The notes under the pieces were generated by a model. The model ran no database searches and was not told the origin of the DNA. It saw nothing but the letters and a program-made list of their open reading frames with translations. From a virus (lineage: Duplodnaviria > Caudoviricetes): 46,312 nt of DNA. Shown here piece by piece: positions 1-46,312 of this stretch (positions within the stretch are counted from its first letter, which is position 1; the number at the start of each line of letters is the position of its first letter). Location: the IMG/VR virus record IMGVR_UViG_3300024309_000080, positions 1 to 46,312 of that record. One strand, 5' to 3'. Made by a program: the position numbers and the translations under genes.

Positions 1-381
1 ATGCCCACGTTCCATGTCGGCCAGAAGGTCGTCTGCATCAACGACCGCTTCAAGAACGTCTCGATCGACCAGGGTATCCGCAAGGGCCAGGTCTATACGG
101 TCCGCTGGGCGGGCCACTACCGGCACTATGTCGACGGCGATTTCTACGGCATCAAGCTGATGGAGCTCCATCGCGGCATGGATGACGGCCCGGAAGGCTA
201 CGGCGCCGTCGACATGCCCTTCCGCGCCAGCCGCTTCCGCCCGCTCGTCTCCGACCGCATCCGCACCATGCTCGGCATGAAGGCGCCGAAGCCGAAGGTC
301 GTCGCCAAGCCGTCCATCGTCCCCGCCGTGCGCACCAAGCCGCGCGTCACCACGCCCGAGCGCGAGACGGAAGAGGTCTGA
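1..381 (+). CDS. hypothetical protein (host flank, outside att)
   Basis: 126-aa ORF with GC3-rich codons; stops 17 bp before the att duplication; no family recognised. Confidence 0.75.
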   Translation: MPTFHVGQKVVCINDRFKNVSIDQGIRKGQVYTVRWAGHYRHYVDGDFYGIKLMELHRGMDDGPEGYGAVDMPFRASRFRPLVSDRIRTMLGMKAPKPKVVAKPSIVPAVRTKPRVTTPERETEEV

Positions 382-398
382 TCGCCATTTCAAGGAAA

Positions 399-447
399 TG
401 GTGATCCCGACAGGATTCGAACCTGTGACCCCCAGATTAGGAATCTG
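399..447 (-). repeat. att site: displaced 3' half of tRNA-Arg (anticodon arm to CCA)
   Basis: matches 45837-45885 at 43/49 positions; identical 21-bp core GACCCCCAGATTAGGAATCTG at 427-447 and 45865-45885. Confidence 0.95.
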
Positions 448-473
448 TGCCTAAGTCTTGATCTTATTCCTAG

Positions 474-518
474 GCGTTCCTCACCAAACGGCGTTCCCGG
501 GGTATCTTCGGGAACGCC
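474..518. promoter_or_regulatory. putative integrase arm-type binding sites (GGAACGC)
   Basis: GCGTTCC at 474-480 and 491-497, GGAACGC at 511-517; the same motif repeats just inside the other att site. Confidence 0.6.
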
Positions 519-919
519 TATTCGGAGCGAGACACCAGCGCGACACAGGCGATGTCCGCCGTCGAGTAGGCATTGGACGCATGCGTGTTCCGGAACCGCA
601 CCTTCACCGTATCAGCCGCAGATACCCAGGACGACAGCACCGCGATATTCGCCGGCGGCTCCATGTTGAAGACGACGTGATCGCCGGTCGCGGCTCCAGG
701 CACAGCGATGGTCGCGTCGGCTTCCGCGCCTGCGCTGATGTTGGGGATCGTGATGTCGTCGGAGAACCGATAGTGGTGGGTGATCCGCGCGCCGGTGGGC
801 CGGACCTTGGAGAACGGCACCTTCTTGTCGGGGTTACTCGGTTCGCTGGCGTCTCGAACATAGAAGAGGTCGCCGTCGGCGAGCTCGTCGATCTCGTCCT
901 TCTCGGTGATCTTTGTCAT
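518..919 (-). CDS. hypothetical protein, possibly virion-associated beta-rich domain
   Basis: 133 aa, ATGA-coupled to the upstream gene; last gene of the lysis operon. Confidence 0.7.
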   Translation of the reverse strand: MTKITEKDEIDELADGDLFYVRDASEPSNPDKKVPFSKVRPTGARITHHYRFSDDITIPNISAGAEADATIAVPGAATGDHVVFNMEPPANIAVLSSWVSAADTVKVRFRNTHASNAYSTADIACVALVSRSE

Positions 920-1236
920 CGCATGTCTCCCCGCTTCGCTTCGAGTGCGGCCAGCGATCGGATAATCGCCTTCTGATCGTCTCGCATTTCCTTCAACGTG
1001 TCGTCGGTCCGCTTCATGTGGCTATCGAGATCGACGCGGCGGACGTAGCCGTTTGCCATGTCGTCGCGGACTCGGTTGATCCGTTCGTGGAGCTGGTCAT
1101 CGCCGGTCTTGATCTGGCCGACGATGACATCGAGGCGGTTGTTGACGGCCCTTAGCGCGGCGACGGCGATACCGGCGATGGAGAAGACAACACCGATTGC
1201 CGTGCCGAAAAGCCACTGGAGATCGCCGACGGTCAT
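916..1236 (-). CDS. holin-like membrane protein (one N-terminal TM plus coiled coil)
   Basis: WLFGTAIGVVFSIAGIAVAAL hydrophobic helix; lies in the lysis cassette; start trimmed to MTVGDL (GGAGG upstream). Confidence 0.55.
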   Translation of the reverse strand: MTVGDLQWLFGTAIGVVFSIAGIAVAALRAVNNRLDVIVGQIKTGDDQLHERINRVRDDMANGYVRRVDLDSHMKRTDDTLKEMRDDQKAIIRSLAALEAKRGDMR

Positions 1237-1454
1237 CGTGCAGCCTCCCCATGCGCACCGCATTCCGCCTTGCTCCAGACGCCGCCAGCGCAGAGGCCCA
1301 CAACGGTGCGGTCGATCTTGCGCTGGTCCGCCGGCGTCGCGCCGCGCGCGCCGATGAGATCAGTTCCCACGACGCGGCGAAGACCGGACACATCGGCTGG
1401 ATGCGAAGTCCCACATGCCGTCAGGGCAAAGATCATAAGAGCTGCGAGCGTCAT
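1233..1454 (-). CDS. o-spanin (Rz1-like) lipoprotein
   Basis: lipobox LTAC after a hydrophobic leader; overlaps the i-spanin-like gene in another frame. Confidence 0.7.
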   Translation of the reverse strand: MTLAALMIFALTACGTSHPADVSGLRRVVGTDLIGARGATPADQRKIDRTVVGLCAGGVWSKAECGAHGEAAR

Positions 1455-1596
1455 CAGCCGTGCTGCCTGCTGCATTGTTCTGCCTTTCGATTGCGGTGCG
1501 GACGGAGTCTGCGCCGTCCTTTCGGATGAGGAAGACGAGCGCGAGGACCGCGAAGCAGACCATCAGAGCAAGGACGATCCGGGGCGCCGAGAACAT
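1360..1596 (-). CDS. i-spanin (Rz-like)
   Basis: MFSAPRIVLALMVCFAVLALVFLI TM, then helical periplasmic part with C-terminal cysteines; TGATG-coupled to the endolysin. Confidence 0.65.
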   Translation of the reverse strand: MFSAPRIVLALMVCFAVLALVFLIRKDGADSVRTAIERQNNAAGSTADDARSSYDLCPDGMWDFASSRCVRSSPRRGN

Positions 1597-2441
1597 CAGC
1601 CTGCCTCCCGGACACGGTGCACGAAGTAGTAGATCCCGATCCCGACGCCCGCCACGATTCCGGCGGCGAGCGCCCACTGGACGGGACCGGAGCCGGCGAA
1701 GAGCGCGCCACCGGCAGACAGGATACCGCCGAGCGGCCCCCACGCTTCCGGCTTCTTCAGTATCTCGCCGAGGCCGGTATCGCGGCTGTCCGCCTTCGCC
1801 TCGGCTTCAGCCGGCGCAGCGGTCTTCGCGACGGTCCCGCCGCTGGCATCGGCAGCGAGGCGCAACGCGTTTCCGACGACGCCGGACTGGTCCTTCCACT
1901 GGCCCTTGGGGTCCTTGCCGGTGATGCGGATCGTCCAGCCGCGGCCGTTCTTCGGAAAGCCCGTCTTCGCGTTGGTCAGGGATCGCAGGAACGCCATGTA
2001 GGCATCGCTATAGGCGCGGATGAGCGACGAGATGCCGCCGGGATAGCGCCGCACCGCCGCGAGCGTCTGTTCGCCGACGTGGCCGTCTTCGCGGACGCCG
2101 ATGACACGCTGCAGGATCTTGACCGCACGCGTGGGCCCGGACATCACGCCGTTGTTGAACACGAAGTAGTCGAGCCCTGGCGGAAGAACGTCGCCGCCGG
2201 CCTGCGACCAGTAGGAGCGGCGATAGATATCCTCCGCCTCCCGCAGGCTCATCCCGCGGACGTCGGCCGCCGTCACGGTCTTGACGCCGCGATGGGCCGC
2301 CAGCGTCGCGCCGGTGATGCCGTATTTCGTGCCGACAAGCACGCCGTTCAGGTAGTTGCCGCGATCTGTCTTCGCGTTCGAGTATGCGCCCTCATGCCCG
2401 AAGGTCAGATCGAGAGCGATAGGAAGGGTTTCGCGTGCCAT
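1596..2441 (-). CDS. endolysin, glycoside hydrolase family 108, with C-terminal membrane segments
   Basis: HEGAYSN..DRG..GTKYGIT, IYRRSYW, LPPGLDY and DGHVGEQTL motifs; hydrophobic C-terminus. Confidence 0.88.
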   Translation of the reverse strand: MARETLPIALDLTFGHEGAYSNAKTDRGNYLNGVLVGTKYGITGATLAAHRGVKTVTAADVRGMSLREAEDIYRRSYWSQAGGDVLPPGLDYFVFNNGVMSGPTRAVKILQRVIGVREDGHVGEQTLAAVRRYPGGISSLIRAYSDAYMAFLRSLTNAKTGFPKNGRGWTIRITGKDPKGQWKDQSGVVGNALRLAADASGGTVAKTAAPAEAEAKADSRDTGLGEILKKPEAWGPLGGILSAGGALFAGSGPVQWALAAGIVAGVGIGIYYFVHRVREAG

Positions 2442-2489
2442 GGTGCGCCTCTTTGGTTGAGGCGATAATCGGCATCAGGGGGAGACGGC

Positions 2490-2500
2490 GCAAAGCACAG
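2490..2500 (-). promoter_or_regulatory. phage promoter motif CTGTGCTTTGC (lysis operon)
   Basis: TTGCGC-17 nt-GATTAT on the minus strand upstream of the endolysin. Confidence 0.75.
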
Positions 2501-2691
2501 GACGAACGTTGCCGCGCCATTCGGGATGGTGCGGTTCATGGTTATGTCCTTGGTTGATGGGGCTAGGCCGGTCGGGCGGATTGCCCGCCTAACCGCTTGC
2601 AGTGCAAGATGGACCGCTCACGGTGGGTACTGCGTAAGATCGTGAGGGGACCCGGTTGAGCGATACGAGGCGTTCCCGGGTCTCAATTGCG

Positions 2692-3210
2692 CTAAAGTCG
2701 CATCGCAAGTTTGGAAATGACGCGAGCGAAACGTCGCAAAGGCGTCAACTTTTCCGGTCCCACTCTGATTGCTCCGGAAGCAGAGAAAAAGAAATTGCCA
2801 GAGGAACTGAGGGAATCTGGGCGAAGTAGCTTTCCGTCTGGAGTAGCAAAAAACACTTCTGTTCGATCGAGGCCAACAGAAAGACCCGCTCTGACGGGAA
2901 CAAATGCGGTAAAATACTCGTCAGAGGAAATGTGGCCGAAATAGACAACGTCCCAAGGGGTTTCGTAGGAAACAACAAGGTGCTCTCCATCCTCACTCAC
3001 GGAGACCTTTGAAACACCTATTGACTTGTGGCGGGCATCGACCTGTACCCACCCATGTTCCGTGTGCCGCAAGACCGCGGCCGCCTCGACTTTCCGCCAC
3101 CCATCAGAAGGATGAATACCTTCTGAAACAATTACCGCCGTCGAAAGCATCAGCGCGAGCGCGGCGACCGCGAACAAAACCGCGCCCGCTATTAGCCTCC
3201 ATACCTTCAC
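2692..3210 (-). CDS. membrane-anchored protein paralogous to the C-terminal domain of the adjacent fibre protein
   Basis: N-terminal TM or signal helix; shares DAxH..GV, DExF, SVGL and GNF motifs with 3207..4319. Confidence 0.8.
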   Translation of the reverse strand: MKVWRLIAGAVLFAVAALALMLSTAVIVSEGIHPSDGWRKVEAAAVLRHTEHGWVQVDARHKSIGVSKVSVSEDGEHLVVSYETPWDVVYFGHISSDEYFTAFVPVRAGLSVGLDRTEVFFATPDGKLLRPDSLSSSGNFFFSASGAIRVGPEKLTPLRRFARVISKLAMRL

Positions 3211-4319
3211 GAAATCATCGTCCCCATAACCCAGAAGTTTCCGCCGACGGTCACGGTGTTTGGATCGACCAGCGTGCCGGAACCATCCCGAATATAGACG
3301 TCCGAGAATGTCAACCCTACAGACGCGCCGACATGATAGACACCCGCAAAGGTTTCATCTGGTCCACACAGAAGAGCCGCAACCTTCGAGGCCGTGAAGT
3401 CATAAGTTATACGTAACGCAAACCCGCCCGATACAGCAACTCGAGAAATCGAGGTAACTCCTACTGGCTGGTGGTTCGCGTCACTGATAAATTCCCAAGC
3501 GCTGCCAGTGTATCGGATAGCGCAGGCAACGGCTCGTAACGTCGTACTGGAAAGTGGGGATCCTGCGCTTCCGATTGCGTCATCTATCCAGCCATATGTG
3601 CGTAGGCTAAATGTCGGCGAACCCGCCACACTCGTTGCACGATGGGCTATTCGTCGGAAGACGTCGGTGCGCAACATAAAGTGCCCAGCGTCCGCCTGCC
3701 CTCCAGCAGCAGAAAGAGAGGCTTCAGCCGCGTTGAGCGATAGAAGCATCCCACCATCCCCAAAAACCAGATTGGTCGTAGTGTTGCCGTTTGAAAGCCG
3801 CGCCCTGACTAGCGCCACAGTCCCAGGTGGGGCAGTCAATATGGCGGACGCGGTTGCGAGGGAGCACGGGACCGCCGCACCATCATTAGCAGATGCCCCT
3901 TGGCGCACGAACCTGTTGCCGCTTTGCTGTAGTGCTACAAAAGCACCGTTCTCCCGTAGGACTGCGCCACAATAATGATACATGGAAAAACCGAAAGGAT
4001 AGTTTGGTTCTCCCGTCGGGTCGATCTTGCTCTCCGAAAAACCCCAATCGACAACCCCGCTGTCTGGATTTTCGATCAACCACGCATAGTAGAAACCATC
4101 CCCATATGAGGCAGTGAATCTACCGCCTTCGCCTGCGCCTGATTGCCAAGGCGCGTCAAATCGCTTGGCTGTGGGAAGCGCGAGGCTTATCAGCGCAGGA
4201 GTAACCCCGAGCGATGCCCCCTCACCGCTGCCCATAACGTAGCCATTCGCTGGATTAATCGGATCGTTCGCAAGCGTGAGTCCGTAGTGGTGGCCTGCCG
4301 GCACAAAATAATCAGGCAT
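3207..4319 (-). CDS. tail fibre-related or receptor-binding protein 2
   Basis: N-terminal roughly 245 aa align by eye with the C-terminal part of 4321..5610; start trimmed to MPDYF (GGAGG upstream). Confidence 0.75.
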   Translation of the reverse strand: MPDYFVPAGHHYGLTLANDPINPANGYVMGSGEGASLGVTPALISLALPTAKRFDAPWQSGAGEGGRFTASYGDGFYYAWLIENPDSGVVDWGFSESKIDPTGEPNYPFGFSMYHYCGAVLRENGAFVALQQSGNRFVRQGASANDGAAVPCSLATASAILTAPPGTVALVRARLSNGNTTTNLVFGDGGMLLSLNAAEASLSAAGGQADAGHFMLRTDVFRRIAHRATSVAGSPTFSLRTYGWIDDAIGSAGSPLSSTTLRAVACAIRYTGSAWEFISDANHQPVGVTSISRVAVSGGFALRITYDFTASKVAALLCGPDETFAGVYHVGASVGLTFSDVYIRDGSGTLVDPNTVTVGGNFWVMGTMIS

Positions 4320-4320
4320 T

Positions 4321-5610
4321 TCAACCCCTCCCGCGCGTGTCAATCCATCCGAACGAGGTGATAACAATATTCGACGCCCCAACCGTCCCTACACTCCGAT
4401 GCTTGATCTGGCCCGAGGCATTAACCCTAATGGCGAATTCACCGGCGGCGCCGCCGCCGGTGGATGCGGCGCTAATGGTTGCCTCATTTGGGTTCGCGGA
4501 AATATCCATACCAGAAATGATGACGCTGAATGATGCGCCGCTCGCCGGAGAGACACGGACACGGAAGAGGCCTATCATCTCAGGGGGGAGGGAAACCGTT
4601 GCTGTCTGCTGTGCCGTAGAGAGCGATGCTGCGCTAACATCAGGGATAGATGGAGTTATTTCGTAACGGTCTCCCGTCTGGACAAACGCGCAAATCGCGT
4701 TTGAATACCGAATAAAGCTTCCGACCCGTCTCTTTCTGTCATAATTCGCCGGCATCGTCGGACTTGTCTTCGACTTGGAGAAAAGCACGTCGACGACGCC
4801 CGTGTCCGACCGCTGGATGAGAAAGACATACCAGACGCCGTCAGAGATTGATCCGGTGTCACGACCTCCTGCATTCGTTCCGACCGACCATGTGGAATCC
4901 AACTGCTTTGTCATGGATGTTGCGAGTAGCATTAGCACGGGGGTGGTTTCCGTGCTCGCCGCCTCGCCAGCCGCAATGTCGATATCGTTAGTGGCGTCTG
5001 TCGCGTTGTTGGAAAGCGTCATGCCATAAATATGCCCCTTGAGTGCGGCGCTGATGTTGGACCTACCCTGCGCCTGCTGTGCCGCAGTGAAGGATTGCGC
5101 GGCAGCCGTATCAACGCGCGTTGCTACACTTGCGGCTGACGGAATGGTAACGGCCTTAAACCCCGACCCCGTGCAGATGAGGTAAGCCGCATCCCCATCC
5201 GCAACGACAAGGGTTGCCTCGCCGTTGATCGTCTCCGAGCTATCGGGGTCTATGGTGACGTCTCCACCATCAGCAATAACCGTCAGCGTCCAGTTCGCAC
5301 CGAGGGTCGTTGCAGCCGTGAGCGCCACGGTGATCTCTGCCGAGCAGCGGTGGATGGCGCCGGCGTCCGTCTTTGCCGCCGTATAGCCCGCCGACTTACT
5401 AGCGTAGACCGAAACGCCCGCCTTGCCGTCCAGCTCTTCCGCCAGTTCGGCAACCACCGACTCCCTCGCCAATGGCGTACCGCCGGGCGTCGAGCCGTCA
5501 TGCACGACGGCAACCTTCTTGTCGGTGTCGACGGTGATTTCCCCCACAGCGCCCGCAAAGGTTTCATGTTGCGCCGTCGTGCCGCGACGATGTTGGACAG
5601 CCGTAGACAT
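4321..5610 (-). CDS. tail fibre or receptor-binding protein with Mtd-type N-terminal domain
   Basis: MSTAVQHRRGTTAQHETFAGAVGEITVDTDKKVAVVHDGSTPGG resembles the BPP-1 major tropism determinant N-terminus. Confidence 0.85.
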   Translation of the reverse strand: MSTAVQHRRGTTAQHETFAGAVGEITVDTDKKVAVVHDGSTPGGTPLARESVVAELAEELDGKAGVSVYASKSAGYTAAKTDAGAIHRCSAEITVALTAATTLGANWTLTVIADGGDVTIDPDSSETINGEATLVVADGDAAYLICTGSGFKAVTIPSAASVATRVDTAAAQSFTAAQQAQGRSNISAALKGHIYGMTLSNNATDATNDIDIAAGEAASTETTPVLMLLATSMTKQLDSTWSVGTNAGGRDTGSISDGVWYVFLIQRSDTGVVDVLFSKSKTSPTMPANYDRKRRVGSFIRYSNAICAFVQTGDRYEITPSIPDVSAASLSTAQQTATVSLPPEMIGLFRVRVSPASGASFSVIISGMDISANPNEATISAASTGGGAAGEFAIRVNASGQIKHRSVGTVGASNIVITSFGWIDTRGRG

Positions 5611-6362
5611 CAGATCGTGCCCCAGTCTTGGTCAAAGTAAGTGATTGGATCGGCGACGGAGCCGAAGTCGTAGATCATTCCGTCGATGAAGCCCGCGAAC
5701 CCCGCTGTGGCGGCGATCACCAGAGCCTCAGCAGCATCGGAGGCTATGGCGGCATCTTCGGCCGATTCCGCAGAACTCGCCGCAGATACGGCGGACGCCG
5801 CAGCTGATGCCGCTGACGCGGTGGCGCTCGCATCCGACTGGGTCGCTGATGCAGCTGCCGCTTCTGCTGCGGCCTCAGCTGCTGCGAACACCGTCTCGGA
5901 ATTCGGGCCTTCACCGATGGCGCCATCCTTGATCGTCAGCAACGCGCCTTCAGCGATGCCGGGGAGGATCGTATAGCCTTCGTTGGGAGACGTGATCGGG
6001 AGCTTTACCGCGTGTCGGGCGTCGCGCGCGTTTTCCTGCGTCTGCGCCGTCAAAGTGTCGATGGCAAGGTTCTGCTGCCAGATCGGGAGAGGGGCTCCGT
6101 TTACGAACCGGCTACCACGGCGCGCCGCGCGCCTGCCGACGACAAGCACATCGCCGACCAGCCCGGATTCGAAGACCACAGCCGCATCATTCGAGATTCC
6201 ATCGACGTAGGACGCCGTCACCGTGAAGTCGGTGCGCTCGACGCCGCCGTGGATGACGACGAGATCATCATCATCGAACACAGGGAAGTCCGCCGCGAAC
6301 GTCGTTGTCGCGACGACGGGCGAATAGGAAGTGACGCGATCATCGGCAGTCGTGATGCTCAT
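5610..6362 (-). CDS. tail fibre adaptor (T7 gp17 N-terminal-like), Ala/Ser-rich stalk
   Basis: TTFAADFPVFDDDDLVV motif, SA-rich helix, C-terminal DFG/DWG motifs; start trimmed to MSITTA. Confidence 0.75.
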   Translation of the reverse strand: MSITTADDRVTSYSPVVATTTFAADFPVFDDDDLVVIHGGVERTDFTVTASYVDGISNDAAVVFESGLVGDVLVVGRRAARRGSRFVNGAPLPIWQQNLAIDTLTAQTQENARDARHAVKLPITSPNEGYTILPGIAEGALLTIKDGAIGEGPNSETVFAAAEAAAEAAAASATQSDASATASAASAAASAVSAASSAESAEDAAIASDAAEALVIAATAGFAGFIDGMIYDFGSVADPITYFDQDWGTI

Positions 6363-6394
6363 GACGCGGAGGATGCCGGGATGCGGCACCCCTC

Positions 6395-6405
6395 GCAAAG
6401 CACAG
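6395..6405 (-). promoter_or_regulatory. phage promoter motif, predicted leaderless transcript
   Basis: TTGCGA-17 nt-CATCCT-7 nt-ATG(6362); no SD. Confidence 0.75.
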
Positions 6406-6406
6406 G

Positions 6407-8833
6407 CTATTGGCCGAATGCGTTCCCGAAGTCCGGCGCGCGCTCCGGAGTAAGCTCGCCCGGCCGCCACCAGAAGGTTTGACCGAAGTCCTTCTTCATC
6501 CGACGCTCGTGGCGCGAGAAGGACTTCCGGTAATCAGGATCAACCATCGCCTGAATATTGTCGAAGATCAGCCGGTCCGTCGCGCTCTTCGTGTACCAGA
6601 GCGACGATCCGGGCGTCCAACCCTTGATGTGCTGCGCCAGCGTCTTGCCGTTCACGTCCTTGGTGCCGGCGAGCCATTGCGCGACGTCGCCAGTCGCGCC
6701 GATGACGGCGCCAGGCGCGGGACCGCTCAATAGCTGCGTGATGCCTTCGCCGCCGCGCGAGACCGAGGAATAGACGAAGTCGCCGAGCATCCCGAGGCCG
6801 CCGCCACGGATCGCCGCCTCAACCCAAAAGCGCCCGGTCGCCATGTCGTTCGGATCTCGTCCGGCGATCAGTGACTGCATCTGAACCATCGCCGCCCCGC
6901 CCATGGTCATCAGGAGGAATAGCTGCGTGGTTCGGTATGCTCGGTTCGCCATGTCGCCTTGCGTCATCGCGCGCATCAAGTGCGTCATCATGAAGGTCAT
7001 CGGGAACGATTTGAACTGGACGGCGGATCGGACCGCCTCGCCGATCACCGTGCCGCGCTGGAGTCCCGCCGTCATCGCGCCGCGAATACGGGCGTCGGGC
7101 TCGATCACCGCAAAATGCCGCTCGTCGATGATCGCCGACATCAACCGATCCGCGAGCCGCTCATCCTCGACGGCATTCACATCGAAGAACCGGGCGCCAT
7201 CGGCTTCCAGATGCGGCGCAGCGCGCAGCTTGTCCCAATCCTGCGGTGTGAAGCCGTACCGCTCCAGGAAGCCGCGAAACATGGGGTCCAACGCCTCGAA
7301 CTGCTTTTCGGACTGCCGCGCGATGTGCCCCATGAACTCCATCGAGAACGCGCGCTTCAAGCCCTCCGTCCACACGTTGATACCGGAGAGCCGCATCAGG
7401 GCGTCAGCGGTGCGCCCGGTGATGCCTTGGCCGATGACGTCATCGTCAAATCGCTTCGTGCCGATTGCCGTATCCAGCACCGACGCTGCAGTCAGGTTGA
7501 GTTGCCGCGCGATCTCTTCCGCGCCTTCGCGATTCACGGCGAGGTCGCTGACGAGGCGCGAGATGACCGCCGAAGCCGGGATGCCGTTGAAGTTTGCGGC
7601 GAGGGCAGCGGTCACGGTGTCGCCCGGGAGCGCGGCAATCGTCGCAGAGCCAAGGCGCGCCGCCGTCTGGAGGTTGCGCATGCCGCCGCCGATGCCGGCG
7701 ATAAGGTCGGATTGTGCGATGCCGAGCTTTCCGGAAAGTGCGTCATAGGTGCGTTGCACCGCCGCCGGGCTGTTCATCGTGATCCGGTTCGCGACCCGTT
7801 GTCCGGTCGAACTCGCCGCGTCGCTATCGCGTGCCGCCGCAATCAGCTTCTCGAAATTCTCCTGATAGCGCGGCCCAAGAACTTCGACGAAAGCGATCTC
7901 CTTTCCCATGCCCTGGATGTGGCCCATCAGGGTATTGAAGAGGCCGCCGTCGCCAGCGCCGTATTTCTTCATCAGCCGCTTGTATGTTTCGGGCTTCTCG
8001 AAGCGGAAGACGCGGAGCTGGTTGGAGAAGCCCCCGGCGCCGGTGCCTTGCCCCTTGCCGAGCGTGATATCCTTGAATGCGTTCTGGATGATGCCGGGCA
8101 CCGCCGCGCGCGGTGCGTCGCCCCACCCCTCCTTGTCGATAACCCGCAGGTTTCCGGCCTCGTATTCGCTCCAGAGGTCATCGAGAAAGGCACGCTCACC
8201 GAACTTTTTCACGCGAGCGGAATCCCACGACTGCGGGAGACGCCAATCATCGAGGACGGAAAGCGGCTTGCCACCACGCTTCACACGCTCGACGGCATAC
8301 TTCGTTGCGTCGGAGAACCCTTTCGCCGCCGCCTTCGCCGCCGTGTCCCCGGTATCGACCCCATAGAGCTCGTCGACGACGTTCCAGATCGTCTCCGTAT
8401 CCTGTCGGAACCCGGCCATGGTCGACTGATACGGAGCCATCGCGCCATCGATCATTTTCAGCAGGCGCTTCGTTACCCCTTCGGCATGGCTCTCGATGTT
8501 GATGGCATCGCCCATCGCCGCGCCGCCGTCCCAGTTGTCACGAACAAGAACGGAATGCAGTCCGGCCGCCATCCCCTTCGGGTGGCGCATCATTCGGTCC
8601 CTGACTTCGGTTTGCCGGATCGCCTGCTTCGCCGCCATGAGTTTTCGCTCCTGCGCCGCCTGCATCATGACGCGGGCCGCCTCAAGCGCGCTGGCGGCCT
8701 CGGCGGATGCCGGCCCCATGTTCGGATAAAGCCGCTCCTGGATACCCTCATGCAGAGCGAGGGCATCGTCGGCCTGCTTCTGGGTGATGCGCTTCGCCGT
8801 AACAAGCCGGGCAAGGCAATTCTGGATGCTCAT
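6407..8833 (-). CDS. internal virion (ejection) protein
   Basis: 808 aa, helical; QFKSFP and GGGLGMLGD motifs typical of podovirus core proteins; synteny. Confidence 0.75.
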   Translation of the reverse strand: MSIQNCLARLVTAKRITQKQADDALALHEGIQERLYPNMGPASAEAASALEAARVMMQAAQERKLMAAKQAIRQTEVRDRMMRHPKGMAAGLHSVLVRDNWDGGAAMGDAINIESHAEGVTKRLLKMIDGAMAPYQSTMAGFRQDTETIWNVVDELYGVDTGDTAAKAAAKGFSDATKYAVERVKRGGKPLSVLDDWRLPQSWDSARVKKFGERAFLDDLWSEYEAGNLRVIDKEGWGDAPRAAVPGIIQNAFKDITLGKGQGTGAGGFSNQLRVFRFEKPETYKRLMKKYGAGDGGLFNTLMGHIQGMGKEIAFVEVLGPRYQENFEKLIAAARDSDAASSTGQRVANRITMNSPAAVQRTYDALSGKLGIAQSDLIAGIGGGMRNLQTAARLGSATIAALPGDTVTAALAANFNGIPASAVISRLVSDLAVNREGAEEIARQLNLTAASVLDTAIGTKRFDDDVIGQGITGRTADALMRLSGINVWTEGLKRAFSMEFMGHIARQSEKQFEALDPMFRGFLERYGFTPQDWDKLRAAPHLEADGARFFDVNAVEDERLADRLMSAIIDERHFAVIEPDARIRGAMTAGLQRGTVIGEAVRSAVQFKSFPMTFMMTHLMRAMTQGDMANRAYRTTQLFLLMTMGGAAMVQMQSLIAGRDPNDMATGRFWVEAAIRGGGLGMLGDFVYSSVSRGGEGITQLLSGPAPGAVIGATGDVAQWLAGTKDVNGKTLAQHIKGWTPGSSLWYTKSATDRLIFDNIQAMVDPDYRKSFSRHERRMKKDFGQTFWWRPGELTPERAPDFGNAFGQ

Positions 8834-11181
8834 TCCGCTGCGCTCCCCAAGGTGCAGGCTTCGATTTCCTTGCCGGCGGCGATCTCTTCCTCGGCCTCGC
8901 GCATGATGTCGTCGAGGCTGCGCTCGCCCCTGCCATCGCCGATATCAACGAGGATCGGCGTGACATGCGGCTTCGGCGAGGAATCATCCGAGATCGGCCC
9001 GAGCTGGCGCTCTTCATTGTCGGCGATCAGACGCTCGGCGTCCATGATCGTTGCCTCGACCGTCTCGGGCGCGGCCTCGATCTCGTCTATCCGCTCCGGC
9101 GTCAGACGTTCGTCGACGACGCGGTAGAGGTCGTTCCGTCCGACCCGCTCCAGCGAGCCCTTGAGGATATCCGGAGCGGAAAGCGGGTCCCCAATCAGGC
9201 GCGGCCCGGCGTCGTTCTTCCGTGCTTCATCCGCGAAGTCGCGGAGGAACGCGGCGAGGCGAGCGCGGCCCACAGGGCGTTTCATCTCGGCATCGGAGAA
9301 CATCGCGCGCGCCATGATCTTCGCCATCTCACCCGGGCCGCCGAACATTTCTGCCTGGTTGACCAGATCGGAAACGGCGCGGCCTTCGTCGCGGGCACGC
9401 ATGACGAGCTGCACCGCCTTGACCAGATCATCGGTGATGTCCATGCCAGCCGGGATTTCGCCGCGCGCTACGGCATCGCGCATCCTCGCCCACGGCCCGG
9501 CGCTGTCGGAAAGGGCCCCGCCGATTGCCTTGATGTTGTTATCGCTGTCTTCGAGCGCGCGGCCGAGAAGGGCGGGCTCCCCATAAGCACGCCCCATCAA
9601 TGCCGCCGTGATCCGGCGATTGCCCTCCTGCGAGAGGATGCCGTTGCGGTCGATGAGGTTGCCCTGCTCGGCGCGTGGGAGGCGAGCCATGAATCCGCGA
9701 GTGAATGACGCGTTGCCCGCAGCACCGATATCACCATCGGCGAGACTGTCGAGCATGGCGGTGTCGATCATGCGGGCGTCGGCGAGCGCTTGCTCGGCAG
9801 CCCCGAGGCGCATGGCCGTCGAGCGGTTCGCCGCCGTCACGAACCCGACGCGGTCTTCAAGGTCCGTGACGCGTCGAGCGATCAGCACCGGGTTGTTGAT
9901 GCCGTCGAGGTCGAAATTCTGCGCGCGGAGGAAGTTGCGATAGCTTTCCGCCGGCGCGCCGCCGTTCTGGTAGGCCCGGCGCAGCGCGAGAACGCGACCA
10001 TTCCCGGACTCGACAAGCCCGTCGAGACCGACAACGGGGGCGCCGGTCCCGGCATCCGTGGAGAAGCCAAGGCGCTCCGGCTGGAGATTGGCCGCGATAC
10101 CGGCAATCTGGTCCTGCGACATGGCGCGGGACCGATCCCGCGGCTGAAGCTCCTGCGGGAAATCGGGGTTGATGGAAAGATCATCGCGGTTCGACGTGAT
10201 CAGGCTGTCTGCATCGACGACTTCATACCGGACTCCGACGCTATTGCCGTCAGCATCGTAGATCCGCCCGGGGCGCGCATTCGACTGGAGGAAGGCCTCG
10301 GGCGGGAGCTCCACCGGGCGGCTGCGGGTGATGTCATCCACGGCCTTCTCGAGCGCTGCGCGGTGCGCGTTCTCGCCGGCCATTGACCGCTGGAATCTGC
10401 TTTCGGGGATAGCAGCCTCGCGCGCGAGGACGTTGCCCGCGTCCTTGATGTGGCGCGGCCATTCGCCGGTCTTCGCCCGATGCCACAAGCTGGCGAGACC
10501 CTTCAGGCCACCGCCGAGGATGGCGCCGCCGGCGGCGGCCGCCGCGACTTCCCCCAATGCATCGTCCGCACCGAAGGACGGATCGATCCGCTGCTTCCGC
10601 TCCAGCGTCGCGCCTTGGATGACAGCCTCGGACAGTCCGCCGACCGCCGCCTCGGTAAGTGCGGTTCTGATCACGCCGGCGGACGCCGATGCGCCAAAAC
10701 CCATGCTCAACAGGTTCAGCGGATCGGTGATAGCGCCTGCGATGCTGCCGACCACGCCGCCGACTGTCGAGCCGAGCCCGGTGGAGCGGCGGGCGAGCGC
10801 TTCCGCGCCGGCGCGGGCCTCGCGCGCCTCTCCCTCGGAGGCCTTGACGAAATCCTCCTCTGTCGGAAAGACGAGATCGCTCCCGGGGTTCTCGGATTTC
10901 CACTGGTCGAACTGCTTTCGCGCGACGTCCATTGCGTTCGCGTTCATGCTGTCGATCCAGCCGGGGAGGCGCTGGCCGCTTTCCTTGTAGAACCGAACCT
11001 GAAAATCGTTCTGCACGGCGAGGGCGTTGCGATGGCTGGCGTTGGAATTGGAGAAGTTGACCATCGCATTGAAGTCGGAGGCGAGCCGCGCACCGAACCC
11101 CGGGTCAACGCCTTCAAAGGGCCGGCGCGCCGCTGCCTGCAACGCGCCCGCCATTTCCCTGTCATCGACGATGAACGCCAT
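8830..11181 (-). CDS. internal virion protein with DdrB-like ParB-superfamily domain
   Basis: YEVVDADSLITS, ELQPRDR, GAPVV and VESGNGRVLALRRAY motifs; glycine-rich hydrophobic segments near the N-terminus. Confidence 0.75.
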   Translation of the reverse strand: MAFIVDDREMAGALQAAARRPFEGVDPGFGARLASDFNAMVNFSNSNASHRNALAVQNDFQVRFYKESGQRLPGWIDSMNANAMDVARKQFDQWKSENPGSDLVFPTEEDFVKASEGEAREARAGAEALARRSTGLGSTVGGVVGSIAGAITDPLNLLSMGFGASASAGVIRTALTEAAVGGLSEAVIQGATLERKQRIDPSFGADDALGEVAAAAAGGAILGGGLKGLASLWHRAKTGEWPRHIKDAGNVLAREAAIPESRFQRSMAGENAHRAALEKAVDDITRSRPVELPPEAFLQSNARPGRIYDADGNSVGVRYEVVDADSLITSNRDDLSINPDFPQELQPRDRSRAMSQDQIAGIAANLQPERLGFSTDAGTGAPVVGLDGLVESGNGRVLALRRAYQNGGAPAESYRNFLRAQNFDLDGINNPVLIARRVTDLEDRVGFVTAANRSTAMRLGAAEQALADARMIDTAMLDSLADGDIGAAGNASFTRGFMARLPRAEQGNLIDRNGILSQEGNRRITAALMGRAYGEPALLGRALEDSDNNIKAIGGALSDSAGPWARMRDAVARGEIPAGMDITDDLVKAVQLVMRARDEGRAVSDLVNQAEMFGGPGEMAKIMARAMFSDAEMKRPVGRARLAAFLRDFADEARKNDAGPRLIGDPLSAPDILKGSLERVGRNDLYRVVDERLTPERIDEIEAAPETVEATIMDAERLIADNEERQLGPISDDSSPKPHVTPILVDIGDGRGERSLDDIMREAEEEIAAGKEIEACTLGSAAE

Positions 11182-14100
11182 TACCGCCCCCTGAGATCGA
11201 GCACGAAGACGGAATTCAGATCGACGCCGCCGCCGGGATGTGGCGCCGAGCGCATCGCATAGGTCGGATAGTCGTCGTTGCCGAACTCAAGAACATAGCG
11301 TCCGTCGGCAACAGCCCGCAGACGGCCCTCGTTGCGGAGGTCTGAGGCGCTGACCGGCTGGCCGGTGGACGTCACCGCACCGGCGAGCGCCGATGACGGG
11401 AGCCCGGCGATCATCGTATCGAAATCGCTCTGGCTCATTCCATAGCGCGGCGAGATTACGGCCTTGCCGTTCATTTCGACGAGACCGCCAGTCACTTCGT
11501 TGATCGCCGTCTCCATCCGGGTTTCGTCGAGATCGCCGGAACTGTCCCCCGCCTGGTGCGAGAGATCGGCATAGCGAGCCGTCGCGGCCTCAAGCACGGA
11601 CTGGCGGGCACCTTCGAGCGTCGGACCAAACGCCTGAATGGGCAGCAGCTCGTTGACGGCCGCCTTGTTGTCGTCGGTCTTGCGCGGTGCCAGCAATGCA
11701 TTCTCCTTCATGAGCGCCTGCCCGCGAAGGATGCCCTCGGCGACCTCTGGATTCTGCGATACGAGTGCGCCGGCCGCAGCCATGACTTTGCCGTCTCCCT
11801 TCGCCGCAAGGGCGTTCAGCGTCGCGCGATAGGTCTCCGGCCGCATATTGGACGCCATCGACCCGAGCAGGTTTACCGCATCTGCTGGCGTCGAGGTGGA
11901 AAGCGCGCGGGAGACCTGCTCTTGCATCGCCGGGCGAAGCGCGGAAACGTTCCCCACGAGCCCACGCGCCTGGAGTATATCAACGCCCCGCTGAAGGCTC
12001 TGGAACGTCTGCCCCCAAGTATCGGGCTGCTTGAGATCCAACGGCGGGACGGGCGTGATCATCCGCTGGTTCATCGCATAACCGATGGGATCATTCTTCA
12101 GCGCGGTCGCGCGAGCCTCCGAGGCCGCCTCCATGCCGGCAACGATCTGCTGCTGCGCGATGGTCGCGCCGTCTCCGGCATCGGAGCGTAGCGTGGAGAT
12201 CAGGCTTTCTACCTGCGCTGGCGCCATGCCCTGCATGGATGCGGTCGCCGACTGCATCGAGAGATAATCGGCCACCTCTTTCCGAAGGTCCTGATCATCG
12301 ACGATCGAAAGCTGACGCGTCAGGAGGTTGAGGTCGGTAATCGCCGGCGTCATCCCCTTGTCATACCCGGCCTTGATGTCGGTGAAGAGCGCCTTTGCAT
12401 CTGCAGTCGCCTCTTTCCGGTACTCAGCGATGATGTCGGGACTGATCGTGGGCCCGCCACGCGTCGAGGAATCCTCGATATGCCAATTCTCGTTCCTCAG
12501 CGGGAACTTGAGCCCATAGGTCCCGGCGTTGTCGTGCAGCCATTTGACCACCTCGACCGGCGCATCCTTGAGAGACGAGCCGTTATATGAAAGGTCGGCG
12601 GCCGTGCCGTGATTGTGGTTCGATTTTCCCGGAGGGGCGACCCACTTGCGCGCCGCTGCCTCGGAACCGTAACGCTTCACTGCGTCGGCATAAAGCTCGG
12701 CCTGGCGCTCATTGCTACGCGCGCCCGAATAGATGCCGAGCTTATCCCGGATCTCCGGCGGTGCAGCCTGAAGCAGGCGCGACAGCTTCACCGCGAAGGC
12801 GTCATCGAGATTGGCGATGTGGGAGGAATCCTTATCCGTCCGGCCTTGAAGAAATGTCTTCGATGCGGCTGCCTCTTCGGGCGAGAAGGTGACAGAGCGC
12901 CCCGCGCGGCCGAGCACTTTCTTGTAGTATTCGGCGGATTCCTTCGGGATCGCGCTGTCATCGCGCCCGGCCGCGAGCCATGCATCCGCGCGCGCGGCCC
13001 CGCCGTTGTACGCGATGAGCGCGGCTTCCTTGTCGCCTCCATACCGCGTCATCATCTTGTTGAAGTAGTGTTCGCCGTACCGCATCGAAACTGCGGGGTC
13101 CTTCAGATACGCCTTCTTCTCCGCTTCCGTCCCGTTGATCGGGAAGCCAGCGTCGCCGAGCTCCGCAGCAATCTCAGCGCCAGTACCAGGCATCACCTGC
13201 ATCAGCCCCGATGCGCCCTTGCTGGATTCGGCGTTGGGGTTTCCTTCGCTCTCGGTACCGCGGATCGCGGCAAGAACTTCTGCGCCGCCGTTCGCCTGCG
13301 AGAACGCCGTCTCCGCCATGTTCATCTGCGTCGGATTGTCGGAAAGGCGGATTGCCTGGATGGTGCGGGCCGTGGAGCGAGCCTCGTACAGTTCGAGCGC
13401 TCCAGCCATGTCACCGCCGCGCGCTAGCGTTTGGGCAGTCGTATCGATGTCGTCGCCATCGAGACCGACGCCTTCCTTGAGGCGCTTCTGAATCTCTTTA
13501 GACTGATCTTGCACCGGCTTCAGATCGGCCTTTGTCTGCGCGATGAAGCCGTTGATCCGCTCATTTGCCAAGCTGGCGTACTGTCGCCGCTCCGACGGCT
13601 CCAAAGCAAGGCTATCGTCGGTCAGGATACGCTTTGCCACGTCGCGCGCCGCCGAGATGCCGCCAGTCTCCAGCGACTTCTCGACCGTCCCGAGCATGGC
13701 CTCCGACATGTGGCGGGACTCCATCCGTTTTAGCGCGATATCTGCTTCCTTCTCCCCAACCGTAAAATCGGGGTTCCCGGCGAGTTCGGACCACAGGGTC
13801 TTGAGCTGCGACTGCTTGGACAAGTAGGCAGGCGTGTTCGTCCCGCCGGCGCGTGCCAGCGCGGACATATCATCATCGAGAAGACTGATCTCGGCTTTGA
13901 TGTTGCCCTCGAATTCCTTTAGATCGGCCTTTCGCTTCCGCTCGGATACACCGAGGCGCAACTCCGGCCCGTTGGTGTCGAGCACCGTCTCGACCGCGCC
14001 GCGAAACTCGCGCGGGACCGCCGTCATCGTTTCGTCGCGGAACGCCTTGTAGGAGGAGTCGAAAAGATCGACGTTCCCCTTCGACTCTTCGGCAAGCTCT

Positions 14101-14411
14101 GCGCCGCGCCGGCGGATGTCGCCGGAGAGGCGGGCCATATAGCCTTGCTGCGCCGCGCGATTGTAGGCCCGACCTGTGGCCGAGAAATTCGACTTACGGT
14201 CAACTTGAAGATTGCCGTTCTCGTCGCGATAGACGCCCGCCTGTCCTTCATTCGTCGCGTTCTCGATGGCTTGCTCCTCGACGGCCTTACCCATCGTGCC
14301 AAGAGCGTCGGCGATGATCTGGTACTGGTTCGCGACATCGGCGCCGCTCACGGAAGAGACCGGGCCACGGATCGTTGCGCCGCGGGGCTGGAGGGTCGGC
14401 AGTTTCACCAT
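11181..14411 (-). CDS. internal virion protein with lytic transglycosylase (SLT) and M15-type peptidase domains
   Basis: TESEGNPNAESSKGASGLMQVMP..AYNGG (SLT); SGARS..APPGKSNHNHGTAAD..ENWHIE (M15). Confidence 0.88.
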   Translation of the reverse strand: MVKLPTLQPRGATIRGPVSSVSGADVANQYQIIADALGTMGKAVEEQAIENATNEGQAGVYRDENGNLQVDRKSNFSATGRAYNRAAQQGYMARLSGDIRRRGAELAEESKGNVDLFDSSYKAFRDETMTAVPREFRGAVETVLDTNGPELRLGVSERKRKADLKEFEGNIKAEISLLDDDMSALARAGGTNTPAYLSKQSQLKTLWSELAGNPDFTVGEKEADIALKRMESRHMSEAMLGTVEKSLETGGISAARDVAKRILTDDSLALEPSERRQYASLANERINGFIAQTKADLKPVQDQSKEIQKRLKEGVGLDGDDIDTTAQTLARGGDMAGALELYEARSTARTIQAIRLSDNPTQMNMAETAFSQANGGAEVLAAIRGTESEGNPNAESSKGASGLMQVMPGTGAEIAAELGDAGFPINGTEAEKKAYLKDPAVSMRYGEHYFNKMMTRYGGDKEAALIAYNGGAARADAWLAAGRDDSAIPKESAEYYKKVLGRAGRSVTFSPEEAAASKTFLQGRTDKDSSHIANLDDAFAVKLSRLLQAAPPEIRDKLGIYSGARSNERQAELYADAVKRYGSEAAARKWVAPPGKSNHNHGTAADLSYNGSSLKDAPVEVVKWLHDNAGTYGLKFPLRNENWHIEDSSTRGGPTISPDIIAEYRKEATADAKALFTDIKAGYDKGMTPAITDLNLLTRQLSIVDDQDLRKEVADYLSMQSATASMQGMAPAQVESLISTLRSDAGDGATIAQQQIVAGMEAASEARATALKNDPIGYAMNQRMITPVPPLDLKQPDTWGQTFQSLQRGVDILQARGLVGNVSALRPAMQEQVSRALSTSTPADAVNLLGSMASNMRPETYRATLNALAAKGDGKVMAAAGALVSQNPEVAEGILRGQALMKENALLAPRKTDDNKAAVNELLPIQAFGPTLEGARQSVLEAATARYADLSHQAGDSSGDLDETRMETAINEVTGGLVEMNGKAVISPRYGMSQSDFDTMIAGLPSSALAGAVTSTGQPVSASDLRNEGRLRAVADGRYVLEFGNDDYPTYAMRSAPHPGGGVDLNSVFVLDLRGR

Positions 14412-14414
14412 TGA

Positions 14415-14831
14415 TCAGGCTCCGAAGAAATAGGGCAACGATTTCGCGACACCGCCGAACAAGGCCGTCTTCGCGGCGGACTTGCGGAATTTCGCATCAG
14501 CCTCATCTTGGGTCGCCTGCATCCGCTGGTTCCCGACCTCGATTTTCCGGTCTCGGTCGCTGATCCGCTGCTGGTCCGCCTCGATCGCCATACCCGTCGG
14601 GCTCATGATGCTGGCGCCGGACGATGCGCGGATCGAGCGAATGTTGGCGATGGTCGAATTGAGTTCGTCGCGATAGGACGCATCGATCTGGTCAGCACGC
14701 ACGCGGCCGATCTCGGCGGCGCGCTGCGCCTTCTGCGCCTCCCACTTCTGTCCTTGCGAAGCTCCGGCCGCTCCGACGATGCCAGAAATGCCGGACAGTG
14801 CACCTGCGATTAGGCTGAGACCGCCGTCCAT
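14415..14831 (-). CDS. small internal virion protein (T7 gp14-like position)
   Basis: Gly/Ala-rich hydrophobic N-terminus, Gln/Ala helix; synteny. Confidence 0.65.
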   Translation of the reverse strand: MDGGLSLIAGALSGISGIVGAAGASQGQKWEAQKAQRAAEIGRVRADQIDASYRDELNSTIANIRSIRASSGASIMSPTGMAIEADQQRISDRDRKIEVGNQRMQATQDEADAKFRKSAAKTALFGGVAKSLPYFFGA

Positions 14832-17008
14832 CAGACCGTTATCCTTGTCGTGAGTTCGATGAGTTTGAAGGCACCCGGGAACGTGCTCTTGAACGGCACG
14901 TCCGGATCGTACGACCGCCCGGTTTCCCGATACCGATAGGTGTCGTCACGCGTCGGGACTGGGAGCGACATGTCGTCGCCGCCGCGATAGCTGCCGAACT
15001 GGCGGTTGCCGCACTGGAATTCCTGCGTCTCTCGAACCGTGATCAGCATCTTCTCGATCTTCCGGCGCTGCTCGCCTTGGCCGGCGGCCTGCCCGCCCTC
15101 GAAGTTGCCGAAGAGCGGGTTGAAGCTCCACTCGAAGTCGATGCCGAGCGTGATCCGGTCGTAATCGTCGAATCCGTCGAGGACACCATCGTCTGGTACG
15201 ACGATTTCGCCGAAATAGAAGCCGTCCGCGAAGACCGAGACCGCCTTTCCGGCATGGAACCCGACGATGGTGCCGTCGATCTGGAGCGGCGTTCCATCCT
15301 CAAACGTGATCGCCTCACCGTCGTCGAACTGCAGGAAGTCCGAAGAGGAGTTTGCATCGAACGTCGTGGCGCAGTCGCATAGGAGGTCGTAGTCGAGCTC
15401 TTCGGCGACGCCGTACTCGATACCATCGAAGACATACGCCGACATGAAGACGACCTTGCCGTAATCGCCCGCGACGCTCAGAACGCGGCCGGCGCCGAAA
15501 TGCTTCAGCCAGCCGATATATTCGCGGTCCGGATTGAACTGACCGGTCACATAGGAACCGTCTCCGTTCACGACGTAAATCTGCCGGGACGGGAATTTCG
15601 GCGTCGCCGAGGTCGCGGCAATCGAGCGGACCTCCTCGAAGAGATGGCGATGCAGCCGGTTGATCTCGTTGGCGATGTAGGGGCGCGACGTCTGCCCCGT
15701 CGCCGAAATCACGTAGATCCCCGTCTTCGATTTGTCGACGAAGATCAGCCCCTCGGTTACCTCGATCGGCCGGATATCCGAAAGCTCGCCGGAGTAGATC
15801 GGACGGAACTCGACCGAGCCCGGCTGCAAGGGTGTGCCGACGGACACCGGAATGTAGAAGACGCCGCGGTCCGTCACCGCGAACTCGTCGTATCCGCCGA
15901 CGACATGGAACACCTGGCACTCCGCCGTGATGAATTCCAGCATCGCCTGACTGGCCTCAGCGCCGACGGACCCATCGCGGTTGTTGCCGGTCGCCAACCA
16001 GAAGACCGCGTTTTTCTTCTGGGTGAAGTTAGCCATGATCAGCCGCTCCCGGTCTTTCGACACGGAACGCGGCCAGCCGCGATAGTCGGAAATGAACTGC
16101 TCGTCCCACTGAACGGCGGCTCCGGGACTCGTGCTCGAAACTGCGGAAATCTTCGATGACGCAGTCGGGCCAACCAGCGTTTCGCCGACCTGCGGCGTCG
16201 TAAGTTTGTCTACCGAAACGATGTAGACGATATTGCCGGAGACGTTGAAGACCTCGCCCTTTGCATTGATGGTGTCGGTCTCCACGATCTGGCCGATGGA
16301 AAAGCCGACCGAGCTTGCCACAGTGACGGCAAAGGACGGTGGCAGCTCCTCAATGACGGTGGCAGATGCCGAGGTCGCCGAGTGTACCGCCGTGATCCGC
16401 AGTTGCCGGCCAGCGTAGCGGAAGACCACGCCGACATGCTGGCTATTCAGCACCGGCGCGGAGAAGGTGATCGAGATATTCCCGGTTCGCGCCGACGGCT
16501 TCATCGCGATGTTTTGCGTCGCCTCGAACCTGTAGAACGGCATCCGGATCGAGCCATCAAGGCCGATGGCGAAACTGAAATCGCCAATCGTCCAGGTGTA
16601 GCTACCCTCAAATATCTTGATGACCTTCGTTCGGCCGCTCCATGCGACGAAAATCTCATTGTCCATCGCCTCGAAAACGAGGCTATCGAGATCGTCGACG
16701 GTCCACGGCGCGGACAGCGAGGCAACGAGGGCGCCGCTCGGCGTCCGCACCTTGACGCCAAGATCGACGAAGACAACGGTGTAGGCCGCATCGTCGAACG
16801 GCTTGAAGTCCATGGCGATACCGTAATCCTCGAAGAGGAAGCGGCGACCCGGCCGGCGGACGAGCGCCCCGGTGTGCGAGCTGACGAGATTGCGGGCATG
16901 CCGAACCGCCGTTTTCAGAGCCTCGACGTCATCCCGACGGATCGCGTCAGGATCGACCTCGCCGCTCGAAAAGTCACGCTGTCGGATGATCTGCTCGTTG
17001 AGGCTCAT
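14831..17008 (-). CDS. tail tubular protein B or nozzle
   Basis: QRDFSSGEVDP..RNL..GALVRRPG N-terminus, GWPRSV motif; 725 aa beta-rich. Confidence 0.8.
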   Translation of the reverse strand: MSLNEQIIRQRDFSSGEVDPDAIRRDDVEALKTAVRHARNLVSSHTGALVRRPGRRFLFEDYGIAMDFKPFDDAAYTVVFVDLGVKVRTPSGALVASLSAPWTVDDLDSLVFEAMDNEIFVAWSGRTKVIKIFEGSYTWTIGDFSFAIGLDGSIRMPFYRFEATQNIAMKPSARTGNISITFSAPVLNSQHVGVVFRYAGRQLRITAVHSATSASATVIEELPPSFAVTVASSVGFSIGQIVETDTINAKGEVFNVSGNIVYIVSVDKLTTPQVGETLVGPTASSKISAVSSTSPGAAVQWDEQFISDYRGWPRSVSKDRERLIMANFTQKKNAVFWLATGNNRDGSVGAEASQAMLEFITAECQVFHVVGGYDEFAVTDRGVFYIPVSVGTPLQPGSVEFRPIYSGELSDIRPIEVTEGLIFVDKSKTGIYVISATGQTSRPYIANEINRLHRHLFEEVRSIAATSATPKFPSRQIYVVNGDGSYVTGQFNPDREYIGWLKHFGAGRVLSVAGDYGKVVFMSAYVFDGIEYGVAEELDYDLLCDCATTFDANSSSDFLQFDDGEAITFEDGTPLQIDGTIVGFHAGKAVSVFADGFYFGEIVVPDDGVLDGFDDYDRITLGIDFEWSFNPLFGNFEGGQAAGQGEQRRKIEKMLITVRETQEFQCGNRQFGSYRGGDDMSLPVPTRDDTYRYRETGRSYDPDVPFKSTFPGAFKLIELTTRITV

Positions 17009-17589
17009 ACTCGGCGCCCTCCGCGAGCCGCCGCGATCTTCGACTTGTAGACGTTGCGCGCGGGGTTCTGCTGATCGACATGGGGGCGGGCCTCTTCGAG
17101 CAAAGCTTCGGCGCGCTGCTCACGGCGGGTGGCCTCGGTGAAGTCCTCGTTCAAACCGCGCAAACATCCCGCCTCGACATAGAGGGTGAGGATTTCCTCC
17201 GCCATCGGGTGAAGCTTTTCCTCGGAAACCTGCTTGACCACGTTGGCATAGATGTCGGAATCGTAATGGCAGGACAGGATTTCGCCGATGATCTCGTACT
17301 CAGTGAGGGGCGTGCTATCGAAATACACCTCCTTCACGTGTAGCGTTCCAGTCGGCAGGCGGAAGCCGCTTTCCCTGTAGCGTCTGGACTTGTTTTCGGC
17401 ATCCGGCGCGCGGGTCAGTAGGTCGATCGTCGACGCGAAGGGCCAGGAGTGGCGCGCGGTGAGGGAACGCAATGCCCGCTCGAAAGCGGGATTCGCGATC
17501 AGGTACTCGTCTGACGGATCGTTCAGCACGTTGACCGTGTTGTTGCCCGTCGCCAGCAGCGCGTTATTGATGATCGTGAGCTTGTCCAT
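17005..17589 (-). CDS. tail tubular protein A or head-tail adaptor
   Basis: MDKLTIINNAL..HSWPFA motifs; synteny. Confidence 0.8.
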   Translation of the reverse strand: MDKLTIINNALLATGNNTVNVLNDPSDEYLIANPAFERALRSLTARHSWPFASTIDLLTRAPDAENKSRRYRESGFRLPTGTLHVKEVYFDSTPLTEYEIIGEILSCHYDSDIYANVVKQVSEEKLHPMAEEILTLYVEAGCLRGLNEDFTEATRREQRAEALLEEARPHVDQQNPARNVYKSKIAAARGGRRV

Positions 17590-17621
17590 GCTCGCGAGAA
17601 TGGCGACATCGCCGAAAACCG

Positions 17622-17632
17622 GCAAAGCACAG
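17622..17632 (-). promoter_or_regulatory. phage promoter motif, predicted leaderless transcript
   Basis: TTGCCG-17 nt-CATTCT-7 nt-ATG(17589). Confidence 0.75.
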
Positions 17633-17661
17633 AAAAACCCCGGGGATCACTCCCCGGGGTT
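17633..17661 (-). terminator. intrinsic terminator ending the capsid operon
   Basis: AACCCCGGGGA-gtga-TCCCCGGGGTT perfect stem followed by a T tract on the minus strand. Confidence 0.85.
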
Positions 17662-17694
17662 CCCTTCAGCCAGCCGGTCGCGATGGATGAGCGA

Positions 17695-18036
17695 CTAGCT
17701 CGAAGCCCGCTTCGCCTTTTCCGCGGCGAGGTACGCTTCCTGCGCATCTTCGCCGCTCGAATTGAAGAGTTCCGCGTCTTCCTTGGTCAGCTTGTCCAGA
17801 ACTTCCGTGCCGGCGGCGTCGAGCACCGAATAGCTGCCGCCGCCGCGATGCTTGGCTTCGAATGCCTTCTCCGACTTCGGAGGGTCCGCCGGCTTCGAGG
17901 CCTTCTCCGACTTCGGCCACGGCGAGGTGGCCCATTCGTTCGGGTGCGCCTGGACGGCATGACGGGCGTCGATTGCGTCCATTTCCGCCGACTCGCCGTT
18001 GTTGCGGTAGATCTTCATCTTTGCGGGCATGTCCAT
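17695..18036 (-). CDS. hypothetical protein (head module)
   Basis: 113 aa, GGAG upstream; short internal PKSEKA duplication. Confidence 0.75.
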   Translation of the reverse strand: MDMPAKMKIYRNNGESAEMDAIDARHAVQAHPNEWATSPWPKSEKASKPADPPKSEKAFEAKHRGGGSYSVLDAAGTEVLDKLTKEDAELFNSSGEDAQEAYLAAEKAKRASS

Positions 18037-18070
18037 CGTCTCCAGTGTCGATGAGGCCGGGACGGAGCGC

Positions 18071-18502
18071 TCAGTAGCGCTCCGCGATCCATGCCTTCAG
18101 GGTGATGCTCTCGCTGGTCCCGTCCGTTGCGACGTACAGGCGGATCCAGTCATAGACCGTATCGTGCTGCTCCGTCGTGAACGGAAGCTCGTAGCGGCCG
18201 ATGACAGAGTCTGCGGCGCCGCCGACCCGCACCTCGGTCGCGCCGAGATCGAGTGAAACCAGCGTTTCGACCGCCGAAAAGGCGCTGGACGTCGCCCCCT
18301 GCAGAAGCAGCGTGTAGGTCTCGTCGTTCGCCGAGATCTTGATCGCGGAAACATCGACGATCAGGACCCCCTCGAAACGGCCGGGGCCGACCTGCTTGGA
18401 GGCATTTGCCCCGCCAACCTGCGTGACGCCCGATGCGGTGATCGCTGCGGCGCCATCGGCAAGGATGAGTTCCTTGTCCTGATTGTAAATCCTCTGACCC
18501 AT
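18071..18502 (-). CDS. capsid cement or decoration protein (Bbp16-like position)
   Basis: beta-rich protein directly after the major capsid gene; AGGAG upstream. Confidence 0.6.
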   Translation of the reverse strand: MGQRIYNQDKELILADGAAAITASGVTQVGGANASKQVGPGRFEGVLIVDVSAIKISANDETYTLLLQGATSSAFSAVETLVSLDLGATEVRVGGAADSVIGRYELPFTTEQHDTVYDWIRLYVATDGTSESITLKAWIAERY

Positions 18503-18554
18503 TGGTCCGGTCTCCTGTTGAGAAGTGGCCCGCGCGCGGCGGGCCATTGTTGTG

Positions 18555-19496
18555 TCAGGCGACGATTGCCGCGTCGGTGATCGAACTCAGGCGCGTCGCG
18601 CAGTAGTCGCCCTCGTCGACGACGCCGACGTCCCACTCGACGTTCGTGCCGTAGTTGACGGCGTCCTCAAGCAGGCCCATGTCCCGCGCCTTCATCGGCG
18701 TGAGCTGGATGCCCTTGAGGCCGCCGTCCATCAGCGAGAGGACGAAGATGGACGTCGTCACCGCGGAGCCGCCGCCGGACGCAACTTCGTCGAACGGTAG
18801 GATCGACGTGTGGCGGTCCTTCGGATAGCCGGTCAGGATCGGCAGGTCCGCGTAGGACAGCACCGGCTTCCCGATACCGTCGCGGGTCTGCATGATGTAG
18901 CCCGACAGCGCCGTATTGCGCATCGCGGCGATGAAGCGCAGCTTCATCTTGCGCGACATCAGCAGGTGCGTCGGGTTGCGCGTGTTGTCGATCGCCTCAT
19001 CGAGTGCGCCAAGCGATAGCGCCGCACCGCCGGAAGAGGCCGAGTTGGCGACGAGACGACCCTTCGACGAACTGCACCGCGCCTTCAGGCCGTTGAACTC
19101 CTTCGGGTTCGACGTGTTGTCGCCGCCGATGAAGGTGTCGGTGAAGAGCCGGGCCTGCGCCTTCATCTGCATCGCTTCTTCGCGGGAACGGCGGCTTTCA
19201 CCGTGGCGGCGCAGAATCGCCTTGTCTACCTTCAGGATGGTGTCGATCGGGAAGCTCGTTTCCTGGAAGGGAGCGATCTTGCCCTGCGACGAACCGGCGC
19301 CCTCGTTGATCGCGCGGAAGCCGGCGCTGCCGATCGCGGTCTCGCGATACCCTTCATAGGCGGCGCCCTGGAAGGTATCGAACGGGAGAACCTGAAGGAT
19401 GTCGGATTCAGCCGCGAAGGTCTCGATGAGCGGACGCTCGATAGAGGTCTTCTCCAGGCCTTTCGCGTATTCGGGAAGGGTCATAATATCGGGCAT
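18555..19496 (-). CDS. major capsid protein
   Basis: SDILQVLPF, GFRAINEG, GDNTSNPKEFNGL motifs; strong GAGGAG SD; follows the scaffold gene. Confidence 0.88.
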   Translation of the reverse strand: MPDIMTLPEYAKGLEKTSIERPLIETFAAESDILQVLPFDTFQGAAYEGYRETAIGSAGFRAINEGAGSSQGKIAPFQETSFPIDTILKVDKAILRRHGESRRSREEAMQMKAQARLFTDTFIGGDNTSNPKEFNGLKARCSSSKGRLVANSASSGGAALSLGALDEAIDNTRNPTHLLMSRKMKLRFIAAMRNTALSGYIMQTRDGIGKPVLSYADLPILTGYPKDRHTSILPFDEVASGGGSAVTTSIFVLSLMDGGLKGIQLTPMKARDMGLLEDAVNYGTNVEWDVGVVDEGDYCATRLSSITDAAIVA

Positions 19497-19517
19497 TTCA
19501 GTGGCTCCTCAAGGCCG

Positions 19518-20417
19518 TCACTTCTTCGAGTGCTGACGGGCGTAATCGATCCTCTGGGCGTCGGTCATCTTCGCCCAGTCTTCGTCCGAGATATCGGGTT
19601 TTGCGGCATCGCGACCCGCACCCGGATTGCCGGGTACAGCACCTCTGTTGAGGCGCATCAGCGCCTCGAATGCTTCCACGGTTTTCGCCGTGAACATCAT
19701 GCCGGTCAGGGCTTCGGCCTGGTCGGCAGGCAGTTTCGCGCCAATCCAGGTTTTTACCGCGCCGATGCGCTCCTCGCCCTTGGCGCCGAGCAATTCCTTC
19801 TGAGCCTTGACCGCCTCGTTGAGACGGCTTTGCTCGGCAAGGTCCATGCTGACGCCCATAGCGAGCATGCCCTCGAACTGGGCTTGGCTCATCTGGTTGG
19901 CATGGGCGAAGTCCCGCGCCGCCGCGATCCGCGGATCATTCGCATCGAGAGCGCTCTCGCCGTCTGCAAGCTCGACACCATCCGGCAGCTTGAAATCGTG
20001 CGGCAACTTGGCTTCGTACTTGTCTGCGGCATCCGGCACCTGGGCGAGGCGGGCTGAATTCTCGGCGTCGCGCGCGACGAGCGCGTTGAAGTCGTCGGCC
20101 TTGAAGCCCTTCTCCGCGTCCCAGAAGGTCTCCGGGATGAAGTCAGGGCGGACGGGCTTCTGATCGCCGCCACCCTGACCGCCATCGCCGCCGCCCCCGT
20201 TGTCGTCTCCACCCTCGCCACCAGCTCCGGACTCGCCACCGGCTCCACCGTCGCCGCCGGCGCCGCCTGCATCTGGAGGAGAAAGAGGGATACGCGGCCC
20301 GATGGCCGAAGCGAGCACGAACGCGCCGGGGCTACCGGCCAGCAGGCCCGCGCCGAAGCGATTTTCGTGGTGTTGCTCTCGTTCCATTCCGCCGCTCGAA
20401 TTGTTCTTCAGGTCCAT
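19518..20417 (-). CDS. capsid scaffolding protein
   Basis: Gly-rich N-terminal region, RPDFIPETFWD motif, helical body; lies between portal and capsid. Confidence 0.75.
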   Translation of the reverse strand: MDLKNNSSGGMEREQHHENRFGAGLLAGSPGAFVLASAIGPRIPLSPPDAGGAGGDGGAGGESGAGGEGGDDNGGGGDGGQGGGDQKPVRPDFIPETFWDAEKGFKADDFNALVARDAENSARLAQVPDAADKYEAKLPHDFKLPDGVELADGESALDANDPRIAAARDFAHANQMSQAQFEGMLAMGVSMDLAEQSRLNEAVKAQKELLGAKGEERIGAVKTWIGAKLPADQAEALTGMMFTAKTVEAFEALMRLNRGAVPGNPGAGRDAAKPDISDEDWAKMTDAQRIDYARQHSKK

Positions 20418-20622
20418 CGCGTTTATCCGCCTCTGCCATCGCAATCAGATCGGCCGCAAATTTGCGGCGCTCGTCGTGACGGTGCAAAGCACAGGTGTCG
20501 ACCGGACCGGTTTCCATGACGACGGAGCGGAGGAATGCGAAGAACGGAGCGCTCTCCGGCTGGCGCGAGAACCAACGGACAGCGTGTTCAAGCTCATCGT
20601 CTCCAACCTTGACGACGGTCAT
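20332..20622 (-). CDS. small head-module protein
   Basis: ATGA-coupled to the portal gene; 96 aa. Confidence 0.65.
   Translation of the reverse strand: MTVVKVGDDELEHAVRWFSRQPESAPFFAFLRSVVMETGPVDTCALHRHDERRKFAADLIAMAEADKRDGPEEQFERRNGTRATPRKSLRRGPAGR
20484..20494 (-). promoter_or_regulatory. phage promoter motif (scaffold and capsid)
   Basis: TTGCAC-17 nt-CAAATT, embedded in the upstream CDS. Confidence 0.7.
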
Positions 20623-22220
20623 TGCTCGCCTCCTGGAACAACGCCGGCCTGCTGTGCGGCGCCGAGGATCGTGCCGACGAGCTCCTGTGCCTGCGCCTGA
20701 TCGCGCAGAATGACGACGTCGTCCTTCGTCAGCGCCTTCAGCCTGTCGATGGTCGCACGCTCATCAATGGCGGCCGCGGCGGTTTCCGGGAAATAGTTCT
20801 TCGCGATTCCGAGAACCTGCATGCCGATCTGCACCTTCTGGTTATCGGCGGCCTGGGTGGCGGGATTGTTCGGGATCAACGTCAGTTTCTTGCCGTTGAT
20901 CGTGACGTCCTCGATCCGGCCGTCCTTCTCCAGCAGCCACTCGAAACGGCGATAAATGGCATACGGCCCCTCGCGCCAGAACTTTTTCCCGGGCGTCCCG
21001 ATGCGGCGCTGCGCCTTGACCATCTCGTCGACCCATTGCGTCGCGGTCGGCGGCGTGTCGCCCTTTTGCTCCGGATAGTCGGCGAAGTGTTTCCGGCGGA
21101 TTCTCCGCTCCAGATCGGTCGCGGTGTAGAAACCGAGATCGGGGTCGCCCTCGAAATAGAGCTTGGCGATATCGCGGCCGGAACCGGGACGCATCGGATA
21201 CGCCTTGCCGGATTCCAAGCCGTTCTCGAAGTCGAGGACGCCGTCGTCGGGGTAGCCGATCGGCGGTGCAATGGCGATGTCCACGCGATCTTGCGTCGCC
21301 GCCGTGATGACATCGAGGACGCGATATTCCTGCAGCGATTTGATCGACGGACCGAAGCCCCATGCGAACTGGCTGTCCGGCGACATGCGGGCGATGATCA
21401 GCGGGAGGCATCCCTCGCCCTCAAGCAATTGCTGGTGCACAGCGATCTTGTCGACAAGGAGGACGTGGACCCACTTGTCGTTTTCGGGGTCCGACCAGTC
21501 CCTCCAGAAACACCAGACGATTTCGACGGTGCAATTCTTCTCGTTGGCGATCTTGCGCGCGACCTTCTCCGGAAGGGGGACGTCGGGAATGACGGCCTTG
21601 ACCTTCGACCCCTTCACCCATCGGACTCGGAAACGGTCGCCGACGGAGCCATCGGCCTCGACGTTGAACTCCAGCTCCGTGGTGGGGACATGCTGCACGC
21701 TGATCGGGCGGGTGTTGTGGGGCTTCTCGATCCACCAGCCCACGGTTCCCACGGCGAGGTGTGGATCGAGGACCGTCCCGAGCTCGGATTCAAAATTCGA
21801 CGCGCGGATCGCCGAGAATATCTTCGCCGTCCGGGCCGTGGCATCCTCCCTCAGGTCGGCGATCTCTTCCGCCTTCAAGTCCTCCAACTCGGACTCGTCG
21901 ATGGTTGCCTCAACCCAGTTCGTGCCCTGCGGGAAGAACGCGGCAGTGGCTTCCGTTGCGAAATCCTCGGAGACCTCGGAACCGATGCCGGTGGCGAGAT
22001 CGGAGTCCTCACCATCGCGCCGGCTTGGCTTTTTCGCGGTCGATGCGACCTGAAACGAGAGGCGAGGGCGCGTGAAGAAATAGGCTTCCTTCAGGTCGAG
22101 CTCGGCGTCGGTCTTCTGCGCGCGGGCGTCACGGAGCCGGGCGCATGCGTCCTCGCCGATGGCCTTCATGTCAGGCCCGGGCGTGGTTGCTTTCTTCGCT
22201 GCCGGCTTCTGGATCGCCAT
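20619..22220 (-). CDS. portal (head-to-tail connector) protein
   Basis: 533 aa; ASNF, WGFGP and PPTAT motifs of T7/BPP-1-type portals. Confidence 0.88.
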   Translation of the reverse strand: MAIQKPAAKKATTPGPDMKAIGEDACARLRDARAQKTDAELDLKEAYFFTRPRLSFQVASTAKKPSRRDGEDSDLATGIGSEVSEDFATEATAAFFPQGTNWVEATIDESELEDLKAEEIADLREDATARTAKIFSAIRASNFESELGTVLDPHLAVGTVGWWIEKPHNTRPISVQHVPTTELEFNVEADGSVGDRFRVRWVKGSKVKAVIPDVPLPEKVARKIANEKNCTVEIVWCFWRDWSDPENDKWVHVLLVDKIAVHQQLLEGEGCLPLIIARMSPDSQFAWGFGPSIKSLQEYRVLDVITAATQDRVDIAIAPPIGYPDDGVLDFENGLESGKAYPMRPGSGRDIAKLYFEGDPDLGFYTATDLERRIRRKHFADYPEQKGDTPPTATQWVDEMVKAQRRIGTPGKKFWREGPYAIYRRFEWLLEKDGRIEDVTINGKKLTLIPNNPATQAADNQKVQIGMQVLGIAKNYFPETAAAAIDERATIDRLKALTKDDVVILRDQAQAQELVGTILGAAQQAGVVPGGEQ

Positions 22221-22227
22221 TCGAGGC

Positions 22228-22410
22228 TCACATCGGGCGGAAGAGGCTGGAGGTGCCGCCGCCGACCAGAGCGCGGCGAGACCCGAAATAGCGAAGCGCC
22301 GCGTCCGTCTCGGTCCCGAGGCGGTCCTGTATCGCGTTCACCTTCTCCGTCGCCGCCGCCTGTTTCTGGCGTTCGAGTTCAGGATCTTTTTCCACCTTGG
22401 GAGTTTTCAT
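22228..22410 (-). CDS. small virion assembly protein
   Basis: 60 aa, basic/Pro N-terminus, typical position before the portal. Confidence 0.6.
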   Translation of the reverse strand: MKTPKVEKDPELERQKQAAATEKVNAIQDRLGTETDAALRYFGSRRALVGGGTSSLFRPM

Positions 22411-22855
22411 CGTCGCGCCCTTCCGAGCCAATCAATTCGCCGCCTTTAGCGAGAATTTGCCGGTAAAGGGTGTCCGGTCGCAAAGCACAGGTGCGCAGAC
22501 CGATGATGTGGGCGACGGCCGGCACGCACCAGAAGCCCGGACGGAAGACGAAGCCGGACGCGTCGGAGAGAAGGCGCGGGAATCGGATCACCGGCCCGCT
22601 CATCGAATAGTAGGCGATCGCCATGTCCGCCTCCCAGTCGCCAACCACGATGACGTGGGCGCGGTCGGTATGGAGATCGTAGAACACCCAGGAGCCGGAG
22701 CGCGGCACCTTGCCGAACACGCTGACATGCTTGAAGCGGCCCCAAGCGAGCAGGTTTACCCACCACTTGTCGCTCTTCTCGTGAAAGACCACGAACCATT
22801 CCGCTGGTTCGCATTCTGCCAGCGGAAGCCGGCTGTTGAGATCGTCAGAATCCAC
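22379..22855 (-). CDS. putative permuted papain-like peptidase
   Basis: GTG start with GAGG; FKHVSVF (His) precedes FWCVPAV (Cys) and LRPDTL. Confidence 0.5.
   Translation of the reverse strand: MDSDDLNSRLPLAECEPAEWFVVFHEKSDKWWVNLLAWGRFKHVSVFGKVPRSGSWVFYDLHTDRAHVIVVGDWEADMAIAYYSMSGPVIRFPRLLSDASGFVFRPGFWCVPAVAHIIGLRTCALRPDTLYRQILAKGGELIGSEGRDDENSQGGKRS
22480..22490 (-). promoter_or_regulatory. phage promoter motif (portal operon)
   Basis: TTGCGA-18 nt-CAAATT, embedded in a CDS. Confidence 0.65.
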
Positions 22856-24440
22856 CGCGTCGCCTCGATTTCTTGTGAACCTTGATGTCGACAGGGCCCC
22901 TTTTGCCGGTGCGGTCCCGCCCCACGACGACCCGGCCCTCGCCGGCGCCGAGAACCATGTACTGGCAAGCGTCCGCGATGTCGGAATACCGATCCTTGAA
23001 CGGCTTTTCCTCGTGTCGGGCGGTGCCCTTGATGCGCTTGAAGTGATAGCCGCCGGCACACGCCACTTTCAGCGTACGGCAATGCGTGCCGCAGACCAGA
23101 AAGCGCGGCAGGCCGTTCACCATGGTGATCATGGCGTATTCGACGGCCTCGATCCGGGTCTGGATGTGGTTGTTCTTCACCGGCGCTGGCGTCACGGGCA
23201 TCCCGAACGACCGGAAAATGTCATAGGCCGTGTTCTCATCGGCCTGCGTGCCGTCCTCACCCTTCGGATCGCCGAAGAACTCGACGGAGAAGCCGCCCGG
23301 ATCGCCCTTGCTGGAGGCGAGGTGCCAGTCGCCGAGGCGCTGATCGAGCAACTGCTTCACCAACGGCGCGAAAATCGACGCGCCGACGCCGCTGGCAGCG
23401 CGCTCCGCGAAGATCAGCCAGCGATTGTTGACGAGCTGCCCGACGACACAGGCCGGATTGCGGCCGAAGTCGAGGCCGACATAGACCGGCCAGCCCGGGA
23501 TCGGTTCGAGCGGCGTCTTCGAGACATGGGAATCCTCGTTGAACTGCTCCCAGACCGGCTTGCCGTCGACATAGACCGTGATCTTGTTGAGGACGCGGGA
23601 ATCAATCCACTTCTTCGCCTTCCCCTTGATCTTCTCCGCATAATAGCCGGGCTTCAGCCATTTCGTATTCTCGGCGCGCGGGTTCATCTTGTACCCGATC
23701 AGCGTGCCGCCGCCGTCCTTCACCTCCAGCATCGCCGGCGGCTGGACATGGTATCCCCAGTTGTCGGGCTTCTGGTAGGCCAGCCGCTCCTCCTCCGTCC
23801 AATCGTCGGGAAGCGGTACCTCGCCCATCATCAAGGGGATGAAATGATCTTCGCGCGGCGCGTTCATGTCGGCGATCACGCCGTCCCACGTCGCCCCGCC
23901 GTCCTTCACGGCCGGATATCGGCCGGTGCGCGACTCCGCTTCGTCGACGATGGCCTTCTCGATGAATTCGAGCTCGTTGAACCAGATGCCGGTGAACTCG
24001 AACGAGCGCAGCTTGCGGATATCGTCTTCGCTATCGAGCGCGAGGAAGATGATCTCCATCTCGACGTCGCCCAGGCGGATGACATGCCGGAAAGGACGAT
24101 CCCAGTAGAACCGGCCGTACATGTCTTCCGGGAACCAGTCGAGCCACGACTTCACCGTCGTGTTTTTCAGGTCGGGGAAGGTGTTGCGGCAGACCGCCCA
24201 GCGCGTCTTGCGGACACCATCCGCGTTGGGCGCCTGCTCGTTCGAGATCATCCACATCTTCATGATGCAGGCGGTCGAGGTGCCGGAGCCGATAGATCCG
24301 CGGATGATCGAGACGTGCTTCCGGCATTCGAGGAAATCGCGCAGGACCTGGCCGTCGGGCTCGTAGATCTTCCGGCCCTCGCCGTCAAATTCGACTTGCG
24401 GCAGTTCCGCCGGGCGCTCGGGCTCTTCAATCCTGAGCAT
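22845..24440 (-). CDS. terL: terminase large subunit
   Basis: Walker A-like RGSIGSGTS, Walker B-like GIWFNE, nuclease GLDFG and terminal DACQY. Confidence 0.92.
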   Translation of the reverse strand: MLRIEEPERPAELPQVEFDGEGRKIYEPDGQVLRDFLECRKHVSIIRGSIGSGTSTACIMKMWMISNEQAPNADGVRKTRWAVCRNTFPDLKNTTVKSWLDWFPEDMYGRFYWDRPFRHVIRLGDVEMEIIFLALDSEDDIRKLRSFEFTGIWFNELEFIEKAIVDEAESRTGRYPAVKDGGATWDGVIADMNAPREDHFIPLMMGEVPLPDDWTEEERLAYQKPDNWGYHVQPPAMLEVKDGGGTLIGYKMNPRAENTKWLKPGYYAEKIKGKAKKWIDSRVLNKITVYVDGKPVWEQFNEDSHVSKTPLEPIPGWPVYVGLDFGRNPACVVGQLVNNRWLIFAERAASGVGASIFAPLVKQLLDQRLGDWHLASSKGDPGGFSVEFFGDPKGEDGTQADENTAYDIFRSFGMPVTPAPVKNNHIQTRIEAVEYAMITMVNGLPRFLVCGTHCRTLKVACAGGYHFKRIKGTARHEEKPFKDRYSDIADACQYMVLGAGEGRVVVGRDRTGKRGPVDIKVHKKSRRRGGF

Positions 24441-24694
24441 CAGCCGTCGATCTCCGAATAAATCTGCCCGGCGAGCGTCAGGCCGCCGCGCATGGACGCG
24501 ATGCGGCGCTCGGCATCGTCGAAGTCATAGGCGAAGAACCGGATCGAGAACGTCGAGCCGTCGTGTTCGAAATCGGCGAGGAAGGTGAACATCGGACGGC
24601 CGAACTGGTCGACGGTCCGAAACTCGGCGTCAGGGCCAGTTCGGCGGTCACGTTCGGCTTCAAGGGAAATGACGTCGGGCATGATCAGCCTCAC
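24440..24694 (-). CDS. hypothetical protein
   Basis: 84 aa, coupled to both neighbours. Confidence 0.7.
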   Translation of the reverse strand: MRLIMPDVISLEAERDRRTGPDAEFRTVDQFGRPMFTFLADFEHDGSTFSIRFFAYDFDDAERRIASMRGGLTLAGQIYSEIDG

Positions 24695-24930
24695 GCGCCG
24701 AGTTCAGGCCGTAGGCTGTGCCATTCGCAGGCGGCGCGCATGGTTGCGATTATCTTGCGGTTTTTCTCAGGAATGACGTCGCCCTTGGCGTTCTTTCCTG
24801 TCGAGGCGATCAGAGCCGATTCCGCATTGAGTTTGCTGGCGTGCTCGATGCACTTGGCTTCGGTGATGGGGAGCGGACCAATCACGCCCCCGATCTGCGC
24901 GCCAGCGTAGATGATCAGAAACAGTTTCAT
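24691..24930 (-). CDS. hypothetical protein
   Basis: MKLFLIIYAG start with GGAGAG upstream; two Cys. Confidence 0.65.
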   Translation of the reverse strand: MKLFLIIYAGAQIGGVIGPLPITEAKCIEHASKLNAESALIASTGKNAKGDVIPEKNRKIIATMRAACEWHSLRPELGA

Positions 24931-24983
24931 CACACTCTCCATCGCTTGAGATGCGCGCATCATCGGCGGCGGGGAGGAACGCG

Positions 24984-24994
24984 GCAAAGCACTG
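24984..24994 (-). promoter_or_regulatory. phage promoter motif (terL operon)
   Basis: TTGCCG-17 nt-GATGAT. Confidence 0.75.
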
Positions 24995-25011
24995 GCGGAG
25001 GTGATGCCCAA

Positions 25012-25535
25012 ATGGCTAGCCGGCCGCCCTTCAATCCCGGTTTCTCAGGGCTTTGAAGGTGATTTCCTTGCCAAGACCGGCCGGCTCAGTTCGTGCATTT
25101 TTTGCACATACTGTTACGGCTATGCCGTATGGGGTCGGGAAGGCAGGAAAGCGCGTGAACCTTGCCAGCCTCGCCCGTAAGGGCCGCTCCAGACGCTACA
25201 TGGGCGCTTAGGGCTGGTCACTTTCTTCCCGATCTCGTTTGCCTTTCGGCGAATTCAGACGGCGGAGGCCAGCCCGCCGACCTGCAAAGCAGGATTTGAG
25301 TTGGGCCCGCCTTCCTCAGCACGCGTGGCTGGGTACTACCGAGTTTCGCGTCCCCGCGGCATCTAAGGGTCTTTCACCTACTCTGCCGCCACGCTCCGAG
25401 AATCTACGACCGTGCGCTATCGGAAGCGCGCCACACGGAAGTTTCCGCCCTATCGAGCGAACTAGCCGGGAAGGAACGGCCGGGCACGAACCCCAACCTT
25501 CACGACCGCCTAACATTGGCATGGCCGCCTTCCCG
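25012..25535 (-). ncRNA. putative large structured non-coding RNA (about 520 nt)
   Basis: no credible CDS; own promoter motif upstream; many nested helices, GAAA loops and a long-range stem 25458-25469/25081-25093; ends approximate. Confidence 0.7.
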
Positions 25536-25567
25536 CAGCAGAATATCGCCTGTGCGGCACCCGATCG

Positions 25568-25578
25568 GCAAAGCACTC
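25568..25578 (-). promoter_or_regulatory. phage promoter motif driving the putative ncRNA
   Basis: GTGCTTTGCCG-18 nt-GATATT; predicted start near 25535, at the first helix. Confidence 0.7.
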
Positions 25579-25738
25579 AAAGCCGACGGGTGAGATACAG
25601 CCAGCTCATCCCCACAAAGGCCGCGAATTTATCCCAGAAGCCCGGGGCGACATCGACACCGCCGCAATCGCACCAGCCCGGCCGCTTCGCAGGGCCCCGA
25701 TGCAATGAGCAATCCGACCAGTGGTTTCCCGTATCCAT
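25577..25738 (-). CDS. small Cys/His protein
   Basis: GGAG upstream; HWSDC..WCDC motif. Confidence 0.6.
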   Translation of the reverse strand: MDTGNHWSDCSLHRGPAKRPGWCDCGGVDVAPGFWDKFAAFVGMSWLYLTRRL

Positions 25739-25808
25739 CGCCGTTTCTCCGTAGCTGAAAAAAATTCCGCGTCCCGAATGCCTGAAATGCGCATGTTGTG
25801 GGTGAGGG

Positions 25809-25958
25809 TCAATCGCAGGCCTGAAGCTCGGCGTTCCAGTTCTGCTTCTTCGTGCCGTAGCACTGGACATCGAGAACGCCGAACAGAATGCAGATCGTAA
25901 GCCCAAGCGCTGCCCCAACCGCCAAGCTTACGATCATTGACTTCATTTCTCTGGCCAT
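25809..25958 (-). CDS. small membrane protein
   Basis: AGGAG upstream; one TM helix. Confidence 0.55.
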   Translation of the reverse strand: MAREMKSMIVSLAVGAALGLTICILFGVLDVQCYGTKKQNWNAELQACD

Positions 25959-26120
25959 CTTCGTCACTCCTGATCGAATGAAAAATTTTTGAGGTCGAAC
26001 ATCTGGAAGAGCGCGAACATTGTGTGAGGGTGGAACTGGAAACTTCGCGGCCAATTTTGCCCCCACCCCCGCCTCTGAGGCCTCGAAATCGAGAACGAAC
26101 CCGGTACGGGGGCGCGTTCC

Positions 26121-26678
26121 TCAATCCTCCTCGGGAACGCCTTCCAATGTTTCTAAGCCGATAACCTCATCCTGCTCCAGATGGTCTATCTGTGGTGCGC
26201 TCTTCACGTCGTTCCGCCGGTCGATCTTGATCACGTAGCCAGGCGTCACCTTCACCGTGTTGTTGACCTGCACGTTGACCTGTGTGGCGCCGACCGCGTG
26301 GCTCGGGCGATCCATGCCGTCGAGGTACTTCGCGGCCTCGAACTGGATGCGCTCGGTCTTTGCTTCATCGACAAGCTCGATCATCTTACGCAAGGCGCGG
26401 GGGCGACCGCTCGTCCTCAACACCTCCATACACTCGTTCATGTAGGCCAAGGTCTGGGGTTTGGTGAGTGCGGCGCGAAGGCTTTCGTCATGCATGCCAA
26501 CGGTTTCGGCGGCCTCTCTGCGCTTCTGGCCTTCGTACACCATCAGCTCGATTGCCAGCTTCGTCTTCGGATTGAGCGCGATCTCTTTCTTCTGCTTTGC
26601 GACGATGGCTTTCGCGGATCGCGCCTTTGCCCCGTAATCCTTCGCCTGCTTTACTGGCCTTGGCATGGTGGTCATCAT
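26121..26678 (-). CDS. terminase small subunit-like HTH protein
   Basis: HTH-like segment (RREAAETVGM), ERIQFEAAKYLD, C-terminal GYVIKID; upstream of terL; start trimmed. Confidence 0.6.
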   Translation of the reverse strand: MMTTMPRPVKQAKDYGAKARSAKAIVAKQKKEIALNPKTKLAIELMVYEGQKRREAAETVGMHDESLRAALTKPQTLAYMNECMEVLRTSGRPRALRKMIELVDEAKTERIQFEAAKYLDGMDRPSHAVGATQVNVQVNNTVKVTPGYVIKIDRRNDVKSAPQIDHLEQDEVIGLETLEGVPEED

Positions 26679-26723
26679 TCCTGCTGATCTGTGGGTGACG
26701 ATATCGGGATCGAAATCGCTTCG

Positions 26724-26734
26724 GCAAAGCACGC
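26724..26734 (-). promoter_or_regulatory. phage promoter motif (terS)
   Basis: GTGCTTTGCCG-18 nt-TATCGT. Confidence 0.65.
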
Positions 26735-26740
26735 TCTCCC

Positions 26741-26870
26741 GGTTCTCGTTTCCGTTTCCGTTTCGATTTCCGTTTCGGTTTCTCGTCTCCGTATCTATCT
26801 CTCGTTTCCGTCTCTCGTTTCTCGTTTCCTGCCATAGCATTGGGATGGCATACGAATGGCATTGCCATGC
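26741..26870. repeat. degenerate CGTTTC hexamer array plus TGCCAT/ATGGCA repeats
   Basis: strongly pyrimidine-skewed tract 26741-26829, then four TGCCAT copies in both orientations. Confidence 0.85.
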
Positions 26871-27343
26871 TATTTGCTTCGAGGATTAAGATAGGTGGAG
26901 TTCAGGAGGCGGGAATCCCGGTTTTCCTGATGGTTGCGCGGCTTCTCTCGTGAAGCCTCGAAGGATACGAGGGCGTTTTCCATCGCTTCTCGGATGGTGT
27001 CGCTGTTGATATCGGCGATCATGCGCCTTGCACCCTGCATGTGCTTCTCTGTGGCGATCTGGCTGTGGCTGAACCAGCGGTCGACCATGATTTCCTGTGT
27101 ATCAGGATCGAACCGGATCAGGCCGGCATCCTGCAACTCGTTGAGGTGGTTACGAACCTGATCAGGCTGCCACCTGAGATCGGCAGCGATGTAGAGATCG
27201 GGAGCGCGAAAGCAGCCGATCATGGTTTGGTGCGGACCAGCGAGGCAGTAGAAGAACAGCTCTCTGGCCTCGCTGCTGACCGACAGGTAACGGTCGGACT
27301 GGAAGACGGCAGGCGATATCATGGTGAACTTCCTGCTGCTCAT
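26870..27343 (-). CDS. replication initiator N-terminal-like (winged helix) protein
   Basis: SRKFTMISPAVF..LSVSSEARELFFYCLAGPH..IGCF..IAADL..LNELQDAGLIRFD pattern. Confidence 0.6.
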   Translation of the reverse strand: MSSRKFTMISPAVFQSDRYLSVSSEARELFFYCLAGPHQTMIGCFRAPDLYIAADLRWQPDQVRNHLNELQDAGLIRFDPDTQEIMVDRWFSHSQIATEKHMQGARRMIADINSDTIREAMENALVSFEASREKPRNHQENRDSRLLNSTYLNPRSK

Positions 27344-27615
27344 CTCGTCCTCGTTTTGCATTTCACGCAACGGAAGGGGCCGCTCGCCTTCGATACGGGA
27401 ACCCGAACTTTGCCTTTGTGGCCGCACCGACAAGCTATCGTCTTCGTGATCATGGTGTCCGACGACATCAATTTTGCAAGGTCGGTTCGCTGGGCCGCCT
27501 TTGACTTGCGCGGCTTCCTGAACTTGGGCGCGAGATCCGATCCGGAAACAGGCTCGTGACCGCGCGATGACATGTTGGCGGCGCGGCGCGCCTTATGGAA
27601 ATCAATCTTGCTCAT
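27340..27615 (-). CDS. small zinc-ribbon protein
   Basis: CRCGH..FRCVKC; ATGA-coupled. Confidence 0.65.
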   Translation of the reverse strand: MSKIDFHKARRAANMSSRGHEPVSGSDLAPKFRKPRKSKAAQRTDLAKLMSSDTMITKTIACRCGHKGKVRVPVSKASGPFRCVKCKTRTR

Positions 27616-27818
27616 TTGGAAACCGCGTCGCGACTGGCGATCCGATCGTTTATCCATTCGTCGATGTCGGCCTTGAGCCAGGCCTTTCGTGAATTGCGCG
27701 CTGGACCCAGCTTGATAGCCTTCGGGAAGTCGCCGGACTTGATGAGGCGGTTAAGGTGTTGGGTGCTGAAGGGAATCCCCATATCCTTCAGGTCTTCAAA
27801 GCTCACCAGTTGCATCAA
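27612..27818 (-). CDS. AlpA family regulator
   Basis: RLIKSGDFPKAIKLG..AWLKADIDEWI signature. Confidence 0.85.
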   Translation of the reverse strand: MMQLVSFEDLKDMGIPFSTQHLNRLIKSGDFPKAIKLGPARNSRKAWLKADIDEWINDRIASRDAVSK

Positions 27819-27872
27819 CTCGCCCTTTGCCGTTCATACTTGAAGCAACCATCAACCGAACGATACGAGAGT

Positions 27873-27883
27873 GCAAAGCACAG
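27873..27883 (-). promoter_or_regulatory. phage promoter motif (alpA module)
   Basis: TTGCAC-17 nt-GATGGT. Confidence 0.75.
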
Positions 27884-27892
27884 GATCGTGTG

Positions 27893-28183
27893 ATGACCGA
27901 GCCCTATCAGCCCCGCTATCAATGGAAGCGAACGCAACTCGATGAGAGCGATCCGCCGACGGATCTGGACTGGTGCGGGTTCGATGGTGTCGCCTATATC
28001 GGTCGGATCAGGAAAGACACGGCCGGCCCGACTGCAGGCAAATGGCAGTGGGCGGGGTCATATCCGCGGATGATGAGAGGCAAGAAGCCGGTTCCAAACA
28101 CTGGCTTTGTGGATACGGCGAGGATCGCGACGCAGATGGTGGAAGAGTTCTGGGATCTCTGCTTGACGAGGATGGACGGCTAG
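27893..28183 (+). CDS. hypothetical Trp-rich protein, opposite orientation to its neighbours
   Basis: YQWKRT..IGRIRK..GKWQWAG; fills the gap between minus-strand genes. Confidence 0.7.
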   Translation: MTEPYQPRYQWKRTQLDESDPPTDLDWCGFDGVAYIGRIRKDTAGPTAGKWQWAGSYPRMMRGKKPVPNTGFVDTARIATQMVEEFWDLCLTRMDG

Positions 28184-28671
28184 GCCTCAGCCCTTCCCTT
28201 GCGCGGCCGGCGCGGTAAGTCGACGAGGACAACCCCGCACTTCAGACCGCCGAGCCAAAGCGGGAATATCTCAGGCCCCATACCGCGCCCCTGGGGCCGG
28301 CCGAAGTTCTCCAGCTTCGAGGTGTATCCCTCCTGCATGCCGGAGCGCGCATCGAGCTCGATCGACGAGACCTTCAGTTCCTCCCGGCGCTTGATCAGCG
28401 CATCGACGAGCTGCTGATAGTCGGTGATGACGCCGGAGACCGGCTTTAGGCCGATGAGGCGGCCTTCGAGGTCAGGATCGAGCCCGCCGCTGGCCGCTTC
28501 CCATTTCGCGAGATCGTAATCGGACCAGTAATCGCGCTTGTTGAGCACCAGCGGGACCGGGAATGTGGGGTCGTTCTTGATCCAGTTGCGCAGGGTCCAC
28601 CGGCTGATGCCATAGCGGGCGCAAACCTCGGGCCTCGACAGGTATTTTTCGTTTTTGGTCCGCGTCGTCAT
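28180..28671 (-). CDS. two-domain DNA-binding protein (AlpA-like plus XRE-like HTH)
   Basis: YLSRPEVCARYGISRWTL..FPVP; second domain RREELKVSSIELDARSGMQEGYTSKLE. Confidence 0.7.
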   Translation of the reverse strand: MTTRTKNEKYLSRPEVCARYGISRWTLRNWIKNDPTFPVPLVLNKRDYWSDYDLAKWEAASGGLDPDLEGRLIGLKPVSGVITDYQQLVDALIKRREELKVSSIELDARSGMQEGYTSKLENFGRPQGRGMGPEIFPLWLGGLKCGVVLVDLPRRPRKGRAEA

Positions 28672-28706
28672 GGTGAAAACCGTAGAATTGCGTTGAAAGG
28701 TGGTGC

Positions 28707-29258
28707 TTACCAAGGGATGTCATCGGCGCTTGTGGGCGCCGGCGGCGCGGTATTGATCGAGCCCGGCGGCCCGTAGATCTCGCCGGTGATCGAGATGAAC
28801 GCCGATCCGGTCGGGCATTCCCGCAACTTGGTGACGGATACCGCGTGGGTGATGCCAGCATGCAGCAGCGCCCGCCGCTCTTCCGCCATCCGTCCCCGGG
28901 CTTCCGATTGGCGCTCGTGCAGCAGCTTCGGACGCACGCCGACGGGGCGCCGGTCCTCAAGCTGCATGCGCTCCTGCGCCAGTTCGATCTGCCTCTGCAC
29001 GAACGCCATCTCGTCACGGATCGCCGCTGAAAGCTCCGCTGGCGACGGAGCGAATGATTTCGAGAGCTTGTCCAGCTCGCCGCGGATCAACTTCACCACC
29101 ACCGTCTCGATCGCGTGTTTCGTCGCCTTGTGGCAGGCGATCAGGTACGATTCCTCGAGCTCCGCCGGGCTCGCCTTGCGGGGCGGCAGGGCGCGGAAGA
29201 GCTTGGCGAGCGCCGTCGAAATCTCCGCCGTTGTGGCTTCCCTCAATCGTGCGTCCAT
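28707..29258 (-). CDS. replication-associated protein (helicase loader-like position)
   Basis: follows the initiator gene; FAPSPAEL motif. Confidence 0.55.
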   Translation of the reverse strand: MDARLREATTAEISTALAKLFRALPPRKASPAELEESYLIACHKATKHAIETVVVKLIRGELDKLSKSFAPSPAELSAAIRDEMAFVQRQIELAQERMQLEDRRPVGVRPKLLHERQSEARGRMAEERRALLHAGITHAVSVTKLRECPTGSAFISITGEIYGPPGSINTAPPAPTSADDIPW

Positions 29259-30009
29259 CGTCGTAATCCCTGAATTCTCTGGCTCTGGCGTTGAAAAGAT
29301 CGGCAAGGTCCGGCTCGCGGTGCGGCGGGCCGCGCTGGACGGTCGCCGGCATGTCGGCCCATCGGTCCTGGTTCAGCCACGTCGACGGATTGCACCACGG
29401 CCGATCATCGGTTTTGGCGACGTAGCGCCGAAGACCGGTGATGATGGCGTCGAGGTCGGCACGTGATCGAGCCTTGACGAATGCCTTCAGACCGTCCGGC
29501 TTGCCAACCTTGTTCGGATAGAGAGGCCAGAAGTCGCGATCGAACTCAGCCTTGAGCCGGTCAGCATTTGCGCGCGTGTTCTCTTCCGAACGAAGTGAGG
29601 AAGACTCTCTGGTTATGGTATCTGGAAGATGCTGTGGCTCAGGCATAGCATTTGCTACACGCGCTTCCTTGTCTTTCAATGCTTTAGCGCGTCCACCCTC
29701 TGCCCCTGCGGAAGCTCTCGATTGCGATTTACTCTCGCTTTTTTGGAGCTCTTTCGTCAGTCGATTGTGCCGGATGAAGTCGCCGTCGACCTCGAAGAAG
29801 GCCAGGAGATCATCGGAAATAGCCTTCCACTTCTTGACCGAAAGACGTGCGACGCGGGCGAGCTTGGCGGCATCGGCCGGCAGCTTTCCGCCAGCGTTCC
29901 ACATCGCCATCAGCAGAAGCATGTAGGCGCCGATCTGCTCGGTGGAGAGCGACAGCGTGTCCCCGATGAAATCGGACACGTAGAGCTGCATGAAGGGGCG
30001 CTCGCTCAT
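29014..30009 (-). CDS. replication initiator, YdaU/DUF1376 family
   Basis: PFMQLYVSDFIGDT..EQIGAYMLLL; FWPLYPNKVGK..NPSTWLNQDRW. Confidence 0.85.
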   Translation of the reverse strand: MSERPFMQLYVSDFIGDTLSLSTEQIGAYMLLLMAMWNAGGKLPADAAKLARVARLSVKKWKAISDDLLAFFEVDGDFIRHNRLTKELQKSESKSQSRASAGAEGGRAKALKDKEARVANAMPEPQHLPDTITRESSSLRSEENTRANADRLKAEFDRDFWPLYPNKVGKPDGLKAFVKARSRADLDAIITGLRRYVAKTDDRPWCNPSTWLNQDRWADMPATVQRGPPHREPDLADLFNARAREFRDYDDGRTIEGSHNGGDFDGARQALPRPAAPQGEPGGARGIVPDRLPQGDETRDRDGGGEVDPRRAGQALEIIRSVASGAFSGDP

Positions 30010-30662
30010 TCAGCGGCCTCCAGTGCGTCGGCGCGCCGCGAGGAGAGAGCCATAGATATCAGCAGGTCTCTGAAAGGTGTCGGGGTACCAATACGCGGAG
30101 AGCTGTCTGTTCCACCGCCGCGAGCACCAACCTCTCCCAGGCGCTTCGCGCGCTGTAGCCCCATTCGAGCGACAACCGATGGATCGAACTGCGCCTCGCT
30201 GTAGCCCCATTCGAGCGACGGCAGGTTATCGACACCGAAGACATAGAGAAGCGTTGGCTTGCGGGCATAGTGGCCGTATCGGCCTTGCTCGACACAACAG
30301 GTCCAGCCACCGAGAAAATCGGCCATGATCCAGCCACCAGAGCGCTCCGGCGTTGTCAGGCCAAAATGCGGCCAAGCCAGAGAGCCCCACGGGTGTTCGA
30401 TTACGCCGCCGTACGTTCGCACCGCGTCCAATGCAGCGGCGAAGCAACCGCCGTCGTCTCCGAGCTTCTTACGCTCTCCGGTCAGCTTCACGGTCAACGG
30501 CTGTCCGAACCACATCTTTCCCCATCGCTGACAAGGCGGGTGGGCGACGACGGGCCACGGCCCGGCATATTTCCGGGCATCCCGTTCCTCATCCCAAGGA
30601 TCGACGCCGTGCAGGCCGTAGTAGCTACCGTTCTTCTGGACGTAGAGCGCCGCGATCATCAC
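30006..30662 (-). CDS. DNA cytosine methyltransferase-like protein
   Basis: VVAHPPCQ (PC motif), VIEHP, YGH.ARKPT motifs. Confidence 0.55.
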   Translation of the reverse strand: MMIAALYVQKNGSYYGLHGVDPWDEERDARKYAGPWPVVAHPPCQRWGKMWFGQPLTVKLTGERKKLGDDGGCFAAALDAVRTYGGVIEHPWGSLAWPHFGLTTPERSGGWIMADFLGGWTCCVEQGRYGHYARKPTLLYVFGVDNLPSLEWGYSEAQFDPSVVARMGLQRAKRLGEVGARGGGTDSSPRIGTPTPFRDLLISMALSSRRADALEAAE

Positions 30663-31084
30663 GCATCCTCCAGCCGCCGGCGGTCGCGGCTACGGTCGCG
30701 CGCCTTATTCCGCCGGTTTGCTTTCTGGATCTCGCGGCGCATCGACATGCGGCCCTTGACCTTCATCTTCTTGCCCTGTCCGATCTTCTCGTCGCGCATG
30801 CGCTCGGTGACGATGGTCACGAGCTTGCCGGACCGGATGACGTAGGCGAATCCCTCGTACCGCACGATGACCTGCCGGAAGCCGGCGAGGATCGCCATCA
30901 TGACGGGGCGGCTGAGAATGCTCTGACGGACGGCCGCCACCGGCAGCCCGGCACGCTCGCAGCACAGGACCGCGCGTTGATGCTCGTCGAGGTGATCGGC
31001 ACCAGCGAGCCATTCCGCCACCGGCAGGCCGAGCACGCGTTCGAGGTATCGGATGACTGCATGGCAGGAGACCGATTCAAGCAT
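30659..31084 (-). CDS. hypothetical protein
   Basis: SCHAVIRYLERV motif common in phage ORFs; GGAGG upstream. Confidence 0.65.
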   Translation of the reverse strand: MLESVSCHAVIRYLERVLGLPVAEWLAGADHLDEHQRAVLCCERAGLPVAAVRQSILSRPVMMAILAGFRQVIVRYEGFAYVIRSGKLVTIVTERMRDEKIGQGKKMKVKGRMSMRREIQKANRRNKARDRSRDRRRLEDA

Positions 31085-31571
31085 CGACCAGCCTCCGTCC
31101 GTAGCACAACCCAAGACCGGATTTGTCGGCGCGCGCCAGTGCTCCAACGGCTCGCCCACCCGCCGCGACAAGAACCGTGCCGGTCGATGGAGAATCCCCG
31201 GTGGTTCCGTCCGGCCTGATGAAGCGAACCTTCCCGTCGATGAACAGCAGACCGTCGGCACGCCGCGCCATCTCTTGCCACCACGGCGCTGACGTGCGGT
31301 CAGGAACCAACGCGATACCATCACCATGCTGGAAGAACTTGTCGAGCCAAGGTGTCAGACCGTTCCGGCCACCAAACGGCGGGTTCATCCAGACAAAGCC
31401 ATTCCACGCGCGTTCGAGGCTACGGTCATAGAGCCAGCCAAGGCACGGCACATGAAGCGGGCCTTCGAAAGGCGCGGAAACGTCAAGGTCGAACGTCTCG
31501 CCGAGCGCGTCGAAGATATACTTCGGCGTCCACCAATCGTTGGATTTGCCGGAGGCTTCCCAATGGCTCAT
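31077..31571 (-). CDS. phage DNA N6-adenine methyltransferase
   Basis: WWTP..FDLD..VWMNPPF..LVPDRTSAPW motifs. Confidence 0.82.
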   Translation of the reverse strand: MSHWEASGKSNDWWTPKYIFDALGETFDLDVSAPFEGPLHVPCLGWLYDRSLERAWNGFVWMNPPFGGRNGLTPWLDKFFQHGDGIALVPDRTSAPWWQEMARRADGLLFIDGKVRFIRPDGTTGDSPSTGTVLVAAGGRAVGALARADKSGLGLCYGRRLVDA

Positions 31572-32089
31572 GCCGGCACCTCCCGCCCGATGAAGCGCGG
31601 GCCGCCGGTGTGCTGCGCGTGGAAGCGATGCCAAGCGGCGTTTTCCTTGCCGGTCATCTTCGTGCCGGGCATCCACTTCAGGCGGCCGACGGAAACGATG
31701 TGGCTGCACTGATCGATGTAGGGGCCGGATTGCTTGGTGTGGCTCCAGTCTGCGTCAAAGAGCAGCCATGTGGGCGCCATCGCCTGGAAGCGCAGGATCA
31801 TCGCGTGCATGATGTCGCGACGCCACGGCGGGTTCGTGATGATCGCGTCGAAGACCGCTTCCTCGTCGAAGGGATGGACGAGCGCGTCGAGGCCTGTCTC
31901 GATGTCACCCTCATAGGCGCAGACGAGCCCGGCGGACTGCAACTGGCCGACAAGGTAGCCCTCGCCCGCACACGGCTCGGCAAAGGTGCGGATGCCGCGA
32001 AGGTGTTGAAGCAGGGTTTCGACGGCGCGCGGATCGATGGTCTGGTAGGCGTCGCGGTCGATGCGGGGGAATGACGATCGCTTGCCCAT
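31568..32089 (-). CDS. amino (N6A/N4C) DNA methyltransferase-like protein
   Basis: EPCAGEG SAM-binding motif and IITNPPW catalytic motif. Confidence 0.8.
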   Translation of the reverse strand: MGKRSSFPRIDRDAYQTIDPRAVETLLQHLRGIRTFAEPCAGEGYLVGQLQSAGLVCAYEGDIETGLDALVHPFDEEAVFDAIITNPPWRRDIMHAMILRFQAMAPTWLLFDADWSHTKQSGPYIDQCSHIVSVGRLKWMPGTKMTGKENAAWHRFHAQHTGGPRFIGREVPA

Positions 32090-32262
32090 CACTTCACCCC
32101 GCCGCGCAAGATGTAGAAGAAGCAAACAGCGTGAATGAGAATGCTCACCCACCAGAATGCCGTAGCGGCCGGCTCTGTCGCTTCACTGGCATACCCGAAG
32201 GATCGAATAGCGGCGGTGATGATCAGACCGCAAACGTAACCACGACCGGTGATCCTATCCAT
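32089..32262 (-). CDS. small two-TM membrane protein (57 aa, not in ORF track)
   Basis: MDRITGRGYVCGLIITAA..FWWVSILIHAVCFFYIL; TGATG-coupled at both ends. Confidence 0.6.
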   Translation of the reverse strand: MDRITGRGYVCGLIITAAIRSFGYASEATEPAATAFWWVSILIHAVCFFYILRGGVK

Positions 32263-32804
32263 CACGCCGCCCTCTTCTTCGAGAGCCGGACCTCGCGCGG
32301 GATATAGGCGACGCGGGCGTGATAGGTGCAGTAGCTGCCGCCCTGCTCGACGTTGTGGCCGCAGAATAGCGTGCCGGCCTTCTCGCCGCTGACCGGGAAG
32401 CGGCAGTCGTTGGCGCCGAGGTCCATCAAAGAGAAGTTCAGGGCGGCGGGGCGGGCAATGCTGGCGACGACCGGCGACGGCGGGGTGGCGCGCGCTTCGA
32501 TCTCGGCGAGCTTTTTCGCACGCTCCAGCGCAGCAGCCTTCCGGCGCTCCTCCCGCATCGCGCGGTCTCGGTCGATCTGATCACGTTTTGCCGCCCGCTT
32601 CTTGTCATCCGCGCGCTGCTTTATCTTCGAGGCGATCTCGTGCCCGACGTCATGGCAGAGGTTCAGCCGGTGCACCTTGCCGATGACGGCGTTGCGGCTC
32701 ACGCCGCCGAGGATTTTGGCGATCTGCCCCGCGCTCATGCCGTCGCGCCAGAGTTCGGTAAGGCGCTCGATGCGCGCGTCGGTCCATGTGGGGTTGATGT
32801 TCAC
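32262..32804 (-). CDS. gcrA: GcrA family regulator
   Basis: WTDARIERLTELWRDGMSAGQIA..SRNAVIGKVHRL and CRFP..FCG..YCTYH. Confidence 0.88.
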   Translation of the reverse strand: MNINPTWTDARIERLTELWRDGMSAGQIAKILGGVSRNAVIGKVHRLNLCHDVGHEIASKIKQRADDKKRAAKRDQIDRDRAMREERRKAAALERAKKLAEIEARATPPSPVVASIARPAALNFSLMDLGANDCRFPVSGEKAGTLFCGHNVEQGGSYCTYHARVAYIPREVRLSKKRAA

Positions 32805-32811
32805 GGTGCCC

Positions 32812-33258
32812 TCAGAATTCGATTGCAGGCGCGGGCACGCCGGCGAGGCTGATAACCTCGACGACGAGACCGGCCTTCGGCCCAAGCAATTTCCAACAAG
32901 AGGAGAACGAGACCTGCGCATCGTCGACGTAGGCGATGGTGTTGAGCGCGTCCTTCACGATCTTGGTGATGTTGTCGCTGTCTGGCTTCGTCGTCTTCCA
33001 GGCACCGTCGGCGGCAGCGAGACGCGCCTTCGTGGTTGCCTTCGGCCAGAGGTAGACGGCAGCGATCTTCAACTGCAGCGGCCCCTGCATGGGGCCGGAA
33101 AAGCGTTTCATCTGCTCATGAGCTTCGGCGCGGATCATGCCCATGTAATTCCGCTGCCGCGCAGGCGTGAACTTCGCGACGGTCTTCCCACCGCCAGCGC
33201 GAGCCCACGGCACGACATCGCCGGGAATGATGAACCTGATCCGCGCCGACATCGGCAT
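32812..33258 (-). CDS. rusA: RusA family Holliday junction resolvase
   Basis: KPDSDNITKIVKDALN..YVDDAQV signature. Confidence 0.9.
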   Translation of the reverse strand: MPMSARIRFIIPGDVVPWARAGGGKTVAKFTPARQRNYMGMIRAEAHEQMKRFSGPMQGPLQLKIAAVYLWPKATTKARLAAADGAWKTTKPDSDNITKIVKDALNTIAYVDDAQVSFSSCWKLLGPKAGLVVEVISLAGVPAPAIEF

Positions 33259-33761
33259 TACTCCGCCGCTTCGGCGACAGGTGCGGAGCCGGGATCCGGC
33301 AAGTCGGCCGTGTCCGCGTCGGCCTCGCCGTCGCCTTCACCGTCTTCGTCGTCGATGGGAAGGTCCGGCTGATCAGGTTCGCCCTTGGCTTCGTCGCGCT
33401 GGCCGAAGTAATCGGCCGGCGACACGAAGATGAGCATGGCAGCGCGGCCGCGATTGTCGGCCAGCTGCTCGATGTTCGGCGTCGTGACGTTGCCGATGAC
33501 TTCCATCTTGATCTTGTCGGCGACCGTGAACTTCGCGACATTGACCTCGATCACGTCGCGCTGGTCGGCGGCGATCATATGCACGGCGCGGCGCACGATA
33601 TCCGTGGCGGCCTTCTCCATCGCATAGATCTTGTCGTTCTGAAGCCGCTCGCTCATCTTCGACCACGGCGTTTCCATGCTGCGGATGTGGGTGAGTAAGA
33701 CGTCGCGCAGATCACCCGAAAGGGTTTCCGACGCGAGCTCTATTGTCGACTGCTCTGCCAT
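33258..33761 (-). CDS. hypothetical phage protein with acidic tail
   Basis: AGGAG upstream; coupled to rusA. Confidence 0.75.
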   Translation of the reverse strand: MAEQSTIELASETLSGDLRDVLLTHIRSMETPWSKMSERLQNDKIYAMEKAATDIVRRAVHMIAADQRDVIEVNVAKFTVADKIKMEVIGNVTTPNIEQLADNRGRAAMLIFVSPADYFGQRDEAKGEPDQPDLPIDDEDGEGDGEADADTADLPDPGSAPVAEAAE

Positions 33762-33961
33762 TTTCCATCGCTCCTGAAGCGCCTCGAAGGGTTGGGAACG
33801 TCCGGGCGCGTGAAGCGCACCGCGCCGGGCTGGTGTTCGATGGTGTTCTGGGCGTCGATATCGATCTGGGCTTCGACGACGCCGCAGTCCGCGCAGATCA
33901 GTCCGGCGTTGAGCACGGTATTGCAGTGCGGGCAGACGGGGAGGCGGACGACGGCGTTCAT
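33740..33961 (-). CDS. small zinc-finger protein
   Basis: CPHC..CADC. Confidence 0.55.
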   Translation of the reverse strand: MNAVVRLPVCPHCNTVLNAGLICADCGVVEAQIDIDAQNTIEHQPGAVRFTRPDVPNPSRRFRSDGKWQSSRQ

Positions 33962-34171
33962 CGCGCACCGCCGTTCAGCAGCGCGACGAACATCAGACCG
34001 AGAGACGCGGAGAAGATGATGGCCGCGAGCGCGCCGAGGGCAGCAATCATCGCTTCGACCTCCTGCGCGCGCGTGCCTTCAGAACCTCGATTGCGGTGTC
34101 CTTGCACCAGACCGAGGCGACGTAGAGAGCCGACGAGGCTTGAAGGAGACGATCAGCGATCCATGCGAGCA

Positions 34172-34549
34172 TCACTTCATCCCCTTTTTGAGCTTGTCGA
34201 GCTGGTCGCGATGCCAGTCGAGCCGGGCTTCGAGTTCGGCGATGTGGACGCCCCGCTCGAAGTCCTTCCACCAGCGCGTGCCCGAGCCTTCCATGATCGA
34301 TTGCAGCAGTTCGAACCCGGCGTCGGAGCGCAGCAGGTTCACCAGCGCGTCGGCGCCGGGCTCGGTCCGACCTTCCAGCCAGAGCTTGGCGGCGCGCTCG
34401 GATATCTGCGCCCGACTGGCGAGGTTCACCGCCGTCTTGGACGGCCAGAGACGACGCGCGAGGCCGCAAACGGCGTCAACAAGGGGAATCCTCTTGCCGT
34501 GCTTCGTGAATCCCGAGTCCGCGAAGAAAGACGATTGTGCGGACATCAA
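34172..34549 (-). CDS. CII-like HTH protein
   Basis: HTH-like segment; directly downstream of cro. Confidence 0.55.
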   Translation of the reverse strand: MMSAQSSFFADSGFTKHGKRIPLVDAVCGLARRLWPSKTAVNLASRAQISERAAKLWLEGRTEPGADALVNLLRSDAGFELLQSIMEGSGTRWWKDFERGVHIAELEARLDWHRDQLDKLKKGMK

Positions 34550-34767
34550 GCCACCTCGGCGGGCGAGGGGTAAATGTCGGGGCGGATCTCATGTCGCGGA
34601 ATACCGGTGACACTCTCCACGTCGAGAACACGCTTATAGGGCACCCTTCCACGGGTGCGCCAATTGGCAATGATGCTGGGATTAGTAAGGCCCAATGCCT
34701 CGGTGGCTTTTGTCAGCCCACCCAGCTCATCAACGATACGTTCGATCAGATTAGCCGCAGTTTCCAT
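34546..34767 (-). CDS. Cro/YdaS-like repressor
   Basis: LGGLTKATEALG..NWR..VP..TGIPRHEIRPDIY; divergent from the cI-like gene. Confidence 0.85.
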   Translation of the reverse strand: METAANLIERIVDELGGLTKATEALGLTNPSIIANWRTRGRVPYKRVLDVESVTGIPRHEIRPDIYPSPAEVA

Positions 34768-34778
34768 ACTGCGAATTA

Positions 34779-34835
34779 TCACACAGCGTGAAGTTTTTTC
34801 AAGCCGTCAGATGAGAATTCTTTTCACCGCGTGAA
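34779..34835. promoter_or_regulatory. operator region between cro and cI
   Basis: TCAC-N5-GTGA at 34779-34791 within TTGAAA-16 nt-GATAAT (minus strand); TTCAC-N3-GTGAA at 34823-34835. Confidence 0.7.
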
Positions 34836-34851
34836 TATGGGAAAAAGATGC

Positions 34852-35148
34852 ATGGCAGATGGTGGACGTTCCAACTCAGATATCGCAATGCGCTTGAGCG
34901 CCCTTATGGTGGCAATCGAGTGCAAGACCCAATCCGAGTTCGCCTCGCGGCTCGACATCAATCAGCCAACGCTCAATAATTATCTCAAAGGCCATCGCCG
35001 TCCCGATCTCGACACGGCGATTAAGATCCAGGTCAAAACCGGCGCTACTCTCGATTGGATTTATCTTGGGGATCGTTCGGGGCTTCCGGTACGACTCGCA
35101 ACCGCCCTGCCGGACCTTTCTGATCGCTCTGCTGAAAAGGCAGGATAG
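34852..35148 (+). CDS. cI-like XRE repressor (HTH only)
   Basis: TQSEFASRLDINQPTLNNYLKG.RRP..TLDWIYLG. Confidence 0.85.
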   Translation: MADGGRSNSDIAMRLSALMVAIECKTQSEFASRLDINQPTLNNYLKGHRRPDLDTAIKIQVKTGATLDWIYLGDRSGLPVRLATALPDLSDRSAEKAG

Positions 35149-35317
35149 CCCCGGTCTTCATGACCGCTTCCCAGTCCTCCCCGAGACAGAAGATAATCTG
35201 TCGAACATACTGCAGGACCAGCAATGCCTCCCGCTTATCTTCGGGGAGCTGGGTGTAGATTTGGCACGCCATCCGCTTGATGTGCGGATCGATTTGCATC
35301 TTGAAGTTTTCAGCCAT
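35045..35317 (-). CDS. hypothetical protein convergent with and overlapping cI
   Basis: GGAG upstream; helical core QIYTQLPEDKREALLVL. Confidence 0.55.
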   Translation of the reverse strand: MAENFKMQIDPHIKRMACQIYTQLPEDKREALLVLQYVRQIIFCLGEDWEAVMKTGAILPFQQSDQKGPAGRLRVVPEAPNDPQDKSNRE

Positions 35318-35461
35318 GCCAATCTCCATACGCCAGAAAGGCAGAACATGACTCAAAAATTAGAACGAAACAAGAACAATGTTGAACTGGCCCAGACACG
35401 GATTGACGCCCACAACATCTTGTGCTTGCTCAGTCAATGAGTCGCTACTCCGGGGGGAACA

Positions 35462-35902
35462 ATGAGCAGCATAGAGGATCGCGCACACGTTGGGCCGGTC
35501 GGGATTGGCGGATGGCTCATCATACCGGCAATCATCTGCGTCGTAGCGCCACTGACCTTGTGCTATGGCGGATTCGAAAGCTTCCTATTTGCCGACCGTG
35601 TCCCGTCAAAAGTGAGAAGCGCCGTCTATCTTGATGGCATGCTGGCGTTCATCATAGCCGGACTGTGGTGCCTCTGTGGATACCTGATGCTTGCACACCA
35701 TCAGCGCTTTCCGCGCCTCTTTGTGGCACTCCTCTTGGCCGGCATAGGCAAGGTTCTGCTGGGCACATTTTTACTCGCATCTCATGGTGTCAACGTCGCC
35801 CCGCTTGGCGCAGATTTTGCTCGATCTTTCGTACCGGCAGTGATTTGGATTCCCTATATGATCCGGTCAAAGCGAGTAGCAGCTACCTTCAATCAGGGAT
35901 GA
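35462..35902 (+). CDS. four-TM membrane protein (DUF2569-like)
   Basis: GIGGWL..WIPYMIRSKRVAATF signature. Confidence 0.75.
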   Translation: MSSIEDRAHVGPVGIGGWLIIPAIICVVAPLTLCYGGFESFLFADRVPSKVRSAVYLDGMLAFIIAGLWCLCGYLMLAHHQRFPRLFVALLLAGIGKVLLGTFLLASHGVNVAPLGADFARSFVPAVIWIPYMIRSKRVAATFNQG

Positions 35903-35915
35903 CTGCCGAACACAT

Positions 35916-35968
35916 AATTCACGTAGTGTGAATTTTTTTCTTGAATAATTCACGCAGCGTGATAGCGT
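35916..35968 (+). promoter_or_regulatory. early rightward promoter with two operators
   Basis: AATTCAC-N5-GTGAATT at 35916-35934; TCAC-N5-GTGA inside TTGAAT-16 nt-TAGCGT. Confidence 0.75.
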
Positions 35969-35990
35969 CTCTCCATCAAAGGAGAGCGCA

Positions 35991-36158
35991 ATGTCTCACA
36001 CCCGCAAGACAGATACCGCATTCGTTGCCGCCGTCGGCCGCCAAGCCCGCGAACAGCTCCTGATCATTCTCGTCCTCACCGCCGCGCTCGTCACGGCATG
36101 CGGCGCCGTCGGCTTCGAGCGCGTCAACCGCGCCTACGAAATCGCGTCGAGGGTCTGA
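35991..36158 (+). CDS. small membrane protein (55 aa, not in ORF track)
   Basis: AAGGAG SD; LLIILVLTAALVTACGAV. Confidence 0.65.
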   Translation: MSHTRKTDTAFVAAVGRQAREQLLIILVLTAALVTACGAVGFERVNRAYEIASRV

Positions 36159-36160
36159 TC

Positions 36161-36394
36161 ATGGCAAACATCGATCTCGCCGTCGCCCGCATCCGCAATC
36201 AGGCAGCACGCCGCCCGTTCGGTGAGCGCGCCCGGTACATCGCCGACAACATCCGCCACCAGCAGGACACCATCCGCAAGTTCACGACGGGCCGCGCGCC
36301 CGCCGGCTGGTCGCTGTCCGCGTCCGAAGAGCTGCTTCACCGCCTCGTCGACATGGAAGCCAAATTCGCCGCCGCCGAGCGCGCTGCGGCCTGA
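36161..36394 (+). CDS. hypothetical protein
   Basis: GAGG upstream; GC3-rich codons. Confidence 0.7.
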   Translation: MANIDLAVARIRNQAARRPFGERARYIADNIRHQQDTIRKFTTGRAPAGWSLSASEELLHRLVDMEAKFAAAERAAA

Positions 36395-36450
36395 TCGAAG
36401 ACGACTTCGCCGCCTGACCTCAAAACCACTCAAATTCAAGGAGACGCCAG

Positions 36451-37638
36451 ATGGCGAAGATCATGAAACTCACCGAAGCGCAGGAGAAGCGCCTTGTCGA
36501 ATTCCGCGAGGAATGGAGGCAGATCGGTCTTTGCTGCGACCCGGCTGACTTTGCGGCCGGCGACGAAGTTATCCGCGGCTTCTACAAACGTCTCGGCAAG
36601 GCTGATCCGATCATCCTTCACTTCTCGTCTCCGGCTATGTGCGAACTGGCGGTGAACGTCGTGTTCGGGCTTTTGAAGGAAGGCTACAGCCAGCTCCGCA
36701 GCCAGCTCGACAGCCAGCTCCGCAGCCAGCTCGGCAGCCAGCTCGACAGACAGCTCCGCAGCCAGCTCGACAGCCAGCTCCGCAGCCAGCTCGGCAGCCA
36801 GCTCGACAGACAGCTCTACAGCCAGCTCGACAGCCAGCTCCGCAGCCAGCTCGACAGCCAGCTCTACAGCCAGCTCCGCAGCCAGCTCGGCAGCCAGCTC
36901 GACAGCCAGCTCCGCAGCCAGCTCGACAGCCAGCTCCGCAGCCAGCTCGACAGCCAGCTCTACAGCCTTAAGGCCTACTTCCTCTCTAACCGTTGGGGAG
37001 CCGGTCAATGGTGCGCGTGGGAAGCCTTCTATCTTTTCGGGCACGAGATCGGCGTCGAATACAAGGCGGAGGATATCGCCCTGCTTCTGGAGTGGGGCCG
37101 CCTCTCGAAAAGCATTGGCTGGTGGGCACCGTGGGACGGCATCTGCTTTGTCAGCGACCGTCCACGCAAGGTCTCGTTCGACGACAACCGTTTGCTGCAC
37201 AACGAGACCGGCAAAGCCGTCGAGTATTCGGATGGCTGGGGCGTTTCGGCCTGGCATGGAACGCGCGTACCGGATCACTGGATAGCCGACCGTGCCAATC
37301 TCGATCCGAACGAGGTCATCAAAGCGTCGAATGTCGAGCAGCGCGCCGCGGGAGCCGCAATTGCGGGCTGGCCGAAGATGCTCACGGTCCTCAAATCGAA
37401 AGTTATCGACGACAGCGGGTCCGATGACATCGGCCAGTTGATCGAACTGACTCTTCCCGGTCTGCCGGAGCCGGGGCGGTTCCTAAAAGCCGCCTGCCCC
37501 CGCAACGGCATCATCGTCGAGGGCGTGCCTCGCGTTTCCGACATCGACGGCCTGCCGATCAACACCGCTCTCGCCGCCCAGGCGTGGCGGATCGGGGATC
37601 CACAATCCGAATACGCGCACCCGCCGCGCAGAACTTAA
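36451..37638 (+). CDS. DUF6745-like protein with SQLx tetrapeptide repeat
   Basis: GWWAPWDGICFVSDRP..LHNETGKAVEYSDGWGVSAWHGTRVP..NVEQR motifs; AAGGAG SD. Confidence 0.8.
   Translation: MAKIMKLTEAQEKRLVEFREEWRQIGLCCDPADFAAGDEVIRGFYKRLGKADPIILHFSSPAMCELAVNVVFGLLKEGYSQLRSQLDSQLRSQLGSQLDRQLRSQLDSQLRSQLGSQLDRQLYSQLDSQLRSQLDSQLYSQLRSQLGSQLDSQLRSQLDSQLRSQLDSQLYSLKAYFLSNRWGAGQWCAWEAFYLFGHEIGVEYKAEDIALLLEWGRLSKSIGWWAPWDGICFVSDRPRKVSFDDNRLLHNETGKAVEYSDGWGVSAWHGTRVPDHWIADRANLDPNEVIKASNVEQRAAGAAIAGWPKMLTVLKSKVIDDSGSDDIGQLIELTLPGLPEPGRFLKAACPRNGIIVEGVPRVSDIDGLPINTALAAQAWRIGDPQSEYAHPPRRT
36688..36963 (+). repeat. coding tandem repeat, 23 x 12 bp (AGCCAGCTCnnC)
   Basis: read directly; a 60-bp higher-order duplication is visible. 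Confidence 0.97.
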
Positions 37639-37660
37639 CCAAGAAAGAGGAAAGACCGAA

Positions 37661-38008
37661 ATGAAACAGGTAATCGGACAGCAGGGAGAAGTTCGAATCA
37701 TCAAGATCGATGCGCTTCCCGAAGGCATGCAAACCAAACCGGCCGAACGCGTCTCCAAGGGCTTCGTCATCTCGCACAGCGAGAGCGGCCACCACCATTG
37801 CGTGACCGGCGGTGACGTCATGGAGCGCGTCGACAATGTGCCGGCCGGCATGCAGCGGTTCTACGCGATCCTCGAAAACCCCGAGGAGTTCGTCCAGGAC
37901 GCTGCCAATCCGCACGGCGGCTATTCGCTCGATCCCGGCATCTACCAGTTCGATGTCAGCCGGGAATTCGACCCCTTCTCCGAGCAGGCCCGCAAGGTCG
38001 CCGACTGA
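37661..38008 (+). CDS. small His-rich partner protein
   Basis: QQGEV..HSESGHHH..H..LDPGIY..REFDP. Confidence 0.75.
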   Translation: MKQVIGQQGEVRIIKIDALPEGMQTKPAERVSKGFVISHSESGHHHCVTGGDVMERVDNVPAGMQRFYAILENPEEFVQDAANPHGGYSLDPGIYQFDVSREFDPFSEQARKVAD

Positions 38009-38115
38009 TCGCGTTCGGCGTCCGGCATCGCGTGTGCCGGACATCGAAATTGATCACCTACCCCAGCACGCAAGACGGTTCGACCTGATCTGCTGGGGCT
38101 CTCGAAACACAGGGG

Positions 38116-38448
38116 ATGAAGCAAATGGTTGCGCAGCTGGATGACGTAGAGCGCCTGTTCAACGCGGTGAAGAACCTCCGCGACGAGCGCCGCAAGATGC
38201 AGAAGCTCTCGGATAAGGCGCTCCACGCCGAAGGTCCGAAGGCATCGCAGAAAGCCAACGTTGATCTGAACTGGCAGGCATTCCACGTCAACAAGATCGA
38301 GCACGCCGTTCACGCAGCGGCAGTCGATTGCGGCTTCGCCGACCTCCGCAGCCCCGATCACTACCGCTCCTACAGCGTGAAGCTCACCGGATTCCACGAA
38401 TACGAGGTCAATCCCGACAAGCCGCGCGACCTGAACCGCGCCGCCTAA
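38116..38448 (+). CDS. hypothetical protein
   Basis: 110-aa ORF in the early operon. Confidence 0.7.
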   Translation: MKQMVAQLDDVERLFNAVKNLRDERRKMQKLSDKALHAEGPKASQKANVDLNWQAFHVNKIEHAVHAAAVDCGFADLRSPDHYRSYSVKLTGFHEYEVNPDKPRDLNRAA

Positions 38449-38498
38449 CCCCACCCCATCGCCCAGACGGGAGAGCGTCCCGTCGCAGTTTGAGGACA

Positions 38499-38729
38499 AT
38501 GGCAATGACCAACTTCATCACCGTCAGCCAAGGCGCGCTTGATGTCGCTCTCCTCGCCCGCGAGGTCTACGCGATGGAGACCGCGACGAAGCGCAGTTGC
38601 GACCGGTTCGCCCGCGAGACCATCGCCGAGCGCCGCGAAGATCTTGACGACCGTTTCCGGTCTCTGGCCGCCGACCTCGGCTTCGACGTCGTTCCGGCAG
38701 CGGCGAACGTGCGGGAGGCTGCAGAGTGA
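38499..38729 (+). CDS. hypothetical protein
   Basis: GAGG upstream; GTGA-coupled to the next gene. Confidence 0.65.
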   Translation: MAMTNFITVSQGALDVALLAREVYAMETATKRSCDRFARETIAERREDLDDRFRSLAADLGFDVVPAAANVREAAE

Positions 38730-39757
38730 CGGACATCATCACCCTCGCCCTCGGCGAACTGATCACGGCGCCCGGCCTGTATGCGGTGCCGGAAACAGCC
38801 TATCACGCTGATCCGGTATTCGAGCCCAGCCTCAGCCGGTCGATTGCCGAGAAGCTGATCCTGCAGAGCCCTATGCATGCCTTCGCCGCACACCCTCGGC
38901 TGACGAAGCAGGAGGAGAAGGACGAGGCAAACAGCCGGGCGCGCGATATCGGCTCGGCGGCGCACGCCATGCTCCTCGGTCAGCCGACCGTGATCTCCGT
39001 CCTGATGTTCGACGACTTCAAGAAGAAGGCGGCACAGGAAGCACGCTCCGAGGCGCAGGAGAAGGGCGCGATCGCGCTCCTCAAGAAGGACATGGACACC
39101 GTGCAGGCGATGGTCGAGAAGGCCCGTGCCGTGCTGGCGGAGAATGAAGACGACGCTGTCCGCGCGCTCGCCGGCAGTGGTGACGAGGCGTGGCCGCGCT
39201 TCAACGAGGTAACCGCCGTCTGGCAGGACCGATGCGGCGATATCTGGTCTCGCGCCCGCATGGACCGGCTGTCGATCAGCGCGAAGACGATCACCATCAT
39301 CGACTACAAGACGACCGAGCTCAGCGCCGCGCCCGATTACGTCGCCCGGACCATCTTCAACAACAACTACCATTTCCAGGAGGCGTTCTATCGCCGCGGT
39401 CTGCGGCAGTTGTTTCCCGAGATCGACCGCCACGAACTCCGGCTCGAGTTCCGCTTCATCGTTCAGGAGCAGGAACCGCCGTTCGAGATCACCGTCGCGA
39501 AGGTCGACGCCGCCGGCCGGCTGATCGGCGAGAAGATGACCTCCGCTGCCTTCCTGCTGTGGCGGAAGTGCCTGAGCGAAAACAATTGGCCCGGCTATCC
39601 CGGCGAGACGAAGACCGCCGAGATGCCCGCCTACATCGACACCCGCTGGTGCGCGAAGGAGATCGAGGACCCGTATTTGCAGGGTCTCGGCTTCGATCCG
39701 ATGCCCTTCTTCGAGACCAATCCCTACAAGCCGAAACCGATCATGGAGCCGAACTGA
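38726..39757 (+). CDS. RecE/exonuclease VIII-like PD-(D/E)XK nuclease
   Basis: YHAD..LSRS, GSAAHAMLL, RARMD..IIDYKT, YHFQEAFY, WPGY. Confidence 0.85.
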   Translation: MTDIITLALGELITAPGLYAVPETAYHADPVFEPSLSRSIAEKLILQSPMHAFAAHPRLTKQEEKDEANSRARDIGSAAHAMLLGQPTVISVLMFDDFKKKAAQEARSEAQEKGAIALLKKDMDTVQAMVEKARAVLAENEDDAVRALAGSGDEAWPRFNEVTAVWQDRCGDIWSRARMDRLSISAKTITIIDYKTTELSAAPDYVARTIFNNNYHFQEAFYRRGLRQLFPEIDRHELRLEFRFIVQEQEPPFEITVAKVDAAGRLIGEKMTSAAFLLWRKCLSENNWPGYPGETKTAEMPAYIDTRWCAKEIEDPYLQGLGFDPMPFFETNPYKPKPIMEPN

Positions 39758-39890
39758 TGAAGTTTCTCGGCCAGCCAAGACGGGTTTCATCCGGCTTCTG
39801 GAGCGTCACCGTCATGATCGCCGGCGACCGCTACGGATACCTCTTCCATGAGTCAGAGTGGCCACGCGTCCGTGCAGAGATGGAGAAAAA

Positions 39891-40997
39891 ATGATGTCCG
39901 AATTCACCGACGCCGTGCGCGACGACACCAGCCTCCTGATCGCGATCGCCGGCGCATCCGGCTCCGGCAAGACGTTCTCCGCGCTGACCATGGCAACCGG
40001 CCTCGCCCAGGGCGAGCCGATCTACGCGATCGACACCGAGGCGAAGCGCATGCTGCACTACGCCGACCAGTTCACGTTCAAGCACATGGACATGAAGCCG
40101 CCGTTCACGCCGGAGGCCTACATCGAGGCGATCCAGAAGGCCGAGCGCGCCGGCGCCAAGGTTATCATCATCGATTCCACGTCCGACGAATATGAAGGCG
40201 TCGGCGGCTTGCAGGAGATGCACGACGAGGAAGTCGCGCGTCTCGCCCGAAAGCCGTTCGATCAGCTGCAGGGCTGGGAAATCGACAAATTCAACGCGCC
40301 GGCGTGGAAGGTGCCGAAGACCCGCCACAAGACTCGCCTGATGTCGCCCCTGCGTCAGGTGCGCGCCTACATCATCTTCTGCCTGCGCGCCGAGGAGAAG
40401 ATCAAGTTCGTGAAGGTCTTCGACGAGAAGAGCGGCCGCGAGAAGACGGCGATCGAATCCGCCGGCTGGGTGCCGATCTGCGAGAAACGCTTCATGTACG
40501 AGATGACGATGAGCTTCACCGTCACGCCCGAGCGTCCCGGCGTGCCGCTCATCGAGGACGGGCAGGCCGTTCACGGCAAGATCCAGAGCCAGCACCTTCC
40601 GTTCTTTCCCGCCGGCCAGCGGGTCACGGAACAGTGCGGCCGCCTGCTGCGCGCCTGGGCCCGCGGCGAATCCACCAATCAGCCAGCCGCCGCCCCCGTA
40701 CGGCAGGCTGAAACCGGGGCCGGCCCGCGCTCCTCCTCCCAAGAGCCGGCCCCGAATGTCTCCCGCGCGCTGCTGGCCGAATACGACCAGAAGCTCGGCG
40801 CCGAACTCGACCGCGACGGGCTGATCGGGGCGCACGAGGCGTTCAAGCCGAACTTCGCCGGCGTGAACCCTGCCGGCGCCGAGATCGCGAAGAAAATCCT
40901 CAGCGCCCACAACGCACGCCTGAAAGGTGACGCGGACGCCGACAGCACGGCCATCTACGTCACCGGCCTGCTCGACGAGATCGGAGAACCCGCATGA
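39891..40997 (+). CDS. Sak4-like AAA ATPase (recombination)
   Basis: GASGSGKT, IDTE, IIIDS; adjacent to the exonuclease. Confidence 0.8.
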   Translation: MMSEFTDAVRDDTSLLIAIAGASGSGKTFSALTMATGLAQGEPIYAIDTEAKRMLHYADQFTFKHMDMKPPFTPEAYIEAIQKAERAGAKVIIIDSTSDEYEGVGGLQEMHDEEVARLARKPFDQLQGWEIDKFNAPAWKVPKTRHKTRLMSPLRQVRAYIIFCLRAEEKIKFVKVFDEKSGREKTAIESAGWVPICEKRFMYEMTMSFTVTPERPGVPLIEDGQAVHGKIQSQHLPFFPAGQRVTEQCGRLLRAWARGESTNQPAAAPVRQAETGAGPRSSSQEPAPNVSRALLAEYDQKLGAELDRDGLIGAHEAFKPNFAGVNPAGAEIAKKILSAHNARLKGDADADSTAIYVTGLLDEIGEPA

Positions 40998-41260
40998 CCA
41001 AGAAGATAGAAGACGGCGGGCCGGCGTGGATGCCCATCAGCACTGCACCCTACGGGCAGACTATTCTTGTCCGCAACAAGTTGACTGAAAAGCCAATTAG
41101 GGCAACGCGCGGATACGTCCACAACGGCGCCGTGCATCCTGATCAAACGTTTTGCACATCGGTCTACACACCGGATGACTTCTTCCCGTTCCCGGCTGGT
41201 AAGCTGGTCTGCCCTGATGAGTGGTGTGAGCTTACTGAACCTTCAGGCGGTGAAGCATGA
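40994..41260 (+). CDS. hypothetical protein
   Basis: WMPISTAP motif typical of phage accessory ORFs; coupled. Confidence 0.7.
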   Translation: MTKKIEDGGPAWMPISTAPYGQTILVRNKLTEKPIRATRGYVHNGAVHPDQTFCTSVYTPDDFFPFPAGKLVCPDEWCELTEPSGGEA

Positions 41261-41718
41261 GCGACCTGTCCTCACTCATCGCGCGCTTGGAAGCAGCGGA
41301 AGGGCCAGATCGAGAACTTGATCGGCTGATCCACTTCCACGTCGAATCCCCATGGCTTGCCGAGAAGTGTGTCAAATGGGTTCCAGCCGCTTTTGAGGGG
41401 CCGAACGATTTCCTGTGGTGGTCGGCAGAACGACAGGCGGAAGGCAAGGCAGGATATCACGATGGCTGGGAGAGCTACACCGCTTCGGTGGATGCTGCTG
41501 CCGAGCTCCTGCAAAACAAACTACCCGGCTGGTTCTGGCGATGCGGATCCACGCCGTTGTTCCCGAACGGTTGGGCATTCATTTCTCGGACTGACGCCAA
41601 CAATGCTCTGCCGGGAGACGAGTTCGCTTGCTCGGATGGCAAGGCGGCAACACCGGCAATCGCCCTAGTCTTGGCCACCCTCCGCGCTCTTCAGCAGAAA
41701 GGCTCCTCCGATGCCTGA
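41257..41718 (+). CDS. hypothetical protein
   Basis: LEAAEGPDRELD..YTASVDAA..ATPAIAL accessory family pattern. Confidence 0.7.
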   Translation: MSDLSSLIARLEAAEGPDRELDRLIHFHVESPWLAEKCVKWVPAAFEGPNDFLWWSAERQAEGKAGYHDGWESYTASVDAAAELLQNKLPGWFWRCGSTPLFPNGWAFISRTDANNALPGDEFACSDGKAATPAIALVLATLRALQQKGSSDA

Positions 41719-42322
41719 CCGTACATTAGGGAACGCCACCTACCCCGTATCAGCCATAGAGGCAATAGAGAAGGCAATGGAAGGCGTGACGCCGGGGCCG
41801 TGGTATCCTGGCCACCTTGGAACTGACAGCACATGTCAGTGCCGATCGATCGTTGATGAAGGCATCTACATGGGCGCCATAGCGACGGTGCACGTGGACA
41901 ATGGCCTCCCCATCGGCGAAGGCGGAAATGATGCTCCTCCTGCCGAGGAGGCGGCCGCAAACATGCGCTACATCGCGGCCTGCAACCCTGTCGCCATGCG
42001 TGAAGTCCTAGCCCTCGCCCGCCAGGCAGAGGCGCTACAGCAAGAAGTCGATAGCCTGAAGCAGACGCGCCAGCACAGCCGGGAAGCATCTGCGGCGCTC
42101 CATGACGCCTTTATGGAAGAGAGGAAGCGCGTAGAGGCGTTGCAGCGGGAGAATGCGGAACTTGCGAAGAGCCTTCTGGAAGTTTTGAACGCGGTCCGCG
42201 ACTACCTGCCGCCTGACGGGATTAGCGCGGGGGATTGCCTATCTCGCGTCATCGGCGCTGTGGACAACAGCGGCATCAACCCCCTCATCAAAAAGCTGGA
42301 GAATGCCGATGTCGATGCGTGA
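41711..42322 (+). CDS. Ead/Ea22-like protein
   Basis: TPGPW..ANMRYIAACNP motif plus coiled coil. Confidence 0.65.
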   Translation: MPDRTLGNATYPVSAIEAIEKAMEGVTPGPWYPGHLGTDSTCQCRSIVDEGIYMGAIATVHVDNGLPIGEGGNDAPPAEEAAANMRYIAACNPVAMREVLALARQAEALQQEVDSLKQTRQHSREASAALHDAFMEERKRVEALQRENAELAKSLLEVLNAVRDYLPPDGISAGDCLSRVIGAVDNSGINPLIKKLENADVDA

Positions 42323-42572
42323 AATCCCGGTCGCCTATGAATTTACCTGCGACGGTTGCGGGGCCAAGGAAACGAAGACTTCCAAAAGCAGGCCGGCCTA
42401 CTGGTGTGACCTGACCGTTGCGCAGGATGCCTACGACTACAGCGGCGCTGCCGTAGCCGACGGCACGGTCAAGAAAAGCCTGTGCTCGGATTGCCGCAAG
42501 GTGGTTGTCGAGGCCATCAACGCCGCCACTGCCGAACGTCGCGCACTCCTCGGAGGTAAAAATGCAGAGTGA
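42309..42572 (+). CDS. zinc-finger protein
   Basis: TCDGCG..LCSDC. Confidence 0.7.
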   Translation: MSMREIPVAYEFTCDGCGAKETKTSKSRPAYWCDLTVAQDAYDYSGAAVADGTVKKSLCSDCRKVVVEAINAATAERRALLGGKNAE

Positions 42573-43860
42573 ACTTAAGCCCTGCCCGTTCTGTGGCTCA
42601 GACAGGTTTATGGTGCTGCCGCCCACATGCGACCGGAACACGCCATACAGTGCGGCCGACCGCGCATACCCTGTTGTGCGATGCAGCGGCTGCTATACGG
42701 ATGTTCCCGGCAAGGATTTCGATGCTTCCAGCAAATCGGCCGTAGAAGCTTGGAACCGTCGCTCCCTCACCGCAGCCCTTTCTGATAAGCAGGCGGTAGA
42801 GGTGAAGGCGCTCCCGCTGAACTGGGCAACGGAGAAGAAAAGCGGTTTCACCATCCACGTTGGCCGAGGGCTAGGCCTCAAATACGAGGCTTGCATCAAG
42901 GCGTACTCGCCCGGTTGGGTGGTTACGCTTGGGCAGAGCGACGTTATTTTCGATGGTGCGGAAGCCGACGAAGATGCCGCCAAAGCAGCCGCCCAAGCCG
43001 ACTACGAGCAGCGCATCAGAAGCGCCCTTGTCGATGTGCCGGCGGTAGAGCGATCCCAACCGTCTACAAAACCGCTCCCTGATCAGGAATACCTTTGCTC
43101 AATCCTTCGATATGAATGGGAGACGGGAAGGCTTTTCTGGAAAAGCCGCGAAAGCGTACCGAAAGGTAGTGTCATCACTTGGAATAAAGCTCACGCCGGG
43201 CAGGAAGCATTCACCTATTCAGATCGGCGCGGGTACAAAATCGGGAAAATCGACGGTGAAGGATACCAAGCCCACCGTGTGATCTGGAAAATGGTTCACG
43301 GCAGAGACCCTGACTGCATTGACCACATCGACCACAACCCATCCAACAACCGGATAGGAAACCTTCGCTCCTGCTCGAATGCGGATAACAGCAGAAACTA
43401 TCGCATTTCCGTTTCTGGCACTTCAAAATACCGCGGCGTTTATCGCCTGAAAGGGTCGAAAACGTGGATCGCGCAAATGGCAGACGGAAAAGGCGGCAAG
43501 AGAAACCTCGGGACATTCGATTCCGAGGAGGAAGCCGCCAGAGCGTATGACGCCGCTGCCCGACAGTACCACGGGGAATTCGCCACCCTTAATTTCACCT
43601 CCCCACCCCTCTCCCGAGAAGGAGAGGACAGCGCGGAGGTGGTGCGGTTGCGAGGCCTGCTTTCGCGAGCGGAGGAATACGTCATTGACGGCGTGACCAA
43701 CGCCAAGGCCGAAGCTGAGATGAACGCGCCGTACCCGGCACGCGCTCCTCGATACGACGCAGCTCTTGCAGAGGTTCGCCAACTCTACGCCGACATTCAG
43801 GCCGCCCTCGCCGCCACGCGCAGCGGTTCCGCCACTACAGCATCTGGAGATCAGCCATGA
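42562..43860 (+). CDS. Lar-like zinc finger fused to HNH-AP2 endonuclease
   Basis: LKPCPFCG..AVEAWNRR; AHRVIW..IDHIDHNPSNNRIGNLR; SKYRGV..LGTFDSEEEAARAYD..HGEFATLNF. Confidence 0.8.
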   Translation: MQSELKPCPFCGSDRFMVLPPTCDRNTPYSAADRAYPVVRCSGCYTDVPGKDFDASSKSAVEAWNRRSLTAALSDKQAVEVKALPLNWATEKKSGFTIHVGRGLGLKYEACIKAYSPGWVVTLGQSDVIFDGAEADEDAAKAAAQADYEQRIRSALVDVPAVERSQPSTKPLPDQEYLCSILRYEWETGRLFWKSRESVPKGSVITWNKAHAGQEAFTYSDRRGYKIGKIDGEGYQAHRVIWKMVHGRDPDCIDHIDHNPSNNRIGNLRSCSNADNSRNYRISVSGTSKYRGVYRLKGSKTWIAQMADGKGGKRNLGTFDSEEEAARAYDAAARQYHGEFATLNFTSPPLSREGEDSAEVVRLRGLLSRAEEYVIDGVTNAKAEAEMNAPYPARAPRYDAALAEVRQLYADIQAALAATRSGSATTASGDQP

Positions 43861-44069
43861 CGGTTTGCTTCTCGTTCCGCGATGACTGCTGGCGCGTCTA
43901 CCTGCTTTGGGACTGGCCCTTCTGCGCCATCTATCGGCGCGTCGGCCCATCGTTTTCGAGCAAAGATCAGGCCAACGCCTACATCGCCGCCGTACGGCGC
44001 GGTGATGCAAGCCTTGCTGCAGCATCTGGAACCTCCGCTATCCGCCAGAGAGGAGAGAGCGATGCTTGA
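43857..44069 (+). CDS. hypothetical protein
   Basis: GGAG upstream; coupled. Confidence 0.55.
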   Translation: MTVCFSFRDDCWRVYLLWDWPFCAIYRRVGPSFSSKDQANAYIAAVRRGDASLAAASGTSAIRQRGESDA

Positions 44070-44265
44070 CCAAAGGTCGCTATTTGAGGCAGCCGTCGTT
44101 GATAGGATGAAAGAGAGCGGTTTCCTCGAAATCGAGATACGCACCGAGTGCCTTGTGCGCTGCGAAGATGGTTATGCCGATGAGGTAATAAACGCGGGGT
44201 GGCATTATTGGCAGTCCGCACTTCACGCCTCCTCCCGCAACGCACTGGATAAGGAGCGGGGATGA
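44062..44265 (+). CDS. hypothetical protein
   Basis: GAGGAG upstream; coupled to xis. Confidence 0.6.
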   Translation: MLDQRSLFEAAVVDRMKESGFLEIEIRTECLVRCEDGYADEVINAGWHYWQSALHASSRNALDKERG

Positions 44266-44507
44266 CGGCCAAGAATGCCCTTTTCGTCACCGACGGCCAG
44301 ATCGCCGAGCGGTTGGGTCTGACTTTCGACCAGTTCAAGGCAGCGCTCCACGCACTCGAAAAGAGCGGATTCCCCATGAAGGAGCCACTTTTCGAGAACC
44401 GTCGCTACTGGCCCGCCTGTCAGGCGTTCCTTGATCGCCGATACGGACTCGCGGCATCATCGCCCGGCGCCATCCCGGCGCTTGATGGAGAAGAGCGATG
44501 GAAATGA
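44262..44507 (+). CDS. excisionase-like winged-helix protein
   Basis: QIAERLG..GFP..RRYWPA; directly upstream of the integrase. Confidence 0.7.
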   Translation: MTAKNALFVTDGQIAERLGLTFDQFKAALHALEKSGFPMKEPLFENRRYWPACQAFLDRRYGLAASSPGAIPALDGEERWK

Positions 44508-45772
44508 AAGCTCCCGGCCTGAAAATCAGGCCTCGGGCAGACGGAACGACCGCCTATTACTGGGTGGCATCGTCCGTTTCCCGCGATGCGGCAGGATATC
44601 CGCAAAAGACGGTGCGCCTGCATGGTACCGGTGACGAGATCGCCGCGATTTGCAGGCGTCTGACGAGCGAGTTGAAGGAATGGTTGAGCCGCAAAGGCAT
44701 CGGCACGCGTGTCCAGTATGACGGCACGCTCCGTTCGATCATCAACCTTTACCGCCAGACCAAGGAAAGCCCATACTTCTCGGTGAAGAGCAACACCCGG
44801 GCGATGTACGACGAAAGCCTCGATCTGCTTGAGCGCACTGTCGGCGCGCGCCGGCTGGAGAAGCTGAACGGTCTCGACTTCAAACGCTGGTATGCGAACC
44901 TGAAGGAGCCGGCCGAGGACACCGAGAAGCAGGCGATTGCCCGGGCAGACGCGGCAAAGAACGGCATCGTCCTGCCGCCAAACCCGGAGCGGCCGCGGCG
45001 CGCCTACAAGGCGATGCAGCTCCTTCGGATCGTCATCAAGTTTGGCGTGGTGATCGATATCGCCGAGTGCGTCAGGCTGGCGACCATCCTCGAGAACATG
45101 GAGTTCAGCCCGCCGAAGTCCCGCAAGGAGCGGATCACCTTCGAGCAGACGCAGGCGATTTGCGAGAAGGCCATTGCCCGCGGCTGGCTGTCGATCGCGC
45201 TCGCCCAGGCGCTGGAGTTCGAATTGACCCTCCGCCAGATTGATGTCATCGGCCGTTGGGAGAAGATCGAGGGTGACAACTTCGGCGGTATCGTCGATCG
45301 CGGCCGGCAATGGCGTGACGGCCTGCTGTGGTCTCATCTCGATGAAAACGGCATTCTCACCAAGACCACGAGTAAGATCGACGACGTCATCGCCGAGCAT
45401 GACACCACAGCCTATCCGTTCCTCCGGAAGATCATCGATATGGTCCCTGCCGGCCAGCGCATCGGGCCGATGATCAAATGCGAAAGCACTGGACTGCCCT
45501 ATCGTTACCGGCACTTCGCCGAGCGCTGGCGGGAGGTGGCAACGGAAGCCGGGGTTCCCGCCAACGTGTGGAACCGTGACAGCCGTGCCGGCGGTGTGAC
45601 CGAAGGCTCCGACGCGGGCGCCGACATCGAGCATCTGCGCCACCACGCGAACCACAAAAACGCCGCGACGACGCAGCGCTATAACCGGAAAACGATCGAA
45701 AAAACCCGCGCCGTCGCCCATCTTCGAATCGCGAAGCGCAATGCGGGGAACGGATCGGATGCAGGGCTGTAG
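44498..45772 (+). CDS. int: tyrosine integrase
   Basis: LRQIDV, RDSRAGG, HANH and TTQRY catalytic-type motifs; adjacent to att and tRNA. Confidence 0.88.
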   Translation: MEMKAPGLKIRPRADGTTAYYWVASSVSRDAAGYPQKTVRLHGTGDEIAAICRRLTSELKEWLSRKGIGTRVQYDGTLRSIINLYRQTKESPYFSVKSNTRAMYDESLDLLERTVGARRLEKLNGLDFKRWYANLKEPAEDTEKQAIARADAAKNGIVLPPNPERPRRAYKAMQLLRIVIKFGVVIDIAECVRLATILENMEFSPPKSRKERITFEQTQAICEKAIARGWLSIALAQALEFELTLRQIDVIGRWEKIEGDNFGGIVDRGRQWRDGLLWSHLDENGILTKTTSKIDDVIAEHDTTAYPFLRKIIDMVPAGQRIGPMIKCESTGLPYRYRHFAERWREVATEAGVPANVWNRDSRAGGVTEGSDAGADIEHLRHHANHKNAATTQRYNRKTIEKTRAVAHLRIAKRNAGNGSDAGL

Positions 45773-45832
45773 GAACGCATGTAGGAACGCACCGGAACGT
45801 GCGACACGGAATGATAGACTAACAGATTGATT
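45747..45832. promoter_or_regulatory. integrase arm-type repeats and IHF site
   Basis: TGTAGGAACGCA twice plus GGAACG copies; TAACAGATTGATT at 45820-45832 matches the IHF consensus. Confidence 0.65.
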
Positions 45833-45836
45833 TTTA

Positions 45837-45913
45837 TGGTGATCCCGCCGCGATTCGAACGCGGGACCCCCAGATTAGGAATCTGGTGCTCTATCCTGCT
45901 GAGCTACGGGACC
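45837..45913 (-). tRNA. tRNA-Arg(CCT)
   Basis: GGTCCCG acceptor, TAGCTCAG..GGATAGAGC D arm, CCAGA-TTCCTAA-TCTGG anticodon arm, GTTCGAATC T loop, encoded CCA. Confidence 0.97.
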
Positions 45914-46063
45914 ACTGACTGCACCCATACAAAAGCCGCGGCGGGAAGCCAAGCGATTTTCCGCGGGACGTTCCCTGCGGAACAGCGGGGCAGGGCGGCG
46001 CGTGAGACAGTCGGTTCATGGGATGAAATGGTTCATCCGCAGGAACCGACAGGAGAATGCCTC

Positions 46064-46312
46064 ATGCGCAGGATCATGCTTTCCGCCGTCGTCGCCACTT
46101 TCGCGGCACTTTCCTTCGCCGCGCCCTCCAGCGCCGGCGATTTCTCGATCGGCTTCGGCCATGGCTGGGGACATGGCCATGGTCGCGGCTGGGGCCACGG
46201 CGCCCATGTGCAGGTCTATGACGACTACGGCTACGACTGCTTCTGGAAGAAGGCGAAGCGCTACGACGCCTGGGGCAACCTCGTCATCCGCAGGGTGCGC
46301 GTCTGCCGTTGA
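46064..46312 (+). CDS. small secreted protein with GHGW repeats (host flank)
   Basis: AGGAG SD, signal peptide, C-terminal cysteine pair. Confidence 0.75.
   Translation: MRRIMLSAVVATFAALSFAAPSSAGDFSIGFGHGWGHGHGRGWGHGAHVQVYDDYGYDCFWKKAKRYDAWGNLVIRRVRVCR

Follow-up and report, generated by a model that had tools for sequence, protein, structure and literature searches.

What fills the roughly 520 nt that separate the two terminase genes of this provirus? The stretch of DNA that we analysed (the window, 46,312 nucleotides) is a provirus, 96% complete, whose connector (head-tail), capsid and terminase genes all lie on the minus strand. Between the terminase small subunit gene (terS; 26121..26840, minus strand; phrog_2538, E 4.6e-7) and the large subunit gene (terL; 22845..24440, minus strand; phrog_2, E 9e-20) sits, also on the minus strand, an array of RNA elements that an earlier note had read as one large, ornate RNA with a structural, packaging-related or anti-defence role. 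We conclude with high confidence that this array, which is shuffled and accessory, contains a real and undescribed RNA family, and we see the region as structured phage RNA that is uncatalogued and probably expressed late. The result adds a family missing from Rfam, with a pseudoknotted fold that can be tested.

The slot between the terminase genes

The region has no credible gene, as the earlier note had stated: the two open reading frames that overlap it (25316-25576, minus strand, and 25239-25754, plus strand) are not conserved. Across 26 homologues, moreover, the spacing between anchors of the conserved core element falls in all three reading phases, so the core is non-coding. Two copies of a promoter-like motif do bracket the region, with exact GTGCTTTGCC at 25567-25576 and 24983-24992. 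GTGCTTTGCC is over-represented in the window (12 matches with at most one mismatch vs 3.0 expected; 11 of the 12 on the minus strand), and a copy of the motif lies within the terS-terL interval in 12 of 25 loci, counting the window's twin; its position before genes suggests that it serves as a promoter. A -35/-10 reading of the upstream copy (25542..25576, minus strand) would place a start near 25535, in agreement with the proposed start at the first helix, although a sigma-70 scan made no call. The downstream copy (24958..24992, minus strand) shares an 11-bp direct repeat with the upstream one, and the presence of this repeat on both sides of the insert suggests entry by recombination at promoter repeats. 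No terminator-like site was found after the window's array.

Comparison with close relatives bears directly on what the array is for. We collected 28 loci with a terL 78-100% identical to that of the window, terS also being present in 25 of them. Their terS-terL intervals range from 373 to 1859 nt and are filled with changing small genes, which makes the slot a variable site for cassettes. The RNA is present only in L012, an identical twin of the window, and a covariance model found no core in any of the 25 other close terL relatives, one of which has a 99% identical terL. On this absence we read the window's array as an accessory cassette that occupies a variable part of the packaging operon. 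The bacteriophage phi29 uses a packaging RNA, the pRNA, and a location between terS and terL would suit an RNA of that kind. An RNA required by the motor should, however, be found in all phages that share it, whereas here the slot varies in content and the core is missing from all 25 close terminase relatives. A packaging-related or structural role is for this reason unlikely, a pRNA-like function extremely so, and of the three roles first proposed anti-defence is the one favoured.

Two further elements were seen in this slot. Directly after the terS stop lies a G-rich/C-rich element of about 160 nt (25965-26121, minus strand) that recurs in those terL relatives whose intervals were inspected; its 3' part is repeated near 25805-25740 as a leader of small genes. 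A packaging site and a leader for cassettes are both possible identities of the element. In L008, the position of the window's array is occupied by a second uncatalogued module of about 120 nt, without an Rfam match in that locus, which is shared with L129:2660-2780 and with L071, where it lies upstream of the core.

The conserved core RNA

The conserved unit is a core of 136 nt (25303..25438, minus strand), of which we count 27 distinct sequences including that of the window, nearly all from phages or prophages. The family was reached through a 91-nt match in phage Pam5, followed by pattern scans and then a covariance model. Chance matches were removed by eye before counting, namely most of the 57 loci from one pattern scan, and L045, L048-L052, L054, L055, L117, L260-L263, L265, L267 and L268; the covariance model also rejected L054, L055, L117, L265, L267 and L268. 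Duplicates were counted once (the window's twins L012, L030, L042, L057, L125 and L259, and repeats including L121, L124, L115 and L123). Three members that were not used for training reach E 1e-33, 2e-23 and 9e-34 with the covariance model. The core is rare, with one new example in 150 genomes of the family and none in 400 of the order, and a search of plasmids gave no match. Named carriers are Rhizobium sp. YJ-22 and two cultured phages, Rhizobium phage RHph_N3_2 and Pam5, which points to a Rhizobiales-like host.

In the proposed fold, P1 (25438-32/25416-10) is crossed by P2 (25426-20/25399-94) to give a first pseudoknot. P3 (25389-84/25361-56) follows with a tandem-GA-type loop, and a third domain within the core consists of a bulged-G-type stem with a variable arm. 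Covariation among homologues, a check that the earlier note had named, is strong for the core. In an unfitted MAFFT alignment of 24 sequences, 89.4% of cells are paired vs 79.1% in shuffles (0 of 500 as high) and 17 of 31 pairs have changed on both sides, both figures being calculated with relatedness ignored. A model-fitted alignment of 26 sequences gives 97.5% vs 86.2% (33-46% for slid controls), again with relatedness ignored, and two-sided change at 14 of 25 pairs; for most members the search pattern had itself fixed some of the core's bases, which bears on these counts. One-sided changes yield G-U pairs when read on the minus strand. When the P1 strands of 21 distinct pairs were swapped, own partners averaged -10.6 kcal/mol vs -5.0 for swapped ones (0 of 20000 permutations), and the own partner was best in 14 of the 21. 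The first pseudoknot is thus well supported.

The second pseudoknot, which is weakly supported, would be formed by 25393-90/25350-47 crossing 25354-52/25305-03. In 25 of 27 sequences there is full pairing between the four bases that precede P3 and a tetramer of the third domain, whereas a competing 5' partner achieves this in 20 of 27. The pseudoknot is on this count probable rather than proven; its helix has one two-sided and one one-sided change. The existence of competing partners for 25393-90 hints at a switch. In the third domain, one of the AGUA segments that the earlier note had taken as signs of loop-E motifs (25337-25334) faces GAA (25314-25312) in a bulged-G pattern, so that the suggestion stands for that segment. 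AGUA opposite GAA corresponds to the consensus of the bulged-G motif. The window's own bulged-G stem deviates from the family consensus.

The core also has invariant unpaired bases, and together with a compact fold that has one well supported and one probable pseudoknot they would suit a ribozyme, such as one cleaving the array in which it lies. A 180-nt metatranscriptome contig (depth 3) begins, without a loose end, at the second base of P1, but a second contig from the same study extends 51 nt further upstream. No Rfam ribozyme matches, even at E up to 10, and the strand order is unlike that of HDV-like, twister and pistol ribozymes; an HDV-like topology for the core was rejected on this ground. 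We consider catalysis improbable. The only run with the whole stretch, X1, has it inside a 25.9-kb contig of flat, DNA-like depth; in this metatranscriptome the entire 19 kb lies in a single flat contig, which may be DNA or the window's own source. Four further runs from three studies (X6, X13, X20 and X21) hold contigs of 164-234 nt at depth 2-5 on the core of relatives, and one short contig covers the core from P1 to just beyond the linker. These short contigs are no evidence of expression because the runs were selected using this stretch.

Rfam, searched at gathering thresholds and at E up to 10, gave nothing above chance in the window; this was the first check that the earlier note had named. 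By Rfam models and ARAGORN the window matches none of GOLLD, ROOL, OLE, tmRNA, RNase P or introns, and the region is uncatalogued. Within the titles and opening lines of abstracts of the open-access literature searched, we found no description of this RNA. The readable tables of a catalogue of 10,000 candidate phage RNAs (PMC10690425) do not contain short strings of the core, and its alignments may hold it.

The array as a mosaic of modules

Around the core, the array is made of small elements on the minus strand. Module 1 (25467..25535) consists of two hairpins enclosed by an 8-bp stem, in which the acceptor sequence of phage tRNA-Pro(UGG) is found and after which comes G and not A73. In local folding, 7 of its 8 stem pairs have probabilities of 0.92-1.0, vs 0.07 in global folding, and related interiors occur in L056, L092, L008 and L156; an interpretation of the two hairpins as D-arm and T-arm was dropped because the loops vary among homologues. 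Linker hairpin 1 (25441..25463), common to L092, L118 and L114, leads to the core. Beyond the core come module 3 (25259..25300), a pair of short hairpins that is identical in L118 and 86% identical in L058, where the first stem shows paired changes, and linker hairpin 2 (25234..25255), of the AAUUCG-stem-CAACG type and near-identical in L092, L118 and L129. Hairpins of this type, with different stems, directly follow the core in L081, L083, L109, L056, L101, L104, L108, L114 and L119. Module 4 (25130..25232) has a second tRNA-Pro-like acceptor stem, followed by A and then CCCCA; a search with its interior gave five matches, the only real one being the window's twin. Of two hairpins at 25088..25129, the first also follows acceptor-like stems in L092, L118, L162 and L170. 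Module 6 (25013..25086) is a three-way junction with a 9-bp closing stem (probability 0.91-1.0) and has one homologue, L258, 70% identical over 71 nt, in a tRNA-led array.

Because these parts occur separately and reordered in other phages, with other interiors, the region is not a single 520-nt molecule, and the array is a mosaic of separately folding small RNA modules. Several of the pairings reported earlier are found again in other phages, namely the two CGGGAAG/CUUCCCG stems, the GCGGCA/UGCCGC pairing, the GCC-GAAA-GGC, CCUGC/GCAGG and UACGGC/GCCGUA hairpins and the 3' domain. The GAAAGUG/CGCUUUC and CCAGCC/GGCUGG pairings lie inside the second acceptor-like stem, for whose interior no homologue was found. 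Two other pairings fared differently. The long-range stem 25469-25458/25093-25081 has a pairing probability of 0.00 with and without a span limit, is at chance level (an equal stem arose in 133 of 300 shuffles) and lacks an equivalent in the five homologous arrays that could be tested, while GCGUGGC/GCCACGC reaches a probability of at most 0.02 and clashes with covarying helices. As a whole, the minus strand folds only modestly better than shuffles (z -1.98; 3/100); the plus strand scores better (z -3.91). Global folding prefers to pair one acceptor-like stem with the other (0.4, vs 0.05-0.07 for the local folds).

These observations make it very improbable that the array folds or assembles as one large RNA in the manner of GOLLD and ROOL. 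According to bioRxiv 2024.12.08.627333, GOLLD and ROOL are prophage RNAs found near tRNA islands, without a known function. That they are structured and pseudoknotted is a further likeness to the present array; two self-complementary CGCG segments could, speculatively, permit multimers. In contrast to those single large folds, however, the array is shuffled, its conserved unit is about 136 nt, no fold is conserved over its whole length, its only full-length homologues are identical twins, its long-range stem is unsupported and no Rfam model matches.

A mosaic of this kind might also be a passenger or decaying cassette, with its repeats acting as DNA recombination handles and no gain for the phage. 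The 11-bp direct repeat around the insert, the rarity of the core, the departure of the window's bulged-G stem from consensus and the stem ends of L008, which look inverted relative to their interior, would all fit. Against this, the use of G-U pairs, the non-canonical loops and the paired changes imply selection on the RNA in the family, and an unrelated array, that of L118, has kept the window's version with hardly any change: 25474-25232 is nearly identical there, while the interiors of both stems and the flanks differ. We regard the passenger explanation as distinctly unlikely.

The two acceptor-like stems connect the array with phage tRNAs. The window's array lies in the same slot as the tRNAs of sister phages, and its stems share the 7-bp acceptor sequence of tRNA-Pro(UGG) with C1-G72; their interiors, unlike those of the tRNA, are not cloverleaves, and ARAGORN and Rfam found no tRNA and no cloverleaf with an anticodon in the window's array. 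A scan with the stem sequence over 12 of 64 parts of a viral collection gave 122 loci, most of which look like chance, and 8 of the 122 are tRNA-Pro(TGG) genes with this stem as acceptor. In L162 and L258, an acceptor-like stem with a non-tRNA interior directly follows the CCA of a tRNA, and tRNAs occur within the same arrays in L104, L119, L156 and L162. Bacterial tRNA-Pro is defined by C1-G72 and A73 (PMC10164551); the window has C1-G72 in both stems and A73 only in the second, which has no encoded CCA. Host tRNA-Pro genes start with CGG and end in CCGACCA. Tails after the acceptor-like stem are ACCA in L092, L108, L114 and L129 and GCTA and ACCCCA in the window, and across the 122 loci the tail is uninformative (AC in 14). 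Other tRNA-related elements were noted in passing: downstream of the core, one without an anticodon arm (L111) and one with a broken anticodon (L119), and, at L162:446-520, a tRNA with an unusual acceptor.

Sister arrays and possible function

One way to account for the core is as a cis-acting leader, either for read-through of terminators by late transcripts or as a shield against 5' exonucleases. The put RNA of HK022 provides a precedent, since it causes read-through of terminators in cis. Of 23 other loci tested, 14 have the array behind a same-strand gene from one of five families; three of these families are NusG-like antiterminators, and the remaining ones, judged by position, would be late regulators. 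Terminase genes follow the array in L082, L083, L095 and L129, and a heuristic of our own, used without a control, places a terminator-like site at most 800 nt downstream in 11 of 26 loci. Against this, 25 close relatives lack the core although they have the same late genes, and the core may stand first in an array, late in it or in between. In L029 a terminator-like site comes 10 nt behind the core, and neither L068 nor L122 has the core at the head of a terminase operon. We disfavour a cis-leader role because close relatives do without the core and its position is free, and consider it unlikely.

The cargo of sister arrays points elsewhere. In 6 of 27 cores, that of the window not among them, the variable arm holds a T arm followed by a D arm, the order of the YrlA Y RNAs (RF02553; PMC4201824). 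L029, L122 and L264 score 25-38 bits with the YrlA model, below its cut-off of 69. A YrlA lower stem immediately precedes the core in L129 (34.9 bits, E 1e-4) and likewise in L081. The likeness to YrlA includes phage-borne tRNA mimicry; the differences are that the halves are split between modules, that the window has neither half, and that the Ro60/TROVE gene, expected within 4 kb of a YrlA, was found in none of the eight core-carrying records (the window among them) and two core-carrying genomes searched. The YrlA motif GNCGAAN0-1G is not at the 5' strand of the closing stem in the window, where the core stem reads CGCGAAAC. Its only match there is a tetraloop hairpin at 25250, whereas L129 and L081 have it, in separate modules. 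The core's third domain was also considered as the Ro-binding stem of YrlA and rejected, as the published and Rfam alignments do not fit. Upstream of the core, L129 (2403-2465), L081 and L083 carry what look like miniature Y-RNA stems without the tRNA-like domain, in phages without Ro60, and in L083 a YrlA-like 5' strand leads straight into P1.

A second kind of cargo is an abiF motif at L156:509-544 (40 bits, cut-off 37), between a tRNA and an acceptor-like stem, in a provirus (96% complete) without an Abi_2 gene. L156 and the window have stems and 22 nt of module 1 in common; the 1.3 kb of L156 contain no core. The motif was found in this one array and in 0 of 4 further records, in a search whose controls also stayed silent. 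PMC12373285 describes abiF-motif RNA as neutralising AbiF in trans, and the presence of this motif, without its toxin, in one of the sister arrays is a likeness to the abiF and type III antitoxins (RF03085). The window itself has no antitoxin family motif by Rfam (abiF, ToxI), and none of its modules matches a known antitoxin or Y RNA. Phages also encode antitoxin mimics, such as pseudo-ToxI and RNA anti-CRISPRs, and ToxI is a pseudoknot. Like the modules envisaged here, these are small RNAs that bind defence proteins, and ToxI shares the pseudoknotted character of the core; unlike type III antitoxins, the array strings together many dissimilar modules rather than repeats of one antitoxin.

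It is the tRNAs of sister arrays, the Y-RNA halves without Ro60 and the abiF motif without its toxin that lead us to read the array as a set of RNA decoys. Orphan copies of protein-binding RNAs would match the expected look of decoys, and we give somewhat less than even weight to a model in which separate modules are cut apart and act as decoys for host RNA-binding defence proteins. The orphan copies are the chief support for this model, though an indirect one: a single abiF case and YrlA scores below threshold, with nothing recognisable among the window's own modules. Host RNase P and 3' nucleases would be expected to cut at acceptor-like ends of this type. According to the model, the array would be transcribed from the promoter-like motif, starting at 25535, and then probably be cut apart by host tRNA-processing nucleases, with RNase P and 3' trimming acting at the acceptor-like stems and AU-rich linkers offering further cleavage sites. 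The released modules would act in trans on host RNA-binding defence or surveillance proteins, the compact core perhaps providing a stable scaffold or a protein-binding mimic, able to present a tRNA elbow on its variable arm. A more specific version is tentative: in temperate phages of Rhizobiales-like hosts, the arrays might be a shuffled library of RNA decoys, with tRNA-Pro acceptor stems as expression frames, the double-pseudoknot RNA as scaffold or mimic, and each module jamming one defence protein (AbiF, Ro60 or tRNA-attacking enzymes). If each module does answer to one protein, unknown modules would be pointers to defence systems yet to be discovered. Should the arrays prove to be decoy libraries, they would represent an RNA-only route of counter-defence, provide bait for fishing out the host proteins that they bind and offer a lead on why phage tRNA islands hold so many structured RNAs without a known function.

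Two features elsewhere in the provirus were also noted. A tRNA-Arg(CCT) gene at its end (45837-45913, minus strand) is probably the attachment site, and a 1076-aa protein (11181-14411, minus strand) with lytic transglycosylase and VanY-like peptidase domains is probably an internal virion protein.
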